Of a DNA stretch of 64,000 nt, positions 1 to 64,000 are shown piece by piece; positions within the stretch are counted from its first letter, which is position 1, and each line of letters starts with the position of its first letter. Position numbers and translations under genes: made by a program. The notes beneath the pieces are model-generated. The model did no database searches, was not told where the DNA came from, and was given only the letters and a program-made list of their open reading frames with translations. Where the stretch lies: the sequence record OR062527; one strand, given 5' to 3'. The stretch is from Escherichia phage vB_EcoM_11B_SA_NWU.

Positions 1-1479
1 ACTGCAGAAATTTCTTCATCTTCTTCCGGTTTAGCTGCAGTAATAACTCTTGGAAAAATTATTACTGATTCCGGTATTTTATTAGCTGAAATCGAGAGCG
101 CTGAAACTGCTATGACAGCAGTTGATTTTCAGGCAAATCTTGAAAAATATGGAATTCCAGGAGTAGTAGCTCTCTATCCAGGCGAATTAGGCGATAAAAT
201 TGAAATTGAAATCGTATCTAAAGCTGACTATGCGAAAGGCGCTTCTGCATTACTCCCAATTTATCCAGGTGGTGGTACTCGTGCATCTACTGCTAAAGCG
301 GTGTTTGGATACGGACCACAAACTGATTCACAGTACGCTATTATAGTTCGTCGTAATGATGCTATTGTTCAAAGCGTTGTTCTTTCAACTAAGCGTGGCG
401 AAAAAGATATTTACGATAGTAACATCTATATCGATGACTTTTTCGCAAAAGGCGGCTCAGAATATATTTTTGCAACTGCACAAAACTGGCCAGAAGGCTT
501 CTCTGGAATTTTAACTCTGTCTGGTGGATTATCATCAAATGCTGAAGTAACAGCAGGAGATTTGATGGAAGCTTGGGACTTCTTTGCTGACCGTGAATCT
601 GTTGACGTTCAACTGTTTATTGCGGGTTCTTGTGCTGGTGAATCTTTAGAAACAGCATCTACTGTCCAAAAACACGTCGTTTCAATTGGTGATGCTCGCC
701 AGGATTGCTTAGTATTGTGCTCACCACCGCGTGAAACTGTAGTTGGAATTCCTGTAACCCGTGCTGTTGATAACTTAGTCAATTGGAGAACTGCAGCAGG
801 TTCATACACTGATAATAACTTTAATATCAGTTCAACCTACGCAGCAATCGATGGCAACTACAAATATCAGTATGACAAATATAATGATGTGAATCGTTGG
901 GTTCCATTAGCAGCTGATATTGCTGGTTTATGCGCGAGAACCGATAACGTTTCTCAGACTTGGATGTCTCCAGCTGGTTATAATCGTGGCCAGATTCTTA
1001 ACGTTATTAAACTTGCTATTGAAACTCGCCAGGCTCAGCGCGACCGTTTATACCAAGAAGCTATCAACCCGGTAACTGGTACAGGTGGTGATGGTTACGT
1101 ATTGTATGGTGATAAAACAGCTACTTCTGTTCCTTCTCCATTTGATCGTATTAACGTTCGTCGTCTGTTTAATATGTTGAAAACGAATATCGGACGTAGT
1201 TCAAAATATCGTTTGTTCGAATTAAACAATGCGTTTACTCGTTCTTCATTCCGTACAGAAACTGCTCAGTACTTGCAAGGAATTAAAGCTCTTGGCGGAA
1301 TTTATGAATATCGTGTAGTTTGCGATACAACAAATAACACTCCGTCAGTAATTGATAGAAATGAGTTTGTTGCAACATTCTACATCCAACCGGCGCGCAG
1401 TATAAATTATATCCAGCTTAACTTCGTTGCGACTGCTACTGGTGCAGATTTCGATGAGTTAACTGGTCTTGCTGGTTAA
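1..1479 (+). CDS. 18: Tail sheath protein gp18, C-terminal ~492 aa; 5' end lies upstream of window
   Basis: Frame 1 open from position 1 with no stop; followed by gp19/gp20 in T4 order; T4 gp18 is ~659 aa. Confidence 0.88.
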   Translation, partial: TAEISSSSSGLAAVITLGKIITDSGILLAEIESAETAMTAVDFQANLEKYGIPGVVALYPGELGDKIEIEIVSKADYAKGASALLPIYPGGGTRASTAKAVFGYGPQTDSQYAIIVRRNDAIVQSVVLSTKRGEKDIYDSNIYIDDFFAKGGSEYIFATAQNWPEGFSGILTLSGGLSSNAEVTAGDLMEAWDFFADRESVDVQLFIAGSCAGESLETASTVQKHVVSIGDARQDCLVLCSPPRETVVGIPVTRAVDNLVNWRTAAGSYTDNNFNISSTYAAIDGNYKYQYDKYNDVNRWVPLAADIAGLCARTDNVSQTWMSPAGYNRGQILNVIKLAIETRQAQRDRLYQEAINPVTGTGGDGYVLYGDKTATSVPSPFDRINVRRLFNMLKTNIGRSSKYRLFELNNAFTRSSFRTETAQYLQGIKALGGIYEYRVVCDTTNNTPSVIDRNEFVATFYIQPARSINYIQLNFVATATGADFDELTGLAG

Positions 1480-1495
1480 TACGGTGCATTCTAAA

Positions 1496-1513
1496 GGCCT
1501 GTTTCGACAGGCC
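1496..1513 (+). other. RNA hairpin, 7-bp stem ggcctgt/acaggcc with UUCG tetraloop, 18-19 intergenic
   Basis: Inverted repeat read directly; no U-run after it, so not a classical terminator. Confidence 0.5.
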
Positions 1514-1514
1514 A

Positions 1515-1522
1515 TATAAATA
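1515..1522 (+). promoter_or_regulatory. T4-type late promoter core TATAAATA
   Basis: Exact TATAAATA immediately after hairpin, upstream of gene 19. Confidence 0.5.
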
Positions 1523-1574
1523 CACTATATCCTTAATTCTTTAATTCTATATGCCCTAGGTTAAACATAGGGAT

Positions 1575-1582
1575 ATAAATAC
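1575..1582 (+). promoter_or_regulatory. T4-type late promoter core TATAAATA for gene 19
   Basis: Exact TATAAATA 14 nt upstream of ATG at 1596; SD agagg at 1586-1590. Confidence 0.65.
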
Positions 1583-1595
1583 TACAGAGGCTAAT

Positions 1596-2087
1596 ATGTT
1601 TGTAGATGATGTAACACGAGCGTTTGAATCTGGTGATTTTGCTCGACCTAACTTATTCCAAGTAGAGATTTCTTATCTTGGCCAAAATTTTACGTTCCAA
1701 TGTAAAGCTACTGCTTTACCAGCTGGTATTGTAGAAAAAATTCCAGTCGGATTTATGAACCGTAAAATTAATGTGGCAGGTGATCGTACATTCGATGACT
1801 GGACTGTTACAGTAATGAACGATGAGGCACATGATGCTCGTCAGAAGTTTGTTGATTGGCAAAGCATTGCTGCTGGGCAAGGAAACGAAATTACTGGTGG
1901 AAAACCCGCAGAGTATAAAAAGAGCGCTATTGTTCGCCAATATGCTCGTGACGCTAAAACAGTAACAAAAGAAATTGAAATTAAAGGTCTATGGCCTACT
2001 AACGTGGGTGAACTTCAATTAGATTGGGATTCAAACAACGAAATCCAAACATTTGAAGTAACTCTTGCTCTCGATTATTGGGAATAA
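1596..2087 (+). CDS. 19: Tail tube protein gp19
   Basis: 163 aa as in T4 gp19; position between 18 and 20. Confidence 0.9.
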   Translation: MFVDDVTRAFESGDFARPNLFQVEISYLGQNFTFQCKATALPAGIVEKIPVGFMNRKINVAGDRTFDDWTVTVMNDEAHDARQKFVDWQSIAAGQGNEITGGKPAEYKKSAIVRQYARDAKTVTKEIEIKGLWPTNVGELQLDWDSNNEIQTFEVTLALDYWE

Positions 2088-2092
2088 AATGA

Positions 2093-3744
<1,652 letters not shown>

Positions 3745-3745
<1 letters not shown>

Positions 3746-3987
3746 TGGAAGGTTTAATTGAAGCTATTAAATCAAACGACCTCGTAGCCGCTCGTAAATT
3801 ATTTGCTGAAGCCATGGCTGCAAGAACGACTGATTTAATTAAAGAAGAAAAAATCACTATCGCTCGTAATTTCTTAATCGAAGGTGAAGAACCTGATGAC
3901 GAGGATGAAGATGACGACGAAGATAGCGATGATGATAAAGACGACAAAAAAGACAAAGACTCTGACGAAGACGAGGATGATGAATAA
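3745..3987 (+). CDS. 67: Prohead core protein gp67 with acidic C-terminal tail
   Basis: 80 aa, D/E-rich C-terminus; position between 20 and 68. Confidence 0.8.
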
Positions 3988-4412
3988 TGATTCTAATCCC
4001 TGAAACTCATGAATTAGTTCTCGAGAATGTCGAAGCACTTATTCCTGAAGCACAGGGTCGCTTTGACGAGTTGTCTTCTGCTTTAAATAAAGACGATATA
4101 AATACAATTATCGAGAATATGCTTGATGATGAAACCGATTTAGCGATTGCATTAGCTTCTATTAATGAAAATATGCCGTTAAATGAATTCATCGTTAAAC
4201 ATGTTTCTGCCCGTGGTGAAATTACTCGCACTAAAGATCGCAAAACCCGCGAACGTAATGCATTTCAAACTACCGGGTTGTCTAAAGCAAAACGTAGACA
4301 AATTGCTCGTAAAGCTACCAAAACGAAGATTGCCAATCCAGCAGGTCAATCTCGTGCTCAGCGTAAGCGTAAAAAAGCTCTCAAACGCCGTAAAGCATTA
4401 GGATTAAGCTAA
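3987..4412 (+). CDS. 68: Prohead core protein gp68
   Basis: 141 aa, basic C-terminus; ATGA overlap with gene 67; T4 order. Confidence 0.8.
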
Positions 4413-5050
4413 TGAATGAACCCCAATTGCTAATTGAAACTTGGGGTCAACCTGGCGAAATTATTGATGGTGTACCAATGCTTGAATCTCACGATGGGAA
4501 AGACTTAGGTTTAAAACCTGGTTTATACATCGAAGGAATATTCATGCAAGCAGAAGTCGTCAATAGAAATAAACGTCTTTATCCAAAACGTATATTAGAA
4601 AAAGCGGTAAAAGACTATATTAATGAGCAAGTTTTAACTAAACAAGCTCTCGGAGAATTAAATCATCCTCCACGCGCTAATGTTGACCCGATGCAAGCCG
4701 CTATCATTATAGAAGATATGTGGTGGAAAGGAAATGACGTATACGGACGAGCTCGTGTTATTGAAGGTGACCATGGTCCTGGAGATAAATTAGCAGCTAA
4801 TATTCGTGCCGGATGGATTCCAGGAGTTTCTTCTCGTGGATTAGGTTCATTGACTGACACAAATAAAGGTTATCGTATCGTAAACGAAGGATTCAAATTA
4901 ACTGTAGGTGTTGATGCAGTATGGGGTCCAAGTGCTCCAGATGCATGGGTAACTCCTAAGGAAATTACTGAATCACAGACGGCGGAAGCCGATACAAGTG
5001 CCGATGACGCCTATATGGCTCTCGCAGAGGCCATGAAAAAAGCGTTATAA
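4412..5050 (+). CDS. 21: Prohead core protease gp21
   Basis: 212 aa as T4 gp21; position before gene 22. Confidence 0.9.
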   Translation: MNEPQLLIETWGQPGEIIDGVPMLESHDGKDLGLKPGLYIEGIFMQAEVVNRNKRLYPKRILEKAVKDYINEQVLTKQALGELNHPPRANVDPMQAAIIIEDMWWKGNDVYGRARVIEGDHGPGDKLAANIRAGWIPGVSSRGLGSLTDTNKGYRIVNEGFKLTVGVDAVWGPSAPDAWVTPKEITESQTAEADTSADDAYMALAEAMKKAL

Positions 5051-5053
5051 ATA
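5046..5053 (+). promoter_or_regulatory. Late promoter core TATAAATA for gene 22
   Basis: Exact TATAAATA overlapping gene 21 stop, 28 nt before ATG 5081. Confidence 0.6.
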
Positions 5054-5080
5054 TTATTATCTAAACAACAGGACTACAAA

Positions 5081-5890
5081 ATGCTTAAAGAACAACTGAT
5101 TGCTGAAGCGCAGAAAATTGATGCTTCCGTTGCTCTTGATAGTATTTTCGAATCAGTTAATATTTCTCCGGAAGCAAAAGAAACTTTCGGCACTGTATTC
5201 GAAGCTACCGTCAAGCAGCACGCCGTTAAATTAGCTGAATCTCATATCGCTAAAATTGCTGAAAAAGCAGAAGAAGAAGTAGAAAAAAATAAAGAAGAAG
5301 CAGAAGAAAAAGCTGAGAAGAAAATCGCTGAGCAAGCTTCTAAATTCCTTGACCATCTTGCGAAAGAATGGCTCACTGAAAATAAATTGGCAGTAGATAA
5401 AGGCATTAAAGCCGAACTGTTTGAATCCATGCTTGGCGGATTGAAAGAGCTCTTCGTTGAACACAACGTTGTTGTTCCAGAAGAATCAGTTGATGTTGTA
5501 GCTGAAATGGAAGAAGAACTGCAAGAACATAAAGAAGAATCAGCTCGTCTGTTCGAAGAACTCAATAAGCGTGACGCATATATCAATTATGTGCAGCGTG
5601 AAGTGGCATTGAGCGAAAGTACTAAAGATCTGACTGAGTCTCAAAAAGAAAAAGTCTCTGCTCTGGTCGAAGGTATTGATTATTCAGATGCATTCTCAAG
5701 CAAATTGAGTGCCATCGTAGAAATGGTGAAGAAATCTAATAAAGATGAAAGCACTATTACTGAGAGTATAAATACTCCTGATACTGAAGCAGCCGGACTG
5801 AATTTCGTCACTGAAGCTGTAGAAGATAAATCTGCACAAGGTGCAGAAGATATTGTAAGTGTATATGCGAAAGTCGCATCTCGTTTCTAA
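5081..5890 (+). CDS. 22: Prohead core scaffold protein gp22
   Basis: 269 aa, E/K-rich coiled-coil-like sequence; T4 order. Confidence 0.9.
   Translation: MLKEQLIAEAQKIDASVALDSIFESVNISPEAKETFGTVFEATVKQHAVKLAESHIAKIAEKAEEEVEKNKEEAEEKAEKKIAEQASKFLDHLAKEWLTENKLAVDKGIKAELFESMLGGLKELFVEHNVVVPEESVDVVAEMEEELQEHKEESARLFEELNKRDAYINYVQREVALSESTKDLTESQKEKVSALVEGIDYSDAFSSKLSAIVEMVKKSNKDESTITESINTPDTEAAGLNFVTEAVEDKSAQGAEDIVSVYAKVASRF
5767..5774 (+). promoter_or_regulatory. Late promoter core TATAAATA inside gene 22, candidate promoter for gene 23
   Basis: Exact TATAAATA ~135 nt upstream of gene 23 ATG; no consensus box in the short 22-23 gap. Confidence 0.45.
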
Positions 5891-5908
5891 TTTTAAAGGT
5901 TAACACAA

Positions 5909-7474
5909 ATGACTATCAAAACTAAAGCTGAACTTTTGAACAAATGGAAGCCATTACTGGAAGGTGAAGGTTTACCGGAAATTGCTAATAGCAAACAAGC
6001 GATTATCGCTAAAATCTTTGAAAACCAGGAAAAAGATTTCCAAACAGCTCCAGAATATAAAGACGAAAAAATTGCTCAGGCATTTGGTTCTTTCTTAACA
6101 GAAGCTGAAATCGGTGGTGACCACGGTTACAATGCTACCAACATCGCTGCAGGTCAGACTTCTGGTGCAGTAACTCAGATTGGCCCAGCTGTTATGGGTA
6201 TGGTACGTCGTGCTATTCCTAACCTGATTGCTTTCGATATTTGTGGTGTTCAGCCGATGAACAGCCCGACTGGTCAGGTATTCGCACTGCGCGCAGTATA
6301 TGGTAAAGACCCAATCGCTTCCGGTGCTAAAGAAGCATTCCACCCAATGTATGGTCCAGATGCAATGTTCTCTGGTCAGGGTGCTGCTAAGAAATTCCCA
6401 GCTCTGGCTGCTAGCACAGAAACTACAGTAGGTGACATTTATACCCACTTCTTCCAGGAAACTGGTACCGTGTATCTGCAAGCTTCTGCTCAGGTAACAA
6501 TTAGTTCAAGTGCTAATGATGCAGCTAAATTAGATGCTGAAATTAAGAAACAAATGGAAGCTGGTGTACTGGTAGAAATCGCTGAAGGTATGGCTACTTC
6601 TATCGCTGAACTTCAGGAAGGTTTCAACGGTTCTACCGATAACCCATGGAATGAAATGGGCTTCCGTATCGATAAACAAGTTATCGAAGCTAAATCTCGT
6701 CAGCTGAAAGCTGCTTACTCTATCGAATTAGCACAAGACCTCCGCGCTGTTCACGGTATGGATGCTGATGCTGAACTGTCTGGTATTCTGGCTACCGAAA
6801 TCATGCTGGAAATCAACCGTGAAGTTGTTGATTGGATTAACTACTCAGCTCAGGTTGGTAAATCTGGTATGACCCTGACTCCGGGTTCTAAAGCTGGTGT
6901 ATTTGACTTCCAGGATCCGATTGATATTCGTGGTGCTCGCTGGGCAGGTGAATCCTTTAAAGCTCTGTTGTTCCAGATTGACAAAGAAGCAGTTGAAATT
7001 GCTCGTCAAACCGGTCGTGGTGAAGGTAACTTCATTATCGCTTCCCGTAACGTAGTTAACGTTCTGGCTTCAGTTGATACTGGCATTTCTTATGCTGCAC
7101 AGGGTCTGGCTACTGGATTTAACACTGATACTACCAAGTCAGTATTTGCTGGTGTTCTGGGTGGTAAATACCGTGTATATATCGACCAGTATGCTAAACA
7201 GGATTATTTCACTGTAGGTTATAAAGGTCCGAACGAAATGGATGCTGGTATTTACTATGCTCCATATGTAGCTTTGACTCCGCTGCGTGGTTCTGATCCG
7301 AAGAACTTCCAACCAGTAATGGGATTCAAAACTCGTTACGGTATCGGTATCAACCCATTTGCAGAATCCGCTGCTCAGGCTCCGGCTTCTCGCATCCAGA
7401 GCGGTATGCCTTCTATTCTGAATAGCCTTGGTAAAAACGCTTACTTTAGACGTGTATATGTTAAAGGTATCTAA
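5909..7474 (+). CDS. 23: Major capsid protein gp23 (precursor)
   Basis: 521 aa; N-terminus MTIKTKAELLNKWKPLLEGEGLPEIANSKQ... recognised as T4 gp23. Confidence 0.97.
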   Translation: MTIKTKAELLNKWKPLLEGEGLPEIANSKQAIIAKIFENQEKDFQTAPEYKDEKIAQAFGSFLTEAEIGGDHGYNATNIAAGQTSGAVTQIGPAVMGMVRRAIPNLIAFDICGVQPMNSPTGQVFALRAVYGKDPIASGAKEAFHPMYGPDAMFSGQGAAKKFPALAASTETTVGDIYTHFFQETGTVYLQASAQVTISSSANDAAKLDAEIKKQMEAGVLVEIAEGMATSIAELQEGFNGSTDNPWNEMGFRIDKQVIEAKSRQLKAAYSIELAQDLRAVHGMDADAELSGILATEIMLEINREVVDWINYSAQVGKSGMTLTPGSKAGVFDFQDPIDIRGARWAGESFKALLFQIDKEAVEIARQTGRGEGNFIIASRNVVNVLASVDTGISYAAQGLATGFNTDTTKSVFAGVLGGKYRVYIDQYAKQDYFTVGYKGPNEMDAGIYYAPYVALTPLRGSDPKNFQPVMGFKTRYGIGINPFAESAAQAPASRIQSGMPSILNSLGKNAYFRRVYVKGI

Positions 7475-7489
7475 TCTTTGACGATTTAA

Positions 7490-7518
7490 GGGACCTTCGG
7501 GTCCCTTTAGTTGTTTTT
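7490..7518 (+). terminator. Rho-independent terminator after gene 23 (gggacc-UUCG-ggtccc plus T-run)
   Basis: 6-bp GC stem, UUCG loop, followed by tttagttgttttt. Confidence 0.7.
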
Positions 7519-7522
7519 ATGG

Positions 7523-7530
7523 TATAAATA
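7523..7530 (+). promoter_or_regulatory. Late promoter core TATAAATA for gene 24
   Basis: Exact TATAAATA 28 nt upstream of ATG 7558. Confidence 0.65.
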
Positions 7531-7557
7531 AATCATATAAACCAAAAGGAAAGCGCA

Positions 7558-8841
7558 ATGGCTAAAATCAACGAACTTCTGCGCGAATCAACCACAACGA
7601 ATAGCAACTCAATCGGTCGCCCAAATCTCGTTGCTTTGACTCGCGCTACCACTAAATTAATATATTCTGACATTGTAGCAACGCAAAGAACTAATCAACC
7701 TGTTGCTGCTTTTTATGGTATCAAATACCTTAACCCAGACAACGAATTTACATTTAAAACTGGTGCTACTTACGCTGGCGAAGCTGGATATGTAGACCGA
7801 GAAAAAATCACAGAATTAACAGAAGAGTCTAAATTAACTCTCAATAAAGGCGATTTATTCAAATATAATAATATCGTTTATAAAGTATTAGAAGATACAC
7901 CATTTGCTGATATTGAAGAAAGCGATTTAGAATTAGCTCTTCAGATTGCAATTGTTCTTTTAAAGGTTCGTCTATTTTCTGACGCAGCGTCAACAAGCAA
8001 ATTTGAAAGCTCTGATAGTGAAATTGCGGATGCTAGATTCCAGATTAATAAATGGCAAACCGCAGTTAAATCTCGCAAACTTAAAACTGGTATCACAGTT
8101 GAATTAGCACAAGATTTAGAAGCAAACGGATTCGATGCTCCTAATTTCTTAGAAGATTTGCTTGCAACCGAAATGGCAGATGAAATCAATAAAGATATTC
8201 TGCAGTCTTTGATTACAGTATCAAAACGTTATAAAGTTACAGGAATTACTGATACTGGATTCATTGATTTGAGTTATGCATCTGCACCTGAAGCTGGTCG
8301 TTCATTATACCGAATGGTATGTGAAATGGTTTCGCATATCCAAAAAGAATCAACTTATACAGCAACGTTCTGTGTTGCTTCTGCTCGTGCCGCTGCGATT
8401 CTTGCTGCATCAGGTTGGTTAAAACATAAACCAGAAGATGACAAGTATCTTTCACAAAATGCCTACGGGTTCTTAGCTAATGGTTTACCGCTTTATTGCG
8501 ATACTAACAGCCCATTAGATTATGTAATCGTTGGCGTAGTAGAAAATATCGGTGAAAAAGAAATTGTTGGATCAATTTTCTATGCTCCGTATACAGAAGG
8601 TCTCGACTTAGATGACCCTGAACATGTAGGTGCATTTAAAGTTGTTGTTGATCCAGAAAGCTTGCAACCGTCTATCGGTTTATTAGTTAGATATGCTTTA
8701 TCTGCAAATCCTTACACCGTAGCAAAAGATGAAAAAGAAGCAAGAGTAATTGATGGTGGAGACATGGATAAAATGGCGGGTCGTTCAGATTTGTCCGTTT
8801 TATTAGGTGTTAAGCTACCAAAAATTATCATTGATGAATAA
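7558..8841 (+). CDS. 24: Capsid vertex protein gp24
   Basis: 427 aa as T4 gp24; follows gene 23. Confidence 0.9.
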   Translation: MAKINELLRESTTTNSNSIGRPNLVALTRATTKLIYSDIVATQRTNQPVAAFYGIKYLNPDNEFTFKTGATYAGEAGYVDREKITELTEESKLTLNKGDLFKYNNIVYKVLEDTPFADIEESDLELALQIAIVLLKVRLFSDAASTSKFESSDSEIADARFQINKWQTAVKSRKLKTGITVELAQDLEANGFDAPNFLEDLLATEMADEINKDILQSLITVSKRYKVTGITDTGFIDLSYASAPEAGRSLYRMVCEMVSHIQKESTYTATFCVASARAAAILAASGWLKHKPEDDKYLSQNAYGFLANGLPLYCDTNSPLDYVIVGVVENIGEKEIVGSIFYAPYTEGLDLDDPEHVGAFKVVVDPESLQPSIGLLVRYALSANPYTVAKDEKEARVIDGGDMDKMAGRSDLSVLLGVKLPKIIIDE

Positions 8842-8847
8842 ATCAAA

Positions 8848-8868
8848 GGGACCGAAAGGTCCCTTTTT
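8848..8868. terminator. Bidirectional terminator hairpin gggacc-GAAA-ggtccc between convergent genes 24 and rnlB
   Basis: 6-bp GC stem with A-run upstream and T-run downstream on plus strand. Confidence 0.7.
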
Positions 8869-8870
8869 AT

Positions 8871-9875
8871 TTAGCTCACCAACTCAATCCAAGCCGGACG
8901 AAGTACATCTTGTACCATTTTAACTAATTCCTTTTTAACCAAAGAAGGATTATCCGCTTGAGTTAGAGTAATACCTTCACGAGAAGTTTCTTCCAAAATA
9001 TCTTGAACAGTTAGTCCCATCACCTTTCCAAAATCTTTAGGACCAATTTCGCCAATTTTAGAAATAACATTATTTACTCGGTTCAGTGTAACATAACAAG
9101 CTAAAATTCCCATCAGCTTATTATCAGCTTCTGATAGTTCAACTTTAGCTTTAATAGGCTTATCAGACTTTTTCTTTTCACTAAATTTGGAATTCTTACA
9201 TTTAATTGCTACACGATTTCCATTATGAAGCCAAGAAGGATAACAAGGTTTCAATACATATCCTTCAGCGGTAAACACTTCACCTTTTGCTTCGGCATTC
9301 CAAACGCATTTATTTGCATCAACTAATCCAGCATGGTCTACTGTAAAATTATAATCTTGGACGACAGAATCTAAATCATTTGGCAATTTAATAAGCTCTT
9401 CAAATTTACCGCGACCTAAAAGTGGAGCCATTTTAAATTTGAATGTATTACAGAATGATTCCATCATATAATCATCGACATAAGTCACATCACCACTTTC
9501 TGTAGTGACAATAATGTCAAATACATAAAAATCTTTATCACCATAATCAACATTCTTCTGAATGCCAGGTCCAGCGAATTCGCCAAAGACTTGATAAGAT
9601 ACAACCGCTGAAGTTTCCATAATATCTTGTACTGCTTTAATGGAATCAGCGTAATTCTTTAGAATAATTTCATACCCAAAGAAATCTTCAGCAGGAAGAA
9701 TAGGACCAGTACGTTTAGCGCAAGTTACTTTATCACGCTCAATAATCAATGAGAAATTTGTGCCGTGAATCTTTTCACGAGCTACCCATTCGCCGCCAGT
9801 CAATCCTAAGCTATAAAGTTTTTCAATAAATTTAGAGTTGTAATGATTTTCAAGACTGCTATACTTTTTAAACAT
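8871..9875 (-). CDS. rnlB: RNA ligase 2 (Rnl2)
   Basis: 334 aa; KIHGTN nucleotidyltransferase motif I near N-terminus; T4 position after gene 24. Confidence 0.9.
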
Positions 9876-9884
9876 AATTAATCC

Positions 9885-10163
9885 TCAAAATGTAATTTCT
9901 AACCAATCACCATCACGCTGATCACTATTAACTTTAAAGCTGAATCCTTCTTTTCTCAACCAATCACCAATTTCTTCAGTAATCAATTTATCGCGAGCAG
10001 TACAATAATAACTAAAATATGTTTTACCTTGTTCAGCTGCTTTATTAGCAAGTTCCGAAAAATCTTTAATAAAACACTCTAGTTTAAACTGTTTGCTTTT
10101 TAATGCTTTTTCGCGTAATTGATTAGCAAAAGATTCATTTTCATAAAGATCATACTGTTCCAT
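9885..10163 (-). CDS. Hypothetical protein, positional equivalent of T4 24.2
   Basis: 92-aa ORF in T4 position; no recognisable motif. Confidence 0.6.
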   Translation of the reverse strand: MEQYDLYENESFANQLREKALKSKQFKLECFIKDFSELANKAAEQGKTYFSYYCTARDKLITEEIGDWLRKEGFSFKVNSDQRDGDWLEITF

Positions 10164-10365
10164 TTTTCACCTTTTTATTAATATGTCTTTTTCTATAGAC
10201 AACTTTTTCTCGAGTTTCAAATTTATTCTTAGCAGTCATAGCTCGAGCCCATAATACAGCCACTTCTTTCGCCTGTAAGTTTAATTCACGAGCAATTTCA
10301 ATGAATGACTTTCCAGACTCATGAAGAGTAAACACCACAACCTCAGTTCTCATAATCAATCTCAT
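10150..10365 (-). CDS. Hypothetical protein, positional equivalent of T4 24.3
   Basis: 71-aa ORF overlapping upstream gene by 14 nt. Confidence 0.55.
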   Translation of the reverse strand: MRLIMRTEVVVFTLHESGKSFIEIARELNLQAKEVAVLWARAMTAKNKFETREKVVYRKRHINKKVKNGTV

Positions 10366-10420
10366 GTTATCGAGTTGGTGCCATTATATACATCGTTTTC
10401 TGACTATGTTTTGTGTGCTT

Positions 10421-10449
10421 TCAAAATGAAGAAAGGGGCCGAAGCCCCT
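10421..10449 (-). terminator. Probable terminator after hoc (aggggc-CGAA-gcccct then U-rich tract on minus strand)
   Basis: Hairpin at 10434-10449; minus-strand continuation reads ttcttcattttg. Confidence 0.5.
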
Positions 10450-10454
10450 TACGA

Positions 10455-11873
10455 TTATGGATAGGTATAGATGATACCAGTTTCTAAAGCAGTTTTATGA
10501 ATGATGTATCCATTACGTGATTCTTGAACATCAACTTCTGGATAGTCTTTCATCATCTTCTGAAGAGTGTAACGATGCAAGTAGTACTTACTATCTGGAT
10601 CGTCAGTTTTCCAATCTTTACCTTCTTCAGTCATTTTTTGGATTTCATCCATAACCCACCAACCGCACCAGATGTAAGCTGAAGTACGGTGTGGAAGAGG
10701 ATGAACATAAGGCAATTCACCTTCTGGTTCCGGAGCAACTTTATCAGTCACTTGAACTTGACCTGTTGTTTTAACTGTTTTGCTATCATAATCAGTTGCT
10801 GCAACGACAGCAGTAACTTCAATAGTTTGACTTCCAACAGATGAGGTATCGACAGTATATACGTTAGTTGACCCTTCTACAGGAGAAGAATCTTTCTTCC
10901 ACGAGTAAGTAATTTGTGCTTCTTCTGGAGCATCCGTAACATTAGCCGTAAATGTAGCCGAAGCATCTTGCTGAACGTTAATAGAAGGAGGAGTCAATGT
11001 AACCTGTGGATTCATTGTCTTCTTATTAACCGTTAATGATACTTCATTCGAAGTAACTTCCTTTTCATTGTAATTTTCAGCAGTTACTTGGGCTACGCAT
11101 TTAATTCTTTTTACTCCACTTGTAGTTGGAGTATAGCTAAATGTAGAGTTAGTTTCTCCACCAACTTGTGAATCATCTACATACCACTGATACGTAGCAG
11201 ATGCTCCATCAGGTTGAGAAGCTAAGGCAGCAGTAAATTGAACTGGGGTTCCAATTACTCCAGCTGAAGGACTATCGGGAGTTACTGCCAAAGTAGTTGT
11301 CTGTGTCTTTTTATTAACAGTCAGTGACACTTCATTAGAAGTAACTTCTTTTGCATCATAATCTGTCGCGGTTACTTGAGCTACACACTTAATTGTTTTA
11401 ACTCCACTTGTGTCAGGAGTGTAATTGAATGTAGCGCTAGTCGCTTCGCTCACAGGAGAACTGTCAACGTACCATTGATACGTAGCAGATGCGCCTGATG
11501 GCTGCGAAGCCAAAGCAGCGGTAAATTTAACAGCTGTTCCAATCACTCCAGCCGCAGGACTAGCAGGAGTTACGGCTAAGGTAGTCGTCTGTGTCTTATT
11601 TTTAACTGTGATAGTTGTTGTCGCTTCAGCCGTTTCCGGGCCTCCTTCAGAAAGTGTATTTGTTGCAACTACTTTAATAGTCTTTTGACCAGCAGGACCT
11701 TTTAATACATAATCAAAAGTTGCTTCAGACCCATCTTGTGGAGCATTATCTACACTCCAAGCATAAGTAATAGTTCCACCTCCAGTTTCACCACTGGGTG
11801 CAGCAGTAAACTGCTTGGTTTCATCAATAACTCCTGACGGTGTTTTAGGAGTTATATCAACTGTAAAAGCCAT
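10455..11873 (-). CDS. hoc: Hoc, highly immunogenic outer capsid protein, with four Ig-like repeats
   Basis: 472 aa; repeated ~95-aa Ig-like units then capsid-binding C-terminus; T4 Hoc is 376 aa. Confidence 0.85.
   Translation of the reverse strand: MAFTVDITPKTPSGVIDETKQFTAAPSGETGGGTITYAWSVDNAPQDGSEATFDYVLKGPAGQKTIKVVATNTLSEGGPETAEATTTITVKNKTQTTTLAVTPASPAAGVIGTAVKFTAALASQPSGASATYQWYVDSSPVSEATSATFNYTPDTSGVKTIKCVAQVTATDYDAKEVTSNEVSLTVNKKTQTTTLAVTPDSPSAGVIGTPVQFTAALASQPDGASATYQWYVDDSQVGGETNSTFSYTPTTSGVKRIKCVAQVTAENYNEKEVTSNEVSLTVNKKTMNPQVTLTPPSINVQQDASATFTANVTDAPEEAQITYSWKKDSSPVEGSTNVYTVDTSSVGSQTIEVTAVVAATDYDSKTVKTTGQVQVTDKVAPEPEGELPYVHPLPHRTSAYIWCGWWVMDEIQKMTEEGKDWKTDDPDSKYYLHRYTLQKMMKDYPEVDVQESRNGYIIHKTALETGIIYTYP
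11013..11588. repeat. Tandem direct duplication (2 x 288 bp) encoding Ig-like domains 2 and 3 of Hoc
   Basis: Two consecutive 96-aa units (TTTLAVTP...SLTVNKKT) nearly identical at protein level. Confidence 0.7.
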
Positions 11874-11882
11874 AAGTTATCC

Positions 11883-12563
11883 TTATTTTAATGTTACGAA
11901 AGAAGAATTGCGTGTTTCACGAATTAGAACTGATCCGTCGCGATTAATGTAATAAATTAAGCTAAACAGAGTTTGGTGTGCTGACGCGTGTTCAAAACTA
12001 GTTGGATGAGATTTCCAATCAGGAGTTTCAGCGATCCATTGATAAATCCACCAAGGAACCGTACAGAATCCTGGATTTTTCCCCAATAATTGAAGATTCG
12101 GGCTAAAGTTTTCCGGAAGAGTAAATACAGACGGCTTTTCAGATTCAATAATCTCAGCTACAGCTTGTTCAAACTTTTCTTCAACAAAAGGAGTGTCTTC
12201 AATCAAAACATCAGTATTTTCAGGAATTTTATCCGTTTCTACCACTTCAATTTTAATATCAGATTTAACTGGAGAATCAATCAGAAGTGCTGCTTCTGGA
12301 TTAACTTCTTCATCGTCATATTTTAATCCCTCTGCAGCATCAGCAGCATCAATTAAGTCTTTAATAGATAACCCATCAGTCTCTGGCATAGGTTCACTAG
12401 CGAGCTTCTGGAGGGCTTCTTCAATATCAACAACAATATTATCAAAAGATTTATTCTTTTTGACCTTTATACCAAACTGTTCAGCATATTCAGCTAATTT
12501 AGCTTTAGCTTCTTTATTATCATCAAGAGCCTTCAGCTCTGCAATATAATCTTTATCTATCAT
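11883..12563 (-). CDS. inh: Inh, inhibitor of prohead protease
   Basis: 226-aa ORF between hoc and uvsW as in T4; SD gagg 8 nt upstream. Confidence 0.7.
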   Translation of the reverse strand: MIDKDYIAELKALDDNKEAKAKLAEYAEQFGIKVKKNKSFDNIVVDIEEALQKLASEPMPETDGLSIKDLIDAADAAEGLKYDDEEVNPEAALLIDSPVKSDIKIEVVETDKIPENTDVLIEDTPFVEEKFEQAVAEIIESEKPSVFTLPENFSPNLQLLGKNPGFCTVPWWIYQWIAETPDWKSHPTSFEHASAHQTLFSLIYYINRDGSVLIRETRNSSFVTLK

Positions 12564-12576
12564 AATATTTCCTCAG

Positions 12577-12584
12577 TATAAATA
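12577..12584 (+). promoter_or_regulatory. Late promoter core TATAAATA for uvsW
   Basis: Exact TATAAATA 30 nt upstream of ATG 12614. Confidence 0.55.
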
Positions 12585-12613
12585 TAGATATATTTATTAC
12601 ATGGTATTTAGAC

Positions 12614-14125
12614 ATGACTGACATTAAAGTACATTTTTATGATTTTAGTCACGTGAGAATTGATTGTGAAGAAAGTACATTTCATGAACTCCGTGATTTC
12701 TTTAGCTTTGAAGCTGATGGGTATCGTTTTAATCCGAAATACAAATATGGCCACTGGGATGGACGAATCCGTCTTTTAGATTATAATCGCCTTCTTCCAT
12801 TCGGCTTAGTCGGGCAAATTAAAAAGTTCTGTGATAACTTTGGCTATAAAGCCTGGATTGACCCACAAATTAACGAAAAAGAAGAATTATCAAGAAAAGA
12901 TTTTGATGAATGGCTTTCTAAATTAGAAATCTATTCAGGAAATAAAAGAATTGAACCACACTGGTATCAAAAAGATGCAGTGTTCGAAGGATTAGTTAAT
13001 CGTCGTAGAATTCTTAATCTTCCAACTTCGGCTGGTAAATCTTTAATTCAAGCTTTGCTTGCACGTTATTATTTGGAAAATTATGAAGGTAAAATTCTTA
13101 TCATTGTTCCAACAACTGCTCTGACAACTCAGATGGCTGATGACTTTGTTGACTATCGTTTATTCAGTCATGCAATGATAAAGAAAATTGGTGGCGGAGC
13201 ATCAAAAGATGATAAATATAAAAATGATGCACCAGTCGTTGTTGGTACATGGCAAACTGTAGTAAAACAACCAAAAGAATGGTTCTCACAGTTTGGAATG
13301 ATGATGAATGATGAATGCCATCTTGCTACAGGAAAAAGTATTTCATCTATCATATCAGGTTTAAATAACTGTATGTTCAAATTTGGTCTATCTGGTTCAT
13401 TACGTGACGGCAAAGCCAATATCATGCAGTATGTTGGAATGTTTGGCGAAATATTTAAGCCAGTAACGACTTCTAAGTTAATGGAAGATGGACAAGTAAC
13501 TGAGCTAAAAATTAATAGTATTTTTCTTCGTTATCCTGATGAGTTCACTACTAAATTAAAGGGAAAAACTTACCAAGAAGAAATAAAAATTATTACGGGG
13601 CTTAGTAAAAGAAATAAATGGATCGCTAAATTAGCTATTAAGCTTGCGCAAAAAGATGAAAACGCTTTTGTCATGTTTAAACATGTATCGCACGGTAAAG
13701 CTATTTTCGATTTAATTAAAAATGAATACGATAAAGTTTATTACGTATCAGGGGAAGTTGATACCGAAACACGCAATATAATGAAAACCTTAGCTGAAAA
13801 TGGTAAAGGAATAATTATAGTAGCTAGTTATGGTGTATTTTCTACTGGTATTTCAGTTAAAAATCTGCATCACGTTGTTTTAGCGCACGGTGTTAAATCA
13901 AAAATCATTGTATTACAAACAATCGGTCGTGTATTACGTAAGCATGGTTCTAAGACAATAGCAACAGTCTGGGACCTCATAGATGATTGCGGTGTTAAGC
14001 CAAAATCTGCTAATACGAAAAAGAAATATGTTCATTTGAACTATCTTTTAAAACACGGCATTGATCGTATTCAGCGCTACGCGGATGAAAAATTTAATTA
14101 CGTAATGAAAACAGTTAATTTATAA
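12614..14125 (+). CDS. uvsW: UvsW SF2 DNA/RNA helicase
   Basis: 503 aa; Walker A TSAGKS and DECH box present. Confidence 0.9.
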   Translation: MTDIKVHFYDFSHVRIDCEESTFHELRDFFSFEADGYRFNPKYKYGHWDGRIRLLDYNRLLPFGLVGQIKKFCDNFGYKAWIDPQINEKEELSRKDFDEWLSKLEIYSGNKRIEPHWYQKDAVFEGLVNRRRILNLPTSAGKSLIQALLARYYLENYEGKILIIVPTTALTTQMADDFVDYRLFSHAMIKKIGGGASKDDKYKNDAPVVVGTWQTVVKQPKEWFSQFGMMMNDECHLATGKSISSIISGLNNCMFKFGLSGSLRDGKANIMQYVGMFGEIFKPVTTSKLMEDGQVTELKINSIFLRYPDEFTTKLKGKTYQEEIKIITGLSKRNKWIAKLAIKLAQKDENAFVMFKHVSHGKAIFDLIKNEYDKVYYVSGEVDTETRNIMKTLAENGKGIIIVASYGVFSTGISVKNLHHVVLAHGVKSKIIVLQTIGRVLRKHGSKTIATVWDLIDDCGVKPKSANTKKKYVHLNYLLKHGIDRIQRYADEKFNYVMKTVNL

Positions 14126-14150
14126 GGGCTTCGGCCCTTTGGAGAAAAAG

Positions 14151-14381
14151 ATGTTACTAGAATTTAAACAATTTCTTTATGAAGCTTCTATTGATGAATT
14201 TATGGGTAAAATTGCCTCTTGTCAAACATTAGAAGGTTTAGAAGAACTTGAAGCTTATTATAAGAAAAGAGTTAAAGAAACTGAATTAAAAGATACTGAT
14301 GACATCTCAGTCAGAGATGCTTTGGCAGGAAAAAGAGCTGAATTAGAAGATTCAGACGATGAAGTAGAAGAAAGCTTTTAA
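14151..14381 (+). CDS. uvsW.1: UvsW.1 small acidic protein
   Basis: 76 aa from ATG 14151 (SD ggag at 14141); ORF-track start 14139 is TTG. Confidence 0.75.
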   Translation: MLLEFKQFLYEASIDEFMGKIASCQTLEGLEELEAYYKKRVKETELKDTDDISVRDALAGKRAELEDSDDEVEESF

Positions 14382-14436
14382 ATTAAAAAAGGCCCAACCA
14401 AAAAGGAAGGGCCAAAACTATAGACTAAAGGTCACA

Positions 14437-14667
14437 CTATAGCAAAAGTTGTGTTTCATTTAATTGTTCTTCCGAACTTTCTGAAACTGGTAGTTCTTTA
14501 ATGTAATTATAACAAGGCCCAGGATGTACAGGACCTTTGTCTGTTTCAACAACCAATGCAGAATCGATTGGAGTTTTACAGACAACACAAATCTTATCTG
14601 ACATGATTGTCTCCTTTTGAATATAGTAATATTTATAAACCCATTTTAATCCGCATTTCTTGTACAC
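14437..14667 (-). CDS. Hypothetical Cys-containing protein, positional equivalent of uvsY.-2
   Basis: 76 aa, CVVC ... GPC motif suggests a Zn-binding knuckle. Confidence 0.6.
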   Translation of the reverse strand: MYKKCGLKWVYKYYYIQKETIMSDKICVVCKTPIDSALVVETDKGPVHPGPCYNYIKELPVSESSEEQLNETQLLL

Positions 14668-14727
14668 GGATTAAGCAAGCTTCCATCTCTGCTAATAGTC
14701 GAAATACTTCTTTATAATCTGTCATAT

Positions 14728-14955
14728 TTACCCCATATCTCTCATATGCATATCAATGCCCATATCTTTAGAATAAAAATATTCATCAAGATATCCGGCA
14801 AATTTTCCTTTAATATAAAGGACATCTTCACCACATGGGTGGTCGGCCAGGATACGAATATCCTGACGCTTAAGATTATGCTTTTTCATTAAGAATTGAA
14901 TTTCCGTTTCAAATTCTTCTTCATAATTAAAAGCATCATCAATGCTATATCTCAT
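14728..14955 (-). CDS. Hypothetical protein, positional equivalent of uvsY.-1
   Basis: 75-aa ORF abutting uvsY stop. Confidence 0.55.
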   Translation of the reverse strand: MRYSIDDAFNYEEEFETEIQFLMKKHNLKRQDIRILADHPCGEDVLYIKGKFAGYLDEYFYSKDMGIDMHMRDMG

Positions 14956-15368
14956 TATTTTCCAGCCTCAAATGCTCGCATGTCTTGAATATGCTTAATA
15001 GCAAATCCACGTGATTTAATAGCATCAAGAGCTCCGCTACAGAAATCTAATAAAATCCCCCAATACTGTAACGAGGTATCAACCTTTAAAACATCCTTAT
15101 CAGCTGATAGAACTGTTTTCATTTCTGATTTCTCGTAACGATCCATACTAAATTCATCACCATCTCCTCGTCCCGAGTAGTAATCTAATTTAGCTTTAAG
15201 AGCAACTTTTTTCTGTGCTTCAATTCTAAGCATTTCCTTTTTAATACTTGAATGCTTATTAAGCCATTTACTATATAACATCACATTGTTAGCTGCTTCA
15301 TACTGTAATTTAGTCGAATCTATAAACACATCTTTCTTCAATTCTTCTTGAAGATCTTCTAATCTCAT
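14955..15368 (-). CDS. uvsY: UvsY recombination mediator
   Basis: 137 aa; sequence recognised as T4 UvsY. Confidence 0.9.
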   Translation of the reverse strand: MRLEDLQEELKKDVFIDSTKLQYEAANNVMLYSKWLNKHSSIKKEMLRIEAQKKVALKAKLDYYSGRGDGDEFSMDRYEKSEMKTVLSADKDVLKVDTSLQYWGILLDFCSGALDAIKSRGFAIKHIQDMRAFEAGK

Positions 15369-15401
15369 ATTGTTCTCTATTCAATTGTTATTGGATGGAC
15401 T

Positions 15402-15434
15402 TAGATTCATTATACCACGTTTATACGTGAAGCA
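15402..15434 (-). promoter_or_regulatory. Middle-mode promoter for uvsY: MotA box aTGCTTCA, 13-nt spacer, -10 TATAAT
   Basis: Minus strand reads ...taATGCTTCAcgtataaacgtggTATAATgaatc...; MotA box at 15428-15434, -10 at 15409-15414. Confidence 0.6.
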
Positions 15435-15833
15435 TTATACTCTATTACTGGAAGCTAGTTGTAGTTTTATCTGCTCAATATCATCAGGGTTATCAATGAC
15501 CGAAAAGCGTATTTCTACTATCAGAGTATAATCATCATAAACTGGTATAACATTAACTGCTAATTTATCAATACGCGGCTCATAGTTTCTTACTGCGCTT
15601 TCGATATTACGCTCAACCGTGTCAGCAGTAAGAGGAGTCATATTCTCAAAAAGTTGGTCAGATAAATCACATCCAAATTCAGGGTCAAACGGTCTTGAAC
15701 CTTTTCTTGTTGTAATAATTCCTAAAAGACTATTTTTAATTGACCTTAATCCAAGTGATCTTGAAACGTCTTTGTTCCAATCCATTTTCATCTCTGGGTC
15801 AATATCAGAATAAAGCTTATTAATATTTGCCAT
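15435..15833 (-). CDS. 25: Baseplate wedge protein gp25
   Basis: 132 aa as T4 gp25; follows gene 26. Confidence 0.9.
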   Translation of the reverse strand: MANINKLYSDIDPEMKMDWNKDVSRSLGLRSIKNSLLGIITTRKGSRPFDPEFGCDLSDQLFENMTPLTADTVERNIESAVRNYEPRIDKLAVNVIPVYDDYTLIVEIRFSVIDNPDDIEQIKLQLASSNRV

Positions 15834-16459
15834 TACAATAGCTCAAAGAATTCTTTGAGTCCTCTTATTACATGAGCGTGAGTTTTTCCACACTCTGGAC
15901 ATTTAATTGGAACAGCCAAATACACAGTAGGCTTTAAAAGCATATCTTTTATAGCTACAATATCTGACTCTGTGATGATAGAATATAAATCTTCCAATTC
16001 TTTTTCATTTAAGTCTTCAACTGGAATGCTTTCCCCGTTAGCATGAATCGTTTCTATACATGATACTATCATATGGGCTATATTTTTATCATCAAAAATT
16101 TTAGGGTAATGGAATTTAATTTTAATGTCACCCAGTGTATACCAGAGGTCTTCTGGTGCATCTATTTGTGTATGTAATAGATTTATATGGGTTGGTATTT
16201 CAGTTCCACAGGTGCACTTCCAGGAGTTTTCGTGATTAACTTCTCCAAGAGAATGCGCCCATAAATGAATCAGTAATAGTTCTGATTCTTGGCGGTTTAA
16301 ATCTTTTGCATTTGTACAGTCTTTGATTAGCTTTTTAACAATTACTTCTACGGAACCATTATTTTTGGCAGTAATAAGTTCTAGATATTCTTTAAGAGTA
16401 AATGCGCGACAGTTGATTATTTTAGAACCAACTCTCACATCAAATTTGTATTCATACAT
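15833..16459 (-). CDS. 26: Baseplate hub protein gp26
   Basis: 208 aa as T4 gp26; divergent from gene 51. Confidence 0.85.
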
Positions 16460-16480
16460 ATTTAGCTCCTTTATTTATCA

Positions 16481-16492
16481 TATTTATAAATA
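16481..16492. promoter_or_regulatory. Back-to-back late promoters sharing palindrome TATTTATAAATA (gene 26 on minus, gene 51 on plus)
   Basis: Plus TATAAATA at 16485-16492; its reverse complement at 16481-16488. Confidence 0.6.
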
Positions 16493-16509
16493 GAATAAAA
16501 GGAGCATCT

Positions 16510-17262
16510 ATGGCAAACATTATTCGTTGTAAATTACCAGATGGTGTTCATCGTTTTAAACCATTTACGGTAGAAGATTATCGAGATTTTTTGTTAGTTC
16601 GAAACGATATAGAACATCGGTCACCACAAGAACAAAAAGAAGTAATTGCTGATTTAATTGCTGATTATTTTGGAGACTATCCAAAGACTTGGCAACCATT
16701 TATATTTTTGCAGGTATTTGTAGGTTCAATAGGTAAAACTAAAGTACCAGTCACATTTGTATGTCCAAAATGTAAAAAAGAAAAGACAGTTCCATTTGAA
16801 ATATATCAAAAAGAATTAAAGGAACCTATTTTTGATGTAGCTAATGTTAAAATTAAATTAAATTTTCCTTCTGAGTTTTATGAAAATAAAGCAAAGATGA
16901 TTACTGAAAATATTCATTCTGTTCAAGTAGATGAAATGTGGTATGATTGGAAGGAAATTAGTGAATCAAGTCAAATAGAACTTGTTGACGCCATCGAGAT
17001 AGAAACATTAGAAAAAATTCTCGATGCAATGAATCCTATTAATTTAACATTGCACATGTCGTGTTGTGATAAGTACATTAAAAAATACACTGATATAGTA
17101 GATGTGTTTAAGCTATTAGTTAATCCAGATGAGATATTTACTTTTTATCAAATTAATCACACGCTTGTAAAAAGTAATTATAGCTTAAATTCAATAATGA
17201 AAATGATTCCTGCCGAGCGCGGATTCGTATTAAAACTGATTGAGAAGGATAAACATCAATGA
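16510..17262 (+). CDS. 51: Baseplate hub assembly protein gp51
   Basis: 250 aa, Cys pairs CPKC / CC; T4 order. Confidence 0.85.
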
Positions 17263-18431
17263 GTATGTTACAACGTCCTGGATATCCAAATCTCAGCGTT
17301 AAATTATTTGAGAGTTATGACGCTTGGAGTAATAATAGATTTGTTGAATTAGCTGCTACTATTACCACATTAACTATGCGTGACTCTCTTTATGGTCGAA
17401 ATGAAGGAATGCTACAATTTTATGATTCTAAAAACATTCATACAAAAATGGATGGAAATGAAATAATTCAGATTTCTGTAGCTAATGCAAACGATATTAA
17501 TAATGTTAAAACACGAATTTATGGATGCAAGCATTTTTCCGTGTCAGTAGATTCAAAAGGCGATAACATCATTGCTATTGAATTGGGAACTATTCATTCT
17601 ATAGAAAATCTTAAATTTGGTAGACCATTTTTCCCTGATGCCGGTGAATCTATAAAGGAAATGCTTGGCGTAATTTATCAAGATCGTACATTATTAACTC
17701 CAGCGATAAATGCTATTAATGCTTATGTTCCTGATATTCCATGGACTAGCACATTTGAAAACTATTTGTCATATGTAAGAGAAGTTGCTCTAGCGGTAGG
17801 AAGCGATAAGTTCGTATTTGTATGGCAAGACATCATGGGAGTTAACATGATGGACTATGATATGATGATAAATCAAGAACCGTATCCAATGATTGTAGGT
17901 GAGCCAACTTTAATAGGTCAATTCGTCCAAGAATTGAAATATCCATTAGCATATGATTTTGTTTGGTTGACTAAATCAAACCCGCATAAACGTGATCCAA
18001 TGAAAAATGCTACTATCTATGCTCATTCATTTTTAGATTCTTCATTACCAATGATTACTACAGGAAAGGGTGAAAACTCTATTGTAGTGTCAAGGTCAGG
18101 TGCTTATTCTGAAATGACTTATAGAAATGGATATGAAGAAGCTATTCGTCTTCAGACTATGGCGCAGTATGATGGTTACGCTAAATGTTCTACTGTCGGT
18201 AATTTTAACTTGACTCCTGGCGTTAAAATTATTTTTAATGATAGTAAAAACCAATTTAAAACAGAATTTTACGTTGATGAAGTTATTCACGAATTATCAA
18301 ATAATAATTCCGTAACTCATCTTTATATGTTCACTAATGCAACGAAACTGGAAACAATCGACCCAGTTAAGGTTAAAAATGAATTTAAAACTGATACTAC
18401 CACTGAAGAAAGTAGTTCTTCCGATAAGTAA
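17259..18431 (+). CDS. 27: Baseplate hub protein gp27
   Basis: 390 aa (T4 gp27 391 aa); ATGA overlap with gene 51. Confidence 0.9.
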
Positions 18432-18912
18432 TAAAGAAGTTTCTATTCCTAAGATGGGTCTTAAACATTATAACATTTTAAAAGATGTTAAAGGTCCTGA
18501 TGAAAATTTAAAGCTTCTTATTGATTCTATTTGTCCAAATTTATCACCGCCAGAAGTTGATTTCGTTTCTATTCATTTGCTAGAATTTAATGGAAAGATT
18601 AAATCTCGTAAAGAAATAGATGGTTATACTTATGACATTAATGATGTTTATGTATGCCAAAGATTGGAATTTCAATACCAAGGAAATACATTTTATTTTA
18701 GACCTCCTGGAAAATTTGAACAATTTTTAACTGTAAGCGATATGTTATCCAAATGCTTGCTTAAGGTCAATGATGAAGTTAAAGAAATTAATTTTCTTGA
18801 GATGCCAGCATTTGTTTTAAAATGGGCAAATGATATTTCTACAACTTTAGCAATTCCTGGCCCTAATGGTCCAATAACCGGAATTGGCAATATTATTGGA
18901 TTATTTGAATGA
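18379..18912 (+). CDS. 28: Baseplate hub protein gp28
   Basis: 177 aa from internal ATG 18379 (T4 gp28 length); overlaps gene 27 3' end. Confidence 0.75.
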
Positions 18913-20681
18913 AAAAGCCACAAGAAATGCAAACGATGCGTAGAAAAATTATTTCAGATAATAAACCAACACAGGAAGCGGCTAAATCCGCTTCTAACAC
19001 TTTATCTGGACTTAATGACATATCTACGAAATTGGATGATGCTCAAGCTGCCTCTGAATTAATAGCTCAAACTGTCGAAGAAAAATCGAATGAAATAGTT
19101 GGAGCAATTGATAACGTTGAAAGCGCAGTAAGTGATACTACTGCCGGTTCTGAGTTAATTGCTGAAACTGTTGAAATTGGCAACAATATTAATAAAGAAA
19201 TCGGTGAATCGCTCGGAAGCAAATTAGATAAATTAACAAGTTTACTGGAACAAAAAATTCAGACAGCTGGAATTCAGCAAACTGGAACGAGTTTAGCAGT
19301 AGTCGAAAATGCTATTCCTGTTAAAGTCGTCGAGGATGATACAGCTGAATCTGTGGGTCCTTTATTACCGGCTCCTGAAGCAGTTAATAATGATCCTGAT
19401 GCTGATTTTTTCCCTACTCCTCAGCCAATTGAACCAAAACAAGAGTCTCCAGAAGAGAAGCAAAAAAGAGACGCATTTAACTTAAAAATATCTAATGCAT
19501 TAGATAAATTAACAAAGACAGTTGATTTCGGATTTAAGAAATCTATTTCAATTACTGATAAAATATCTAGCATGCTATTTAAGTATACCGTCAGTGCTGC
19601 TATTGAAGCTGCTAAAATGGTTGCATTGATAATGGCTGTTGTTATTGGAATAGACCTGCTGATGGTTCATTTTAAATACTGGTCAGATAAATTTTCAAAA
19701 GCCTGGGATTTATTTGGTACTAATTTTACTAAATTCTCTAACGAAACTGGAACATGGGGTCCTTTATTACAGAGCATCTTTGATTCTATTGATAAAATTA
19801 AACAACTTTGGGAAGCTGGAGATTGGGGCGGATTAACAGCAGCTATTGTTGAAGGGCTTGGAAGTGTTCTTTATAATTTAGGAGAGCTTATTCAATTAGG
19901 TATGGCTAAATTATCTGCTGCAATTCTTCGAGTCATTCCTGGCATGAAGGATACTGCTGATGAAGTAGAAGGAAGAGCATTAGAAAATTTCCAAAATTCT
20001 ACTGGAGCGTCTCTTAATAAAGAAGACCAAGAAAAAGTAGCAAATTATCAAGATAAACGAATGAATGACGATCTTGGCCCAATAGCAAAAGGATTAGACA
20101 AAATTGCGAACTGGAAAACTCGTGCATCTAACTGGATTCGTGGTGTAGATAATAAAGAAGCATTGACTACTGACGAAGAACGTGCAGCAGAAGAAGAAAA
20201 ATTAAAGCAACTTTCACCGGAAGAAAGAAAAAATGCTTTAATGAAAGCTAATGAAGCTCGTGCTGCGATGATTCGTTTTGAAAAATACGCTGATTCAGCT
20301 GATATGAGCAAAGACTCGACAGTTAAATCAATTGAAGCTGCTCATGAAGACCTTAAAAAACGAATGAATGATCCGGATTTAAATAACTCACCAGCGGTTA
20401 AAAAAGAACTTGCTTCTAGATTTGCTAAAATTAATGCCACTTATCAAGAGCTCAAGAAAAATCAACCTGAAGCAAAACCTGAAACTTCTGCTAAATCACC
20501 AGAAGCAAAACAGGTCCAGGTGATTGAAAAGAACAAAGCACAACAAGCTCCTGTTCAACAAGCATCTCCTTCAATCAATAATACTAATAATGTTATTAAG
20601 AAAAATACTGTCGTTCATAACATGACACCTGTCACAAGCACAACTGCTCCTGGTGTATTTGGCGCGACGGGAGTTAATTAA
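18909..20681 (+). CDS. 29: Baseplate hub / tail length determinant gp29
   Basis: 590 aa as T4 gp29; ATGA overlap with gene 28. Confidence 0.9.
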   Translation: MKKPQEMQTMRRKIISDNKPTQEAAKSASNTLSGLNDISTKLDDAQAASELIAQTVEEKSNEIVGAIDNVESAVSDTTAGSELIAETVEIGNNINKEIGESLGSKLDKLTSLLEQKIQTAGIQQTGTSLAVVENAIPVKVVEDDTAESVGPLLPAPEAVNNDPDADFFPTPQPIEPKQESPEEKQKRDAFNLKISNALDKLTKTVDFGFKKSISITDKISSMLFKYTVSAAIEAAKMVALIMAVVIGIDLLMVHFKYWSDKFSKAWDLFGTNFTKFSNETGTWGPLLQSIFDSIDKIKQLWEAGDWGGLTAAIVEGLGSVLYNLGELIQLGMAKLSAAILRVIPGMKDTADEVEGRALENFQNSTGASLNKEDQEKVANYQDKRMNDDLGPIAKGLDKIANWKTRASNWIRGVDNKEALTTDEERAAEEEKLKQLSPEERKNALMKANEARAAMIRFEKYADSADMSKDSTVKSIEAAHEDLKKRMNDPDLNNSPAVKKELASRFAKINATYQELKKNQPEAKPETSAKSPEAKQVQVIEKNKAQQAPVQQASPSINNTNNVIKKNTVVHNMTPVTSTTAPGVFGATGVN

Positions 20682-20689
20682 GGAATAAT

Positions 20690-21784
20690 ATGGCAATTGT
20701 TAAAGAAATAACTGCTGATTTAATTAAAAAGTCCGGTGAAACAATTTCAGCCGGACAGAGTACTAAATCAGAAGTAGGAACTAAAACATACACAGCCCAG
20801 TTTCCAACTGGGCGTGCTAGTGGTAATGACACTACAGGGGACTTCCAGGTAACAGATCTATATAAGAATGGATTATTATTTACTGCATACAATATGTCAT
20901 CTAGGGATTCTGGAAGTCTTAGAACGATGAGATCTAACTACTCTTCTTCATCTTCGAGTATTTTACGTACAGCCAGAAACACTATCAGTAATACAGTATC
21001 AAAACTATCAAATGGACTAATATCAGATAATAATTCAGGAACAATAAGTAAAGTTCCTGTTGCAAATATTCTTTTACCTAGATCTAAATCTGACGTCGAT
21101 ACGTCATCACATAGATTTAATGATGTTCAAGATAGTCTTATTACAAAAGGCGGAGGTACTGCTACTGGTGTGCTAAGCAATATGGCTTCAACCGCAGTAT
21201 TTGGAGCGTTGGAAAGTATAACACAAGGTATAATGGCTGATAATAATGAACAGATCTATACAACAGCCAGAAGCATGTACGGCGGTGCTGAAAATAGAAC
21301 TAAAGTGTTCACTTGGGATTTAACTCCGCGCTCAACAGAAGATTTAATGGCTATTATTAATATCTATCAGTATTTTAACTATTTTTCTTATGGTGAAACT
21401 GGTAAATCTCAATATGCTGCTGAAATAAAAGGATATTTAGATGAGTGGTATCGTTCTACATTTATTGAACCATTAACGCCAGAAGACGCGATTAAAAACA
21501 AGACGTTATTTGAAAAAATGACATCGAGTTTAACGAACGTTCTTGTAGTTTCAAACCCGACAATTTGGATGGTGAAAAACTTTGGTGCAACTTCTAAATT
21601 TGATGGAAAGACTGAAGTATTCGGTCCATGCCAAATACAGAGTATTAGATTTGATAAAACACCAAATGGTAACTTTAATGGATTAGCTATTGCTCCTAAC
21701 CTTCCAAGTTCTTTTACACTCGAGATTACTATGAGAGAGATTATTACGTTAAACCGTGCTTCTTTATATACGGGGACTTTCTAA
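20690..21784 (+). CDS. 48: Baseplate tail tube cap gp48
   Basis: 364 aa as T4 gp48. Confidence 0.9.
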   Translation: MAIVKEITADLIKKSGETISAGQSTKSEVGTKTYTAQFPTGRASGNDTTGDFQVTDLYKNGLLFTAYNMSSRDSGSLRTMRSNYSSSSSSILRTARNTISNTVSKLSNGLISDNNSGTISKVPVANILLPRSKSDVDTSSHRFNDVQDSLITKGGGTATGVLSNMASTAVFGALESITQGIMADNNEQIYTTARSMYGGAENRTKVFTWDLTPRSTEDLMAIINIYQYFNYFSYGETGKSQYAAEIKGYLDEWYRSTFIEPLTPEDAIKNKTLFEKMTSSLTNVLVVSNPTIWMVKNFGATSKFDGKTEVFGPCQIQSIRFDKTPNGNFNGLAIAPNLPSSFTLEITMREIITLNRASLYTGTF

Positions 21785-22749
21785 TGTATTCTTTAGAGGA
21801 ATTTAATAATCAAGCAATAAACGCAGACTTCCAACGTAATAATATGTTCAGCTGTGTTTTTGCTACAACTCCATCAACTAAAAGCTCATCGTTAATAAGC
21901 TCAATTAGTAACTTTGCTTATAATAACTTGGGTCTAAATTCAGATTGGTTGGGATTAACTCAAGGTGATATTAATCAGGGAATTACCACGCTAATTACCG
22001 CTGGCACACAAAAACTAATAAGAAAATCGGGAGTCAGTAAATATCTTATTGGAGCTATGAGTCAGCGTACTGTTCAGAGTTTATTAGGCTCATTTACAGT
22101 TGGTACATATTTAATTGACTTCTTTAACATGGCATATAACTCATCTGGATTGATGATATACTCTGTAAAAATGCCAGAGAATAGATTATCCTATGAAACT
22201 GACTGGAACTATAATTCTCCTAATATTCGTATAACTGGAAGAGAATTAGACCCTTTGGTTATTTCATTCAGAATGGATTCAGAAGCTTGTAACTATCGTG
22301 CAATGCAAGACTGGGTTAACGCTGTTCAAGACCCAGTAACTGGATTGCGTGCTTTGCCGCAAGATGTCGAGGCAGATATTCAGGTTAATCTTCATTCTCG
22401 CAATGGATTACCACATACTGCGGTGATGTTCACTGGATGCATTCCAATATCAGTGAGCGCTCCTGAGTTATCATATGATGGAGATAACCAAATAACTACA
22501 TTTGACGTTACTTTTGCGTATAGAGTGATGCAGGCTGGAGCAGTTGATAGACAAGCTGCCCTTGAATGGCTTGAATCTGCTACTATAAATGGTATTCAAA
22601 GCGTTCTCGGAAATAGTGGAGGTGTTACTGGACTATCTAATTCGCTTTCACGACTTAGTAGATTAGGGGGAACTGCAGGAAGCATTTCAAATATTAATAC
22701 TATGACAGGAATTGTCAATTCGCAAAGTAAAATATTAGGAGCAATATAA
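21784..22749 (+). CDS. 54: Baseplate tail tube initiator gp54
   Basis: 321 aa; ATGA overlap with gene 48. Confidence 0.9.
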   Translation: MYSLEEFNNQAINADFQRNNMFSCVFATTPSTKSSSLISSISNFAYNNLGLNSDWLGLTQGDINQGITTLITAGTQKLIRKSGVSKYLIGAMSQRTVQSLLGSFTVGTYLIDFFNMAYNSSGLMIYSVKMPENRLSYETDWNYNSPNIRITGRELDPLVISFRMDSEACNYRAMQDWVNAVQDPVTGLRALPQDVEADIQVNLHSRNGLPHTAVMFTGCIPISVSAPELSYDGDNQITTFDVTFAYRVMQAGAVDRQAALEWLESATINGIQSVLGNSGGVTGLSNSLSRLSRLGGTAGSISNINTMTGIVNSQSKILGAI

Positions 22750-22753
22750 CAAT

Positions 22754-22780
22754 GGGGACCGAAAGGTCCCCATATTTTTA
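22754..22780 (+). terminator. Terminator after gene 54 (ggggacc-GAAA-ggtcccc plus T-rich tract)
   Basis: 7-bp GC stem followed by atatttttattt; between convergent transcription units. Confidence 0.65.
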
Positions 22781-23068
22781 TTTACGGAATGAAATAAAAG
22801 CAGCAACTGAAGCAACAGAGGTTTCTTCAATATAAACCTCAATTTTTACCGGAGCTTCTGACTCAAATTTACCTGTTACTACACCTTGGAAAATACTTTC
22901 AGTCTGTTCTGGCTTTGAAAAATTTTCAGAAGGAAAAATTCCAAACTTTTTATCGGTTCCGAAAATTTTAATAAATTCATCATAAACTGCTTCATTGAAA
23001 GCGTTATCAGCGGGAATAACGCCTTCAACGACGAGTTCTTGACCTAAAAAGCGCAAAGAAGATTTCAT
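22778..23068 (-). CDS. Hypothetical protein, positional equivalent of alt.-3
   Basis: 96-aa ORF with own promoter and SD gagga. Confidence 0.6.
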   Translation of the reverse strand: MKSSLRFLGQELVVEGVIPADNAFNEAVYDEFIKIFGTDKKFGIFPSENFSKPEQTESIFQGVVTGKFESEAPVKIEVYIEETSVASVAAFISFRK

Positions 23069-23099
23069 TTTGTGTTCCTCATGTTATGTCAGTAAAACT

Positions 23100-23128
23100 A
23101 CTATAACACAATACGAGGGACTTGTAAA
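23100..23128 (-). promoter_or_regulatory. Early sigma70-type promoter: -35 TTTACA, 17-nt spacer, -10 TATAGT
   Basis: Minus strand GTTTACAagtccctcgtattgtgtTATAGT; near-identical copy upstream of alc. Confidence 0.55.
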
Positions 23129-25186
23129 CTACATTTTGAACTTTTTAGACATTCTGTTGATGTTAACCAAAGAAGCTAAGATTTGAGAAACTTCGCTTTC
23201 CTCTTCTTTTGATTCTTCTACAAGGAATTGATTAAATCCAGCCATTGGACGAACTTCACCAGTTTCCATTAGATGGTCACCATCATATACCGATTCCTCT
23301 AATTGTTCAGAAGGAGGAACAATCGTGCCTTCAATTAGATACTTATTATAAGCGGTTTCTTTCATCATGTACGTACTTACTTTATTAATCTTCAGTAAAA
23401 TTCCACGCGGCAAAATAACTTCAGCTTCGGATGGAAATCCTGATAAATGACCCGGAACGATAACTTTAACTCGTTCAGCTCCTTTAATTACCATACCTAC
23501 ATTAGTTTCAGCGTCTTCATTCGCATATGTAGAATGACTACCCATATGCATTAAATCTTCAGCATCAACTGAACCTTCTCCTTCACCAGAAAATACTGTT
23601 CCAGCGTCATCTAAAGCCATATAATTTTTACCATATTCACCGAAGATATTTGGCTTGAGTGAAGTAGATACAAAGTTCTTGAAATAGAACATTTTATTTT
23701 CTATATTATGACGTAAAGTTTTAAAAGTAACTTCTTGGCCACGGTAAAGTGTAGTTCCCGGAGGAAGAACTGAACCTTTAGCAAATGCAGAATCCAACGT
23801 CTCAATGTGCTTAATAGCACGTTCCATATATTCTTCACGTGTAGAATCAGGTTTACCTAAAAGGAACGAGTTCATTTCAACATATGAATCTGCGCAATAA
23901 TCTTCAATTACATCAGACTCAGCCTGAGTTAATCCTTTTGGAGTTACTTCAGTGCTTGCATATTCATATGCCTGAGCAGCAGATTCATCAATTAATTTAT
24001 AAATTCCATTCATTACAAATTGAATAATAGCTGTCTTTTCATCTGGTGTAGCTTTAGAACCTTTAACTAAATCATTGACAATTTTCTTAATAACATCAAA
24101 GCTATTAGAAATATTAATGTCAGCAAGATCGCTTAAAATTTTATCAGTTTTATAATCAAAGAATTCTTTATTCTTTAAATATTCTTGAGAACCTTGATAT
24201 GTTATATCGCTCTGCAGCTTGATAGATGGATCGCGTAAACGTGCATGGGCCAATGCAATATGATTTCGGAAGCTTTCGAGTTCATAATCACTAGATTTAA
24301 AACGAGAAGCACTTCTCATACCACCGATAGCTCCTTTGCTAAAGTTTGAACCAACCTGAATAACGCCAGAGTTCATTGGTCCTTCTGCTTTATATACCGG
24401 AACTTTAGATTCAAACTCTTGATATTTCTTAGCAGCGAAGCTATCACCCTGAAGTGAAGCATCAACAGTAGAATATTGAGCTTGTGCTGCTAATCGACGA
24501 CTAATTTTAGTTTTCTGAATAACAGCTTGATCCGTGCGCTTATCATTTTCTAAAGCAATAGAAGCAGCAACAGCAACAGCTTTAGGAACAGCATTACCTG
24601 TTTTAACGTCTACATAAACATCACCAACCTTTGATTCAACTTTTGTGAATAACTCGGTTGAAATAGGAGGTACACCTGGAATGTCTTCTAAATTGGCATT
24701 TTTACGGTAAACCATAATATATGCGTACTTTTTATCATAATCCCAGATTTCCTTTAAAAGAACATATCGACCTGCTCCTTTAGTACGTACTAAACGGTCA
24801 GCAATAACTTGCATTTGACGAGCTGCGCCATTTGTTTTACTTTTTAGTACGCGGAATAGGCATGCATCAATTTTATACTGCTTCATTGTTTGAAGAGCAG
24901 TATCAAAAACAGCATTAATGACGCCAATTGGATTTCCACCCAAGTTTTTAAGCTTAACTAATGATAGTTTCTCATTAACACCTATCATTACGATATGCAT
25001 CATTTTGTCGCCTGGCTTAACGTTTTTATTCGTATCACCGCCAGAGGTGTATGTACAAAATCTAAATCCAGGAAGCACGCTTTCTTCACCTGCTTGAATA
25101 GCAAAAATTTGAGGTATTTTATGCTTAGGATTTAAGTTAACAACCGGCGCCGAAGCGCCGTCAAATAATTCTGTAATAAGTTCCAT
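23129..25186 (-). CDS. Alt-like ADP-ribosyltransferase paralog (685 aa)
   Basis: N-terminus MELITELFD..., ART motifs YRG, FVSTSL and SEAEVILPRG; paralogous to adjacent alt. Confidence 0.8.
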   Translation of the reverse strand: MELITELFDGASAPVVNLNPKHKIPQIFAIQAGEESVLPGFRFCTYTSGGDTNKNVKPGDKMMHIVMIGVNEKLSLVKLKNLGGNPIGVINAVFDTALQTMKQYKIDACLFRVLKSKTNGAARQMQVIADRLVRTKGAGRYVLLKEIWDYDKKYAYIMVYRKNANLEDIPGVPPISTELFTKVESKVGDVYVDVKTGNAVPKAVAVAASIALENDKRTDQAVIQKTKISRRLAAQAQYSTVDASLQGDSFAAKKYQEFESKVPVYKAEGPMNSGVIQVGSNFSKGAIGGMRSASRFKSSDYELESFRNHIALAHARLRDPSIKLQSDITYQGSQEYLKNKEFFDYKTDKILSDLADINISNSFDVIKKIVNDLVKGSKATPDEKTAIIQFVMNGIYKLIDESAAQAYEYASTEVTPKGLTQAESDVIEDYCADSYVEMNSFLLGKPDSTREEYMERAIKHIETLDSAFAKGSVLPPGTTLYRGQEVTFKTLRHNIENKMFYFKNFVSTSLKPNIFGEYGKNYMALDDAGTVFSGEGEGSVDAEDLMHMGSHSTYANEDAETNVGMVIKGAERVKVIVPGHLSGFPSEAEVILPRGILLKINKVSTYMMKETAYNKYLIEGTIVPPSEQLEESVYDGDHLMETGEVRPMAGFNQFLVEESKEEESEVSQILASLVNINRMSKKFKM

Positions 25187-25189
25187 GAT

Positions 25190-27283
25190 TTATCCTTGAA
25201 CGAACTTGTAAGGCATGTTTGTAATATCTATGCAAGACGCAATAATTCCAAGAGATGATTCTACTTTCTGTTTAATATTTGATGAAACAAATGATGCAAA
25301 GTCAACTCTGTCTTCTATTTCAATATCACCTGTCATTGCAACCAATTCACCAGTTTCCATTAAATGGTCTCCGTCATAGATTACCGATTCGGTGAGCTCT
25401 TCTGTGGTCATAACTTCAGCTTGAATGAGTTTTGTATTATTAGATGTTGTTCCGTCATTATTAGAAGCATCAGTTATTTTATTAACCTTGACCATCAATC
25501 CGCGTGGTAGAATAACTTCAGCTTCTGTTGCTATTCCGAGACTTCCTGGATATACAACATTAACTTTATGAGCTCCATCAATTGCCCATCCTATTTGAAC
25601 TTTAACATATTCAGGATTTTCTTTATACGCTCTTATTTCGTTTGGATTAATAGTTATTCCTTCTTCATTTTTATCAACTGTTAATTCATTGCGAGCTTCT
25701 GGTTCTAAAAGACCAATACCAGCATGTGTGATTCCAAAACGTCCAAAAATGATAGGAGTTAAAGAAGTAGATACAAAATTTCTGAAGTAGAACACTTTAT
25801 TTTTAACTAACGCTTCATATATAGGAGCAGTCATACTTTGAGCACGATAAACTGTAATGCCTTCTGGTATACGGTCACCATTTTCAAAAGCTGAATCTAA
25901 GTTATTTATAGCAGATTCAATTTCTTTTTCACTCATTACATCGTATCGTTCTGGATTGTAACGACCTAAAAGAAGATTATTGATGTCAGTATATCCTGAA
26001 CCGCAATATTCTCTAATGCCACGCTTTTGTGATGGAGTATATTTAGAACCATCGCGTGCAATAGTAATATCAATCATTGGACCAGCACCAATTCCAGAAA
26101 AACTGTAAATCATTCGTTTGAGGAATTTAGTTTTTGTTGCGTTCCAGGAATTTTTAGTTATTTCTTCCCAGACTTCATCTGATTGTCCTTTACGATTTTT
26201 ATTATGATTAGCAAGCCATTTATCTTTATAATCTTCAAAGAATTGATTTACAGCTGCTGCGTATTTCTCTAAACATTTTATTGAAGTAGTTGGTTCATTT
26301 TTAATTGCATTAAAAATTACTTCTTTAATTTTTTCTGAAACTTCACCGACTTGACTCATTGGAAAGAATTTATAATCATAGTGAAGTTCATCTGCCGTTC
26401 CTTCGGCAATAATTTTTGCTGCCTTTGTTTTAGAAGCTAATGAATTAATTCCAATTTTCATTTCTTCTGCTTCGGGAATTAAAGGTGCAGTAGCTGGTTT
26501 ATTAAAATTGGCTGCTGTAGATTCATACTTCTGGAATAATTCACTTTCAAATCTAGAAGATTCCAATGACTGACTTTGTGCAATTGCTCTACGGGAAATT
26601 TTAACTTTAACGATTACAGCTTGGTCAGAACGTTTATCATTTTCTTGTGCAATAGATGCTGCAATTGCCTCATTTTTAGTTACTTGAGCACCAGTATCTT
26701 TATTGATATAAACATCACCGACCTTCGATTCAACTTTAGTAAAGAGCTCTGTACTAATTTCCGGAACTCCTGGAATGTCTTCTAGTGATACATTTTTGCG
26801 ATGTATAAGAATATATGCATACTTTTTATCGTAATCCCAGAGTTCCTTAAGAAGGACGTATCTGCCACCTGAACGACTGCGGATGAGTCTATCAGCAATA
26901 AGTTGAATTTGTCGAGCTTGACCGGCGGTTTTAGACTTAAGAATACGAAGCATACAGGCATCAATTTTATATTGACGCATTGTTTGCATTGCAACAGTAA
27001 AAACAGAATTGATATAATTAATCGGGCTTGGACCAAGACCTTTTAATTTAGCAATTGAACCTTTAGCAGTTAATGTAAAAGGAACAATATGCATCATTTT
27101 GTCGCCCATCTTTAAATCACGATTAGTATCACCTCCAGATGTATAGGTACATAAACGAAAGCCTGGTTGTTCAATTGCATCATCAACATGAACTGAAAAA
27201 ATTTGTGGTATTTTCTTCTTTGGATTTAAGTTTGTAATCGGAAGAGTAGTATCTTCGTCAAATAATTCTGTAATAAGTTCCAT
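25190..27283 (-). CDS. alt: Alt, capsid-packaged ADP-ribosyltransferase (697 aa)
   Basis: Size close to T4 Alt (682 aa); R / STS / ExE-type motifs; late promoter upstream; adjacent to gene 30. Confidence 0.8.
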   Translation of the reverse strand: MELITELFDEDTTLPITNLNPKKKIPQIFSVHVDDAIEQPGFRLCTYTSGGDTNRDLKMGDKMMHIVPFTLTAKGSIAKLKGLGPSPINYINSVFTVAMQTMRQYKIDACMLRILKSKTAGQARQIQLIADRLIRSRSGGRYVLLKELWDYDKKYAYILIHRKNVSLEDIPGVPEISTELFTKVESKVGDVYINKDTGAQVTKNEAIAASIAQENDKRSDQAVIVKVKISRRAIAQSQSLESSRFESELFQKYESTAANFNKPATAPLIPEAEEMKIGINSLASKTKAAKIIAEGTADELHYDYKFFPMSQVGEVSEKIKEVIFNAIKNEPTTSIKCLEKYAAAVNQFFEDYKDKWLANHNKNRKGQSDEVWEEITKNSWNATKTKFLKRMIYSFSGIGAGPMIDITIARDGSKYTPSQKRGIREYCGSGYTDINNLLLGRYNPERYDVMSEKEIESAINNLDSAFENGDRIPEGITVYRAQSMTAPIYEALVKNKVFYFRNFVSTSLTPIIFGRFGITHAGIGLLEPEARNELTVDKNEEGITINPNEIRAYKENPEYVKVQIGWAIDGAHKVNVVYPGSLGIATEAEVILPRGLMVKVNKITDASNNDGTTSNNTKLIQAEVMTTEELTESVIYDGDHLMETGELVAMTGDIEIEDRVDFASFVSSNIKQKVESSLGIIASCIDITNMPYKFVQG

Positions 27284-27306
27284 GTTATCCTCTCTAGTGT
27301 TTATTC

Positions 27307-27314
27307 TATTTATA
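27307..27314 (-). promoter_or_regulatory. Late promoter core TATAAATA (minus strand) for alt
   Basis: Plus tatttata, 23 nt upstream of alt ATG. Confidence 0.55.
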
Positions 27315-27319
27315 AAATT

Positions 27320-27337
27320 AAAGGCCCGAAGGCCTTT
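27320..27337. other. Hairpin aaaggcc-CGAA-ggccttt between the 61-aa ORF and the alt late promoter
   Basis: 7-bp stem read directly; may terminate or attenuate upstream early transcripts. Confidence 0.4.
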
Positions 27338-27339
27338 AA

Positions 27340-27525
27340 TTAATAGAGAGCTAAAAGAGTACGATATACTTCAAACTTTGGACCTTTTTCATATGGATCA
27401 AATCTTTCCGTGAATTCATCATATGCTAGTTTATCTGGGAATTCAAGAATAACCTGCGATACCGCAGTGGAAACATCTCCACCTTCTTTTTGAGCCACGA
27501 CAATTGTTTCTAAGTAAGCTTTCAT
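27340..27525 (-). CDS. Hypothetical small protein (61 aa)
   Basis: ORF overlapping gene 30 stop by 4 nt. Confidence 0.5.
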   Translation of the reverse strand: MKAYLETIVVAQKEGGDVSTAVSQVILEFPDKLAYDEFTERFDPYEKGPKFEVYRTLLALY

Positions 27526-28985
27526 AAACCAGTTACCTCATGAAAATCGCCAAATACATCTTCGAACGTATTAGCTTTAGTTTTATCTTCACGTAAACGA
27601 ATTGCAATTGGAAGAAATAGCTTAACGTAATCAGTACGTCCATCTAATTTTACCCAGCCGTTGCATTCGCACTCTAGAATTTTTCCAATATAATAATTTT
27701 GGTTTTCCATAATGCGAGTACGGTCAAGTTCATGCGATTTTACGCCGGCTTTATCTTTTAAGCCTGAACCAGCATTTACTTTAATTTTTCCACACTCTGA
27801 TTCAAGAATGAAACCACCTGCTTTAGTAGGGTCTTTACGGTGAGGATAAATTCCTACAATTTTTAAATCAACATCAATTACTTCTTTAAATTTATAAAGA
27901 TTTTTTGAACGAGCATTTTCCCATAATCCATCGATATTTTTGAGAATAATACCTTCAAGACCTTGGTCAATATACTTTTTGTAAATTACCTTAGCTTCAT
28001 CTAGGTTATTTACTACTTGGTTTTCAATTAAAATTACTTTATCATAGCCTGATGTCATTTGTTCTAGTTTAGAAAAACGTACATCATATTTTAAACGAAA
28101 CGCCGGAAGACCGTATATTTCTACCAACGGAACATAATCCCAGACCTGAAACTTCATGCATTGAGCTTCTTTTTCTGAAATAGTTCCCTTTAAAGATTTA
28201 TTAGCGATTCCATTAGAAGTAGTACGTGATTCAGCTACTTCGGCGAATTCTTTAGCTTTACTAATTTCAGGATAAGCATCAAAAAGAAAATCTAGGCCTT
28301 CTGGCTCCTTTTCAACTTGCTCATGGTATACCAATTCGCCATCAATTAACACACCTTCTGGATGAATCTGGCGAGCTTCTGCAGTCATTTTGATTAACTC
28401 TTCTTTGAGAAGATCTAATCCTAGATATTCATTACCAGCTCGTGATAAAAGACGAACATCATCTAATTCATCACCTCTGACTTCAGCAAAGCACCGAGCT
28501 CCATCAGCTTTTAATTGGGCAAAGGCTGGAAATTTGATATTCTTATTAATGCCTTTTTCATCATAAGAACTTGCCAGCATTTGAGGTTGTTCAGGAATTA
28601 AACCTGGCCAAACTTTATTTGCAATAGATACAGAAGCACCACATTCAAGGTCTCGCATCATTACTCGACGTAATACTTCAACATCATCTTTTTTACCATC
28701 GGTGATATATCCGATTAATTCCTCAATTGCCGCATTTCCAGTCAATTTCCGAGTAGCTAACGTGAATTCAATGAAGTCAAGCATATCGGTAAGAGTCAAC
28801 ATTCCAAAACTCTGGGTAGTAATACCCGGTTTAGGCCATTTCTTGATATAATACTGTAACCCACGAGAATAAGTCAGACGATATACTCGTTTAAGCAATT
28901 CATTATCTTTATTCTTTTCAAGAATTGCTTGCTTCTGCTTAGTTGAACCAATAGATGCTATTTCGTTCAGAATTTTAAGAATCAT
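27522..28985 (-). CDS. 30: ATP-dependent DNA ligase gp30
   Basis: 487 aa; N-terminus MILKILNEIASIGSTKQKQ...; KADGARC motif I. Confidence 0.95.
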   Translation of the reverse strand: MILKILNEIASIGSTKQKQAILEKNKDNELLKRVYRLTYSRGLQYYIKKWPKPGITTQSFGMLTLTDMLDFIEFTLATRKLTGNAAIEELIGYITDGKKDDVEVLRRVMMRDLECGASVSIANKVWPGLIPEQPQMLASSYDEKGINKNIKFPAFAQLKADGARCFAEVRGDELDDVRLLSRAGNEYLGLDLLKEELIKMTAEARQIHPEGVLIDGELVYHEQVEKEPEGLDFLFDAYPEISKAKEFAEVAESRTTSNGIANKSLKGTISEKEAQCMKFQVWDYVPLVEIYGLPAFRLKYDVRFSKLEQMTSGYDKVILIENQVVNNLDEAKVIYKKYIDQGLEGIILKNIDGLWENARSKNLYKFKEVIDVDLKIVGIYPHRKDPTKAGGFILESECGKIKVNAGSGLKDKAGVKSHELDRTRIMENQNYYIGKILECECNGWVKLDGRTDYVKLFLPIAIRLREDKTKANTFEDVFGDFHEVTGL

Positions 28986-29251
28986 TGTTCATCCTTTAGA
29001 GTTTGGTTTACAGCTCTATTATAAATCAATTCATCATTAAGCTCAGTCAAAGACCTGTGGTACGTGGTTCTAACTTTATTTCCTTGCATCCAGTGCTTGA
29101 CGTAAATGAAACCTTGCTCTACACATTTTTTAAAAATTCGTTCGTCTTTTTGAGCTCGGAATTCTGGATTGCATCTAAAAAATTGATTTACGTGACCGTA
29201 ATCACGTGTAGTATTACCTTCATTTTCATAAATAGTGTGAACAACAAACAT
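28982..29251 (-). CDS. Hypothetical protein (30.1 position)
   Basis: 89-aa ORF, ATGA overlap with gene 30. Confidence 0.55.
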   Translation of the reverse strand: MFVVHTIYENEGNTTRDYGHVNQFFRCNPEFRAQKDERIFKKCVEQGFIYVKHWMQGNKVRTTYHRSLTELNDELIYNRAVNQTLKDEQ

Positions 29252-30087
29252 CAGAATGCTCCTTGGAAAATATTATCACCACTAGTAGGTCTATTATACA
29301 AATACTCTATGCCACCGGGTTTAATATAGTTCCATGTCTGAAACGGATGCGTCTGATATGGATGATATAGATTATAAGGATTAAATCCAGGAGTTCTCCA
29401 GGTAGTGTTCCAAGGAAAAGAATCATTTTTAATCATCTTTTCAATTACATCTTTTATAGCTTTTTCACTATCAAAACTTTCTTTATTTTCATTCGATGGA
29501 AAAAGCTTATTCTCTACATCATTCCATGTATAAACTCGCTGTGCAGTTTTTGGAATACTGTCACGCTCCCCTCGAGCCATCCAATAAACAGGAACATTTA
29601 ATATTTCACTCGCATGATCGCAGTGGTGAGCGAGATCGTCAATATAACAAATTACGTTATATTTCTCTTTTGCCTTTTTGAACAACTCTTCTTTTGAAGA
29701 ATCATGACCACACATCAATACTTCTGAGAAGGCACCAGGAAAAAGAGCATTCAAATTAAATTGACGATTCAGCAGAGCGTCAATAGAATCACCCAGTGCT
29801 GTAACAGCTACAAAATTATAATCTTCTTTTAATTTGTTAATTACACACAGGGCATCTTTATATGGAGACAAGTAACGAATAAAATCTGAACGATTGTATT
29901 TTTCAATTAACTTGACACCAAGTTCTTCATCACAATTAAAAAGTTTACCAGGTGAAATAAATTTTTCGTCCTGAATCATTTTTAAAATATGTTCTAATGG
30001 AAGATTATATTTTTGGGCAAAATAAGGAAGGCCTGATTGCCAGCTTAAACATACTCCATCAATATCAGTTAAAATAGTAGGCTTCAT
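29251..30087 (-). CDS. HAD-superfamily-like hydrolase, putative nucleotidase/phosphatase
   Basis: 278 aa; N-terminal motif ILTDIDGV (DxDG HAD motif I) and YIDDL near motif IV position. Confidence 0.6.
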   Translation of the reverse strand: MKPTILTDIDGVCLSWQSGLPYFAQKYNLPLEHILKMIQDEKFISPGKLFNCDEELGVKLIEKYNRSDFIRYLSPYKDALCVINKLKEDYNFVAVTALGDSIDALLNRQFNLNALFPGAFSEVLMCGHDSSKEELFKKAKEKYNVICYIDDLAHHCDHASEILNVPVYWMARGERDSIPKTAQRVYTWNDVENKLFPSNENKESFDSEKAIKDVIEKMIKNDSFPWNTTWRTPGFNPYNLYHPYQTHPFQTWNYIKPGGIEYLYNRPTSGDNIFQGAF

Positions 30088-30548
30088 AGAGAGTCTCTTA
30101 ATAGGTTTAACACATCAATAAATTCAGCTTCGGTTAGTATTGTATCATCTTTTGTTAGACCACTAGCCATGCTGTGCTTCAAAACTTTTCCTTTCGAGGC
30201 TTGTAATGCATCACGAAACCCCTTGTTTTGAATCGCTGCTTCAAAATATGCATTTGTATACAATTCTTTCCACGCTGGGGAGTATCTTGAAAATGGAACT
30301 CCGAGCCAGAAGAGGGTCCCACGGTCCGCAGCTCTTGCATAAGACCTTCCAGCTTGTTGGGCGGCAAGCCCGGATAACCCAAATATACGTCTTTGCTGCT
30401 CAACATTTTTCACCTTGCATCCTTGGAGGAATCCTTCAAGACCTCCGAATTGAATACCATCCATGACGAAAGGCCATTGGGCGAAATTACTTAATGCGCA
30501 TGATGGCCATCTAAAATTGCTTCTAATCTCTAACTCAGACATTTTCAA
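30084..30548 (-). CDS. NADAR / YbiA-like (DUF1768) domain protein
   Basis: 154 aa; LSNFAQWPFVMDG...GLEGFLQGCK closely matches the YbiA/NADAR signature FSNFAxWP..DG...E.FQ..K. Confidence 0.7.
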   Translation of the reverse strand: MKMSELEIRSNFRWPSCALSNFAQWPFVMDGIQFGGLEGFLQGCKVKNVEQQRRIFGLSGLAAQQAGRSYARAADRGTLFWLGVPFSRYSPAWKELYTNAYFEAAIQNKGFRDALQASKGKVLKHSMASGLTKDDTILTEAEFIDVLNLLRDSL

Positions 30549-30741
30549 TACTTATAATTTCAACATCAGCCCAATGACCATAGCAAGGAAGACGAAATTC
30601 AACTGGCCAGTTAGGGTCCTTTTCTAATATAATAGACTTAACTTGTGGTTCTTCATGTTCATCAGTATATGGATTTTTATCTGTTACTTTATATGTGACC
30701 TTAATGTATTGAATTCCAAAAATCTTATTAATTATATTCAT
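30535..30741 (-). CDS. Hypothetical protein (30.x cluster)
   Basis: 68-aa ORF in overlapping operon arrangement. Confidence 0.5.
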   Translation of the reverse strand: MNIINKIFGIQYIKVTYKVTDKNPYTDEHEEPQVKSIILEKDPNWPVEFRLPCYGHWADVEIISIENV

Positions 30742-30935
30742 ACTAATTCCTTTAATCCGTAAATAGGAGACAATTCATCACCCATACGAAGGTCTTCATT
30801 TCCATCTACCCAGGAAACAATATAAGCCTCTTTTATTTGAACACCACTCCATTTAAATGGAGGTAGAACCTTAGAAATTAATCCAGGTATACCAACTCCC
30901 TTTAATTCAACAGTTTGACCTAAAAAGAATTTCAT
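30738..30935 (-). CDS. Hypothetical protein (30.x cluster)
   Basis: 65-aa ORF, ATGA-type overlaps on both sides. Confidence 0.5.
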   Translation of the reverse strand: MKFFLGQTVELKGVGIPGLISKVLPPFKWSGVQIKEAYIVSWVDGNEDLRMGDELSPIYGLKELV

Positions 30936-31222
30936 TAGAACCTCATCTGAAAACCATGCGATTTAACATTACCGCCGCCAATATCAGAAATATTAATTTC
31001 ACGCGCAATCGAAGGATCGATGTCAATTTCACGATTAAGTTTAGCGATAGCTAAAGTATCACGCCCATTTACAGTACGGAACTCTAAAGGACAAACCACA
31101 TCAACGTAATTTTTAATCGATTCACTAGTAGGCTGCAAATGAGCAGGAAGGTCTTTAGGCGCCTTTGAGAAAACCACTTCACAAAAATTTTTGCGGGTGT
31201 CAAAATAAGTAGTCATAAACAT
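30935..31222 (-). CDS. Hypothetical protein (30.x cluster)
   Basis: 95-aa ORF with SD gagg; 5' UTR hairpin at 31239-31254. Confidence 0.5.
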   Translation of the reverse strand: MFMTTYFDTRKNFCEVVFSKAPKDLPAHLQPTSESIKNYVDVVCPLEFRTVNGRDTLAIAKLNREIDIDPSIAREINISDIGGGNVKSHGFQMRF

Positions 31223-31263
31223 AATATTTTCCTCAGTAAGGGGCCAAAGCCCCTCATTTTATT

Positions 31264-31629
31264 TTAAATATCAAATTCATTAAGAACTACATCAAAGATT
31301 GCTTCAAGATGCTCAGGTTTAGCTCTGTTACTCAGAATATGACGAATCCAAGTTTTAACCAAAAGCTTGCGATTAGCACCATTCCAGCAAGGATGAGTCC
31401 CTAAATCGCGTTGACGAAAATCATCATCCAGAGCGATTTTAAAGTTGGAACCTTCCATTGTGATTGAAACCGTGATGCCATTTTCAAATCGCATATAAAC
31501 GTAGTTAGGAGTCATATACTGTTCAATTTCGCATACTGATCCATTTTGATGTTTCCAAAGGCAAATAGTATCAATAGAACCTGCAATACCATTAGAAACA
31601 TATTTACGTTCAAAGTTGATGTAGTTCAT
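31264..31629 (-). CDS. Hypothetical protein (30.x cluster)
   Basis: 121-aa ORF with SD ggaga and upstream promoter-like element. Confidence 0.5.
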   Translation of the reverse strand: MNYINFERKYVSNGIAGSIDTICLWKHQNGSVCEIEQYMTPNYVYMRFENGITVSITMEGSNFKIALDDDFRQRDLGTHPCWNGANRKLLVKTWIRHILSNRAKPEHLEAIFDVVLNEFDI

Positions 31630-31665
31630 TTTTATTCTCCGAGATGTTTAATTGCGGTACAGGTA

Positions 31666-31695
31666 TATAATATCATATCCTGTACCAAAGTAAAC
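31666..31695 (-). promoter_or_regulatory. Putative early promoter GTTTAC-N17-TATTAT embedded in an 8-bp inverted repeat
   Basis: Minus strand GTTTACtttggtacaggatatgaTATTAT; flanking inverted repeat ggtacagg / cctgtacc. Confidence 0.4.
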
Positions 31696-31697
31696 AA

Positions 31698-32030
31698 TTA
31701 TTTTACTACTTTCCAGTGTTGCATGTCAAGTTTACCGACTTTTTTCATCTTCTCAATTAAGCGTTCGGCACGTTGGCGAGCTGTAACATAATGCCATTCG
31801 CCTAATTCATTTTGTTCAATTTTTCCAACGATTACTGTATTCAATTCATAAATCCAACCAGTAAAGAAATTATGAACTTGAATTGTAAAGGTGAAATCTG
31901 TTCCCATACCTTCTGTTGTTTCTACTTCAATAATATCACCTTCAACTGCCATTAAGAACCACATAGTTTCGTTATATTCACCATTGAAGCATTTAGCTTT
32001 AACTGCAGCGTTCAGATTAATCGTTTTCAT
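31698..32030 (-). CDS. Hypothetical protein (30.x cluster)
   Basis: 110-aa ORF with SD aaggaga. Confidence 0.5.
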   Translation of the reverse strand: MKTINLNAAVKAKCFNGEYNETMWFLMAVEGDIIEVETTEGMGTDFTFTIQVHNFFTGWIYELNTVIVGKIEQNELGEWHYVTARQRAERLIEKMKKVGKLDMQHWKVVK

Positions 32031-32057
32031 TTTATTCTCCTTTGTTTGTGTAAAATA

Positions 32058-32086
32058 ATACTATCACAAAGGAACCATACTGTAAA
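32058..32086 (-). promoter_or_regulatory. Putative early promoter -35 TTTACA, 17-nt spacer, -10 TAGTAT
   Basis: Minus strand GTTTACAgtatggttcctttgtgaTAGTAT upstream of ORF 31698..32030. Confidence 0.45.
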
Positions 32087-32106
32087 CAACTTTGTGCAAT
32101 CTTTGG

Positions 32107-32136
32107 AAAATAAAAAAGGACTCCCGAAGGAGTCCT
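32107..32136 (-). terminator. Rho-independent terminator (aggactcc-CGAA-ggagtcct plus U-run on minus strand)
   Basis: 8-bp GC stem directly after ORF stop at 32141; minus strand continues ttttttatttt. Confidence 0.65.
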
Positions 32137-32140
32137 CAAC

Positions 32141-32317
32141 TTATGCTTTCTGCTTACCAAAACGAGAAGCATCATCTCGAAGAACCGCACGTGCTCGGCG
32201 CATGATCTTCTCAACAGTTTGATTGATACGAGAGTTCGACCCACGCTTGTAGCCAGCGCGTTTAGAATCACCAACTTTCTTTTCAACTGCTTTCTTTGCT
32301 TTAACTTGTTTTGCCAT
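32141..32317 (-). CDS. Small highly basic hypothetical protein (58 aa)
   Basis: MAKQVKAKKAVEKK... from ATG 32317; terminator immediately after stop; other-frame ORF 32032..32286 judged spurious. Confidence 0.45.
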   Translation of the reverse strand: MAKQVKAKKAVEKKVGDSKRAGYKRGSNSRINQTVEKIMRRARAVLRDDASRFGKQKA

Positions 32318-32562
32318 TATAAATTCTCTTTTAAATGAAAATGCAGGACTTATTGGCATTGCCTGCGCAAGCCCTCAAGGGGAACATAGGTTTTTGGGTA
32401 TTTAACGACCAGGATAACCATAAACCCGTCATCATTCACATTCAAGAGGTACACCATAAAACTGCCGGGGTCTTAAAACTATAATGATTCGCAAATCATT
32501 AATCAGACAGTTCGATGGCTCCTCGATTTTAGCTCACACTAAGGCAGTGAATCTCCAATAAA

Positions 32563-32811
32563 TTACTTCAATGTTACCACAAAGTGACGAACTGCTTTTC
32601 GCGCAGCAGAAGCCAGAGGCTTAGCATACTTAAGTTCATCTTTTTCCTGAAGCTCAGCAGCTAATGCAGTTTGAGCAGGATTCAAATGTTTGAAATAACG
32701 CAGGATTTCAAGAGCTTCGGCTTCAACATCAATAGATGCGCCATAGTTTTCGTGACCATTATTCCATGCGTTTCGTTGCAGTTCAAGAGCGTGTTGTAAT
32801 TGTTTAATCAT
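32563..32811 (-). CDS. rIII: RIII lysis-inhibition accessory protein
   Basis: 82 aa (T4 RIII length), located just before gene 31 in map order. Confidence 0.65.
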   Translation of the reverse strand: MIKQLQHALELQRNAWNNGHENYGASIDVEAEALEILRYFKHLNPAQTALAAELQEKDELKYAKPLASAARKAVRHFVVTLK

Positions 32812-32950
32812 TTAAAAATTCTCGTTAGAGATTAAAACTCGGTAGTCACGTTCTTCTGAATTTCATCTTCTTTCGACAGATCTCTCAGTTGTAGACTACC
32901 ACGTAGAATTGTTCGGTTAACTTATTATTCCGACACCCAATTCATATTAT

Positions 32951-32958
32951 TATTTATA
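32951..32958 (-). promoter_or_regulatory. Late promoter core TATAAATA (minus strand), candidate for rIII
   Basis: Plus tatttata abutting gene 31 stop; ~140-nt leader to rIII ATG. Confidence 0.45.
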
Positions 32959-33294
32959 TCACTTATAAAGACACGGAATAGCTTTATAGTGACAAGTAAC
33001 GAATTTTTGTTTAATTTCTTTTGGCTGCTTAAGACCCAGAGCTACAAAAGGATGCGGAACATTTCGAATTTGACCAACTGGAAGAGAAGTCAAATCACCG
33101 ACTTCGCAGAAACCTTCAGGAACATCAGGACCAACAGAGTGAACTACACACAGTTCAGGAACTTCACCTTGGACACGTTTACCAATAATAAGTCCTGATT
33201 CTGTAACTTCTTCATCACCGGCTTGCGCAGGTTCAGAAACTAAAATAACATATTCACCGACAGCACGAATTGGTAGCTGTTGTACTTCAGACAT
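32959..33294 (-). CDS. 31: Co-chaperonin gp31 (GroES analogue for gp23 folding)
   Basis: 111 aa; sequence [24 protein letters not shown]... recognised as T4 gp31. Confidence 0.9.
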
Positions 33295-33350
33295 CGTTTT
33301 TCCTTTTTGTTAACAGATGAATTAATAATAACAAATAATTCTTAAAGCAT

Positions 33351-33659
33351 TTATTTACCAATAAATTGAAGTAAATGCTCAACTTTCATACCATTAACAG
33401 AAATCAATTTGTCAATAGAAAAACCTCGCCATGCACCGAGTTCAACATCAAATATCGGAATCATATCAGTAGATTCTTTCCGAGTAGATTCAGTCAATTT
33501 ACCGGTTTGCATAGTTGGCATAAAGTCAGCATCACGAGTGCCTTTCATAGTACGAATAGTACCATCAGACTTTTCAAAAACCACGTTTGAAATACCCATG
33601 GACAATTTAGTTTTCAAAATTTCACGAATTGCTACTTTCTGTTCAGTTGTCAATTTCAT
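33351..33659 (-). CDS. Hypothetical protein (31.1 position)
   Basis: 102-aa ORF in T4-equivalent position. Confidence 0.6.
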   Translation of the reverse strand: MKLTTEQKVAIREILKTKLSMGISNVVFEKSDGTIRTMKGTRDADFMPTMQTGKLTESTRKESTDMIPIFDVELGAWRGFSIDKLISVNGMKVEHLLQFIGK

Positions 33660-33896
33660 TTATTTACCTATTACAGTTTTAATATGGGTTGTTCCACGTT
33701 CTTTAAGAGTGGAAAGCAATTTTTGGCATTTTTCTAAATCAGATTTCCAACTATACGGTCTATCAATACAAACCCATTCTGACTTATAATACTGCTTCCA
33801 TTTAGAGAAAAAATATTTCTTATACTCTACAGCAAATGAAATGTTCTCGTTAGAATAAGAACTAATTGCTGTGAGCTGTACCAAACGAAATTTCAT
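33660..33896 (-). CDS. Hypothetical protein (31.2 position)
   Basis: 78-aa ORF abutting cd. Confidence 0.55.
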   Translation of the reverse strand: MKFRLVQLTAISSYSNENISFAVEYKKYFFSKWKQYYKSEWVCIDRPYSWKSDLEKCQKLLSTLKERGTTHIKTVIGK

Positions 33897-34477
33897 TATT
33901 CACCACAGAATTCGTTGATATTTTCCCAATTTAACTTATTTAAGTTTTTCTTAGGAACATTAAACACTTCAATACCCGCATTTCGCAGAATATCATCCCA
34001 GCCAGGTTTATTTTTATCGTATGTTTCGCAATAAACCAACTTTTTAATTCCAGATTGAGCTATCGCTTTTGCACAATCTGGGCAAGGAGAAAGTGTTACA
34101 TACATAGTAGCACCTTCAATTGAAGAACCATTTCGCGCAGCAAACAAAATCGCATTTAGTTCAGCATGAATTTCATTTTTAGACGACCATTCAGAGTGAG
34201 CGCTACGGTGTTCTTTCGCCAAGACAAAGCGATCAGTTGAACCAAATGATACGCATTCAGGCTTATGGCCTTGAATGATAGTGTGTTTAGGCTTATTCAA
34301 CAACCAACCTTGCTCAGCAGCATAATCACAACAGTTCACACCTCCTGCGGGTGAACCATTATATCCGGTAGAAATAATACGTCCATTCTTTTCAATTACT
34401 GCTCCTACCTTCCAGGAGCAACATTTTGATTCTTGTGATACTAAATATGCAATTTGAAGTACTGTACTCGCTTTCAT
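33896..34477 (-). CDS. cd: dCMP deaminase
   Basis: 193 aa; zinc-binding deaminase motifs HAELNA and PCPDC. Confidence 0.9.
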   Translation of the reverse strand: MKASTVLQIAYLVSQESKCCSWKVGAVIEKNGRIISTGYNGSPAGGVNCCDYAAEQGWLLNKPKHTIIQGHKPECVSFGSTDRFVLAKEHRSAHSEWSSKNEIHAELNAILFAARNGSSIEGATMYVTLSPCPDCAKAIAQSGIKKLVYCETYDKNKPGWDDILRNAGIEVFNVPKKNLNKLNWENINEFCGE

Positions 34478-34812
34478 TTCATAATCACCAGATAAGCAGA
34501 TTTAGCAGTTTCAACACGATAAATTTCGTGACGAAGTTTAGTTATACTTTTAATAACAGAACTAATTATATTCTGCCCATCTTTAAAGCGGTTTTTCTTG
34601 TCAATAAAAATTGCGCCAACCATCTTTTTGTGAAGCTCAACTGGATACTTCGTCACAATAATAGCATCATATACAGAAGGATGAATACTATTTACTAGAG
34701 TGTCATTCATTAAAGTTATTCTAATGAACTGAGCTGTTTCAGAATCAAGCGCTCTATGATCGCCAGTATCATTTTCAAGACAATTATCAATTATATCAGT
34801 TAAATTCATCAT
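34474..34812 (-). CDS. Hypothetical protein (cd.x cluster)
   Basis: 112-aa ORF; five small ORFs between cd and pseT match T4 cd.1-cd.5 count. Confidence 0.5.
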   Translation of the reverse strand: MMNLTDIIDNCLENDTGDHRALDSETAQFIRITLMNDTLVNSIHPSVYDAIIVTKYPVELHKKMVGAIFIDKKNRFKDGQNIISSVIKSITKLRHEIYRVETAKSAYLVIMK

Positions 34813-35048
34813 AGTACGCCATACACCCTTTGTGCTTCAACTAATCCATCAAAATCCAATTTGAGATGTGTTATTTGATCACCATCACCTGGATTCACAA
34901 TTACTAATACTGAACGAGGAGTTTCGGTAATAACACGAACCGATGTTTCAGGAAATCGTTCAGAAACCTTATTTACCAATTCCTGTGCAAATATCTTAAC
35001 TTTTTCTTGGAATTCTTTAACAGTAATCGGTTTTTCACTTAGCAGCAT
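34809..35048 (-). CDS. Hypothetical protein (cd.x cluster)
   Basis: 79 aa from internal ATG 35048 with SD gagga; avoids overlap with upstream ORF. Confidence 0.5.
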   Translation of the reverse strand: MLLSEKPITVKEFQEKVKIFAQELVNKVSERFPETSVRVITETPRSVLVIVNPGDGDQITHLKLDFDGLVEAQRVYGVL

Positions 35049-35109
35049 TTTGTTTTCCTCATTTGTTTGGTAGAGCCATAATATCACAACTCTACCAAAA
35101 AGTAAACTA

Positions 35110-35391
35110 TTAAATTGCCTTGAATTCTGATGTCTGTGATTCAAAGCGAATATCGCCTTTGATGACTAGCTCAGCATCAAGACCAAATACGACAATGATA
35201 TGCGCGGAACCCGGATACAGCGTAATTGCAATAGAATCCACCTGGTCTGGAAGCAAAGTATTCAATACATGAGTCACTTGAGCATGAATTCGAAGCTCGG
35301 CTGCGTTATCAAGCTTTTCAAACATATTATTAGCGATAATTTGACTAAACACTACTTCTACGATTTTAGAATAAGTCGGAAACATATTCAC
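35110..35391 (-). CDS. Hypothetical protein (cd.x cluster)
   Basis: 93-aa ORF. Confidence 0.5.
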   Translation of the reverse strand: MNMFPTYSKIVEVVFSQIIANNMFEKLDNAAELRIHAQVTHVLNTLLPDQVDSIAITLYPGSAHIIVVFGLDAELVIKGDIRFESQTSEFKAI

Positions 35392-35588
35392 CTCACATAA
35401 TTTTCTTCAAGCCAATTAATAACATCCAACGCATTATCAAAAGTTGAACCATCTACTATTTCTTCTGTTTCATAATCAAGAATATCTAAGTCTACTCTTC
35501 CATCAACAATAGGCCATAAACAAAATAGATATTTCTTTTCTTTTTCAATTTTATCACAAAGTTGATAAATCTTTTCTATGTTATTCAT
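35388..35588 (-). CDS. Hypothetical protein (cd.x cluster)
   Basis: 66-aa ORF, ATGA overlap. Confidence 0.5.
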   Translation of the reverse strand: MNNIEKIYQLCDKIEKEKKYLFCLWPIVDGRVDLDILDYETEEIVDGSTFDNALDVINWLEENYVR

Positions 35589-35777
35589 AAGTTTTCCATG
35601 GTAAAGGCAGTTTAGTTTTCTTTACTGTTAGTTCAACATCAGGATTCTTTTCTCTTAATTTAAGACATTCCTCCCAAGCTCTGATTTCACTAGTGAATAC
35701 ACAAAATTGCCCATTACTAGTACCAACTAAACCACTATTTACAATAACAATAGACCAAGTTTCATGATGCCACGCCA

Positions 35778-35778
<1 letters not shown>
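35581..35778 (-). CDS. Hypothetical protein (cd.x cluster)
   Basis: 65 aa from ATG 35778 (TAATG junction with pseT stop). Confidence 0.45.
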
Positions 35779-36999
<1,221 letters not shown>

Positions 37000-37003
<4 letters not shown>

Positions 37004-37230
37004 TTATTTTTCTCAACTAATGATTGAATATAATCATGCAGATCTTTAGACGCCTTAGCCCAATTATTTTGATATTCATTTTTAAGATTAGCACGTGATT
37101 GAGCTAATAAAACATCATTAGTTGGAGGTAAAGATTCTAACCGCTGAATCTGGCGTCCGTAAATCATTGCAGCCATCTCGGATTCATAAATCAATCCTTT
37201 GAGATGTTCAAATTGATGCCATGAAATCAT
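37000..37230 (-). CDS. Hypothetical protein (pseT.x)
   Basis: 76-aa ORF, ATGA overlap. Confidence 0.5.
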
Positions 37231-37526
37231 TTACATTTATCCTCTTTTAACTCTTGACGATAATAACATATCATAGTTTTTTGATCATGTACATATCGTT
37301 TTACATCATTAAGCCAAATACGAAATTCCTGGGAATCTTCAAATGGCATACCGACCCAAGCTTTACCATCAATAACTTTAACTTGCCAAGATAGTTTAGC
37401 TTCGTCATATGACTTTATTTGTACAGGCCAATTAGGATGAACTGTTTCTTTCTTTACTTCTAGAGGCTTTGTCGAACAACCAACTAGAAGACCAATAGAT
37501 AATATTACTGCTGATAGTTTAATCAT
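37227..37526 (-). CDS. Putative o-spanin (outer-membrane lipoprotein, Rz1-like)
   Basis: 99 aa; signal peptide with lipobox LLVGC; immediately follows the i-spanin-like gene. Confidence 0.6.
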   Translation of the reverse strand: MIKLSAVILSIGLLVGCSTKPLEVKKETVHPNWPVQIKSYDEAKLSWQVKVIDGKAWVGMPFEDSQEFRIWLNDVKRYVHDQKTMICYYRQELKEDKCK

Positions 37527-37876
37527 TTAGAAAGGTCCTGGATGTCTTCTGCGAACTTGTTGAAGGAGTTGTTGATTTGTTTTTCAACCAATCCTGGCTT
37601 ACGAGCCACCACATCCGCCTTCTTTGCGTCTTTGCGCAGCTTTTCATTTTCACGCTCAATAGCAGCAATTGCCTCACGATTTTTATTATTCATCGCGTCA
37701 ATATAATTATACTGAATTCGCAAATTATTTAATGCTAAGGCGTTTTCATTGGCCGTTTTTGTAATTTCAGTAACTGATGTTTCTAATCTTTCTACCTTAT
37801 TTTTTAAAATAATAGATGTTCCGCCTAATGCTATTACAATTAATAGCAAACCTGCTGTAGTATTACTTAATTGCAT
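37523..37876 (-). CDS. Putative i-spanin (type II inner-membrane protein, Rz-like)
   Basis: 117 aa; N-terminal TM segment LLLIVIALGGTSIIL then coiled-coil-like periplasmic region. Confidence 0.6.
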   Translation of the reverse strand: MQLSNTTAGLLLIVIALGGTSIILKNKVERLETSVTEITKTANENALALNNLRIQYNYIDAMNNKNREAIAAIERENEKLRKDAKKADVVARKPGLVEKQINNSFNKFAEDIQDLSK

Positions 37877-38370
37877 AAAGTTTTAATAACCTCTACAATA
37901 TCATCTTGAGAAAGACCGTTAATTAAAATATGATGTTCAGCCGGAGATTTAGAAATTTTAAAGCATGCCTCAACATCTTCTGCCATATCCGATGCACTAC
38001 GATTTGGATTACTAATTCCAAGACGATGCTTTCCAGTCAAAGGATTAACGATGATATAGCATTTACAGCTATTGATATGAACATTGGGCTGAGTCTGATT
38101 AATGAACACTTCGCACTCATACTTAGCGAGTTGATTTTCTAAAAAGACTTTCATCTCTTCAACCGCATCAGGAAGCATATCGCGGGCTTGCTCAAGACGA
38201 CGATTTCGATATTCTTTAATGGTAGTTTTCCGCTTGACTTGCTTAGCTAAATCTTTCTTAAGATCGGTGATATATCCAACTCGACGATTTCCTTTGAATA
38301 CAGAAATCCCATCTGTAGTATCACCGTATGCTTCAACGACCATCTCAGTAGTAATAAGCTGCAAATCCAT
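37867..38370 (-). CDS. alc: Alc, inhibitor of host transcription
   Basis: 167 aa (T4 Alc length) between rnlA and the pseT cluster. Confidence 0.75.
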   Translation of the reverse strand: MDLQLITTEMVVEAYGDTTDGISVFKGNRRVGYITDLKKDLAKQVKRKTTIKEYRNRRLEQARDMLPDAVEEMKVFLENQLAKYECEVFINQTQPNVHINSCKCYIIVNPLTGKHRLGISNPNRSASDMAEDVEACFKISKSPAEHHILINGLSQDDIVEVIKTLCN

Positions 38371-38401
38371 TATAAAGTCCTCATGTTATGTCAGTAAGAT
38401 T

Positions 38402-38430
38402 ATTATAACACAACACGAGGGACTTGTAAA
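38402..38430 (-). promoter_or_regulatory. Early sigma70-type promoter: -35 TTTACA, 17-nt spacer, -10 TATAAT (alc)
   Basis: Minus strand GTTTACAagtccctcgtgttgtgtTATAAT; ~90% identical to cassette at 23069-23130. Confidence 0.6.
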
Positions 38431-38434
38431 CAGC

Positions 38435-40022
<1,588 letters not shown>

Positions 40023-40049
40023 AATAAAATGGGCCTTGCGGCCCACTCC

Positions 40050-41228
40050 TTAAAAATATTTTTTAAAACTCATCATAACTTTATCATCAACATCATTATC
40101 AATCTGTGCTACAAGGTAAGATGACAGTTCTACTTCTTGCGGCGCGGATTGAACATTATCAGAATTAAGGTATTCACGAATCCAAGGATATGGATGTTTA
40201 ACCGGAGCATCGGTAATTGGGCATGGAAGACCGCACTGTTTCATACGAGATACAGTTAAGTAATCAATAAAGCTCCACATGCTATTTGTATTTAATCCAG
40301 GAACATCGCCATCTTTAAATAAATGAACTGCCCAGTCTTTTTCTTGGCGGTTAACTTCCATGAAAATATCAACTGCTTCTTGTTCACACTCTTGAGCAAT
40401 TTTAACCCATTCATCGCCATCAGTACCGGATTGAAGCTGACGAATAATATATTGGGTGCCTTTAAGGTGAAGCTGCTCATCACGTGCAATGAACTTCATA
40501 ATCTTGGCATTACCTTCCATGATTTCCATGTTCTTATGGAAGTTAAAGGTACATGCGAAAGATACATAAAAACGAATAGCTTCCAGGGCATTGATAACAT
40601 GAAGGCAGAGATAAAGCGACTTCATCAATGCATATTTACATTCTTCCACATGCATAAGACTATTTGAATATGCATCTAAATCATATTCATTTTCGGAAAA
40701 ACATTTAAAAATTTCTTTTGCATTTTCCCATTCGCGCGTCTTAACCAGAACATCATCATAATAACGACCAATAGATTCAGCACGTTTCATGATAGCTTTA
40801 TCTAATACAATCTCATCAAATACCTTTGACGGATCAGTATAAAGATTTCGCATAATATGAGTGTATGAACGACTGTGAATAGTTTCACTAAAAGTCCATG
40901 TAGCAACCCATGTATCAAGACTTGGGTCTGAAATTAACGACATAAGTACAGCAGACGGTGCACGACCCTGAATGCTATCTAGAAGTGATTGATACTTCAG
41001 GTTATTAGTAAAAATATCTTGCTGATATTGAGGAAGCTTGTTAAATTGCGCAGCATCCATCATTAAGTTTACTTCTTCAGGACGCCAGAAAAATGACAAC
41101 TGCTTTTCGGTTAAATCTTCAAAAACTTTATGGCGTTGAATATCATAACGCGCAATACCAAGACCTGAACCGAAGAACATAGGTTCTTTTAAAACATCAA
41201 CTGGATTTGTATTAAAAACTGTGCTCAT
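40050..41228 (-). CDS. nrdB: Ribonucleotide reductase small subunit, uninterrupted
   Basis: 392 aa continuous ORF with R2 ferritin-like E/H ligand pattern; no intron. Confidence 0.9.
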   Translation of the reverse strand: MSTVFNTNPVDVLKEPMFFGSGLGIARYDIQRHKVFEDLTEKQLSFFWRPEEVNLMMDAAQFNKLPQYQQDIFTNNLKYQSLLDSIQGRAPSAVLMSLISDPSLDTWVATWTFSETIHSRSYTHIMRNLYTDPSKVFDEIVLDKAIMKRAESIGRYYDDVLVKTREWENAKEIFKCFSENEYDLDAYSNSLMHVEECKYALMKSLYLCLHVINALEAIRFYVSFACTFNFHKNMEIMEGNAKIMKFIARDEQLHLKGTQYIIRQLQSGTDGDEWVKIAQECEQEAVDIFMEVNRQEKDWAVHLFKDGDVPGLNTNSMWSFIDYLTVSRMKQCGLPCPITDAPVKHPYPWIREYLNSDNVQSAPQEVELSSYLVAQIDNDVDDKVMMSFKKYF

Positions 41229-41279
41229 AAATTTTCCACTTAGTTAATAGATAGTGACTCGTCCGTGAGTCAAATTATA

Positions 41280-43544
41280 TCATAATTTACAGGATGAACA
41301 ATCTTCAGCTTTTGGAGTTTCTATTTCATAATCATCAGTACCAGAACCATCACGGGTATTATGATAATAGAAATTTTTTCCGCCAAAATACCAAAAATAC
41401 AAAAGGTCATCAATCATTATTGACATTGGAACCTTTCCTTTTGGAAAAATCTGCGGGTCATAATATGTATTCGCTGAAGCTGATTGACATACCCATTTCA
41501 GCATAATAGCTACCTGCGTAAGATAAGGTTTATTACCTTTCTTAGCTAATTTCCATGTATAATCATAGAGGTCTATGTTATGCTCAATATTGGGCACGAC
41601 TTGATTAAAGGAACCCTCTTTTGATTCTTTAACAGAGACTGGTCCACGTGGAGGCTCGATGCCGTTTGTACTGTTAGAAACTTGGGAAGATGACTCACAT
41701 GGCATAAGTGCTGATAATGTGCTATTACGGATGCCAAAGAGCTTAAGGTCTTCCCGCAGCGCCGACCAGTCACAAACGTATTTTGGAGCTGCGATTTGGT
41801 CAATCTTTTTATTGTACCAGTCGATAGGTAATTCGCCTCGAGACCAACGAGTGTCTGAATAATATTCGCAAGGTCCTTTTTCTTTGGCGAGCTTAATGGA
41901 TGCTTTAATGAGTCCATACTGTAATCTCTCAAATAGTTCATGTGTTAAATCGTTAGCATCTTCATAAGAAGCAAAGTTACTTGCCAGCCAAGCTGCATAG
42001 TTAGTAACACCTACACCAAGGTTTCGACGCTTTTTAGCTTTTTCTGCTTCAGGAACTGGATATCCTTGGTAATCCAAAAGATTATCAAGAGCACGAACTT
42101 GAACTTCTGCTAATTCATTAATTTTATCTTGGTCTTGCCAATCGAAGTTATCCAGCACAAATGCAGATAACGTGCACAATCCAATTTCAGCATCAGGGCT
42201 ATTCACATCATTTGTTGGAATAGCAATTTCACAGCACAAGTTACTCTGACGAATAGGTGCCTTTTCACGAATAAACGGAGTATAGTTATTCGTATTATCA
42301 ATGAACTGTACATAAATCCTTGCTGTTCCTGAGCGTTCAGTCATGAGCAATTCAAATAGTTCACGAGCTTTAATACGTTTTTTACGAATATTAGGGTCTT
42401 TTTCTGCGGCTTCATACAATTCACGGAAACGGTCTTGGTCTTTAAAATAAGAATAATAAAGCTCGCCACCCATTTCATGCGGACTGAACAAAGTAATGTA
42501 GTCGTTCTTTCCAAAACGTTCCATCATTAGGTCATTCAGCTGGACGCCATAATCCATATGACGGATACGGTTTTCTTCTACGCCTTTGTTATTTTTCAAA
42601 ACGAGAAGATTTTCAACTTCCAAATGCCAAATAGGATAATAAGCAGTAGCAGCGCCGCCACGAATTCCACCCTGTGAACATGATTTAACTGCAGTCTGAA
42701 AATGTTTCCAAAAAGGAATAACACCGGTATGGCGTACTTCACCCATGCCAATCTTAGAACCTTCGGCACGAATCATACCAACGTTAATACCAATTCCAGC
42801 ACGTTTAGAGATATATTCAACAATTGAAGCGGAAGCCTTATTGATAGACTTCAGCGAATCACCTGCCTCAATAACAACACATGAACTAAACTGTCGAGTC
42901 GGAGTACGACAACCAGCCATAATAGGAGTTGGCAGTGAAATCTGTCGAGTAGATACTGCTTCATAAAAACGGATAACGTGTTTTAGTCTATCAACAGGTT
43001 CATCTTGATGCAATGCCATTCCAATAGTCATAAATGCAAACTGAGGAGTTTCATAAATTTGACCAGTGGTTTTATCTTTAACTAGATATTTTTCTTTTAA
43101 TTGCATCGCCCCGGAATAAGTAAATTCCATATCCCGCTCGTGCTTAATTTTTGATTCTAAAAATGTAATTTCTTCTGCTGAATATTTTGACAATAATTCA
43201 GGGTCATATTTACCTGCATTTACACAATAAGAAATATGGTCAATAAATGAACGCGGTTCATATTGTCCGTAAACATGCTTACGAAGAGCAAACATTAAAC
43301 AACGTGCAGCTACATATTGGTAATCAGGCTCTTCAACCGAAATAGAATTCGCAGCGGCCTTAATGACAATAGTCTGAATATCATCAGTTGTCATTCCATC
43401 ACGGAGATAAGATTTAATATTTTCATATAATTCATAAGGATCTACTGATGTTCCCTCAGCTGCCCAAGATAAAACTTTAATAATTTTTTGTGGGTCAAAG
43501 CTCTGAGAAACACCACTACTTTTGATAACATTAATTAATTGCAT
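41280..43544 (-). CDS. nrdA: Ribonucleotide reductase large subunit (class Ia)
   Basis: 754 aa as T4 NrdA; N-terminal ATP-cone; catalytic region with NLCCEI motif. Confidence 0.95.
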   Translation of the reverse strand: MQLINVIKSSGVSQSFDPQKIIKVLSWAAEGTSVDPYELYENIKSYLRDGMTTDDIQTIVIKAAANSISVEEPDYQYVAARCLMFALRKHVYGQYEPRSFIDHISYCVNAGKYDPELLSKYSAEEITFLESKIKHERDMEFTYSGAMQLKEKYLVKDKTTGQIYETPQFAFMTIGMALHQDEPVDRLKHVIRFYEAVSTRQISLPTPIMAGCRTPTRQFSSCVVIEAGDSLKSINKASASIVEYISKRAGIGINVGMIRAEGSKIGMGEVRHTGVIPFWKHFQTAVKSCSQGGIRGGAATAYYPIWHLEVENLLVLKNNKGVEENRIRHMDYGVQLNDLMMERFGKNDYITLFSPHEMGGELYYSYFKDQDRFRELYEAAEKDPNIRKKRIKARELFELLMTERSGTARIYVQFIDNTNNYTPFIREKAPIRQSNLCCEIAIPTNDVNSPDAEIGLCTLSAFVLDNFDWQDQDKINELAEVQVRALDNLLDYQGYPVPEAEKAKKRRNLGVGVTNYAAWLASNFASYEDANDLTHELFERLQYGLIKASIKLAKEKGPCEYYSDTRWSRGELPIDWYNKKIDQIAAPKYVCDWSALREDLKLFGIRNSTLSALMPCESSSQVSNSTNGIEPPRGPVSVKESKEGSFNQVVPNIEHNIDLYDYTWKLAKKGNKPYLTQVAIMLKWVCQSASANTYYDPQIFPKGKVPMSIMIDDLLYFWYFGGKNFYYHNTRDGSGTDDYEIETPKAEDCSSCKL

Positions 43545-43861
43545 AAGTCCTCAACTTGAAAATCGTCTTTAAACAATCGGTTAACTATATGAGCTATTAT
43601 ATCACCATGACACGGCTTTGGTTTACATGTGCATCCTAGCCTCATTCCACGTAAAGGCTCTAAATGTGCTTTAGTTATTTCTCCGGATTTAATTCGACGT
43701 ATAAAATCTTTTTTGAATAATTCAATGGCAGCCTCCCGGCTGCCAGCATCTTTACCGACGTAATTTCCCCAAAATGTACCACGGTGAATATTAACATCAA
43801 AGTCGGATTTGTATTTATTCACTACCCGGCATAGACGGCCCGGTTGGTAATAATTCTTCAT
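43535..43861 (-). CDS. Hypothetical protein with Cys/His cluster ([12 protein letters not shown])
   Basis: 108-aa ORF overlapping nrdA start by 10 nt. Confidence 0.5.
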
Positions 43862-44078
43862 ATTGTTTTTCCGTTAAAACAGTAATATCGTAGTAACAGT
43901 CAGAAGAAGTTTTAACTGTGGAAATTTTATTATCAAAATACTCACGAGTCATTTTATGAGTATAATATTTTTTGCCATAAATGATAATAGGCTGATTTGG
44001 TCCTGGAACTTCTAACTCACTTGGATTAGGAAGTGTAAAAAGAACTACACCAGAAGTATCTTTAAATCGTAAAATCAT
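43815..44078 (-). CDS. Hypothetical protein
   Basis: 87-aa ORF; 5' overlap with downstream ORF suggests true start may be later. Confidence 0.4.
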
Positions 44079-44098
44079 ATATCCTCACAATAATAAAA

Positions 44099-44959
44099 TT
44101 ACACCGCCATCTTTCCTTTAATAGGAGGATGTGATTCATAGTTGTTAAGAACAAAATTATGAGGCTTTGCAAATTGACTCAACCAAAATACCTGCGATTC
44201 TGTGTCCCATTCATCAAATTCATCTGGAAATTTTAATTGTAATTCGCATAAATCCATAGGTTCACGACATAAAATTTCTTTACATTGTTCTACGTGATTC
44301 ATATAGATATGAGTATTACCACCAGAAAATATCAAATCTCCCGGAATAAGATTACACATCTTAGCTACAATATGAACTAACGTAGCATATGATGCAATAT
44401 TAAATGGAAGACCGAGGAAAACATCTACCGAACGTTGATACCACTGCAAATCCAAATAGCCATTACGCACATTAAACTGATAGAACATATGACAAGGCGG
44501 TAATGCCATATATTTAAGTTCAGCTGGATTCCATGCAGAAACAATTTGACGCCTATCATTTGGCAGTTTTTTAATACGATCAATAACTTCTATAATTTGA
44601 TCTACACCGCCAAAATCACGCCACTGTTTTCCATAAATTGGACCAAGTTCACCGCTATGGTATCCTAAATCTTTTGCTTGATTTTCGTAATTTTCATCCC
44701 AGACGGTTTTGCCTTGAATTAATGAATCATGTTGAATTAATCGCAAATCATTGACATTTGTGCTTCCTGATAAAAACCATATCAGCTCAGCAATGCATGC
44801 ATTCCAGGCGAGCTTTTTAGTTGTTACTGCAGGAAAGCCTTTAGTTAAATCCCAACGCAATTTAGTACCGAACAGAGCAATTGTTCCTGTGCCCGTTCGG
44901 TCATCGGTTTCATAGCCATTTTCAAAAATGTCTTTAATTAAATCTTGGTATTGTTTCAT
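44099..44959 (-). CDS. td: Thymidylate synthase, uninterrupted (no group I intron)
   Basis: 286 aa continuous; active-site PCH motif (ALPPCHMFYQF). Confidence 0.95.
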   Translation of the reverse strand: MKQYQDLIKDIFENGYETDDRTGTGTIALFGTKLRWDLTKGFPAVTTKKLAWNACIAELIWFLSGSTNVNDLRLIQHDSLIQGKTVWDENYENQAKDLGYHSGELGPIYGKQWRDFGGVDQIIEVIDRIKKLPNDRRQIVSAWNPAELKYMALPPCHMFYQFNVRNGYLDLQWYQRSVDVFLGLPFNIASYATLVHIVAKMCNLIPGDLIFSGGNTHIYMNHVEQCKEILCREPMDLCELQLKFPDEFDEWDTESQVFWLSQFAKPHNFVLNNYESHPPIKGKMAV

Positions 44960-45004
44960 TTAGTACCTTATATAAATTATAATACATTTTATGAAGCTAA
45001 ATAA

Positions 45005-45352
45005 TCAATACGGTTTAGCATCAAATTTTCTCTCAATTTCAGGCGTGAAATATAATTCTTTACCGCGTTTGGAAAAGCGACCAATAATATGATAATTATT
45101 CTCATCAAACGTGATATTACCAATATCCATAGCTTTCAACCAAATATCGATATTTCTATCCAGCTTTATGTCAAAATTCCAATATGGAGAACTATTACCG
45201 AAAATACTGCAAGCGGATTCAGTGAAACAACTGCTATAAATCTTGTCTTTAGGAACTACTAATTGATAGACACCTTTAATAAACTGAGGACCCTGCCACT
45301 TTGGCTGTTTCTCGTCTTTTTCTAATAGAATAGGGTAATAATTAAAATTCAT
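45005..45352 (-). CDS. Hypothetical protein inserted between frd and td
   Basis: 115-aa ORF occupying a ~410-bp gap where, as I recall, T4 frd and td abut. Confidence 0.5.
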   Translation of the reverse strand: MNFNYYPILLEKDEKQPKWQGPQFIKGVYQLVVPKDKIYSSCFTESACSIFGNSSPYWNFDIKLDRNIDIWLKAMDIGNITFDENNYHIIGRFSKRGKELYFTPEIERKFDAKPY

Positions 45353-45371
45353 ATTTCCGCCACGCGTTATT

Positions 45372-46201
<830 letters not shown>

Positions 46202-46212
46202 TTTATCTCCTA

Positions 46213-46545
46213 TTAAAAAGGATCAGGAACATATCCACTAGCTTTAATCATTTTAATTAACGTTAACATTCCTTTATTAACTGCTCGTGAGATTTCATCA
46301 AAAACTTCATCACTAAAAAGTTCTAACACGCCCTTCTGAACTTTTAATTTACAGCCAACAATTTCTTCATCGCCTATAGTAAATTCATTACCACCAATTC
46401 CACCGAAAAACTTAATTACACCAGTTAACTGTCTTCCACGAGAATATGGGTCGTGTGATAAAGTAATATGAGTCACCCCGGGTACAGTTTTAAATTGGCA
46501 GCGAATATTTACTTGTGAAATTCCAGTTACATGAATATCAGACAT
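46213..46545 (-). CDS. Hypothetical protein (frd.x cluster)
   Basis: 110-aa ORF. Confidence 0.5.
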   Translation of the reverse strand: MSDIHVTGISQVNIRCQFKTVPGVTHITLSHDPYSRGRQLTGVIKFFGGIGGNEFTIGDEEIVGCKLKVQKGVLELFSDEVFDEISRAVNKGMLTLIKMIKASGYVPDPF

Positions 46546-46555
46546 AATATTTTCC

Positions 46556-46798
46556 TCAAATAGACTTTTTCACAATTTTCCAATCAGCTTTAAACTGTTC
46601 AACGTCAGAATGATAAATCCAGAATCCTGCGCTTTCTCCATCCTCATAAAGAGGGCATCCATCACATTCATCTTCCCATCCCATATCACGTAAAAGATGT
46701 TCAGCTTTTTCAACAAGTTCAGAATCTTTACCAATGATATTAAAATACCATTTACCTCTAACTTCTGAATCTTTGATGCTCTGGCGTTGTAATCTCAT
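46556..46798 (-). CDS. Hypothetical protein (frd.x cluster)
   Basis: 80-aa ORF with SD aaggaga and upstream promoter-like element. Confidence 0.5.
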   Translation of the reverse strand: MRLQRQSIKDSEVRGKWYFNIIGKDSELVEKAEHLLRDMGWEDECDGCPLYEDGESAGFWIYHSDVEQFKADWKIVKKSI

Positions 46799-46823
46799 TT
46801 TATTCTCCTTAGTTGATAGGGTA

Positions 46824-46852
46824 ATAGTATCACACTACTACCCTTCTGTAAA
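46824..46852 (-). promoter_or_regulatory. Putative early promoter -35 TTTACA, 17-nt spacer, -10 TACTAT
   Basis: Minus strand GTTTACAgaagggtagtagtgtgaTACTAT. Confidence 0.4.
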
Positions 46853-47239
46853 CTACTTTTTGAAAGTTTTTCGCAAAAGTTCAATGATTTCATCTACATT
46901 GTTTTCGTCAACAATGCAGTGAATTTTTGTTACGCCAGAAATCTTGTCTTCGACTTCATCTTCTTCAGAAGTCGGTTCTTTATACTCACGAAAACAATAA
47001 AACTCTTCTTCACTAAGTTCAAAATAATCATCACCCATACCATCATCATTATAGATTTCGCCATTAGCACAAATGATTTCGGTTACATAATCACAGCCAT
47101 CTAATCTTGATATTGATTTAACTTCAAACCAACCACCATTTTCTTGAATGATGCCGACCATATTAGAATTTGATGAACTAATATCAATAAAAGATTTAAT
47201 ACGATGTGGATTTAACTCATATTTTTTGCCGATTTCCAT
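46853..47239 (-). CDS. Hypothetical protein (between frd cluster and 32)
   Basis: 128 aa from ATG 47239 with SD gagga; hairpin 47261-47278 in its leader. Confidence 0.5.
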   Translation of the reverse strand: MEIGKKYELNPHRIKSFIDISSSNSNMVGIIQENGGWFEVKSISRLDGCDYVTEIICANGEIYNDDGMGDDYFELSEEEFYCFREYKEPTSEEDEVEDKISGVTKIHCIVDENNVDEIIELLRKTFKK

Positions 47240-47284
47240 TTTGATTTTCCTCATTTTAATAGGGGCTATCAAGCCCCTTGATAA

Positions 47285-47515
47285 TTATTGTTCAATCAGT
47301 CCCATATAAAATTCTGCGTCTTCAGAATCCATGCCGTCACAATATTCATTAGCCATAAAGCGGGTGAGGTCTTCAAGAGGACCTTCAATGACAATAGAAA
47401 AATTGCAATAATTGGGATCATCATGAATACTTGTGATACTAAGTTCAGGATAACGATTACGAACAATTTCTTCAATGTATTCAAAATCAACGATGTCAAT
47501 ATCAACTTTAGCCAT
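47285..47515 (-). CDS. Hypothetical acidic protein downstream of gene 32
   Basis: 76 aa from MAKVDIDIV with SD agagga; longer track ORF would overlap gene 32. Confidence 0.5.
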
Positions 47516-47528
47516 ATCATTTTCCTCT

Positions 47529-48461
47529 TTAATTATCAGCAATATTGCCGATAGTTGTATAGTACCATGGAAGAACAGGGAGGTCCGTGTCATCAGCACT
47601 AGATGAACTGCCAGAGCTTGAGCTCATAAAATCATCTTCAGTTTTTGTATTGAAGTCATCAACATTGAATGCATCCAAATCATCAGCAACTTTATCAGCT
47701 TTCTTAGCGGCAGTCGCTGCGGCACCACCCATAGCAGCAGTTCCCATAACTTGACTGAACTTAGTGCTCAGTTCTTCAAACGATTTGAATTTATCTTTAG
47801 AAGTCATTTCAGAAAGGTCAACCATTTGTTCGAACAGTTCTTTCTGGAAAGATTCATCATCAATGTTTGGAATCGCAGATTGATTCAGGAATTTAGATTC
47901 GTCGTAGTTACTAAAACCAGAAACTTGTTTAACTTTCAGTACAAAGTTAGCACCTTCCCACGGACAAGTTACATCAACTGGAGTTTCACCCATTTCAACA
48001 TCAACTGCAATCATTGCATTGATTTTATCCCAGATTTTCTTACCGAAGCGGTATTTAAATACTTTACCTTCATTTTCTGGAGCAGCTGGGTCTTTTACTA
48101 CAAGAATGTTAGCCCAGTAAGAAGTTTTACGTTTAACAAGACCGTACTCTTTATTGTCAGTATTGTACAAATCATTTTTACTGATGTACTGACATACTGG
48201 ACAAGAATCGTAATCACCGTGAGTAGATGAACATGTTTCAATATACCATTTACCATTTTTCTTGAAACCGTGATTTACAAGAATTGCGAATGGTGCTTGT
48301 TCATCATTTTTAGACGGAAGAAAACGAATTACTGCTTGACCGTTACCCGCATTATCGAGTTTCAGTTTCCACTCGCCTTTATCTTCAGAAGAAAAACCTT
48401 TATTGCCATTCAGTTTAGCCATTTGTGCAGCAAGTTCAGCAGTAGATTTACGTTTAAACAT
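47529..48461 (-). CDS. 32: Single-stranded DNA-binding protein gp32
   Basis: 310 aa; MFKRKS...[18 protein letters not shown]... recognised as T4 gp32; acidic C-terminal tail. Confidence 0.95.
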
Positions 48462-48521
48462 TTTATTTCCTTTTTAATTTATTTAATTAACAGTTGGTGC
48501 TATGACACTTTACCTCATAGC
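48462..48521 (-). promoter_or_regulatory. Gene 32 autoregulatory translational operator: AU-rich leader plus upstream pseudoknot-forming hairpin
   Basis: Minus strand gcuaugagguaaagugucauagcaccaacuguuaauuaaauaaauuaaaaaggaaauaaaAUG; stem GCUAUGA/UCAUAGC. Confidence 0.6.
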
Positions 48522-49144
48522 TGGCATAATTTACAATACTCTGGGTCTTCGAGAGGTATCCAACCTGAGTTGAAATACTTTACCATCGATTTAGCAGTTG
48601 TATCGGTTATATTTATATTACCTTTAACTCTTCGCCATCCAGGAGTTTTACCATACAGATTAGAAGATAATAACACATAATTCTCGTAAGCAATATGAGA
48701 TAATTTCCAAGACTCTATATTAGCTCGTGATGTTTTCCAAGGTCTGAAATCGTCACGGTTCATATAATTAGCCAATCTCATATGCTCTCTAACTTCCGGG
48801 TCTTTAGCTGGATGAGTTTCACCACTCACACCAAATCCACCGCCAGCATATACCAGATTAAAATAGTCTGGATTATCTCTGGCATTTACTTCAAGTTGGT
48901 ATTTTCGCTCTGCTTCAATAACATTCAAGTCATCATCAATTTGAATTATTTTAACGTTCGGTTTTTGAAGCATTACCGCATTCAAAAATCTTTTTTGTTT
49001 ACATGAGCTCCAGTATTCCTTTCCGGAAGAGTCATATATTATTCCGTTCTCAAATGAGCAATTTAATTTACTACCGATATAGTAGTATGGCGGAGTCTTA
49101 TTTTTGACACGGTCTTCAAATGTAAACCAATATACTATATTCAT
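48515..49144 (-). CDS. Putative GIY-YIG homing endonuclease (SegG-like) between genes 59 and 32
   Basis: 209 aa; N-terminal IVYWFTF ... YYYIGSK resembles a degenerate GIY...YIG motif; position matches T4 segG. Confidence 0.45.
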   Translation of the reverse strand: MNIVYWFTFEDRVKNKTPPYYYIGSKLNCSFENGIIYDSSGKEYWSSCKQKRFLNAVMLQKPNVKIIQIDDDLNVIEAERKYQLEVNARDNPDYFNLVYAGGGFGVSGETHPAKDPEVREHMRLANYMNRDDFRPWKTSRANIESWKLSHIAYENYVLLSSNLYGKTPGWRRVKGNINITDTTAKSMVKYFNSGWIPLEDPEYCKLCQL

Positions 49145-49145
49145 A

Positions 49146-49799
49146 TTAATACTTGCAAGATTTCACAGTTTCAATAAAAACACTTTTAGCTTTCTGTGAA
49201 TCGATATTTAAAATTTTTCTATAAGCTTTTAACTTTATAGAATAATTGTTCCAGACTAAATTATCAGTCTGTTCATCATGTTTATCAATTATATTTAAAA
49301 ACGAATCAAGCAAGATAAACGTCTCAAACGAAATTATATTCGATTGAAGTAGTTTAAAAATATAACTTGATTGAACTTTTGGATTATACTCAAAGATTTC
49401 TTTAAAAGCAGAAACTTCAACTTTTTTACTAAAATAATAAATGTTGCGAATATCTTCTTCAAACTTAAATTTAATTTGCTTTAAGCGTCCGATATATTCA
49501 CGATAAAACACAAGTGCATCAGCGTCAGAGATGTCACCAATCCAAGCATCTTGGTTAGCAACCAGATTGCTTATAAAGATTAAAGCAAGTTCCTTTAATT
49601 TATATTTTTCTGATAACTTCTGGAAAAAATACTTATCCCTTCGCTTTTGATAAGCGGCATCAGACACCCGCATGCACCAATTATACTTAATTACATCATA
49701 CTTTCCATTCATATGTTGTTTTATCATTAAGTATAATTTATAAACTGATTTACCATCAATGTATCTTTCACCACCAGCAGGCATGCGGAGTTTAATCAT
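49146..49799 (-). CDS. 59: Helicase loader gp59
   Basis: 217 aa as T4 gp59. Confidence 0.9.
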   Translation of the reverse strand: MIKLRMPAGGERYIDGKSVYKLYLMIKQHMNGKYDVIKYNWCMRVSDAAYQKRRDKYFFQKLSEKYKLKELALIFISNLVANQDAWIGDISDADALVFYREYIGRLKQIKFKFEEDIRNIYYFSKKVEVSAFKEIFEYNPKVQSSYIFKLLQSNIISFETFILLDSFLNIIDKHDEQTDNLVWNNYSIKLKAYRKILNIDSQKAKSVFIETVKSCKY

Positions 49800-50134
49800 A
49801 GTAGAAAATCTAATGTATTAGTTTTTTCACAACGAACAACAGAAGGACGTAAAAGATTTTCGTCAATAGCTTCTGACTGAATTTTTTCAATTATACCCGA
49901 AGGAATAAATTTAGCAAATTGAGTTTCAGGAATAGAATTTTCTTCCAAGAATGCTGTTGTAGCTTCAAGATAACTCATTCCAAACTCTTCTACCATTTTT
50001 TCAATAATAAATCCATTTTCTTGGCGGTCAAGAAGTTTTGCTATTTCATCCTTTTCTTTCTTAATTGAAAGTTCTTTTTCTGAAAGACCGGTCTCATCGA
50101 CCGGACGAATATCATTTAGAGAAAACTGTGTCAT
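49796..50134 (-). CDS. 33: Late transcription co-activator gp33
   Basis: 112 aa from MTQFSLNDIR...; ATGA overlap with gene 59. Confidence 0.8.
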   Translation of the reverse strand: MTQFSLNDIRPVDETGLSEKELSIKKEKDEIAKLLDRQENGFIIEKMVEEFGMSYLEATTAFLEENSIPETQFAKFIPSGIIEKIQSEAIDENLLRPSVVRCEKTNTLDFLL

Positions 50135-50381
50135 AAAGTTCAACTACCTCTTCAATTTCAGCTTCAAACACATCACGGTTATCTTTATGATACAAAGCTA
50201 ATAGACGATTAAACATCTTACCATCAACGCCAAGTTCATCTTTGGCACGAATTCGAATGTCTTTAATCAATTCATTATAACCGGAAATTTTCAGTTTATG
50301 ATCAGATGCTTCTTTAATAAATTTAGCCAAGTCTTCGCCATGAATAGCTTCATCAAATTCAACCATTTCTTTTTTAGCCAT
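50112..50381 (-). CDS. dsbA: DsbA dsDNA-binding protein
   Basis: 89 aa between rnh and gene 33 as in T4. Confidence 0.8.
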   Translation of the reverse strand: MAKKEMVEFDEAIHGEDLAKFIKEASDHKLKISGYNELIKDIRIRAKDELGVDGKMFNRLLALYHKDNRDVFEAEIEEVVELYDTVFSK

Positions 50382-50389
50382 TATTCACC

Positions 50390-51307
50390 TCAAAATTCAT
50401 TAATGCTATTAGTTAATTTAGAAAGACCCGCTTTTACAAAATATGAATAAATTTTGCCACGCGGTGGTAATTTATATGAATTATAGTAATTCACAATGTT
50501 TGAAGCAATATTATCAGGAATATAATCAAAATCAATTAGAACTAAATTTTCTTTATATCGATTATATTCAGATTCAGTGAGAAGCACCTTAGCTTGCTCA
50601 CGGTCATTAGCAATAGCTTCAACAATAGAGGTTTTCATTGAAGGAGTTCGTTCACCTTCAACTCTGGTAAACCAAAAGTCAGATCGTACTTTAACTGAAG
50701 CAACGTTATCCTTTTTGTCGCCTTTAAGGATTTTAGTCATACAGTCAATTTCAGCAGAACCGCTTTTAATTTTAACCCATTTCTTGTGCATCGGTGACCA
50801 TTGCTTAACATTTGGATATTTGTGAAGTTGAGTAAAGTCACCATCCGATGAAATGATTAAAATCTTATGTCCTTCTAAAGAGAACTTTTTAACAAGAACA
50901 GCAATATGGTCATCTGCTTCATACTTATCAATATCCATAACGATGTATGGCATATAAGCTTTCAATTCATCTATAACTTTATGGCTGGATTCAAAATAAC
51001 CTTCCCAATCCCAAGTAGATTCTTCTCGTGCTTTTCCACGGTTTTTCTTATAATAATAAGCAAAATCACGACGCCAGTATCCAGATTTCGCGTTATCAAT
51101 ACACAGTACAATTTTAGTGTATCCAAGAGTTTTTGCTTTTTTGACATTAAACTTAATTGAGTTCAATATCAAATGACGAACCATTGATAAATTAATTTTT
51201 TCTTTATCTGGGAAGTTTACCAAAGCAGTTGAAAGCGCAATTTGACTAAAGTCAATTAAGCAGATTCCTTCTTTGTAATCTTCATCCAGCATCATTTCTA
51301 AATCCAT
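50390..51307 (-). CDS. rnh: RNase H (5'-3' exonuclease, FEN family)
   Basis: 305 aa from MDLEMMLDEDYKEG... Confidence 0.9.
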   Translation of the reverse strand: MDLEMMLDEDYKEGICLIDFSQIALSTALVNFPDKEKINLSMVRHLILNSIKFNVKKAKTLGYTKIVLCIDNAKSGYWRRDFAYYYKKNRGKAREESTWDWEGYFESSHKVIDELKAYMPYIVMDIDKYEADDHIAVLVKKFSLEGHKILIISSDGDFTQLHKYPNVKQWSPMHKKWVKIKSGSAEIDCMTKILKGDKKDNVASVKVRSDFWFTRVEGERTPSMKTSIVEAIANDREQAKVLLTESEYNRYKENLVLIDFDYIPDNIASNIVNYYNSYKLPPRGKIYSYFVKAGLSKLTNSINEF

Positions 51308-51369
51308 ATGAACCTCGTTCAATTAGTGAGATTTCTATTATATACCATCCGAATCTTAAAGTAAACAAG

Positions 51370-51377
51370 TATAAATA
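51370..51377 (+). promoter_or_regulatory. Late promoter core TATAAATA for gene 34
   Basis: Exact TATAAATA 35 nt upstream of ATG 51412. Confidence 0.6.
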
Positions 51378-51411
51378 CTTATTATTGAAAACACAATAGG
51401 AGCCCGGGAGA

Positions 51412-54400
51412 ATGGCCGAGATTAAAAGAAAGTTCAGAGCAGAAGATGGTCTGGACGCAGGTGGCGATAAAATAATCAACGTAGCTTTAGCTGATCGTGC
51501 CGTAGGAACTGACGGTGTTAACGTTGATTACCTAATTCAAGAAAACACAGTTCAACAATACGATCCAACTCGTGGATATTTAAAAGATTTTGTAATCATT
51601 TATGATAACCGCTTTTGGGCTGCTATAAATGATATTCCAAAACCGGCAGGAGCTTTTAATAGCGGACGCTGGAGAGCATTACGTACCGATGCTAACTGGA
51701 TTACAGTCTCATCTGGTTCATATCAATTAAAATCTGGTGAAGCTATTTCGGTTAACACTGCAGCTGGTAATGATATTACATTTACTTTGCCATCTACCCC
51801 AATTGATGGTGATACTATCGTTCTCCAAGACATTGGAGGAAAACCTGGAGTTAACCAAGTTTTAATTGTAGCTCCAGTGCAAAGTATTGTAAACTTCAGA
51901 GGCGAGCAAGTACGTTCAGTACTAATGACTCATCCAAAGTCACAGTTAGTTTTAATTTTTAGTAATCGTCTGTGGCAAATGTATGTAGCTGATTATAGTA
52001 GAGAAGCTGTAGTTGTAACACCAGCGAATACGTATCAGGCGCAGTCTAACGATTTTATCGTACGTAGATTTACTTCTGCTGCACCAATTAATGTTAAGCT
52101 TCCGAGATTTGCTAATCATGGCGATATTATTAATTTCGTTGATTTAGATAAATTAAATCCTCTTTATCATACAATTGTTACGACATATGATGAAACGACT
52201 TCAGTACAAGAAGTTGGAACTCATTCTATTGAAGGCCGTACATCGATAGATGGTTTCTTGATGTTTGATGATAATGAGAAACTGTGGAGATTGTTTGATG
52301 GCGATAGCAAAGCACGTTTACGTATTATAACAACTAATTCAAATATTCGTCCAAATGAAGAAGTTATGGTATTTGGAGCGAATAACGGAACAACTCAAAC
52401 AATTGAGCTTCAGCTTCCAACTAATATTTCTGTTGGTGATACTGTTAAAATTTCCATGAATTACATGAGAAAAGGGCAAACAGTTAAAATCAAAGCTGCC
52501 GGTGAAGATAAAATTGCTTCTTCAGTTCAATTGCTGCAATTCCCAAAACGTTCAGAATATCCACCTGAAGCTGAATGGGTGACTGTTCAAGAATTAGTTT
52601 TTAACGGTGAAACTAATTATGTTCCAGTTTTACAACTTGCTTATATAGAAGATTCTGACGGAAAATACTGGGTTGTACAACAAAACGTTCCAACCGTAGA
52701 AAGAGTTGATTCTTTAAACGATTCTACTAGAGCAAGATTAGGCGTAATTGCTTTAGCTACACAAGCGCAAGCTAATGTCGATTTAGAAAATTCTCCGCAA
52801 AAAGAATTAGCAATTACTCCAGAAACATTAGCTAACCGTACTGCTACAGAAACTCGTAGAGGTATCGCAAGAATAGCAACTACTGCTCAAGTGAATCAGA
52901 ACACCACATTCTCTTTTGCTGATGATATTATCATTACACCTAAAAAGCTGAATGAAAGAACTGCTACAGAAACTCGTAGAGGTGTTGCTGAAATTGCTAC
53001 GCAACAGGAAACTAATGCAGGTACTGATGATACTACAATCATCACTCCTAAAAAGCTTCAAGCTCGACAAGGTTCTGAATCATTATCTGGTATTGTAACC
53101 TTTGTATCTACCGCAGGAGCTACTCCAGCTTCTAGTCGTGAATTAAATGGTACAAACGTTTATAATAAAAACACTAATAATTTAGTTGTTTCGCCTAAAG
53201 CTTTGGATCAGTATAAAGCTACTCCAACACAACAAGGTGCAGTAATTTTAGCAGTTGAAAGTGAAGTAATTGCTGGACAGAGTCAAGAAGGATGGGCAAA
53301 TGCGGTTGTAACGCCAGAAACGTTACATAAAAAGACATCAACTGATGGAAGAATTGGTTTAATTGAAATTGCTACGCAAAGTGAAGTTAATACAGGAACT
53401 GATTATACTCGCGCAGTCACTCCTAAAACTTTAAATGATCGTAAAGCAACTGAAAGTTTAAGTGGTATAGCTGAAATTGCTACGCAAGTTGAATTCGACG
53501 CAGGCGTCGACGATACTCGTATCTCTACACCATTAAAAATTAAAACTAGATTTGATAGTACTGATCGTACTTCTGTTGTTGCTCTATCTGGATTAGTTGA
53601 ATCAGGAACTCTCTGGGACCATTATACCCTTAATATTCTTGAAGCAAATGAGACACAACGTGGTACACTTCGTGTGGCTACACAAGTTGAAGCTGCTGCT
53701 GGAAAATTAGATAATGTTTTAATAACTCCTAAAAAGCTTTTAGGTACTAAATCTACTGAAGCACAAGAAGGTGTTATTAAAGTTGCAACTCAGTCTGAAA
53801 CTGTGACTGGAACGTCAGCAAATACTGCTGTATCTCCAAAAAATTTAAAATGGATTGTGCAGAGTGAACCTACCTGGGCAGCTACTACTACAGTAAGAGG
53901 CTTTGTTAAAACTTCATCTGGTTCAATTACATTCGTTGGTAATGATACAGTTGGTTCAACACAGTCGTTAGAATTATACGAGAAAAATAGCTATGCAGTA
54001 TCACCATATGAATTAAACCGTGTATTAGCAAATTATTTGCCGTTAAAAGCAAAAGCCGCTGACACAAATTTATTAGATGGTCTAGATTCATCTCAATTCA
54101 TTCGTAGGGATATTGCACAGACGGTTAATGGTTCACTAACCTTAACCCAACAAACGAATCTGAGTGCCCCTCTTGTATCATCTAGTACTGCTACGTTTGG
54201 CGGATCAGTTTCGGCAAACAGCACATTAACTATTTCTAATACTGGAACGGCAACTCGTCTGATTTTTGAGAAAGGACCTCAAACTGGAACTAACCCAGTA
54301 CAGACGATGACTATCAGAGTTTGGGGAAATCAGTTTGGTGGCGGTTCAGATACAACACGTTCTACTGTATTTGAAGTTGGTGATGAAACGTCTAATCACT

Positions 54401-55281
54401 TTTATTCTCAACGCAATAAAGCTGGGAATATAACGTTTAGTATCAATGGTACTGTAATGCCAATAAATGTTAATGCTTCGGGTTCTTTGAATGCGAACGG
54501 CGTTGCAACATTTGGTAGTTCAGTTACAGCCAATGGTGAATTCATCAGCAAGTCTGCAAATGCTTTCAGAGCAATAAATGGTGATTATGGATTCTTTATT
54601 CGCAATGATGCTGCTAACACCTATTTCATGCTTACTGCATCGGGTGATCAGACTGGCGGATTTAATGGATTACGTCCTTTAGCTATTAACAATGCATCCG
54701 GTCAAGTAACGATTGGTGAAAGCTTAATCATTGCCAAAGGTGCTACTATAAATTCAGGTGGTTTAACTGTTAACTCGAGAATTCGTTCTCAGGGCACTAA
54801 AACATCTGACTTATATACCCGTGCGCCAACATCTGATACTGTAGGATTCTGGTCAATTGACATTAATGATTCAGCTACTTATAACCAGTTCCCAGGTTAT
54901 TTTAAAATGGTTGAAAAAACTAATGAAGTGACTGGACTTCCATACTTAGAACGTGGTGAAGAAGTTAAATCTCCTGGTACATTGACTCAATTTGGTAACA
55001 CACTTGATTCGCTTTACCAAGATTGGATTACTTATCCAACGACTCCAGAAGCACGTACCACTCGCTGGACCCGTACATGGCAGAAAACCAAAAACTCTTG
55101 GTCGAGTTTTGTTCAGGTATTTGATGGAGGTAACCCTCCTCAGCCGTCTGATATCGGTGCTTTACCATCTGATAATGCTACAATGGGGAATCTTACTATT
55201 CGTGATTTCTTACGAATTGGTAATGTTCGCATTATTCCTGACCCAGTGAATAAATCTGTTAAATTTGAATGGATTGAATAA
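51412..55281 (+). CDS. 34: Long tail fiber proximal subunit gp34
   Basis: 1289 aa (T4 gp34 length); repeated ...TRRG.A.IAT... fiber motifs. Confidence 0.95.
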   Translation: MAEIKRKFRAEDGLDAGGDKIINVALADRAVGTDGVNVDYLIQENTVQQYDPTRGYLKDFVIIYDNRFWAAINDIPKPAGAFNSGRWRALRTDANWITVSSGSYQLKSGEAISVNTAAGNDITFTLPSTPIDGDTIVLQDIGGKPGVNQVLIVAPVQSIVNFRGEQVRSVLMTHPKSQLVLIFSNRLWQMYVADYSREAVVVTPANTYQAQSNDFIVRRFTSAAPINVKLPRFANHGDIINFVDLDKLNPLYHTIVTTYDETTSVQEVGTHSIEGRTSIDGFLMFDDNEKLWRLFDGDSKARLRIITTNSNIRPNEEVMVFGANNGTTQTIELQLPTNISVGDTVKISMNYMRKGQTVKIKAAGEDKIASSVQLLQFPKRSEYPPEAEWVTVQELVFNGETNYVPVLQLAYIEDSDGKYWVVQQNVPTVERVDSLNDSTRARLGVIALATQAQANVDLENSPQKELAITPETLANRTATETRRGIARIATTAQVNQNTTFSFADDIIITPKKLNERTATETRRGVAEIATQQETNAGTDDTTIITPKKLQARQGSESLSGIVTFVSTAGATPASSRELNGTNVYNKNTNNLVVSPKALDQYKATPTQQGAVILAVESEVIAGQSQEGWANAVVTPETLHKKTSTDGRIGLIEIATQSEVNTGTDYTRAVTPKTLNDRKATESLSGIAEIATQVEFDAGVDDTRISTPLKIKTRFDSTDRTSVVALSGLVESGTLWDHYTLNILEANETQRGTLRVATQVEAAAGKLDNVLITPKKLLGTKSTEAQEGVIKVATQSETVTGTSANTAVSPKNLKWIVQSEPTWAATTTVRGFVKTSSGSITFVGNDTVGSTQSLELYEKNSYAVSPYELNRVLANYLPLKAKAADTNLLDGLDSSQFIRRDIAQTVNGSLTLTQQTNLSAPLVSSSTATFGGSVSANSTLTISNTGTATRLIFEKGPQTGTNPVQTMTIRVWGNQFGGGSDTTRSTVFEVGDETSNHFYSQRNKAGNITFSINGTVMPINVNASGSLNANGVATFGSSVTANGEFISKSANAFRAINGDYGFFIRNDAANTYFMLTASGDQTGGFNGLRPLAINNASGQVTIGESLIIAKGATINSGGLTVNSRIRSQGTKTSDLYTRAPTSDTVGFWSIDINDSATYNQFPGYFKMVEKTNEVTGLPYLERGEEVKSPGTLTQFGNTLDSLYQDWITYPTTPEARTTRWTRTWQKTKNSWSSFVQVFDGGNPPQPSDIGALPSDNATMGNLTIRDFLRIGNVRIIPDPVNKSVKFEWIE

Positions 55282-55289
55282 GAGGTATT

Positions 55290-56405
55290 ATGGAAAAATT
55301 TATGGCAGAGTTTGGACAAGGATATGTCCAAACGCCATTTTTATCGGAAAGTAATTCAGTAAGATATAAAATAAGTATAGCGGGTTCTTGCCCGCTTTCT
55401 ACGGCAGGACCATACGTTAAATTTCAGGATAATCCTGTTGGAAGTCAAACATTTAGCGCAGGTCTTCATCTAAGAGTTTTTGACCCTTCCACCGGAGCAT
55501 TAGTTGATAGTAAGTCATATGCTTTTTCTACTTCAAATGATACTACATCAGCTGCTTTTGTTAGTTTCATGAATTCTTTGACGAATAACAAACTTGTTGC
55601 TATATTAACTAGCGGAAAGGTTAATTTTCCTCCTGAAGTAGTATCTTGGTTGAGAACCGCAGGAACGTCTGCTTTTCCATCTGATTCTATATTGTCAAGA
55701 TTTGACGTATCATATGCTGCTTTTTACACTTCTTCTAAAAGAGCTATTGCATTAGAGCATGTTAAACTGAGCAACAGAAAAAGCACAGATGATTATCAAA
55801 CTATTTTAGATGTGGTGTTTGACAGTTTAGAAGACGTCGGAGCTACCGGGTTTCCAAAAAGAACGTACGAAAGCGTTGAGCAATTTATGTCAGCGGTTGG
55901 TGGAACTAATAACGAAATTGCACGTCTACCGACTTCGGCTGCTATAAGTAAATTATCTGACTATAATTTAATCCCTGGCGATGTTCTTTATCTTAAAGCA
56001 CAGCTATATGCTGATGCTGATTTACTTGCTCTTGGAACTACAAATATATCTATCCGTTTTTATAATGCATCAAATGGATATATTTCTTCAACACAAGCTG
56101 AATTTACTGGGCAAGCTGGGTCATGGGAATTAAAGGAAGATTATGTAGTTGTTCCAGAAAACGCTGTAGGATTTACGATATATGCACAAAGAACTGCACA
56201 AGCGGGTCAAGGCGGTATGAGAAATTTAAGCTTTTCTGAAGTGTCAAGAAATGGCGGCATTTCAAAACCTGCTGAATTTGGTGTTAATGGTATTCGTGTT
56301 AATTATATCTGCGAATCTGCTTCACCTCCAGATATAATGGTACTTCCTACGCAAGCATCGTCTAAAACTGGTAAAGTGTTTGGGCAAGAATTTAGAGAAG
56401 TATAA
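55290..56405 (+). CDS. 35: Long tail fiber hinge connector gp35
   Basis: 371 aa; follows gene 34. Confidence 0.85.
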   Translation: MEKFMAEFGQGYVQTPFLSESNSVRYKISIAGSCPLSTAGPYVKFQDNPVGSQTFSAGLHLRVFDPSTGALVDSKSYAFSTSNDTTSAAFVSFMNSLTNNKLVAILTSGKVNFPPEVVSWLRTAGTSAFPSDSILSRFDVSYAAFYTSSKRAIALEHVKLSNRKSTDDYQTILDVVFDSLEDVGATGFPKRTYESVEQFMSAVGGTNNEIARLPTSAAISKLSDYNLIPGDVLYLKAQLYADADLLALGTTNISIRFYNASNGYISSTQAEFTGQAGSWELKEDYVVVPENAVGFTIYAQRTAQAGQGGMRNLSFSEVSRNGGISKPAEFGVNGIRVNYICESASPPDIMVLPTQASSKTGKVFGQEFREV

Positions 56406-56410
56406 ATTGA

Positions 56411-56433
56411 GGGAGCCTTCGGGTTCCCTTTTT
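56411..56433 (+). terminator. Terminator after gene 35 (gggagcc-UUCG-ggttccc plus T-run)
   Basis: 7-bp stem (one G-U pair), UUCG loop, then ttttt. Confidence 0.6.
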
Positions 56434-56436
56434 CTT

Positions 56437-56444
56437 TATAAATA
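56437..56444 (+). promoter_or_regulatory. Late promoter core TATAAATA for gene 36
   Basis: Exact TATAAATA 24 nt upstream of ATG 56468. Confidence 0.6.
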
Positions 56445-56467
56445 CTATTAAAATAAAGGGGCATACA

Positions 56468-57124
56468 ATGGCTGATTTAAAAGTAGGTTCAACAACTGGA
56501 GGCTCTGTCATTTGGCATCAAGGAAATTTTCCATTGAATCCAGCCGGTGACGATGTACTCTATAAATCATTTAAAATATATTCAGAATATAATAAACCAC
56601 AAGCTGCTGATAACGATTTCGTTTCTAAAGCTAATGGTGGTACATATTTAAATAAAGTAATTTTTAATAAAGGAATGACTGTTCCTGGTGCTGGGTCAGG
56701 TGACAACGGTATTTTTGCCGGTCCTGGTGATAATGCCACATATGATACTACAAATATGGATATTGTTTCATGGTATGGTATCGGCTTTAAATCATCACAA
56801 GGGGCAGCAGGTAGAACTGTAGTAATTAACACACGAAACGGAGATATTAGCTCAAAGGGTGTAATTGAAGCATCACAAATACGCGCAACTTCGTTATCAC
56901 CAGTAAATAATTATGACCTTACGAGAAAAGATTATGTTGATGGAGCAATAAATATTGTTACAACAAATGCAAACTCTAGAGTATTACGCTCTGGAGACAC
57001 TATGACAGGAAATTTAACTGCGCCAAACCTTTTTTCACAGAATCCTGCATCTCAACCCTCGCATGTTCCGCGATTTGACCAAATCGTAATTAAGGATTCT
57101 GTTCAAGATTTCGGCTATTATTAA
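56468..57124 (+). CDS. 36: Long tail fiber distal connector gp36
   Basis: 218 aa; T4 order. Confidence 0.85.
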   Translation: MADLKVGSTTGGSVIWHQGNFPLNPAGDDVLYKSFKIYSEYNKPQAADNDFVSKANGGTYLNKVIFNKGMTVPGAGSGDNGIFAGPGDNATYDTTNMDIVSWYGIGFKSSQGAAGRTVVINTRNGDISSKGVIEASQIRATSLSPVNNYDLTRKDYVDGAINIVTTNANSRVLRSGDTMTGNLTAPNLFSQNPASQPSHVPRFDQIVIKDSVQDFGYY

Positions 57125-57132
57125 GAGGACTT

Positions 57133-61255
<4,123 letters not shown>

Positions 61256-61287
61256 TTTTTGAATAAATATCCTTAAAAGGAGGGTCT

Positions 61288-61944
61288 ATGGCAGCACCTA
61301 GAATATCATTTTCGCCCTCTGATATTCTATTTGGTGTTCTAGATCGCTTGTTCAAAGATAACGCTACCGGGAAAGTTCTTGCTTCCCGGGTAGCTGTCGT
61401 AATTCTTTTGTTTATGATGGCGATTGTTTGGTATAGGGGAGATAGTTTCTTTGAGTACTATAAGCAATCAAAGTATGAAACATACAGTGAAATTATTGAA
61501 AAGGAAAGAAATGCACGCTTTGAATCTGTCGCCCTGGAACAACTCCAGATAGTTCACATATCATCTGAGGCAGACTTTAGTGCGGTGTATTCTTTCCGCC
61601 CTAAAAACTTAAACTATTTTGTCGATATTATAGCATATGAAGGAAAATTACCTTCAACAATAAGTGAAAAATCACTTGGAGGATATCCTGTTGATAAAAC
61701 TATGGATGAATATGCAGTTCATTTAAATGGACGTCATTATTATTCCAACTCAAAATTTGCTTTTTTACCAACTAAAAAGCCTACTCCCGAAATAAACTAC
61801 ATGTACAGTTGTCCATATTTTAATTTGGATAATATCTATGCTGGAACGATAACCATGTACTGGTATAGAAATGATCATATAAGTAATGACCGCCTTGAAT
61901 CAATATGCGCCCAGGCGGCCAGAATATTAGGAAGGGCTAAATAA
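61288..61944 (+). CDS. t: Holin T
   Basis: 218 aa; MAAPRISFSPSDILFGVLDRLFKDNATGK... with single TM segment, recognised as T4 holin. Confidence 0.9.
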   Translation: MAAPRISFSPSDILFGVLDRLFKDNATGKVLASRVAVVILLFMMAIVWYRGDSFFEYYKQSKYETYSEIIEKERNARFESVALEQLQIVHISSEADFSAVYSFRPKNLNYFVDIIAYEGKLPSTISEKSLGGYPVDKTMDEYAVHLNGRHYYSNSKFAFLPTKKPTPEINYMYSCPYFNLDNIYAGTITMYWYRNDHISNDRLESICAQAARILGRAK

Positions 61945-62217
61945 TTATTTGTTCGTATACATCTCTAGATATCGATATACACCCTCAAAACCCTCGTTGA
62001 ATTCGTCGATGAGGGTTTTCTTATCTTCTTGAGTTAATTCAGAAACAATTTTACGGAATGAATTCTGATTTAATTTTCTACCTTCATGCGTTACTCCAAT
62101 CTCATTCAGAAATGCAATAAAATTAGCACGATTTTCAACAATATCTTCTCTGGAAAATTTAATCAAAATAGACGCAACAGTAATAATTTCACGAACTGTA
62201 TCAATATTTTTATTCAT
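61945..62217 (-). CDS. asiA: AsiA anti-sigma70 factor
   Basis: 90 aa; MNKNIDTVREIITVASILIKFSREDIVENRANF... recognised as T4 AsiA. Confidence 0.9.
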   Translation of the reverse strand: MNKNIDTVREIITVASILIKFSREDIVENRANFIAFLNEIGVTHEGRKLNQNSFRKIVSELTQEDKKTLIDEFNEGFEGVYRYLEMYTNK

Positions 62218-62229
62218 TAACTATACCAC

Positions 62230-62382
62230 TCAATTAGTTGACTTTGTTATAATATCATCAGACGCTTGATTTGTAAACTGGTCTGTGTTATTTTCTTCAA
62301 AAATTTTTTCTACGAATTCCTTGAACGACTTACGTTCCTGAGCTACATTATGCTCGATTACTTTTTCAAGATTATGACTCAT
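62230..62382 (-). CDS. Small hypothetical ORF (50 aa) missing from ORF track, coupled to arn
   Basis: ATG overlaps arn stop (ATGA); translated by hand as MSHNLEKVIEHNVAQERKSFKEF...; overlaps predicted asiA promoter. Confidence 0.35.
   Translation of the reverse strand: MSHNLEKVIEHNVAQERKSFKEFVEKIFEENNTDQFTNQASDDIITKSTN
62249..62277 (-). promoter_or_regulatory. Putative early promoter for asiA: -35 TTTACA, 17-nt spacer, -10 TATTAT
   Basis: Minus strand GTTTACAaatcaagcgtctgatgaTATTAT ~30 nt upstream of asiA ATG. Confidence 0.45.
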
Positions 62383-62657
62383 TCGAAATAATCTTCAATT
62401 TCATAATCATGGACATAAATCATTATAGTTTTTAATACATCATCAATACTTTTTCCTGGAGCTGGAATTACGTAAAAATATCCTGCTTTTGAAAGGTCTT
62501 TATAAGTTCCAATCAAGAAATCATTATTCTCGAGATGTAGTTCTTCAACTAATTCATTAACAATTGAGTGGTATAAATTTGGTAGAAACTTATATAGCTT
62601 TTCTAGAATATCAATTTTGATTGTGTATTGAACCACAGACTGAGAATCAATAATCAT
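62379..62657 (-). CDS. arn: Arn anti-restriction nuclease (McrBC inhibitor) candidate
   Basis: 92-aa acidic protein in the T4 arn position (T4 Arn is 92 aa as I recall). Confidence 0.65.
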   Translation of the reverse strand: MIIDSQSVVQYTIKIDILEKLYKFLPNLYHSIVNELVEELHLENNDFLIGTYKDLSKAGYFYVIPAPGKSIDDVLKTIMIYVHDYEIEDYFE

Positions 62658-62734
62658 AGACCTTCCCCTTATGTTTCTGTTTGCGATTAGATTCTTTAAA
62701 CGCTTTCTTCTTATCTTTATGAACAGAAGCTTTA

Positions 62735-62959
62735 TTAAAATTGTGCTTTGCGACTAAATTGTTCATAGTGCTGAATTACCTCTCTTAAACATTTGCATGT
62801 GAATGAGAACTTTTTAGCTACACCACACTCAAATATATGTTCTCTTAAATCACGTGTATCAGTATATCCCATCTCAACGATAAAATGCCGTATTAGATTT
62901 TTATCTTTATCATTGAGAGAATTAAAATAATCGGATTTTGAATTAATTTCCCTGGCCAA
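62735..62959 (-). CDS. Hypothetical protein (arn.x cluster)
   Basis: 74-aa ORF containing a CxxC pair. Confidence 0.5.
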   Translation of the reverse strand: MAREINSKSDYFNSLNDKDKNLIRHFIVEMGYTDTRDLREHIFECGVAKKFSFTCKCLREVIQHYEQFSRKAQF

Positions 62960-63239
62960 ATTGAATCACCTTCAGTTGACGCTTTAGTTCTTTTATCATT
63001 TCTTCGTTCATCGCAATATAAAGATCGCGTAAAGCAGGTTTTAACATTCCATTTACCGGAGAACTAAATGGGCATACATAATCTTTTCCTACAAGCTTTT
63101 TGGTAAATTCCATATCACAGAACTGAAATGCTGGCTCATTCGCATAAATTCCCCAATTAGTTGACATCATTTTATTGGCATATTCCAGCGCATTAATTTG
63201 ATTCATAATTCCATCAATTTGAAACTTTTTAATATTCAT
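62943..63239 (-). CDS. Hypothetical protein (arn.x cluster)
   Basis: 98-aa ORF. Confidence 0.5.
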   Translation of the reverse strand: MNIKKFQIDGIMNQINALEYANKMMSTNWGIYANEPAFQFCDMEFTKKLVGKDYVCPFSSPVNGMLKPALRDLYIAMNEEMIKELKRQLKVIQFGQGN

Positions 63240-63700
63240 TAGTAAAGGTCCTCAGAGTAAAGTTCTTTTTCACTACCACCACGTTCAATACGCACCTGCC
63301 CAGCATAAGTTGCAATAATCATTGCTTCTTCACGTGTCCAATAATTACTATATTGGTCAATAAACCCTTGGTCATCATCACAAACTTGTTGAGTAACTAA
63401 TTGAGGTTTAACTACATCTAAAACTTCTGCCATATCTTTAGAATAATGACGAGCACCTGGAATAACGAGAGTTCGTCCATCTTTTAATTTAAAACGATTA
63501 GCTGCACAGACAATTCGTCGTTGATACTTTTGGTTTTCATCCCAGTATGCAGGCTGCCAACATATTTCAGGAACTTCATCTAAAACATTTTGTTCTGTAT
63601 ATTCACCGCCGTAAGAAGCTAATTTAGCAGCCAGACTTTCCGGAGTCTCACGTAACAAAGCTTTATCTAACAGAGCTAAACGTTCTTTAAAAGTTTTCAT
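63239..63700 (-). CDS. Hypothetical protein (arn.x cluster)
   Basis: 153-aa ORF, ATGA overlaps on both sides. Confidence 0.5.
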
Positions 63701-63903
63701 TTAAACCATCCTTTAATACGTTGCCACAAAGTTTTCTGTTGAGCTTTGTTAACACCAATTGAGCGAATAACCGGTTGAGATTCCTGGAATTCTTTATAAT
63801 CAGCAAGATAAATTTCGTAAGCTGCATCTGTAAAGGAACTTATCGCTGCCATAAAATTATTACGAATACCTACTGGAGCATCTTTACTTTCACGAATAAT
63901 CAT
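63697..63903 (-). CDS. Hypothetical protein (arn.x cluster)
   Basis: 68-aa ORF. Confidence 0.5.
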
Positions 63904-63916
63904 GTATTTACCAGTC

Positions 63917-64000
63917 TTAATCTTTACGATAGTTCCAAGATAAGCTCCATGATACCAGATGTCCCAACCCTCTTGAGTAGGTTCTGCACAACGACGAAGT
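63917..64000 (-). CDS. 3' end of a minus-strand gene whose start lies beyond the window (possibly motA by position)
   Basis: Open frame from window edge to TAA at 63917-63919; only 28 codons visible. Confidence 0.3.
   Translation of the reverse strand, partial: TSSLCRTYSRGLGHLVSWSLSWNYRKD

Follow-up and report, generated by a model that had tools for sequence, protein, structure and literature searches.

T4 nanotechnology relies on Hoc as its main display scaffold, and the protein has been proposed as the mucus adhesin of T4-like therapeutic phages. In T4, one Hoc monomer sits centrally on every gp23* hexamer (155 per capsid), and the protein is dispensable for growth (PMC10385173, PMC9958956). 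Hoc forms a 180-Å fiber of Ig-like domains with the C-terminal domain as its anchor, and the number of Ig-like domains varies among phage Hoc proteins, with 10 in that of Serratia phage Muldoon (PMC10385173). A natural Hoc variant without Ig-like domain 3 (D3) has also been described; in the Hoc of PhiPNJ-9, residues S183-L184-T185 of Ig-like domain 2 (D2) bind fucose on MUC2 and were reported to be essential (PMC11853027).

An enlarged Hoc is also on record for phage RB30, whose hoc entry (AY101183) carries the repeat_region note [quoted passage not shown]; this repeat has been annotated in GenBank since 2002. Our search of the accessible literature found no paper on the five-domain Tequatrovirus Hoc or on the RB30 repeat, and PMC10580926, PMC3347537 and PMC13390416 contained nothing on Hoc domain number. 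Here, we analyzed the hoc gene in a stretch of 64,000 nt from Escherichia phage vB_EcoM_11B_SA_NWU (OR062527), hereafter referred to as the window.

The hoc gene of the window and its tandem repeat

In a phmmer search against PDB, the product of the window gene matched T4 Hoc (5vf3_Z) with E = 1.6e-222, the best stretch pairing aa 201-472 with residues 105-376 of 5vf3_Z. This match and the nearly unchanging C-terminal region place the protein among the T4-like Hoc proteins. An earlier note on this DNA, made from the sequence alone, had named the gene as Hoc and given its length as 472 aa versus 376 aa in T4; the former agrees with the PDB match and the latter with the ORF and the T4 record (X14869). 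The gene occupies the T4-type genomic position of Hoc, between the 24.x genes and inh/uvsW (Table 1), and inh is annotated directly upstream of hoc in related records. Over its first 25 kb, the window is 98.4-98.6% identical to Tequatrovirus ECP52 and vB-Eco-KMB42, the nearest genomes overall, and the nucleotide identity of hoc itself is 98.8% to vB-Eco-KMB42 and 93.3-93.5% to RB27/RB30.

Table 1. Features of the hoc region of the window (positions are those of the 64,000-nt stretch)
Feature	Position	Strand	Basis or remark
hoc, highly immunogenic outer capsid protein, five-domain allele	10455..11873	minus	472 codons + TAA stop
Ig-like domain 1 (D1), aa 1-94	11592..11873	minus	translation; AF2 beta-sandwich, block-mean pLDDT 80-93
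Repeat unit 1 (alpha), aa 95-190, first copy of D2	11304..11591	minus	repeat coordinates
S183-L184-T185 of alpha unit	11319-11327	minus	
Longest alpha/beta identical run (17 nt, GCATCTGCTACGTATCA), alpha copy	11476..11492	minus	KIT03-type deletion crossover interval
Repeat unit 2 (beta), aa 191-286, second copy of D2, T4-type	11016..11303	minus	repeat coordinates
S279-L280-T281 of beta unit	11031-11039	minus	
Identical 17-nt run, beta copy	11188..11204	minus	
Ig-like domain 3 (D3), aa 287-380	10734..11015	minus	AF2 beta-sandwich; weak Pfam matches
C-terminal capsid-binding domain, aa 381-472	10458..10733	minus	nearly unchanging across 31 aligned Hoc proteins
inh	11883-12563	minus	hoc neighbor; T4 gene order
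503-aa ORF	12614-14125	plus	position annotated as helicase uvsW in related records

A repeat search and TRF both identified a direct tandem repeat in hoc with a period of exactly 288 nt, present in two copies, in frame and gap-free (TRF score 707, 2.1 copies, 1% indels). The count exceeds two because the end of D1 resembles the unit ends: the final 18 nt of D1 (ACAGTTAAAAATAAGACA) are similar to the final 18 nt of the units (ACTGTTAATAAAAAGACA and ACGGTTAATAAGAAGACA; window 11592-11606 and 11304-11321, minus strand). This likeness is a plausible micro-homology behind both the original duplication and the zero-unit allele of phage F2 described below.

The earlier note had read the region as two consecutive 288-bp repeats encoding an extra Ig-like domain, and the repeat indeed corresponds to a second D2 copy in an in-frame tandem arrangement. 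Its placement at 11013-11588 (residues ~96-191 and ~192-287) captured the repeat, with a register one codon off, which is immaterial for a tandem repeat. The description of the units as near-identical does not hold, as they share 220 of 288 nt (76.4%) and 77 of 96 aa (80.2%) and their longest identical run measures 17 nt. Third codon positions account for 44 of the 68 nucleotide differences. Random 288-nt segments of the window had a mean identity of 26.5% and a maximum of 39% (n = 20,000), and the repeat is therefore far beyond chance. The amino acid identity of the units is 38% to D1 and 39-44% to D3.

Among Pfam families, PKD (37.3 bits versus a cut-off of 23.5; best stretch aa 195-267, in the beta unit) and Ig_2 (28.2 bits versus 27) passed their cut-offs, while Ig_3 and I-set matched aa 289-356 in D3 weakly, under the curated cut-offs. 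An AlphaFold2 (AF2) model based on an input alignment of 31 sequences showed aa 1-380 as four successive beta-sandwich domains (block-mean pLDDT 80-96, at least 90 in the alpha unit), with a matching strand pattern in the alpha and beta units; confidence was low over the C-terminal domain. The best Foldseek matches of this model were the four-Ig strings of Dscam1, Sidekick-2 and ICAM-5, and Hoc of RB49 (3shs) ranked 32nd (E = 5.4e-10). By Pfam, AF2 and Foldseek, the protein thus has the N-terminal string of Ig-like (PKD / I-set-like) domains that characterizes Hoc.

The window gene can be aligned from end to end with RB30 hoc (93.3%) and represents the RB30-type five-domain allele. Hoc of RB30 and RB27 (AY101183; KM607000) likewise has 1419 nt, 472 aa and the order alpha-beta, and RB30 differs from the window by allelic substitutions only (orthologue dS 0.09-0.28 across gene segments). 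T4 Hoc (5vf3 chain Z; UniProt P18056) shares D1, D3 and the C-terminal domain, but its single D2 is of the beta type; it lacks the alpha unit and therefore has three Ig-like domains, compared with four in the window. The six-domain Hoc proteins (568-570 aa; UGKSEcP1/2, YUEEL01, EC101, ESh16 and others) belong to the same repeat family, with alpha followed by beta, and have a third unit, gamma, which is absent from the window. The PhiPNJ-9/BYEP01-type Hoc (283 aa) is another natural domain-number variant, with a D2 that contains the S183-L184-T185 MUC2 site; it lost D3, whereas the window gained or retained a second D2. Hoc of RB49 (3SHS) and other multi-Ig Hoc proteins resemble the window protein in their linear Ig-like string on a conserved C-terminal anchor, but their sequence identity is low and their domain number changed independently.

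Unit types and contraction among Tequatrovirus alleles

Megablast with the window hoc returned 658 phage records, of which we sampled 60 evenly spaced hits. Two-unit spans of 1419-1425 nt made up about a third of this sample (19/60) and one-unit spans of ~1131 nt were found in 32/60; other spans were 852 nt (2/60), 843 nt (1/60) and that of a three-unit gene (1/60). Hoc proteins in the protein database fall into length classes of 568-570, 472 and 376 aa, and three-unit genes of 1704 nt occur in at least 20 phage records. The alpha-beta arrangement, with ~76-78% identity between units, is also present in RB27, RB30, PP01, ECO4, Mizar and others. The five-domain repeat is an already known, common polymorphism, and the 472-aa Hoc should be annotated as a standard allele, neither a novelty nor an error. 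By itself, the hoc repeat raises no new biological question. The cassette pattern of alpha, beta and gamma units, for which we found no systematic description in the searchable literature, and the clean natural contraction pairs reported below add modest new detail.

We hand-picked 24 Tequatrovirus hoc genes out of the 658 records (the window, 19 GenBank records and 4 IMG/VR contigs), leaving out slur03 (no start codon found) and ACG-C40 (frameshifted gene). An HMM built from the two units of the window identified 40 units in this set. In a neighbor-joining (NJ) tree, the units clustered by position and not by genome (bootstrap 100% for the alpha and gamma clades and 82% for the beta clade). 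The first unit of the window fell into the alpha clade and the second into the beta clade, beside the single unit of T4. The tree and the painting of diagnostic sites agreed that the two are orthologous to the alpha and beta units, respectively, of other two-unit alleles. Gamma units stand third in three-unit genes and second in HP3 and U115.

Painting of 120 cluster representatives revealed alpha-beta, alpha-gamma, beta-gamma and alpha-beta-gamma arrays as well as alpha, beta and chimeric single-unit alleles, and several units were mosaic. Natural hoc alleles thus carry 0, 1, 2 or 3 units. The 376-aa form of T4 is one among several coexisting alleles and not a starting form that gained a domain in the window. 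Single-unit alleles of "pure" alpha or pure beta type could be ancestral instead of deletion products. In the six-domain proteins (568-570 aa), represented by the genes of UGKSEcP1, YUEEL01 and T4_ev151 and by the database proteins P0001-P0008, the three units have diverged and follow the order alpha-beta-gamma. Despite its name, the record "T4_ev151" (LR597660) contains a three-unit hoc, unlike the single-unit gene of T4.

Several alleles correspond to a relative minus exactly one repeat period. Removal of 288 nt from the window gene gives KIT03 hoc (376 aa), with 12 mismatches over 1131 nt, none of them inside the chimeric unit; mismatches are fewest with the breakpoint at unit nt 99-116, the location of the 17-nt identical run. 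Hoc of EcO157kw equals that of ECP52 minus 288 nt (breakpoint at unit nt 180, 5 mismatches). Two further genes equal the three-unit gene of YUEEL01 minus 288 nt, namely those of U115 (breakpoint nt 246-269, 4 mismatches over 1419 nt) and HP3 (breakpoint nt 226-236, 19 mismatches). These four independent, near-identical allele pairs represent natural one-step contractions from two units to one or from three to two. The window allele itself was rejected as a clean deletion derivative of any sampled three-unit allele (at least 128 mismatches). Hoc of F2 (280 aa) has no D2 unit, its D1 being fused straight to D3 at the ITV(K)NK(T)/LTVNKKT similarity, and D3 is absent from Hoc of BYEP01 (283 aa), as it is from the published PhiPNJ-9 variant.

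The sequence comparisons support a role of the units as recombination substrates, for contraction only, by which natural alleles with 2 to 5 Ig-like domains would interconvert. The phage pairs KIT03 and the window phage, and U115 and YUEEL01, offer a ready isogenic-like series in which fiber length and D2 copies can be related to mucus adherence, immunogenicity and aggregation.

Origin and age of the second D2 copy

We consider it very probable that an old duplication of D2 gave rise to a cassette array with recurrent contraction and, by extrapolation to function, to a lengthened fiber. The extra domain would have arisen in the Tequatrovirus lineage when the D2 module was duplicated in tandem and in frame (288 bp), well ahead of the divergence of today's hoc alleles, and both copies would then have been kept by strong purifying selection. 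The D2 region would constitute an array of at most three old cassettes (alpha, beta and gamma), in which homologous recombination in short identical runs of the ~76%-identical units would repeatedly delete one period. The predicted outcome is the set of alpha-beta-gamma, alpha-beta, alpha-gamma, beta-gamma, single, chimeric single-unit and zero-unit alleles. We infer the direction and order of the duplication and contraction events from sequence.

An unlikely alternative is that single-copy alpha and beta D2 modules, diverged as alternative alleles of different phages, were joined in tandem by an illegitimate unequal crossover during co-infection, using the short stretch in which the D1 end (ITVKNKT) resembles the D2 end (LTVNKKT). 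Co-infecting T4-like phages recombine freely, single-unit alleles of both the alpha type (teqhad, an IMG/VR contig) and the beta type (T4, RB9) are found, and 18 nt at the end of D1 are partly identical to the end of the unit. However, the single-unit alleles that have a close multi-unit relative are chimeras with a breakpoint inside the unit, and hence deletion products and not parents; moreover, the alpha-beta(-gamma) order and the junctions are identical in all sampled genomes, which suggests one origin. Such a fusion of alleles also predicts the same present anatomy and the same verdict of an old and not recent event.

For the favored tandem duplication of D2, the age can be estimated from the divergence of the two copies. 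In the window, alpha and beta differ with pS 0.62, dS ~1.33, dN 0.118 and omega ~0.09 (Nei-Gojobori), the dS being imprecise because pS is near saturation. The low omega indicates that both copies are translated and constrained, and points to both units being held under strong purifying selection. Between-unit dS in ten other two-unit genomes was 0.60-1.25, and orthologous units of the window and other phages differed with dS 0-0.57. This high dS between units and the clustering by position imply that the duplication is older than the diversification of the Tequatrovirus hoc alleles. Identity between units of the same genome was 75-82% in every multi-unit genome of the 24-gene set. Concerted evolution or gene conversion between units was rejected, given this uniform identity and the lack of any homogenized tract longer than 17 nt. 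The alpha/beta/gamma family was not recognizable in the ~50%-identity Hoc proteins of more distant T4-like phages. The comparisons indicate a duplication of intermediate age, which is younger than the origin of the Ig string and far from recent.

The earlier note had proposed a recent event; on such a reading, D2 of a T4-type four-domain hoc would have been duplicated in this phage lineage and left nearly identical, highly unstable copies. The exact 288-nt period, the reading frame and the absence of indels would fit such an event, as would the fact that the units are 80% identical to each other at the amino acid level versus 38-44% to D1 and D3. The pattern that the note itself had named as counting against its reading, units as diverged as the other Ig-like domains, was not observed. 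Nevertheless, a recent origin is very improbable. It is contradicted by the 76.4% nucleotide identity and dS of the window units, by the same arrangement with a similar inter-unit identity in RB27, RB30, PP01, ECO4, Mizar and others, by well-supported clades formed by position (bootstrap 82-100%), and by an architecture common to about a third of the sampled Tequatrovirus records. Neither near-identical synonymous sites nor within-genome clustering was observed, and the agreement of independent genomes excludes that the divergence is a sequencing or assembly artefact. The view of the repeat as a substrate for further recombination was borne out with regard to contraction, by the alleles with 0-3 units and the KIT03 deletion derivative. 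Recent expansion or duplication was not seen, as 0 of 55 within-protein unit pairs (39 cluster representatives and the window Hoc) exceeded 85% amino acid identity.

The least credible alternative, a mis-assembled second unit or a hoc not expressed as one protein, could appeal to the fragmented hoc annotations of ACG-C40 (two CDS) and UFV05/06 (span of 1418 nt), but no assembler can mistake one unit for the other when 24% of their sites differ, the ORF is unbroken in the window, the same ORF of 1419 nt recurs in dozens of genomes that were sequenced independently, and omega is 0.09. The ACG-C40 locus is 1 nt longer than its relatives, and the UFV05/06 match to the window hoc is 1 nt shorter than the gene; these irregularities are likely frameshifts or sequencing errors in the homopolymer-rich hoc.

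Possible consequences for the capsid fiber and variation in other Hoc lineages

The near-identical C-terminal domain suggests that, as in T4, one Hoc monomer would be bound per gp23* hexamer. By extrapolation from T4, the additional Ig-like domain would add ~4-4.5 nm, about the length of one domain, to the projecting fiber. The S-L-T residues are found in both units of the window (S183-T185 and S279-T281) as a sequence motif. The window allele may therefore present two fucose-binding sites per fiber, and a longer fiber with a doubled D2 fucose/MUC2 site could differ in its reach and in its avidity toward mucus or cell surfaces.

A broader reading, which we put forward tentatively and regard as rather doubtful, is that the D2 array is long-lived and its unit combinations form a balanced polymorphism maintained by adhesion or immune selection, with frequent contraction at micro-homologies of up to 17 nt and rare or absent expansion. 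If this were true, copy number would act as a natural tuning knob that sets how long the fiber is and how many glycan-binding sites the capsid surface carries.

For distant comparisons, we used a scan of IMG/VR viral contigs that yielded 21 loci, few of them close. Two of these (L006 and L007; 471-472 aa, ~50% identity) encode a Hoc with four Ig-like domains in which the extra domain is a second D3-like module and not a D2; the duplicated D3-like pair is 57-76% identical at the amino acid level. A third (L012, 282 aa) lacks the D2 position. These layouts imply that Hoc domain number changed independently in another lineage. Finally, one mosaic protein of 567 aa (P0042) combines a Tequatrovirus D1, alpha unit and C-terminal domain with three far more divergent Ig-like domains in the middle, which scored 92, 71 and 19 bits against the unit HMM compared with ~180 bits for true units. 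This composition suggests a cassette exchange with a different Hoc lineage.

Follow-up and report, generated by a model that had tools for sequence, protein, structure and literature searches.

Alt, the standard textbook case of an enzyme that a phage injects along with its DNA to reprogram the host, is known almost entirely from work on T4. The locus analyzed here raises the question of whether a phage of this group delivers two such ADP-ribosyltransferases (ARTs), and whether the second is a spare copy, a relic or an enzyme with substrates of its own. The window comprises 64,000 nt of Escherichia phage vB_EcoM_11B_SA_NWU (record OR062527), a Tequatrovirus, and all positions refer to this whole stretch. 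Each T4 head contains about 40 copies of Alt, which are injected, and alt is non-essential in T4 (PMC9026906). The protein is cut by the prohead protease gp21 at ITE-6 and LTE-619 (PMC5694885) and modifies Arg265 of the RNA polymerase alpha subunit as well as other proteins (PMC2988021).

Gene organization and transcription

A preliminary description of the window reported two adjacent ORFs of 697 and 685 aa in the same orientation, separated by three nucleotides and preceded by a late promoter box. The sizes, coordinates and orientation of the ORFs were exactly reproduced. The first, altA (25190..27283, - strand), is an alt ortholog of the T2/T6 allele type, and the second, altB (23129..25186, - strand), encodes a second Alt paralog and is the intact version of T4 alt.-1/alt.-2. 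The three nucleotides are ATC, located between the altA stop codon TAA (25192-25190) and the altB ATG (25186). The box, a T4-type late promoter box with the sequence TATAAATA (27307..27314, - strand), was found 23 nt 5' of the altA ATG, as described. In the window, TATAAATA occurs 18 times compared to 8.5 expected occurrences, but the conservation of the box and of the hairpin upstream of it in T4, RB5, ECO07P5 and phiC600P9 is more telling than this count. Transcriptome and proteome data from T4 place alt among the late genes (PMC9697503). The hairpin (AAAGGCC-TTCG-GGCCTTT followed by a T-run; 27320..27337, - strand) lies just before the late promoter and is the putative terminator of the upstream alt.1/gene 30 unit. 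It was read from the sequence; a simple terminator scan missed it. The equivalent site in KAW1E185 is annotated as 'putative transcriptional terminator', and the hairpin is also kept in IME08.

Each gene has a Shine-Dalgarno sequence, GAGG for altA (27289..27292, - strand) and AAGGA for altB (25193..25197, - strand), the latter within the last codons of altA. The altA/altB junction CAAGGATAAATCATG has the same letters in T4, RB5, ECO07P5 and phiC600P9. The last gene of the leftward unit is an alt.-3 homolog (22778..23068, - strand; 96 aa, DUF5498), ahead of which a sequence scan placed a sigma70-like TTTACA-17-TATAGT (23128..23100, - strand). A bidirectional terminator hairpin (22752..22773, no strand assigned) between alt.-3 and gene 54, which carries a terminator annotation in KAW1E185, is likely the end of the altA-altB(-alt.-3) transcript. 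Since no terminator-like site was predicted between altA and altB, the two genes are predicted to be co-transcribed. An internal late promoter of altB was considered and rejected: the second TATAAATA in altA (25903-25910, - strand) encodes A-I-N-N, and it was treated as a chance occurrence because it is missing from RB5, phiC600P9 and T4. The genomic position between gene 30/alt.1 and alt.-3/gene 54, together with the late promoter, is the one typical of the T-even Alt family.

Family membership, catalytic motifs and predicted fold

The two proteins had been described as clear paralogs sharing the start MELITELFD and a set of ART motifs. BLASTP aligned them with 41% identity over 719 columns (E 9e-162), and MELITELFD indeed opens both. 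Their membership in the T-even Alt family is evident from end-to-end matches to phrog_802 (AltA aa 1-696, E 2.5e-272; AltB aa 1-685, E 3.2e-256). Pfam PF03496 matches AltA at aa 378-627 (E 1e-37) and AltB at aa 416-620 (E 5e-20), and PF26846 (Tevenvirinae_ADPRT) is precomputed together with PF03496 on homologs that are 88-98% identical to AltB. In NCBIfam, no model for AltA or AltB was found.

The motifs YRG/YRA, FVSTSL and SEAEVILPRG/TEAEVILPRG are complete in both proteins. According to the alignment, AltA has the catalytic Arg480 (YRA; 25844..25846), S505-T-S507 (25763..25771) and E587-A-E589 (ExE; 25517..25525), and AltB has Arg482 (YRG; 23741..23743), S507-T-S509 (23660..23668) and E587-A-E589 (23420..23428), all on the - strand. 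The R, S-T-S and ExE residues, as well as E6 and the Glu of the C-terminal cleavage site, are invariant in an alignment of 14 diverse family members. As known from Vis and iota, an ExE in the ARTT motif indicates that the acceptor is of the arginine type. The second Glu of this motif in AltA, E589, aligns with the Glu mutated in the catalytically dead T4 Alt variant E577A, which shows that the equivalent Glu is needed for activity (PMC11404850). The numbering 'E577' disagrees with the NC_000866 translation, in which the motif reads E574-M-E576. T4 has an in-frame ATG immediately 5' of the annotated alt start, and we infer that its use would explain both this offset and the '7-residue' propeptide of PMC9026906.

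AF2 models built on the 14-sequence alignment reached a pLDDT of 73.9 for AltA and 75.7 for AltB, and this moderate confidence (74-76) makes loop-level comparisons weak. The predicted structure superposes on solved members of the R-S-E (C2/C3/VIP2-like) mono-ADP-ribosyltransferase fold with the catalytic motifs aligned, and a profile search matched C3cer, CPILE-a and Certhrax. For the N-domain alone, a GNAT-like acetyltransferase fold was weighed as a tentative candidate. A solved structure of Alt itself was not found; with phmmer, AltA matched distant toxins only, and AltB had no match. The C3/C2-like toxins (Vis, iota Ia, CDTa, VIP2, C3, Certhrax) have the same catalytic fold and the same R / S-T-S / (E/Q)-x-E arrangement. 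However, they share only 15-26% sequence identity with AltA and AltB, do not have the large insert between STS and ARTT found in Alt proteins, and are delivered through a toxin translocon instead of by ejection from a phage head.

Within the same phage group, T4 ModA and ModB also belong to the R-S-E clade. They are small proteins of about 200 aa. AltA and AltB carry an N-domain as well as N- and C-terminal propeptides. ModA and ModB are early gene products (PMC2988021) that, in contrast to Alt, do not enter the cell from the phage head (PMC5512222). Arg265 of the alpha subunit is a target of ModA as well (PMC2988021; PMC5512222).

Divergence and selection

The alignment of AltA and AltB shows the pattern that had been proposed, with the divergence concentrated in the central and C-terminal parts. 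The N-terminal 237 aa are 67% identical, compared to 24% in the central helical part, 26% in the segment from STS to ARTT and 29% in the C-tail. The helical region and the STS-to-ARTT segment are thus the least conserved parts. Furthermore, the two lineages differ in the ARTT turn-1 residue, which is Ile on the AltA side and aromatic on the AltB side (F584, ahead of the ExE; Y in IME08 altb). The differences lie mainly in regions that set substrate choice in related toxins.

For AltB, dN/dS ranges from 0.04 to 0.065 at a dS of 0.09-0.25, and for AltA it ranges from 0.04 to 0.07 within its allele type. Judged by these ratios, purifying selection on AltB is strong (dN/dS about 0.05). This bears on the idea that AltB has no enzymatic role and is a duplicate in decay or one of purely structural use, as the pseudogene remnant of the same gene in T4 might suggest. 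The possible lack of catalytic R/S/E residues in one copy was checked, and those of AltB are complete. A degenerate duplicate was rejected on the intact motifs and a dN/dS of about 0.05, and this explanation has hardly any probability.

Comparison with T4 and other relatives

Whether both proteins are orthologs of characterized T4 genes was also checked, and only AltA matches one. It is, from sequence comparison, the ortholog of T4 Alt (NP_049811, 682 aa), with 72% identity overall. Both share the locus between alt.1/gene 30 and gene 54, the late promoter, the hairpin, the ITE-6 and LTE gp21 sites and the R/STS/ExE residues. This identity is unevenly distributed: aa 1-245 and about 600-697 of AltA are approximately 97-100% identical to T4 Alt, whereas identity is only 15-60% across the central helical region and much of the ART domain (aa ~250-590), with values down to 15-35% in the middle. 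Synonymous divergence is saturated in the centre (dS ~1.3) compared to a dS of 0.12 in the N-domain. Because of this strong divergence with saturated dS, the 697-aa AltA is considered a distinct allele class, carrying what appears to be a different, anciently diverged central and catalytic cassette. Substrate data from T4 may not transfer fully. AltA is 97% identical to its T6 counterpart, and its allele is found at an identity of at least 90% in 315 phage records and in T2, T6 and RB5. Another 212 records fall within 60-80% identity, the band that holds the T4 type.

AltB is, by the same kind of comparison, the intact form of a gene left in T4 only as the alt.-1/alt.-2 remnant. T4 alt.-1/alt.-2 occupy the same position with the same altA/altB junction and translate to AltB residues 1 to ~117. 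phrog_23015 and phrog_15247 match AltB aa 1-56 and 62-117, which is the alt.-1/alt.-2 region, and a GenBank note already describes the remnant as a duplication of the alt start. Unlike the remnant, altB in the window is whole and under selection; in T4, in-frame stops are present and a stretch of about 1.7 kb, corresponding to window 23149-24838, is gone. Only a minority of records (91 of 502) show the T4-type deletion, and AltB was found at an identity of at least 90% in approximately 401 phage records, including T2 and T6. Homologs of AltB are often annotated as "Alt-like" or "alt_1/alt_2" in GenBank. The AltA/AltB pair is known from hundreds of genomes, in which it is already annotated, and the classification is therefore unchanged. 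An experimental study of AltB was not found, as the literature gave only a passing mention of a second Alt by Nolan et al. 2006, who reported alt duplications in 44RR and RB49 (PMC1524935).

The duplication is old and not specific to the window, since Dhakavirus IME08, from another genus, has two tandem genes of the same orientation at this locus, alta and altb. The former is orthologous to AltA (66% identity) and the latter to AltB, with which it shares 47% identity compared to only 33% with AltA. The pair keeps the aromatic versus Ile difference in the ARTT turn, and its N-terminal propeptides differ (MENLNE..., L-x-E type). Single-gene AltA::AltB chimeras also occur in nature. An origin as assembly artefacts is unlikely because altA and altB share little exact identity, and one chimera is located in a RefSeq isolate genome. 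In the window, the longest exact identity between both genes is 28 nt at the start codon and at most 20 nt elsewhere.

These comparisons bear on the possibility that AltB is a redundant second dose of AltA activity, which would be packaged and injected as AltA is, act on the same substrates (alpha Arg265 and others) and be retained only to boost the amount or robustness of alteration. Both proteins are alike in architecture, propeptides and ExE (arginine-type) chemistry, AltB was lost in T4 with no known defect, and the natural chimeras suggest that one copy can suffice. However, the lineages have been distinct since before the split of Tequatrovirus and Dhakavirus, each is under strong purifying selection, and simple dosage copies are normally homogenized or lost. 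Moreover, the substrate-facing parts of the ART module are only 24-40% identical, and the ARTT turn-1 residue differs. A purely redundant role is thus rather unlikely, although less so than the other alternatives.

Processing sites and packaging

The shared start had been noted to contain an I-x-E site of the kind cut by the prohead protease. In T4 Alt, cleavage by gp21 at this site, ITE-6, has been established by experiment (PMC5694885; X15811 annotation). The site lies at 27266..27274 in AltA and at 25169..25177 in AltB (I4-T-E6, - strand in both). The counterparts of T4 Alt LTE-619 are L630-T-E632 in AltA (25388..25396, - strand) and L629-E-E631 in AltB (23294..23302, - strand), the latter fitting L-x-E. 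Both proteins thus carry the putative N- and C-terminal gp21 motifs of the T-even Alt family. The gp21 protease of the same phage (Peptidase_S77; 4412..5050, + strand) would be the enzyme that cuts them.

Another explanation is that AltB is an active but unpackaged ART, made late and acting in the producing cell, for example on proteins of the host or the phage while heads are assembled, or against late-acting defences. Packaging is known from T4 Alt, and for AltB, virion proteomics, an activity assay or a mutant were not found in the searchable literature. Mature AltB also has the lower predicted pI of the two (6.9 vs 8.05 for AltA), making it less basic. Against this, its first nine residues including ITE-6 match AltA and T4 Alt exactly, its N-domain is 67% identical to that of AltA, and the C-terminal L-x-E site is kept together with the flanking YDGDHLMETGE motif. 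An AltB that never meets gp21 is hard to square with the retention of these elements, which makes this explanation improbable.

Proposed function

The explanation considered probable is that altA-altB is a two-gene late operon for packaged, gp21-trimmed and injected ARTs, with AltB most likely having partly different substrates. Transcription would run from the TATAAATA late promoter through altA and then altB, the latter being translated from a separate ribosome-binding site that lies within the last codons of altA. Each protein would consist of a 6-residue propeptide (MELITE), a conserved alpha/beta N-domain (~aa 12-235), a helical region, a C3/iota/Vis-like arginine-specific (ExE) mono-ADP-ribosyltransferase domain and an acidic C-terminal propeptide. 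On the model of T4 Alt, both would be built into the prohead core and trimmed by gp21 at ITE-6 and at LTE-632 (AltA) or LEE-631 (AltB), resulting in products of about 70 and 69 kDa. Injected with the DNA, they would ADP-ribosylate host proteins ahead of any phage gene expression. AltB would be a paralog of old origin that Dhakavirus already has as altb and that T4 destroyed by the deletion of about 1.7 kb. Distinct targets of AltA and AltB are a speculative part of this explanation. The contribution of AltB may be small or conditional, since T4 and about 90 relatives lack it and alt is non-essential in T4.

Implications for T-even phages

T4 appears to be atypical at the alt locus, as about four-fifths of the sequenced Tequatroviruses have a second conserved, apparently functional Alt. 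In many of them, including this phage, the catalytic half of AltA is strongly unlike that of T4. A broader reading, put forward tentatively although it is a serious possibility, is that most T-evens, including T2 and T6, inject two different ARTs, that AltB has its own host targets, and that the alt locus is a recombining effector arsenal. A toxin-antitoxin target of T4 Alt is MazF. If this reading is true, AltB would similarly target, for example, a defence or toxin-antitoxin component, and the T4-derived picture of three ARTs would describe a phage that lost one of four. Together with the exchange of the AltA catalytic half and the AltA::AltB chimeras, this would mean that injected effectors are tuned to different hosts. 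The range of host functions known to be hit in the first seconds of infection could grow with the ADP-ribosylomes of AltA and AltB, whose targets might explain differences in host range or defence sensitivity among T-even phages.

Organization of the alt gene pair

The gene pair is located in a segment of a Tequatrovirus, with gp29, gp48 and gp54 on one flank, an alt.1 homolog, the DNA ligase gp30 and genes 30.1-30.x on the other, and the prohead protease gp21, gp22 and gp23 encoded further left in the window. According to the ORF list, it consists of altA at 25190-27283 (-), encoding 697 aa, and the co-oriented altB at 23129-25186 (-), encoding 685 aa. Both products share the N-terminus MELITELFD, and the altA stop codon is separated from the altB ATG by a spacer of 3 nt (ATC), which agrees exactly with the coordinates in the preliminary description. 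The ribosome-binding site of altB, AAGGA, is located inside the final altA codons. The late promoter box that had been proposed 23 nt upstream of the altA ATG was found there as TATAAATA at 27307-27314 (-), and upstream of it a hairpin (AAAGGCC-TTCG-GGCCTTT) with a T-run closes the preceding unit. No terminator-like site was found on the coding strand in the altA/altB interval. The first such site past the pair is a perfect 9-bp bidirectional terminator hairpin at 22752-22773, downstream of alt.-3 and in the interval to gene 54.

A second TATAAATA occurs inside altA at 25903-25910 (-), about 720 nt upstream of altB, where it encodes A-I-N-N. Since it is missing in RB5, phiC600P9 and T4, a promoter function is unlikely. 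altA (27256-27283) and altB (25159-25186), both (-), are identical over their first 28 nt, although the remaining N-domain has a dS of about 1.5; the identity could be due to local gene conversion or to a constraint acting at the nucleotide level on translation start or propeptide.

A sigma70-like promoter (TTTACA-17-TATAGT with TG; 23100-23128 (-)) is located in the 60 nt that separate altB from the alt.-3 homolog (DUF5498). Together with the downstream hairpin, this suggests that alt.-3 may also be expressed early and separately from the late alt transcript. For the 61-aa alt.1 homolog at 27340-27525 (-), Pfam gave a match to PF24647 'Phage_blade' (E 7e-28), and the reading frame of this homolog shares 4 nt with the end of the DNA ligase gene. 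An ORF of 1103 aa at 57133-60444 (+) follows ORFs of 1289, 371 and 218 aa, a location that seems to correspond to that of long tail fibre genes 34-37; gp37 of T4 has 1026 aa.

Family membership and catalytic motifs

The proposed paralogy of AltA and AltB was borne out by BLASTP, with 41 % identity across the full length (E 9e-162), and both proteins passed the Pfam family ADPrib_exo_Tox PF03496 (E 1e-37 for AltA and 5e-20 for AltB). The ART-type motifs noticed earlier were located in AltA as YR480A, S505-T-S507 and E587-A-E589 and in AltB as YR482G, S507-T-S509 and E587-A-E589. Alignment of 14 diverse family members showed no variation at the catalytic Arg, the two Ser of S-T-S, the two Glu of ExE, Glu6 and the Glu in the C-terminal protease site. 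A change of the second ExE Glu in T4 Alt ('E577A') abolished ADP-ribosylation (PMC11404850). Selection, like gene anatomy and family membership, is shown for both genes: among four AltB orthologs, pairwise dN/dS was 0.04-0.065 at a dS of 0.09-0.25, a range matching that of AltA within its allele class. AlphaFold2 models based on the shallow alignment of 14 sequences (pLDDT 75.7 for AltB and 73.9 for AltA) show the same layout for both, namely an alpha/beta N-domain (approximately aa 12-235), a long helical region, an ART core at approximately aa 478-625 and a low-confidence C-terminal tail. On all sequence-level criteria tested, the pair belongs to the T-even Alt family.

AltA as a mosaic allele

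Alignment of window positions 25190-27283 with T4 alt (7455-9503 of the T4 locus, L001) identifies AltA as the ortholog of T4 Alt, with a mosaic structure relative to it. Residues 1-245 and the last approximately 100 residues are about 97-100 % identical to T4 Alt, compared to 15-60 % in the helical centre and a large portion of the ART domain, and dS is 0.12 in the N-domain, 0.22 at the C-terminal end and about 1.3 (saturated) in the middle. This regional pattern places AltA in an old allele class distinct from that of T4 and indicates that the catalytic half was exchanged long ago as a cassette. The 697-aa type is present at an identity of at least 90 % in 315 phage records, including T6 (97 %), and 212 more records fall into the 60-80 % band which holds the 682-aa type of T4. 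As phiC600P9 combines an intact AltB with a T4-type AltA, the type of AltA allele varies independently of whether AltB is present.

T4, RB5, ECO07P5 and phiC600P9 have an in-frame ATG immediately before the annotated alt start (L001 9504-9506; ATGATGGAA), where the window has AAC. This codon may be the reason why published work refers to 'E577' and to a '7-residue propeptide', as opposed to E576 and six residues from the annotated start.

AltB and the age of the duplication

By sequence comparison, AltB is the intact form of T4 alt.-1/alt.-2, which the T4 record itself notes as a duplicated alt start broken by a stop codon. The translation of alt.-1/alt.-2 matches AltB residues 1 to approximately 117, and T4 lacks the DNA corresponding to window positions 23149-24838 (about 1.7 kb). 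This T4-type deletion was found in 91 of 502 records, and AltB at an identity of at least 90 % in approximately 401. T2 and T6 carry the intact pair of 2094 and 2058 nt, in which the second gene has no annotation beyond 'hypothetical protein', and the counterpart in RB5 is annotated as 'alt.-2'. Phage ECP52 shares 99 % identity with the 4.9-kb locus and several hundred GenBank genomes share at least 90 %, with 368 of the 542 matching records covering at least 80 % of the locus. Many of these label both genes 'Alt-like RNA polymerase ADP-ribosyltransferase', 'alt_1/alt_2' or 'NAD(+)--arginine ADP-ribosyltransferase (x2)'.

The comparison with the Dhakavirus IME08 shows that the duplication is old. 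This phage has tandem alta/altb genes, of which altb has 47 % identity to AltB compared to just 33 % to AltA, and alta is closer to the AltA allele of the window (66 %) than to that of T4 (47 %). Alt duplications were listed for T4, RB49 and 44RR by Nolan et al. 2006 (PMC1524935).

Predicted processing and packaging

T4 Alt is a late gene product (PMC9697503) and is incorporated into the prohead core at about 40 copies (PMC9026906). Cleavage by gp21 at ITE-6 and LTE-619 takes off six and 63 residues, respectively (PMC5694885; X15811 annotation). The enzyme is injected along with the DNA and modifies a set of host proteins by ADP-ribosylation, among them one RNA polymerase alpha subunit at Arg265; some early promoters are stimulated by it about two-fold (PMC2988021). 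The I-x-E site noted earlier in both window proteins is this same ITE-6. At the C-terminus, AltA has LTE-632 and AltB has LEE-631 at the aligned position, each followed by an invariant YDGDHLMETGE. Given the kept cleavage sites, the phage-encoded gp21 and an interval free of terminator-like sites, both genes would be expressed on one late transcript, and the proteins of about 78 kDa (AltA) and 76 kDa (AltB) would be trimmed to predicted products of about 70 and 69 kDa, packaged and injected as two arginine-specific ARTs. Packaging, cleavage and activity are inferred here by homology.

Divergence of the two paralogs

The paralogs differ most in their central and C-terminal parts, as first described: identity is 67 % in the N-domain, presumably the head-core or packaging module, compared to 24 % in the helical region, 26 % from S-T-S to the ARTT loop and 40 % in the ARTT/ExE part. 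In C3- and iota-type toxins, an aromatic residue that contacts the substrate precedes the first E/Q of the ARTT motif by three positions; in the profile-search alignment, it is Y both in C3cer ('AYPGQYE') and in CPILE-a ('GYKNEYE'). This position is Phe in AltB (GFPSEAE), Tyr in IME08 altb and Ile in AltA and IME08 alta (GIATEAE); T4 Alt reads APSNEME. The difference is lineage-specific and kept across two genera, which is compatible with different substrate preferences without proving them. Different targets for AltA and AltB are speculative, with the regional identity pattern supporting them only indirectly. Overall, the preliminary observation was confirmed in full and its interpretation is supported.

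Variability of the alt locus

Single alt genes combining both paralogs were also found. In the RefSeq isolate KAW1E185 (L012 2501-4558), AltA sequence extends to the ExE region and is followed by the AltB C-tail, and three metagenome/SRA contigs (L009, L010 and L011, 4001-about 6060) join an AltA N-terminus to an AltB body, the cross-over points lying close to aa 50, 180 and 220. Assembly collapse is an unlikely source of these chimeras, because altA and altB share no exact match longer than 28 nt in the window. The chimeras look like real unequal cross-overs between tandem paralogs. At least four locus states therefore exist, namely T6-type AltA with AltB, T4-type AltA with AltB, T4-type AltA with an AltB remnant, and a single chimera.

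The pair is already known and ordinary for its phage group, since annotated pairs that are identical or nearly identical to it have been deposited, the duplication is described in the annotation of T4 and by Nolan et al. 2006, and a dedicated Pfam family, Tevenvirinae_ADPRT, exists. A search of the accessible literature found no experimental study of the second paralog. What interest remains lies in the uncharacterised AltB and in the modular way in which the alt locus varies.

Follow-up and report, generated by a model that had tools for sequence, protein, structure and literature searches.

A T4-type gene 30.3 (adfN) in Escherichia phage vB_EcoM_11B_SA_NWU very probably encodes a stand-alone NADAR enzyme countering DarTG1

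NADAR enzymes and T4 gene 30.3

NADARs reverse the guanine ADP-ribosylation carried out by DarT1 (Schuller et al. 2023, PMC11543638). The residue in the last strand of the fold is His in phage NADARs, Glu in YbiA, and Asp in the NADARs linked to DarT (PMC11543638), and the His has been described as a hallmark of the phage proteins (PMC11125620, PMC11543638). Purified gp30.3 of phage T4 hydrolyses guanine-linked, not thymidine-linked, ADP-ribose on DNA and gave E. coli no protection against DarT1 in vivo (Cihlova et al., Toxins 2024, PMC11125620). The DarTG1 resistance of T-even phages was mapped to gene 30.3, which was renamed adfN, for anti-DarT factor NADAR, and was both necessary and sufficient for resistance (Johannesman et al., Nat Commun 2025, PMC11825919). 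In the same work phage T2 was fully DarTG1-resistant, E36A and K43A impaired T4 AdfN while retaining partial rescue when over-expressed, and the sensitivity of RB69 was explained by a frameshift that removes the last 15 residues, a truncation that lowers activity (PMC11825919). Full AdfN activity seems to require a further T-even factor, and T4 AdfN gave only partial rescue of non-T-even phages (PMC11825919) and no rescue of uninfected E. coli from DarT1 (PMC11125620, PMC11825919). A T-even helper or a determinant of specificity may thus form part of the mechanism. In a 2025 Tn-seq preprint, 30.3 was non-essential on K-12 and completely depleted on DarTG1 (log2FC -7.25, padj 0, Data S6), and 30.3 and 30.4 were the only two significant T4 genes on DarTG1 (10.1101/2025.11.20.689424).

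Four groups of proteins bear comparison with AdfN. T4 AdfN itself (gp30.3) has the same position as the gene described here, the same E36, K43 and H123, and the same neighbours, 30.4 and 30.2, and differs by Q72A and I125M. DarG1 (BC4488 subfamily; G. lovleyi 8bat and E. coli C7) shares the fold of AdfN and the guanine-ADP-ribose reaction of T4 AdfN, and is its closest bacterial relative in published trees, where the gp30.3 clade lies nearest the DarG1-type NADARs (PMC11825919). AdfN differs from DarG1 in having no DarT1 partner gene, no N-terminal extension (152 vs 219 aa in 8bat), and His rather than Asp in the last strand, and in giving no rescue of uninfected cells from DarT1 (PMC11125620, PMC11825919). 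YbiA (2b3w) has the SNF...DG...E..FQ..K motif in common with AdfN and is its best structural match (E 7.3e-5, TM 0.68, 18% identity), but it carries Glu where AdfN has His123 and, unlike AdfN, is a housekeeping N-glycosidase of the riboflavin pathway. The AdfN proteins of Bas32 and Bas60 and the T4 protein AdfM (tk.4) are, like AdfN, phage-borne orphan antitoxin-like ADP-ribosylglycohydrolases directed against DarTG. Of these, the Bas32 and Bas60 proteins fall in other NADAR clades and, unlike T4 AdfN, are active without phage infection; AdfM is of the macrodomain fold and is directed against the thymidine-modifying DarTG2.

Here we describe a gene in a 64-kb stretch of Escherichia phage vB_EcoM_11B_SA_NWU (OR062527; hereafter the window) that is very likely adfN (T4 gene 30.3) of a T4-like Tequatrovirus, encoding a stand-alone NADAR enzyme that counters DarTG1. 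Direct experiments on its T4 orthologue have already established the function of adfN, and the finding is already published. The principle, that a lytic phage carrying a stolen antitoxin-type enzyme erases a DNA-modifying defence, was established for T4 30.3 in 2023–2025, and the window adds one more near-identical allele.

Gene map, reading frame and allele

The window contains a T4-type early gene cluster on its minus strand (Table 1). Several Tequatrovirus genomes matched the 2.4 kb surrounding 30.3 at 98.5% identity, and at least 80% of this segment was covered in 490 phage records. The adfN gene is flanked by the T4 genes 30.4 and 30.2, with no DarT1 partner gene adjoining. The 30.3 stop and 30.2 start overlap (CTATGAAG, ATGA type), as does the 30.4 stop with the adfN ATG (...GAAAATGTCTGAG), and ATGA-type overlaps are the rule across the whole cluster. 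The original prediction had placed the NADAR gene and its HAD-like neighbour downstream of DNA ligase; on the transcribed minus strand both lie upstream of it. An Rfam scan of the whole window returned no matches. A scan of 27000–33500 for sigma-70 promoters and terminators found 26 promoter-like sites vs 23.1 +/- 4.9 expected, which is not above chance, and was uninformative on "early" expression. Searches with 30.3 and 30.2 gave no match in PADLOC and nothing useful in NCBIfam.

Table 1. Positions of genes and features of the 30.3 region in the window
Feature	Position	Strand	Remark
alt, ADP-ribosyltransferase gene	25190-27283	-	~3 kb from 30.3
gene 30, DNA ligase	27522-28985	-	
30.1	28982-29251	-	
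30.2, predicted HAD-superfamily phosphatase, 278 aa	29251-30087	-	NT5C-like core, residues 1-200; disordered C-terminal tail
30.3 = adfN, predicted 152-aa NADAR-fold DNA ADP-ribosylglycohydrolase (T4 orthologue assayed)	30084-30542	-	ATG 30542-30540, TGA 30086-30084
Two codons, TTG AAA, before the adfN ATG	30543-30548	-	probably outside translated 30.3
30.4, 68 aa	30535-30741	-	stop overlaps adfN start
30.5 to 30.7	beyond 30.4 in the cluster	-	
30.3', 75-codon ORF, +1 frame within 30.3	30179-30406	-	annotated in T4
Glu36 codon GAA, catalytic	30435-30437	-	pairs with Glu of the YbiA EHYFQAQK motif
Lys43 codon AAG, catalytic	30414-30416	-	conserved in at least 90%
His123 codon CAC, last beta-strand	30174-30176	-	invariant, 64 homologues
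C-terminal helix, residues 138-152	30087-30131	-	absent from inactive RB69 allele

An uninterrupted ORF spans 30084–30548 on the minus strand and encodes 154 aa if counted from TTG, the length originally predicted. The open frame is real, but the start lies two codons inside it. The T4 annotation of 30.3 is a 459-nt CDS from ATG; the corresponding ATG in the window lies at 30542, two codons after the TTG at 30548, and gives a product of 152 aa. We took this ATG as the start because the T4 CDS length and the published E36/K43 numbering fit only the ATG.

The protein and T4 gp30.3 are of equal length and identical at 150/152 residues (98.7%), and the window allele keeps the last 15 residues, which RB69 lacks, its allele ending at residue 137. 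The two substitutions relative to T4 are Q72A and I125M; Met125 is the family consensus and is present in RB69 too. Neither of them alters a catalytic residue. The nucleotide differences from T4 fall at third codon positions in 18 of 21 cases, and the 30.3 frame is therefore under purifying selection. Homologues of 30.3 were found in 1510 phage records. The overlapping ORF 30.3' differs from T4 at 11/75 residues, vs only 2/152 for gp30.3, and is broken in RB69; its sequence thus carries no sign of protein-level constraint.

Family, fold and catalytic residues

The window protein matched the Pfam family PF08010 (Phage_30_3) over the full profile (positions 1-138/138, E 3.6e-69, 231 bits vs a cutoff of 36), and gave no match to Pfam NADAR (PF08719) at E<=0.1. 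All 64 homologues of gp30.3 matched PF08010, and 8/64 also matched PF08719 (best E 1.5e-7). Single-sequence phmmer of gp30.3 against the PDB returned only noise (E > 1). A profile built from the 64 homologues had YbiA (2b3w) as its sole credible PDB match (E 0.0085), aligning LSNFA..F..DG....EGFLQ..K to FSNFAAWPIKVDGKTWPTSEHYFQAQK of YbiA across the catalytic motif. Since there was no direct PF08719 or phmmer match, placement in the NADAR superfamily rests on profile, fold and transitive matches.

The AlphaFold2 model of gp30.3 (pLDDT 93.9, pTM 0.89) includes a C-terminal helix at residues 138-151. Foldseek against the PDB returned only three matches at a probability of at least 0.99, namely YbiA 2b3w (E 7.3e-5), the Phytophthora NADAR 8bau, and the Geobacter lovleyi NADAR 8bat; all matches ranked below these three were noise, the first of them at E 3.4. 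The predicted fold is that of NADAR/YbiA. The NADAR/DUF1768 signature noted in the original prediction is thus borne out by the profile alignment to YbiA and by Foldseek matches to NADARs only.

Every sequence in the alignment of the 64 homologues has E36 and H123, K43 is kept in at least 90%, and E36 and K43 align to the E-x(6)-K motif of YbiA. The profile search and the alignment proposed as checks at the outset therefore both came out in favour of the assignment: PF08010 was matched, the family profile found YbiA, and the acidic and Lys catalytic residues are kept. The description as YbiA-like holds for fold and motif and needs changing at the level of subfamily. The Glu of the last strand in the YbiA subfamily is replaced by His123 in the window protein, which belongs to the phage gp30.3 clade and is not YbiA-like in the subfamily sense.

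The enzyme activity and counter-defence role are those of the T4 protein, from published experiments, and at 98.7% identity the window allele would be expected to behave like T4 AdfN. In the proposed mechanism the DarT1 toxin of a DarTG1 host attaches ADP-ribose to guanines of the phage DNA, which blocks phage replication. AdfN would then cut the guanine-ADP-ribose bond using Glu36, Lys43 and His123, leaving clean DNA on which replication could proceed, and would in effect be a phage-carried orphan antitoxin. The adjacent 30.2 would encode a separate HAD-type phosphatase, dispensable for the AdfN reaction. Reversal of DarT1 guanine ADP-ribosylation, which the original prediction had named for NADAR domains, has been demonstrated for the T4 protein in vitro and in vivo (PMC11125620, PMC11825919), and both of its suggested experiments, rescue of plaquing on DarT1 hosts and an ADP-ribosyl-DNA hydrolase assay, are already published for T4 30.3 (PMC11825919, PMC11125620). 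Overall its observation was confirmed and its interpretation is supported with minor corrections.

Flanking genes and alternative roles

Gene 30.4. A T-even factor for AdfN might be sought in the flanking genes, and gp30.4 (68 aa) could be a T-even-specific potentiator of AdfN. Apart from 30.3, its gene is the only one in T4 significantly depleted on DarTG1 (log2FC -1.79, padj 0.014; 10.1101/2025.11.20.689424). The protein is confined to enterobacterial T-even phages, with 720 records vs 1510 for 30.3, a distribution that superficially fits the T-even-restricted full activity of AdfN. However, the overlap of the 30.4 stop with the adfN ATG means that insertions in 30.4 should depress adfN expression, whether by polarity or by loss of translational coupling, and polarity is the better explanation of the Tn-seq signal than a helper role. 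In two genome records of DarTG1-resistant T2, whose sequences agree, a frameshift breaks 30.4 in two, and in distant phages the small ORFs that precede 30.3 bear no relation to gp30.4. We rejected a conserved 30.4-30.3 module on the same comparison, as the upstream ORFs in Konradin, Aeh1, ECD7, KVP40 and RSP15 had no similarity to gp30.4. A potentiator role for gp30.4 is thus quite unlikely, and because its stop overlaps the adfN start, 30.4 probably matters through the expression of adfN rather than its activity.

Gene 30.2. The product of 30.2 begins MKPTILTDIDGV, and its motif I is D8-I-D10-G-V. Across 54 homologues D8, D10 and G11 of motif I and K132 of motif III are invariant, and conservation is at least 90% for T96 of motif II and D150-D151 of motif IV. 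The window protein had no match to Pfam HAD or NT5C models at E<=0.1, and 6/54 homologues matched PF00702 and 5/54 the NT5C model PF06941. The best PDB match of the family profile was mouse 5'(3')-deoxyribonucleotidase (2jao, E 0.016). The AlphaFold2 core (residues 1-190) has pLDDT above 90, and the C-terminal ~80 residues are variable, with disorder predicted. Foldseek returned 92 PDB matches at E<1e-3, of which the best 50 all had the HAD fold, with cdN 2jao at the top (E 3.6e-8). Like cdN/mdN (NT5C, HAD), gp30.2 has a Rossmann-like HAD core, a helical cap, and the motifs DxDGV, T, K and DD; it differs in its sequence (~17% identity) and in the extra disordered tail of ~80 aa. The HAD motif I (DIDGV) reported originally in this neighbour is therefore well founded, with D8 and D10 invariant and the fold matches to HAD proteins. 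From its motifs and model, gp30.2 is predicted to be a HAD enzyme of the phosphatase type that depends on Mg and has an NT5C-like cap.

The original prediction also implied a functional link between the two neighbours. Such a link could be a two-enzyme pathway in which the HAD enzyme processes the ADP-ribose or phosphoribosyl product released by 30.3, or gp30.2 could be the T-even factor that AdfN seems to require for full activity (PMC11825919). Points in favour are the ATGA overlap, a position side by side or almost so in T4, RB69, Acinetobacter phage Konradin and Aeromonas phage Aeh1, and the intact catalytic motifs of the HAD phosphatase encoded by 30.2. Against this, 30.2 was neutral in the DarTG1 Tn-seq (71 TA sites, log2FC -0.12, p 0.61), where 30.3 was lost, and it is non-essential in T4, with insertions at 72/72 TA sites (10.1101/2025.11.20.689424). 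In vitro, the purified T4 NADAR needs no partner (PMC11125620). ECD7, KVP40, Ralstonia phage RSP15 and phage SRB7757 all lack a 30.2 gene at a distance of up to 5 kb from 30.3, which in ECD7 directly adjoins ligase. Nor are ATGA overlaps special to this pair, being common to the whole cluster. Tn-seq has already largely refuted the two-enzyme pathway, and we rejected 30.2 as a helper of AdfN on its Tn-seq neutrality and the broken synteny, so that we regard either form of pairing as very unlikely. Since 30.2 is neutral and its adjacency to 30.3 is lost in distant phages, the adjacency reflects cluster synteny and not a shared pathway.

The evidence speaks against both flanking genes, 30.2 and 30.4, as the source of the T-even factor missing for AdfN. 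The counter-defence or nucleotide-repair role first suggested for both members of the pair accordingly stands for 30.3, by way of its T4 orthologue and DarTG1, and falls away for 30.2 as far as DarTG1 is concerned, where it is not needed. A doubtful reading of gp30.2 is that of a conditional enzyme independent of AdfN, a second factor in counter-defence or the nucleotide pool that acts in unscreened hosts or conditions. Its substrates could then be of nucleotide type, for example a dNMP or a nucleotide-derived immune signal. Literature searches on "gp30.2" and "gene 30.2" returned nothing relevant.

Other functions of the NADAR fold. Fold and motif are common to gp30.3 and YbiA, so gp30.3 might instead be a YbiA-type housekeeping N-glycosidase that clears intermediates of the riboflavin pathway. 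The presence of alt in the 30.3 cluster, here as in Konradin and Aeh1, would also allow an enzyme that reverses ADP-ribosylation by the phage's own Alt, ModA or ModB. The Glu that defines YbiA is His123 in every member of the gp30.3 family, however, and the known targets of Alt, ModA and ModB are proteins or RNA, not guanine in DNA. In addition, 30.3 is dispensable on plain K-12 and essential only with DarTG1, and insertions in alt, as in nudE and adfA/61.2, were neutral on DarTG1 (Data S6, 10.1101/2025.11.20.689424). Both functions are highly improbable for gp30.3 beside that of a DarTG1-countering NADAR. That the window allele is an inactive remnant like that of RB69 is scarcely credible, as nothing beyond the two substitutions relative to T4 favours it, and the allele is full length, has its terminal helix and all catalytic residues intact, and differs from T4 by substitutions that are almost entirely synonymous.

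Genes flanking adfN

Published transposon sequencing (Tn-seq) of phage T4 on hosts with the DarTG1 toxin-antitoxin defence found two significantly depleted genes only, adfN (gene 30.3, encoding the NADAR-fold protein gp30.3) and its upstream neighbor 30.4 (log2FC -1.79, padj 0.014) (10.1101/2025.11.20.689424). For DarTG1, the main text of that paper named 30.3/adfN as the sole gene. Gene 30.4 was restricted to enterobacterial T-even phages and was frameshifted in T2, a DarTG1-resistant phage.

The Alt ORF of the window, longer than its T4 equivalent (682 aa), was ~3 kb from adfN within the same cluster, and Acinetobacter phage Konradin and Aeromonas phage Aeh1 likewise had an alt gene flanking their ligase/30.x cluster. 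In Konradin, a gene annotated as nudE shared its strand with the 30.3-30.2-ligase block and was located ~2.5 kb upstream of it. Insertions in alt and in nudE (log2FC 0.11) were both neutral for T4 on DarTG1 (10.1101/2025.11.20.689424).

Features in and around the 30.x cluster and sites of difference from T4 (window coordinates unless noted)
Feature	Coordinates	Strand	Description
alt	25190-27283	-	Alt ADP-ribosyltransferase ORF, 697 aa
gp30.2 C-terminal tail	29251-29500	-	residues ~200-278
ORF 30.3'	30179-30406	-	75 codons, alternative frame inside gene 30.3; T4 annotates 30.3'
Gene 30.4	30535-30741	-	stop codon overlaps adfN start
Non-aligning segment	36683-36998		~315 bp between pseT and pseT.1
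Intron/mobE difference sites, T4 vs window	40552-40711, 41228-41284, 44099-44959
Non-aligning segment	45005-45352	-	115-aa ORF, between td and frd
Non-aligning segment	45956-46545	-	ORFs of 81 aa and 110 aa, in the frd-frd.1 interval
Distal tail-fibre region	57299-61263		distal portion of gene 37, plus gene 38
nudE (Konradin)	L004:1903-2427		annotated putative ADP-ribose pyrophosphatase

ORF 30.3' and the gp30.2 tail

The reading frame of ORF 30.3' was unbroken in the window, with 11/75 residues changed relative to T4 versus 2/152 in gp30.3. It was broken in RB69, and no counterpart was found in ECD7, KVP40, or RSP15. ORF 30.3' evolves like non-coding sequence. The C-terminal tail of gp30.2, the HAD-type phosphatase encoded next to adfN, was predicted to be disordered and was very variable or missing among homologues. 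Several distant homologues shared a G-I-E-Y-L-x-x-x-P-T patch within it (GGIEYLYNRPT in the window) that looks like a candidate short linear binding motif.

Differences from T4

T4 carries group I introns in nrdB and td, whereas the window phage has neither, and its td was a single unbroken ORF of 286 aa. This agrees with the lack of any Rfam match across the 64-kb window. The mobE/nrdB.1 segment of T4 was also missing. In a megablast comparison of the window with the collinear T4 stretch (134-163 kb), the three non-aligning segments in the table had no alignment. The distal tail-fibre region also had no T4 alignment at megablast level. This last region is the usual variable cassette for host range, and its flanks shared ~94-95% identity with T4.

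Follow-up and report, generated by a model that had tools for sequence, protein, structure and literature searches.

A putative RNA decoy cassette between genes rIII and 30.9 of T4-type phages

Downstream of rIII, T4-type phages carry a spacer in an otherwise gene-dense block. We analyzed this locus in a window of 64,000 nucleotides, the whole stretch of DNA considered here, from Escherichia phage vB_EcoM_11B_SA_NWU (sequence record OR062527), a Tequatrovirus with 100% identity to AugustSocin and FL08 over positions 32100-32850. The minus strand carries all genes in this block, in the order gp31, rIII, the 245-bp stretch, 30.9 and then a terminator. A preliminary description of the window had reported a gap of about 245 bp beside rIII; the gap is real, spans 32318-32562 and recurs in the T4 RefSeq genome at 130541-130784. 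The elements that frame it are as follows.

32563..32811, minus strand: rIII, 82 aa, the upstream gene, whose stop codon abuts module A1 (from the ORF list and the annotations of identical phages and T4)
32318-32562, minus strand transcribed: rIII-30.9 gap, 245 bp
32141..32317, minus strand: gene 30.9, 58 aa (MAKQVKAKK...), very basic, phrog_1427
32116..32137, minus strand: intrinsic terminator 3' of 30.9, the first terminator downstream of the cassette (from a terminator scan)

The earlier statement that no reading frame of 60 aa or more occupies the gap is borne out, the longest plus-strand frame having 49 aa and the two longest minus-strand frames 35 and 34 aa. We rejected both minus-strand frames as coding: the 35-aa frame has no ATG in T4, and indels break the 34-aa frame in HMD-9. 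An upstream in-frame ATG at 32359 would yield a 72-aa form of 30.9 in the window, and AR1 is among the records annotated in this way. A 1-nt deletion in other T-even phages (TTTAAAGAG vs TTTAAAAGAG) places the corresponding ATG out of frame, and T4 RefSeq uses the 58-aa form. We also rejected an identification of 30.9 with TifA, since tifA is gene 61.4.

Taken as a single sequence, the gap was confirmed but explained nothing, because neither a tRNA, an Rfam family, a promoter nor a terminator could be assigned to it and its fold is unexceptional. ARAGORN predicts no tRNA genes in the whole window and an Rfam tRNA match is also absent, in agreement with the failure of the preliminary description to draw a cloverleaf. 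The covariance-model scan that it had proposed as a check returned no Rfam family within the gap, even at E<=10, and permissive thresholds applied to the window, the phage loci and the bacterial loci returned nothing relevant; a sub-threshold Atu_C8 match and a Phe_leader match were set aside as the 30.9 terminator. Scanning for sigma-70 promoters and terminators gave none in 32318-32562, and by eye none of the T4 promoter classes, early, middle (MotA box) or late (TATAAATA), could be recognized convincingly in the gap. A search of the literature on transcript mapping of this T4 region gave nothing usable. The region folds no more stably than shuffled sequence (z = -0.6), so that the impression of structure gained from one sequence found no support there and the evidence for structure is comparative, not thermodynamic.

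Comparison is informative at this locus. The gap is matched by 767 phage records, many of them partially, which contradicts a reading of the region as unconserved filler. Aligned on the transcribed strand, eight phages divide it into a variable module A (32562->32436) and a nearly invariant module B (32435->32318). UGKSEcP2 has no module A, so that its module B directly follows the rIII stop, and A1 and A2, the two parts of module A, are also missing at two further loci (L169 and L173); in HMD-9 module A is partly deleted and A2 is shortened. Some phages carry an extra insert of 153 or 43 nt between A and B, some further loci have rIII followed by the 43-nt module and B without any A, and in Klebsiella T4-like phages the modules stand in another order.

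The part of module A adjoining rIII is the following.

32526..32562, minus strand: module A1, one diverged ToxI-like repeat (pseudo-ToxI), UUUAUUGGAGAUUCACUGCCUUAGUGUGAGCUAAAAU, with a core hairpin CAC-U-GC/GU-GUG at 32549->32535

Module A1 was recognized by way of a short-form pattern scan of viral contigs, which led to a 341-kb jumbo-phage contig in which an 830-nt ORF-free region repeats the hairpin that follows the rIII stop in the window. Many phages have a hairpin of this type, 88-100% identical and frequently placed between tRNA genes; they include Acinetobacter, Vibrio, Shewanella, Serratia and Klebsiella T5-like phages and Kuravirus. Their consensus is the 36-nt ToxI repeat, which in ToxI(Pa) reads AGGTGATTTGCTACCTTTAAGTGCAGCTAGAAATTC (PMC8610362). 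A blastn search with ToxI matches about 80 phage records, among them phiTE, in which the element is annotated as pseudo-ToxI, and Klebsiella T4-like phages, in which the match falls in the rIII-30.9 gap.

We aligned 13 sequences, comprising ToxI(Pa), the phiTE pseudo-ToxI, the window and 10 other phage copies. Fourteen columns are invariant in 13/13 sequences, the window being the most diverged of them, and the core duplex (9-25, 10-24 and 11-23, with 13-22 and 14-21) is paired in 65/65 cells over all 13 sequences, against 1-59% when the partners are slid. Pairs 9/25 (C-G, U-A, G-C) and 10/24 (G-C, A-U) covary. In Mosigvirus and some other T-even phages the A1 position is taken by AGGTGATTCGCTACCTTAAGTGCGGCTAGAAAATCG, a sequence near-identical to ToxI that departs from it by U9C/A25G, a 2-U loop and one extra A, and that keeps C27/U28. 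The former changes were harmless in the experiments of Blower 2012 (PMC3475682), and C27/U28 are essential for ToxI antitoxicity (Blower et al. 2012, PMC3475682). The allele shared by the window and T4, UGGAGAUUCACUGCCUUAGUGUGAGCUAAAAU, is more diverged than the Mosigvirus-type allele: in the window GGAG replaces GGUG, the loop is shorter, GCU is preceded by an extra A, and AAAAU is found. At the C27/U28 contacts the window reads GUGUG-A-GCUAAAAU against GUGCA-GCUAGAAAU of ToxI, GCU being retained and shifted by the one inserted A. The 3' end, UAAAAU, contains the AA/AU of ToxN(Pa), not the GAAAU preferred by ToxN(Ec).

[quoted passage not shown] It differs in that the window has no toxN gene, no tandem array and no terminator, A1 lying inside a phage mRNA. 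No ToxN cleavage motif was found 5' of the A1 unit, and the repeat is present as a single copy, without tandem repetition, in the window and in all T-even loci read; tandem ToxI-like copies occur in a Klebsiella T5-like phage, in Pectobacterium phages and in a jumbo-phage contig. Judged by these sequence comparisons, A1 is a diverged single repeat of ToxI, and the homology is well supported.

Following A1 on the transcribed strand, module A2 contains the feature that the preliminary description had highlighted, a perfect palindrome (taatgatt-cgca-aatcatta). The palindrome lies exactly at 32482-32501 but forms only the tip of a larger element, its apical hairpin. It is the ToxI-like repeat beside rIII and the basal stem flanking the palindrome that are informative, and neither had been recognized earlier. 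Module A2 is made up as follows.

32433..32528, minus strand: module A2, long-form homolog of a small RNA found beside PD-T4-5/AbiF-family Abi genes
32510..32524, minus strand: A2 basal stem, 5' strand, GAGG-A-GCCAU-C-GAAC, pairing with 32446-32461
32462..32509, minus strand: A2 apical insertion, 48 nt, with upper P1 (UGUC/GGCA), a conserved CUGAUUA, the P2 hairpin and a conserved UUAUAGUUUUA
32482-32501, minus strand: A2 P2 hairpin, the palindrome of the preliminary description, UAAUGAUU-UGCG-AAUCAUUA
32446..32461, minus strand: A2 basal stem, 3' strand, UUUU-AUGGU-GUA-CCUC
32438-32445, minus strand: A2 conserved tail, UUGAAUGU, after the 3' strand of the basal stem

Twelve distinct phage copies of A2 form an irregular stem of GAGG/CCUC, GCCAU/AUGGU and GAACUGUC/GGCAGUUU, with the palindrome hairpin on top. 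RNAalifold recovers 25 pairs from these copies, 10 of them with compensatory change, and counting pairs for our own A2 structure on phage copies gives 98% of cells paired, against 23-63% for slid partners. A compensatory change is found even within Tequatrovirus, where GCCAU/AUGGU of the window stands against GCCGU/ACGGU of T4. The comparative alignment that had been suggested as a check thus did reveal covarying pairs, and it assigns the structure to the transcribed minus strand, since its invariant G.U pairs would turn into C.A if the opposite strand were read. Both P2 and upper P1 covary in W70 and Kuravirus, indicating that the apical insertion is under selection. Most phage copies carry this insertion of 48 nt; an insertion (44-48 nt) is absent from the bacterial copies described below, whose type is defined by a short apical loop (4-14 nt), and from short-form phages, which include a T-even phage (HMD-9), a member of the Gordonclarkvirinae (KBNP1711) and the jumbo-phage contig L142. 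A hammerhead-like reading of CUGAUUA was rejected, the core G being missing and GAAA absent.

The bacterial relatives of A2 came from a pattern scan of 185,579 bacterial genomes for its basal stem. The scan returned a single match, in an Arsukibacterium genome. There, a 264-aa gene lies divergent from two A2-like repeats in tandem, which end in a rho-independent terminator, and the neighbors of the gene (E1-like and JAB genes and a resolvase) mark a defence island. For the 264-aa protein the best PADLOC match is PD-T4-5 (E 3e-30); PADLOC AbiD and Pfam Abi_2 match it less strongly. We then compared the contexts of six homologs. Those in Aeromonas, a Pasteurella-like contig and Lonepinella carry the RNA with a terminator; at locus L157 the A2-like RNA is present and the context ends at the contig end; and two distant homologs have a different or partly similar RNA. 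Around 68 Escherichia plasmid records also encode a homolog, the closest (47.7% identity) being located on plasmids of about 3.1 kb. One such record of the pMB9292_4 type (L162), taken in full, has TTCGAGGAGCAGGCGAACTACCGTTTTTCTGTGTACCTCTAGAGCGTAA and a terminator in the same position, the RNA lying at 650-727 of L162, and in that one record no annotated feature covers the A2-like RNA. In Aeromonas, the Pasteurella-like contig, Lonepinella and this 3.1-kb E. coli plasmid the RNA and its terminator lie 60-90 nt divergently upstream of the Abi homolog. PADLOC, applied to five of the six Abi proteins (L157 was left out), gives PD-T4-5 as best match in 5/5 (L155, L156, L158, L159 and L162), with E from 1e-25 to 1e-30, and the E. 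coli plasmid protein belongs to the PD-T4-5 family at about 100 bits, a membership that does not imply the same allele.

The bacterial RNAs have a promoter-like -10 element of their own and a clear terminator, both predicted. Six bacterial and three short-form phage copies together support 13 pairs with 100% of cells paired, five of which covary, and bacteria and phages have in common the stems GAGG/CCUC, GCNNN/NNNGU and GAAC/GUUU with an A bulge, together with CGAAC, UUUU and GUGUACC. We built a covariance model (R1) from the six bacterial copies only. This model matches every phage lineage examined: the window at 32433-32528 on the minus strand over the full model length (51.5 bits, E 1.2e-11), T4 (51.8 bits), HMD-9 (54.5 bits), the jumbo-phage contig L142 (56.1 bits), W70 (34.5 bits), KBNP1711 (32.8 bits), Kuravirus (25-27 bits) and a site beside tRNA-Cys in phiTE (32.8 bits). 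About 33 unrelated viral loci yielded one marginal match only (L144, 15.4 bits, E 0.42); the A2-pattern match there is probably due to chance, as its stems do not pair. A search of plasmids and E. coli genomes with the gap by blastn gave no match, because the A2 core is short and is split by the insertion.

On this evidence from sequence and covariation, the homology of A2 with the small RNA beside PD-T4-5/AbiF-family genes is well supported. By analogy with AbiF-RCd22, the bacterial A2-like RNA is probably an antitoxin. AbiF toxins are neutralized by an adjacent hairpin ncRNA through direct binding, as in type III systems, and the solved AbiF-ncRNA complex ties AbiF to the ancestor of Cas13 (PMC12373285). 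The bacterial A2 loci share with AbiF-RCd22/RF03085 and the PbAbiF-ncRNA (Saunier et al. 2025, PMC12373285) an Abi_2 toxin gene beside which a hairpin RNA, single or duplicated, ends in a terminator, and differ from them in that the A2-like RNA is divergent from the gene rather than an upstream leader. They also differ in that the Rfam abiF family (RF03085) matches neither the window region (E<=10) nor the bacterial A2-like loci. PD-T4-5 itself (Vassallo et al. 2022, PMC9519451) is the connection through the five proteins by A2-like RNA for which its family is the best PADLOC match; in the accessible part of that report it is described as a plasmid-borne gene only, a distant AbiF/D relative with an abortive, toxin-antitoxin-like defence against T4, and an RNA partner is unmentioned there. 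In the window, A2 has rIII and 30.9 as neighbors and no adjacent Abi gene, an arrangement that fits a decoy and not a resident antitoxin.

The remainder of the spacer is module B, which continues into 30.9.

32385..32435, minus strand: module B1, conserved hairpin AUGAUGACGGG[UUUAUGGUUAU]CCUGGUCGUUAAAUACC..., nearly invariant in 8 phages
32318..32384, minus strand: module B2, remaining portion of the 30.9 leader; two hairpins, CCCC-UUGA-GGG and GCAGG[CAAUGCCAAUAAGU]CCUGC; ribosome-binding region AAGAGAAUUUAUA upstream of the ATG

The B1 hairpin is predicted and shows almost no covariation, and the columns of B2 are invariant in the eight-phage alignment. In STML-198 the second B2 hairpin reads ACUGG[...]CCAGU, a compensatory change by eye that the alignment fold did not recover. 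B1 also follows A2 in the rV5-like phages A5-4 and LTH01, and takes another place in the order of Klebsiella T4-like phages; the AAGAGAATTTA block of B2 is common to rV5-like phages, where it stands just before a tRNA-like gene. Neither blastn against plasmids and E. coli genomes nor a metagenome scan revealed a bacterial counterpart of module B, the scan for B1 returning T4-like phage contigs only. Module B may simply be the leader of 30.9, or it could take part in the same function that we propose below for module A.

The modules are not confined to T-even phages. They have spread to rV5-like, Kuravirus, jumbo and T5-like phages, often within tRNA clusters, and every module A copy is co-oriented with the neighboring genes. 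Phages phi92 and arall (Justusliebigvirus) carry the T4-type cassette at 98-99% identity inside a tRNA gene cluster; the phi92-like copy is circularly permuted, includes the last 98 bp of rIII and has a 7-bp microhomology junction. The presence of the cassette in phi92-like phages is a recent transfer. In the rV5-like phages W70, A73, A5-4 and LTH01 an 80%-identical core occupies the leader of a tRNA operon, downstream of a TTGACA-N17-TAAGAT promoter, and Kuravirus has a version of module A between a 157-aa gene and the large terminase gene. In phiTE, pseudo-ToxI and an A2-like element lie together in one tRNA region. Among the different phage families we found no common protein neighbors of A2.

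Of the four options offered in the preliminary description (a structured leader, a small RNA, a protein-binding site or an origin-like element), a structured RNA is upheld by the compensatory changes in its helices, an origin found no support, and an RNA that binds protein is the likely function, given that two modules are homologous to RNAs that bind and neutralize toxins. The account we favor, and judge somewhat better than even on the sequence comparisons above, is that the rIII-30.9 spacer is an RNA decoy cassette directed against RNA-antitoxin Abi systems. The RNA modules of the spacer would form a cassette that shares a transcript with the genes on either side, and two or more of the modules would mimic bacterial RNA antitoxins: A1 would copy ToxI, the RNA that keeps the ToxN endoribonuclease inactive, and A2 would copy the hairpin RNA divergent from PD-T4-5/AbiF-family (Abi_2, HEPN-type) toxin genes. 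Host transcription shutoff depletes antitoxin RNA; on shutoff by the phage the unstable antitoxin would decay and free the toxin, whereupon the phage look-alike, released from the mRNA, would refill the pool and bind the toxin, and the cell would survive long enough for phage growth. For both A1 and A2 we observe homology, selection on structure in phages, presence or absence between relatives and spread across families. The decoy account is drawn from their behavior as dispensable cargo, their spread among unrelated virulent enterobacterial phages, their placement in tRNA clusters, which would supply expression and processing, and the unpaired nucleotides that they share with bacterial RNAs.

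Experimental precedent exists in phiTE, which overcomes ToxIN by expressing an expanded pseudo-ToxI, its 1.5 repeats being inactive until expanded (PMC3475682). The toxIN(Ec) and PD-T4-5 alleles tested still stop wild-type T4, and T4 escapes toxIN through amplification of the protein gene tifA, not through expansion of A1. It follows that the single diverged A1 may be ineffective, allele-specific or a seed for expansion. We count against the decoy account the single diverged A1 repeat, the lack of a terminator after A2 in phages, the apical insertion, the unmatched RF03085 and the absence of a bacterial B.

Other explanations must account for the same observations. The modules could act in cis, as an intercistronic signal for processing or stability of the transcript that spans rIII and 30.9 (for example a site of RNase III or RNase E type, or a hairpin shielding the 3' end of the rIII mRNA) combined with a translational operator of 30.9, their likeness to antitoxins reflecting ancestry or chance capture. 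We regard this as unlikely, even if several features are in its favor: the copies are co-oriented with flanking genes and lie between genes or ahead of tRNAs, the long form of A2 is an irregular rod of 17-19 bp, a shape known from processing sites, the invariant module B runs into the 30.9 ribosome-binding site, and GGAG motifs (RegB-type sites) are present in A1 and A2. The GGAG of A2, however, lies within a helix and covaries with its partner strand (AAGG/CCUU), a point against a RegB site that depends on sequence. Moreover, UGKSEcP2, L169 and L173 dispense with A1 and A2 and have rIII, module B and 30.9 intact, the same elements recur in contexts as unrelated as a terminase operon, tRNA leaders and a jumbo-phage array, and in bacteria the A2 core is a free-standing RNA, with its predicted promoter-like -10 and terminator, beside a toxin gene.

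The mobility of the modules allows the more improbable reading that they are inert recombination scars or selfish mobile spacers, similar to PeSL cassettes and of no benefit to the phage. Their presence, absence and order differ between close relatives, module A stands between the two copies of an imperfect direct repeat (the rIII end GGTAACAYTGAAGTAA vs GGTGTACCTCTTGAATGT), and the permuted phi92 copy with its 7-bp microhomology is as expected from a mini-circle or duplication intermediate. Scars would not explain why compensatory substitutions preserve every helix within and between phage lineages, nor why the unpaired CGAAC, UUUU and GUGUACC vary neither in bacteria nor in phages, a sign that the RNA is under purifying selection; the sigma-70 promoter or terminator of the PeSL type is also missing from the gap. 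The PeSL promoter-terminator cassettes of T4-type phages (PMC4122927) do offer a likeness, being small mobile intergenic modules that shuffle and possibly form mini-circles, as would fit the permuted phi92 copy, and differ from the gap in their strong sigma-70 promoter and terminator stem-loop, the conserved features of the gap being covarying helices. The relationship could finally be reversed, with the phage RNA as the trigger that Abi senses: by displacing the resident RNA it would activate the toxin, and the bacterial RNA would resemble it for that reason. PD-T4-5 was selected for defence against T4, a carrier of A2. Some defence systems do sense structured phage RNA, as with cabRNA and CBASS. 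A trigger should nevertheless be lost quickly, and A2 is kept in hundreds of T-even genomes and was acquired independently by several phage families; in the related ToxIN and AbiF systems, besides, the resident RNA inhibits the toxin and extra copies suppress it. We consider this reversal very improbable.

If the modules are decoys, phiTE already provides an example of such a mechanism; the novelty lies in finding it in T4, in a second class of target and in the organization as a cassette. Mimicry of antitoxin RNA has one worked example, the phiTE pseudo-ToxI, which the literature found treats as a special case. Like A1, that element (PMC3475682) is ToxI-like and lies in non-coding DNA of a virulent myovirus; in phiTE it is transcribed while infection proceeds, and the U9C/A25G pair and 2-U loop are common to it and the T-even alleles. 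It differs in having 1.5 repeats in a tRNA-like scaffold that need expansion, whereas the window has a single repeat, with GGAG and a shorter loop, fused to the rIII stop and A2. In the literature found, whose coverage is incomplete, we saw no ToxI-like sequence in T4-type phages at the rIII-30.9 locus, and, as far as the accessible portions of the sources go, no RNA partner for PD-T4-5 and no phage mimic of an AbiF-type RNA. Conceptually related are RNA anti-CRISPRs, which are phage mimics of CRISPR repeats, and defence-imitating RNAs of this sort are often located in tRNA clusters. Likewise, the T5 tRNA that neutralizes PARIS (PMC11464382) is non-coding phage RNA resembling, or standing in for, an RNA that a defence system contains or targets; both cases concern other defence systems and other RNAs.

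Should the decoy account be correct, T4, the most thoroughly studied of phages, would long have carried such mimics in a well-known, unannotated gap, and T-even, rV5-like, Kuravirus, T5-like and jumbo phages would commonly use this strategy. A second Abi class, AbiF/PD-T4-5, relatives of the Cas13 ancestor, would be targeted likewise, and PD-T4-5-family genes would gain a predicted RNA partner. Varying phage sensitivity to ToxIN- and AbiF-type defences would become directly testable in these terms, which is relevant to choosing or engineering therapeutic phages.

A broader version of the decoy account, which we advance tentatively and place a little below an even chance, is that the spacer is a collecting site for antitoxin-RNA mimics, a multivalent anti-Abi array, with PD-T4-5-family systems being toxin/RNA-antitoxin pairs and the other modules decoys for systems yet to be described. 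Were this so, intergenic RNA of phages could guide the discovery of RNA-controlled defence systems. The other modules in question are B1, B2, the 153-nt and 43-nt inserts and a second repeat family of the jumbo phage.

ToxI-like repeats, of the kind that occupies 32526-32562 of the window (A1), were found between or next to tRNA genes in two other phages, and this placement suggests that the repeats are released by tRNA processing. The sites in these phages and in phage phiTE are as follows:

Klebsiella T5-like phage (L150), 1028-1078: two ToxI-like repeats in tandem, between two tRNA-Ile genes
Acinetobacter phage PhT2 (L151), 1212-1227: single ToxI-like repeat, 12 nt upstream of tRNA-Ser
phiTE (L153), 1480-1600: annotated pseudo-ToxI
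phiTE (L153), 125-206: site matching the model of A2, the hairpin RNA adjoining A1

The phiTE pseudo-ToxI looks to be enclosed by a split tRNA gene, with a D-arm (TATAGCTCAGC) ahead of it and a T-arm (GGTTCGAACCC...CCA) behind. About 1.3 kb away, the second phiTE site adjoins tRNA-Cys and scores 32.8 bits with the covariance model built from bacterial A2 copies only. The same model gave a further, weak match in the window itself (62327-62359, minus strand; 17.9 bits, E 0.07), which is probably noise.

Two further phage loci were noted:

W70 (L007), about 2604-2690, minus strand: tRNA-like gene, GCGCGGG...GAAGGTTCGAGTCCTTCC..CCCGCGC
phi92 (L005), 2901-3248: T4-type piece, also present in arall (L006) and SD2 (L015)

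The tRNA-like gene of the rV5-like phage W70 lies directly 3′ of modules A2 and B1 (the latter at 32385-32435 of the window), and is preceded by a block, AAGAGAATTTA, that likewise precedes the ATG of gene 30.9 in T4. ARAGORN made no call for this gene, and the stretch homologous to it is labeled 'tRNA-OTHER' in two other phage records; the observation also covers loci L139 and L140. In phi92-like phages, the T4-type piece sits within the tRNA cluster at 98-99% identity, with tRNA-Gly on one side and tRNA-Gln on the other. The piece is a circular permutation, in which window positions 32565 to 32309 are fused to 32647 to 32550 through a 7 bp microhomology, and it carries a 16-bp terminal repeat. 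The phi92 gp113 product, annotated as 'putative rIII', is the captured tail of rIII.

The rIII-30.9 gap itself contains additional modules in other phages, none of which matched Rfam:

TB004 (L008), about 820-975, and Klebsiella T4-like phage (L154), 1035-1170: 153-nt module, GGCAAGTGCATGCTACCCCGAGG...CAACAGATAAGAGC

This module lies between A2 and B, the 30.9-proximal conserved part, in many T-even phages, and Klebsiella phages have it too; a module of 43 nt (CATGCGTCAGAAAAGTGTTATCTGTGTAAG) occurs in other members of the T-even group.

GenBank records label 30.9 homologs '1,4-alpha-glucan (glycogen) branching enzyme, GH-13-type' or 'putative 11.1 kDa protein', and some extend the ORF to 72 or 128 aa. 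These labels look spurious, because 30.9 (32141-32317; phrog_1427) has no Pfam domain. Sub-threshold Rfam matches to Atu_C8 (31.4 bits) and Phe_leader at 32102-32185 (minus strand) are accounted for by GAGGACUCCUUCGGGAGUCCUUUUUU, the strong hairpin of the terminator that follows 30.9.

A larger collection of these elements occurs on a 341-kb IMG/VR jumbo-phage contig:

L142, 1431-2258: ORF-free region of 830 nt

It contains four to five ToxI-like repeats, one A2 of the short form (lacking the apical insertion) and a second repeat family with the pattern UUGGCUUAUU..GAUACUUCUAC...AAAGAUACUUUCCAG, and may be a larger array of decoys mimicking the antitoxin RNAs of abortive-infection toxins.

On the bacterial side, the RNA partner seems to have co-diversified with the PD-T4-5-family protein. 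Upstream of 1501 in Vibrio cincinnatiensis (L160), a more distant family gene is accompanied by a different, divergently oriented RNA and terminator (GAGUUCUUUGGAUACGUCCAAGAG...); at another such gene (L161), the tail GUACCCCUUGAAUGU is the only part in common.

Follow-up and report, generated by a model that had tools for sequence, protein, structure and literature searches.

The 209-codon open reading frame (ORF) between genes 59 and 32 of Escherichia phage vB_EcoM_11B_SA_NWU (record OR062527) is, with high confidence, segG, the Tequatrovirus free-standing homing endonuclease gene, which encodes a two-domain protein with a divergent GIY-YIG N-domain. The window, i.e., the whole stretch of DNA that was analysed, comprises 64,000 nucleotides, and all positions below refer to it. 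The megablast analysis of the region showed that it belongs to a T4-like phage (Tequatrovirus), with 390 phage records matching at 90–99% identity. The gene and its neighbours are arranged as follows:

49146–49799, minus strand: gene 59 (helicase loader), the upstream neighbour (ORF and annotation of a homologous record).
48515–49144, minus strand: segG coding sequence, 209 amino acids and stop, assigned as a free-standing GIY-YIG homing endonuclease (ORF list, T4 SegG identity, PHROG 7504 and annotation of homologous records).
47529–48461, minus strand: gene 32 (ssDNA-binding protein), operator-regulated, the gene targeted by T4 SegG in segG-less phages (ORF, annotation of homologous records and PMC2988022 Table 1).

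A preliminary description made from the sequence had placed a 209-aa ORF at 48515–49144, where segG lies in T4, and both statements were borne out. The frame is intact from the ATG (49144–49142) to the TGA (48517–48515) on the minus strand, and the gene order 59–segG–32 and the orientation are identical to those of T4. Only 1 nt separates the gene 59 stop codon (TAA, 49148–49146) from the segG ATG, and 53 nt lie between the end of segG and the gene 32 ATG at 48461. No obvious ribosome-binding site of its own was found in the sequence ahead of the segG ATG; this, together with the start so close behind the gene 59 stop codon, indicates that segG is probably read from the gene 59 transcript. The ORF is not a chance one, because the same frame is intact, at 210 aa, in nine of the ten other segG-carrying loci, and about 140 phage records hold segG.

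The ORF product is identical to T4 SegG (NP_049855) at 205 of 210 residues (98%, E 6e-160) over its full length, and PHROG 7504, "homing endonuclease", covers it end to end (E 3.7e-131). Based on these two results, the ORF is segG itself; the relationship to SegG suggested in the preliminary description was right, while its wording "SegG-like putative" was too cautious, as the alignment with T4 SegG that it proposed identifies the ortholog. Homologous records likewise annotate the corresponding ORF as segG. Compared with T4 SegG, the protein of this phage is one codon shorter, Leu158 being deleted in a TTA repeat, and carries the substitutions L57V, S63N, D74N and E205K. The codon changes between the two genes comprise eight synonymous and four non-synonymous ones, none of them at a family-invariant position. 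The Leu158 deletion, S63N and D74N are unique to this phage among the segG copies compared. As a homing endonuclease, T4 SegG (gene 32.1) belongs to the free-standing GIY-YIG enzymes (Liu et al. 2003, J Mol Biol 334:13, cited in PMC2988022, PMC535899 and PMC2330249). SegG (formerly 32.1) is listed among the enzymes with demonstrated activity, its insertion site being given as between 32 and 59 and its target as gene 32 (PMC2988022 Table 1); when T4 is crossed with T2, SegG causes the gene 32 markers of T2 to be excluded (PMC2330249).

The 3' end of segG runs into the translational operator of gene 32, the parts of which are:

48499–48526, minus strand: gene 32 translational-operator pseudoknot (28 nt identical to T4; hairpin in the minimum-free-energy fold; PMC535899).
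48526–48523, minus strand: stem 1, 5' strand, UGCC.
48522, minus strand: unpaired A.
48521–48515, minus strand: stem 2, 5' strand, GCUAUGA.
48514–48511, minus strand: stem 1, 3' strand, GGUA.
48510–48506, minus strand: loop, AAGUG.
48505–48499, minus strand: stem 2, 3' strand, UCAUAGC.
48462–48498, minus strand: unstructured part of the operator, with UUAAA/UAAA repeats and the Shine-Dalgarno sequence (AAGGAAAU, 48472–48465) (sequence and alignment; role from PMC535899).

The gene 32 operator of T4, T2 and T6 consists of an RNA pseudoknot and UUAAA repeats (McPheeters 1988 and Shamoo 1993, cited in PMC535899), and the T4 pseudoknot is described as experimentally mapped (PMC535899). The same organisation of the autoregulatory operator was found here: an H-type pseudoknot, every nucleotide of which agrees with T4, stands ahead of the UUAAA/UAAA-rich leader and the Shine-Dalgarno sequence. 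Stem 2 is present in the RNA minimum-free-energy fold, and the pairing of stem 1 was checked by eye. The RNA fold z-score of the 77-nt leader (-0.89) is not significant, which is expected when the hairpin is short and the leader deliberately unstructured, so that the sequence identity with T4 carries the argument. The gene 32 operator is not represented by a family in Rfam, the search of which gave chance-level matches only.

The segG codons TGC CAG CTA TGA (48526–48515) share 12 nt with the pseudoknot and supply the 5' strands of both stems; the pseudoknot starts exactly at the third-last segG codon, and the segG stop codon lies inside stem 2. The overlap of the gene with the pseudoknot-forming hairpin had already been recognised in the preliminary description, and it amounts to 7 nt of the hairpin; the range given there (48492–48521) is nevertheless incorrect at one end, which reaches 7 nt beyond the 3' end of the stem at 48499. 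Borjac-Natour et al. 2004 reported that the segG reading frame and the gene 32 pseudoknot overlap in the 5' part of the latter, and suggested that segG extended into a pre-existing pseudoknot, giving rise to a chimera (PMC535899). The leader of this phage is 2 nt shorter than that of T4 owing to two single-nucleotide deletions, one of which changes UUAAAUUAAAUUAAAAA of T4 into UUAAAUAAAUUAAAAA, while the other shortens the stretch from the Shine-Dalgarno sequence to the AUG by one A. Relatives also differ in how many AAUUA repeat units the gene 32 leader contains.

Gene 32 has its middle and late promoters inside segG, and the transcript is processed by RNase E (PMC2988022). Two candidate sites were located in the 3' part of the gene, their exact positions being presumed from the sequence:

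48667–48692, minus strand: candidate MotA-dependent middle promoter of gene 32.
48610–48617, minus strand: TATAAATA, candidate T4 late promoter of gene 32, within segG.

The candidate middle promoter consists of a MotA box core TGCTTA (48692–48687), a 14-nt spacer and TATTAT (48672–48667), and a second MotA-like box lies at 48975–48966. Both TATAAATA and the MotA-box-like sequence are common to the 3' part of this gene and of T4 segG. They are plausible late and middle promoters, respectively, and would correspond to the promoters mapped in T4. As a separate observation, the loss of Leu158, i.e., of one TTA of (TTA)3 (48667–48680, codons about 156–160), overlaps the TATTAT -10-like element and removes one of two possible -10 registers; this loss is unique among the 10 intact segG copies compared.

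The analysis of related phage records showed that segG is present in about 140 of about 510, while the remainder (about 370) have an empty 59–32 site of about 100 nt. A gene present or absent at a fixed site in collinear genomes has the distribution of a homing gene. Compared with T2, homology ends right after the gene 59 stop codon and resumes at CCAGCTATGAGG inside the pseudoknot. The association of alleles with the gene was analysed in 11 loci with segG and nine without (20 in all, a small sample). IMG/VR supplied just four close Tequatrovirus loci, to which 12 GenBank loci were added. The T4-type stem 1 (UGCC/GGUA) and loop 2 (AAGUG) occur in all 11 loci with segG and never without it, whereas the T2-type pseudoknot allele (UGACC/GGUCA, loop UACAUCG; region -65 to -46) occurs in all nine segG-less loci. 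The fixed differences between the two groups of these 20 loci are confined to the gene 32 leader, 3' of the ORF, and reach -46. Because these alleles co-segregate with segG, the cassette appears to bring its own version of part of the pseudoknot and to reach beyond the stop codon of segG.

The gene 32 coding sequence contains no fixed difference, and the association with segG is partial at +52..+63 and at +261..+319. Flanking markers are thus linked to the cassette in the manner of co-conversion, with fixed differences in the leader and partial association in the gene 32 coding sequence. The second of the two clusters falls in the following segment:

48140–48205, minus strand: gene 32 +257..+322, with alleles partly associated with segG; a possible SegG cleavage or recognition region (association table and T4/T2 alignment).

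SegG reportedly cuts about 332 bp from its insertion site, and the second association cluster would lie roughly at this cut site. Unlike T4 and most phages with segG, this phage has a gene 32 that is T2-like (the segG-less type) at +261, +273, +292 and +319. Judging by these positions, it is possibly a recombinant that combines the endonuclease with a sensitive target allele. If gene 32 +257..+322 were the target of SegG, the self-immunity of the phage would be unexplained.

The 3' end of gene 32 also differs from its relatives. Between this end (47529–47585, minus strand) and the frd.3-like ORF (ATG near 47515), there is a 105-nt deletion compared with T4, T2 and KMB39. It removes the last eight gene 32 codons (DDLLNDL and the stop), the GC-rich terminator hairpin with its T-run and a GTTTACA -35-like element of the downstream promoter. 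The gp32 of this phage is 310 aa long, the end of its acidic C-terminal tail being lost and other residues standing there. The best matches among 504 and 531 phage records all consist of two pieces that are about 105 nt further apart than in this phage, and the deletion junction is shared by none of the 20 aligned loci. The deletion may be genuine and viable, or it may stem from an error in the assembly.

The SegG protein is divided into the following parts:

48830–49144, minus strand: N-terminal catalytic domain, about residues 1–105, GIY-YIG fold in which the beta1-beta2 hairpin is extended and a small hairpin is added (residues 30–37).
48728–48829, minus strand: linker, about residues 106–139, with a THP..E..R.. 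segment resembling the I-TevI linker and NUMOD3 motifs (pLDDT, BLASTP and NUMOD3 in relatives).
48518–48727, minus strand: C-terminal helical domain, about residues 140–209, presumed helix-turn-helix DNA-binding domain.

The AF2 structure model is of low confidence at the start of the linker (pLDDT below 50 at residues 102–108). The conserved residues of the N-domain are Y5, R12, Y22-I-G-S-K26, Y44, S47, E79 and N96. This domain recurs in 503 representative clusters with variable C-termini, and variable C-termini on a common N-domain represent the typical modularity of GIY-YIG homing endonucleases. NUMOD3 (Pfam) follows the same N-domain in 36 of 67 sampled cluster members, and weak Pfam matches to SegE_GIY-YIG (PF19835) were found in four of the 67 sampled distant relatives. 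Elsewhere in the window, a 136-aa ORF with a canonical GIY-YIG pattern is present at 39612–40022 (minus strand), presumably denA, encoding endonuclease II; a simple motif scan revealed no other GIY...YIG ORF among those of 100 aa or more in the 64,000-nt stretch.

The GIY-YIG domain is defined by N-terminal "GIY" and "YIG" motifs on two adjacent beta-strands (PMC1564403). The N-terminus of SegG reads MNIVYWFTFEDRVKNKTPPYYYIGSK and its I-TevI counterpart GIYQIKNTLNNKVYVG. In the structure model, I3-V4-Y5 lies on the strand of residues 2–8 and Y22-I23-G24 on that of residues 21–26, and at least 66 of the 67 distant relatives share each of Y5, Y22 and G24. The IVY...YIG stretch had been read in the preliminary description as a degenerate GIY-YIG pattern with a longer spacing than canonical, and both points hold: the two motifs are on strands with their tyrosines and G24 conserved, and 16 residues stand between Y5 of "IVY" and Y22 of "YIG", compared with 10 in I-TevI. 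The model also has the alpha/beta fold of the GIY-YIG family. In the BLASTP alignment of SegG residues 67–120 with I-TevI residues 64–112 (E 0.006 for the pair, 31% identity), the catalytic E75 is matched by E79 and N90 by N96. E79 is invariant (27/27 close and 67/67 distant relatives), and N96 is found in 27/27 and 66/67, respectively. As regards the catalytic Arg, Glu and Asn, the conservation of which had been raised in the preliminary description, the Glu and the Asn are thus present, whereas the canonical central Arg is doubtful. The sole Arg near the position of I-TevI R27 is R52, at the start of the helix of residues 51–59; it is present in the SegG of both this phage and T4, and occurs in 20 of 27 close and three of 67 distant relatives. 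Better-conserved candidates are R12 (26/26 close, 49/67 distant), K26 (27/27 and 65/67) and Y44 (27/27 and 66/67).

Compared with I-TevI (catalytic domain PDB 1LN0/1MK0), SegG shows an identity of just about 17%. According to the model, the insert between its motif tyrosines forms a short helix containing R12, and where I-TevI has the helix bearing R27 and H31, SegG has the small beta-hairpin (residues 30–37) and a conserved K-x-Y-x-S/G-S segment. The zinc finger of I-TevI was not detected in SegG, and SegG is free-standing whereas I-TevI is intron-encoded.

An alternative view is that the IVY...YIG pattern is coincidental and that the protein belongs to another nuclease or DNA-binding family. 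The profile searches in which a GIY-YIG match had been anticipated detected none: Pfam and NCBIfam scans of SegG gave nothing at E ≤ 10, with no match to PF01541 or PF19835, none of 28 SegG homologs has a precomputed Pfam domain, the SegG family profile gave noise only and no nuclease against PDB sequences, and hhalign of the SegG family alignments against I-TevI recovered the C-terminal NUMOD3-like stretch as the sole part. The E-values of the Foldseek comparison of the model with the PDB, at about 1, point the same way. When hhalign was forced to a global SegG/I-TevI alignment, the probability was 0.3% and the motif mapping was ambiguous. It paired a second motif, Y44-x-x-S47 (Y-x-G/S-S, residues 44–47), with the I-TevI YVGS, and because of this preference the assignment of the YIG motif is itself ambiguous, which again speaks for a coincidental pattern. 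The homolog search with the I-TevI catalytic domain returned nine near-identical fragments, too few for a canonical GIY-YIG profile. We consider a coincidental pattern extremely improbable. We read the missing match to curated profiles as a limit of model sensitivity and not as an exclusion from the GIY-YIG superfamily.

Another possibility is that the ORF is an inactive remnant, a decaying endonuclease gene retained solely because the promoters of the essential gene 32, an RNase E site and one half of its operator pseudoknot lie in it. Such embedded signals would be a reason for retention without nuclease activity (PMC2988022), the segG of this phage has a unique codon deletion, and the canonical Arg is weakly conserved. 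Moreover, a metagenomic locus from IMG/VR (L006, IMGVR_UViG_3300045988_128797) carries a +1 frameshift at codon 53 and has kept the whole cassette. In this locus, an extra T in a T5 run of segG results in a 64-aa product, with the rest of the cassette intact; either this copy is decaying or the homopolymer was misread in sequencing. Against a remnant stand the full-length ORF with every family-invariant residue, including E79 and N96, the 98% identity to a T4 enzyme that is active according to the literature, the excess of synonymous over non-synonymous changes (8 vs. 4) along the whole gene and not just its 3' regulatory part, and the intact frames of nine of the ten other segG copies. The weakly conserved central Arg is no argument for inactivity, since the near-identical T4 protein is reported to be active. 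The preliminary description had considered that the gene could equally be an inactive remnant; with an intact gene whose differences from T4 avoid the conserved positions, we consider this unlikely, and infer that the 209-aa variant is active.

The present analysis shows the orthology, the fold, the conserved Glu and Asn, the presence or absence of the gene at its site and the overlap of the sequences, and the nuclease activity, the target gene, the promoters and the RNase E processing are derived from the literature. An active segG would be expressed from the gene 59 transcript. In a mixed infection, SegG would, by orthology with the T4 enzyme, cut both strands of gene 32 in a co-infecting relative without segG, and recombinational repair from the segG-carrying genome would transfer segG, together with the flanking gene 32 markers, to the genome that was cut. 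The outcome would be intronless homing and marker exclusion. According to a general statement in a review, the cuts made by Seg enzymes are hundreds of bp away from the insertion site and not within 25 bp of it. Signals required by the essential gene 32 also lie in the 3' third of segG: its two promoters, middle and late, and the 5' strands of stems 1 and 2 of the operator pseudoknot, where gp32 binds and thereby represses its own translation. These embedded gene 32 signals would make the cassette hard to lose.

A more far-reaching proposal, which we regard as tentative and rather unlikely, is that the SegG/SegE-like clade (503 clusters, 67 sampled) is a distinct GIY-YIG variant, in which the R27/H31 helix is apparently replaced by a beta-hairpin and the active site is completed by K26, Y44 and/or R12, and that a SegG-sensitive T2-type allele of gene 32 stands beside segG in this phage. 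If the sensitive allele is indeed present, either self-immunity would be independent of target-site polymorphism or a recent recombination would have uncoupled the endonuclease from the immune allele.

SegG, its assignment to the GIY-YIG family, its gene 32 target, the internal promoters and the pseudoknot overlap have all been described in papers from 2003 to 2010. As both halves of the feature, the identity of segG and the overlap with the operator, are published, it is already known and ordinary, and it is minor as a discovery. Of specialist interest are a GIY-YIG clade that is missed by standard profile libraries, the apparent lack of a conserved central Arg in the SegG clade and the perfect co-segregation of the T4-type pseudoknot allele with segG in the 20 loci compared. 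The locus is a clear example of a selfish endonuclease cassette taking over the regulatory signals of an essential gene.
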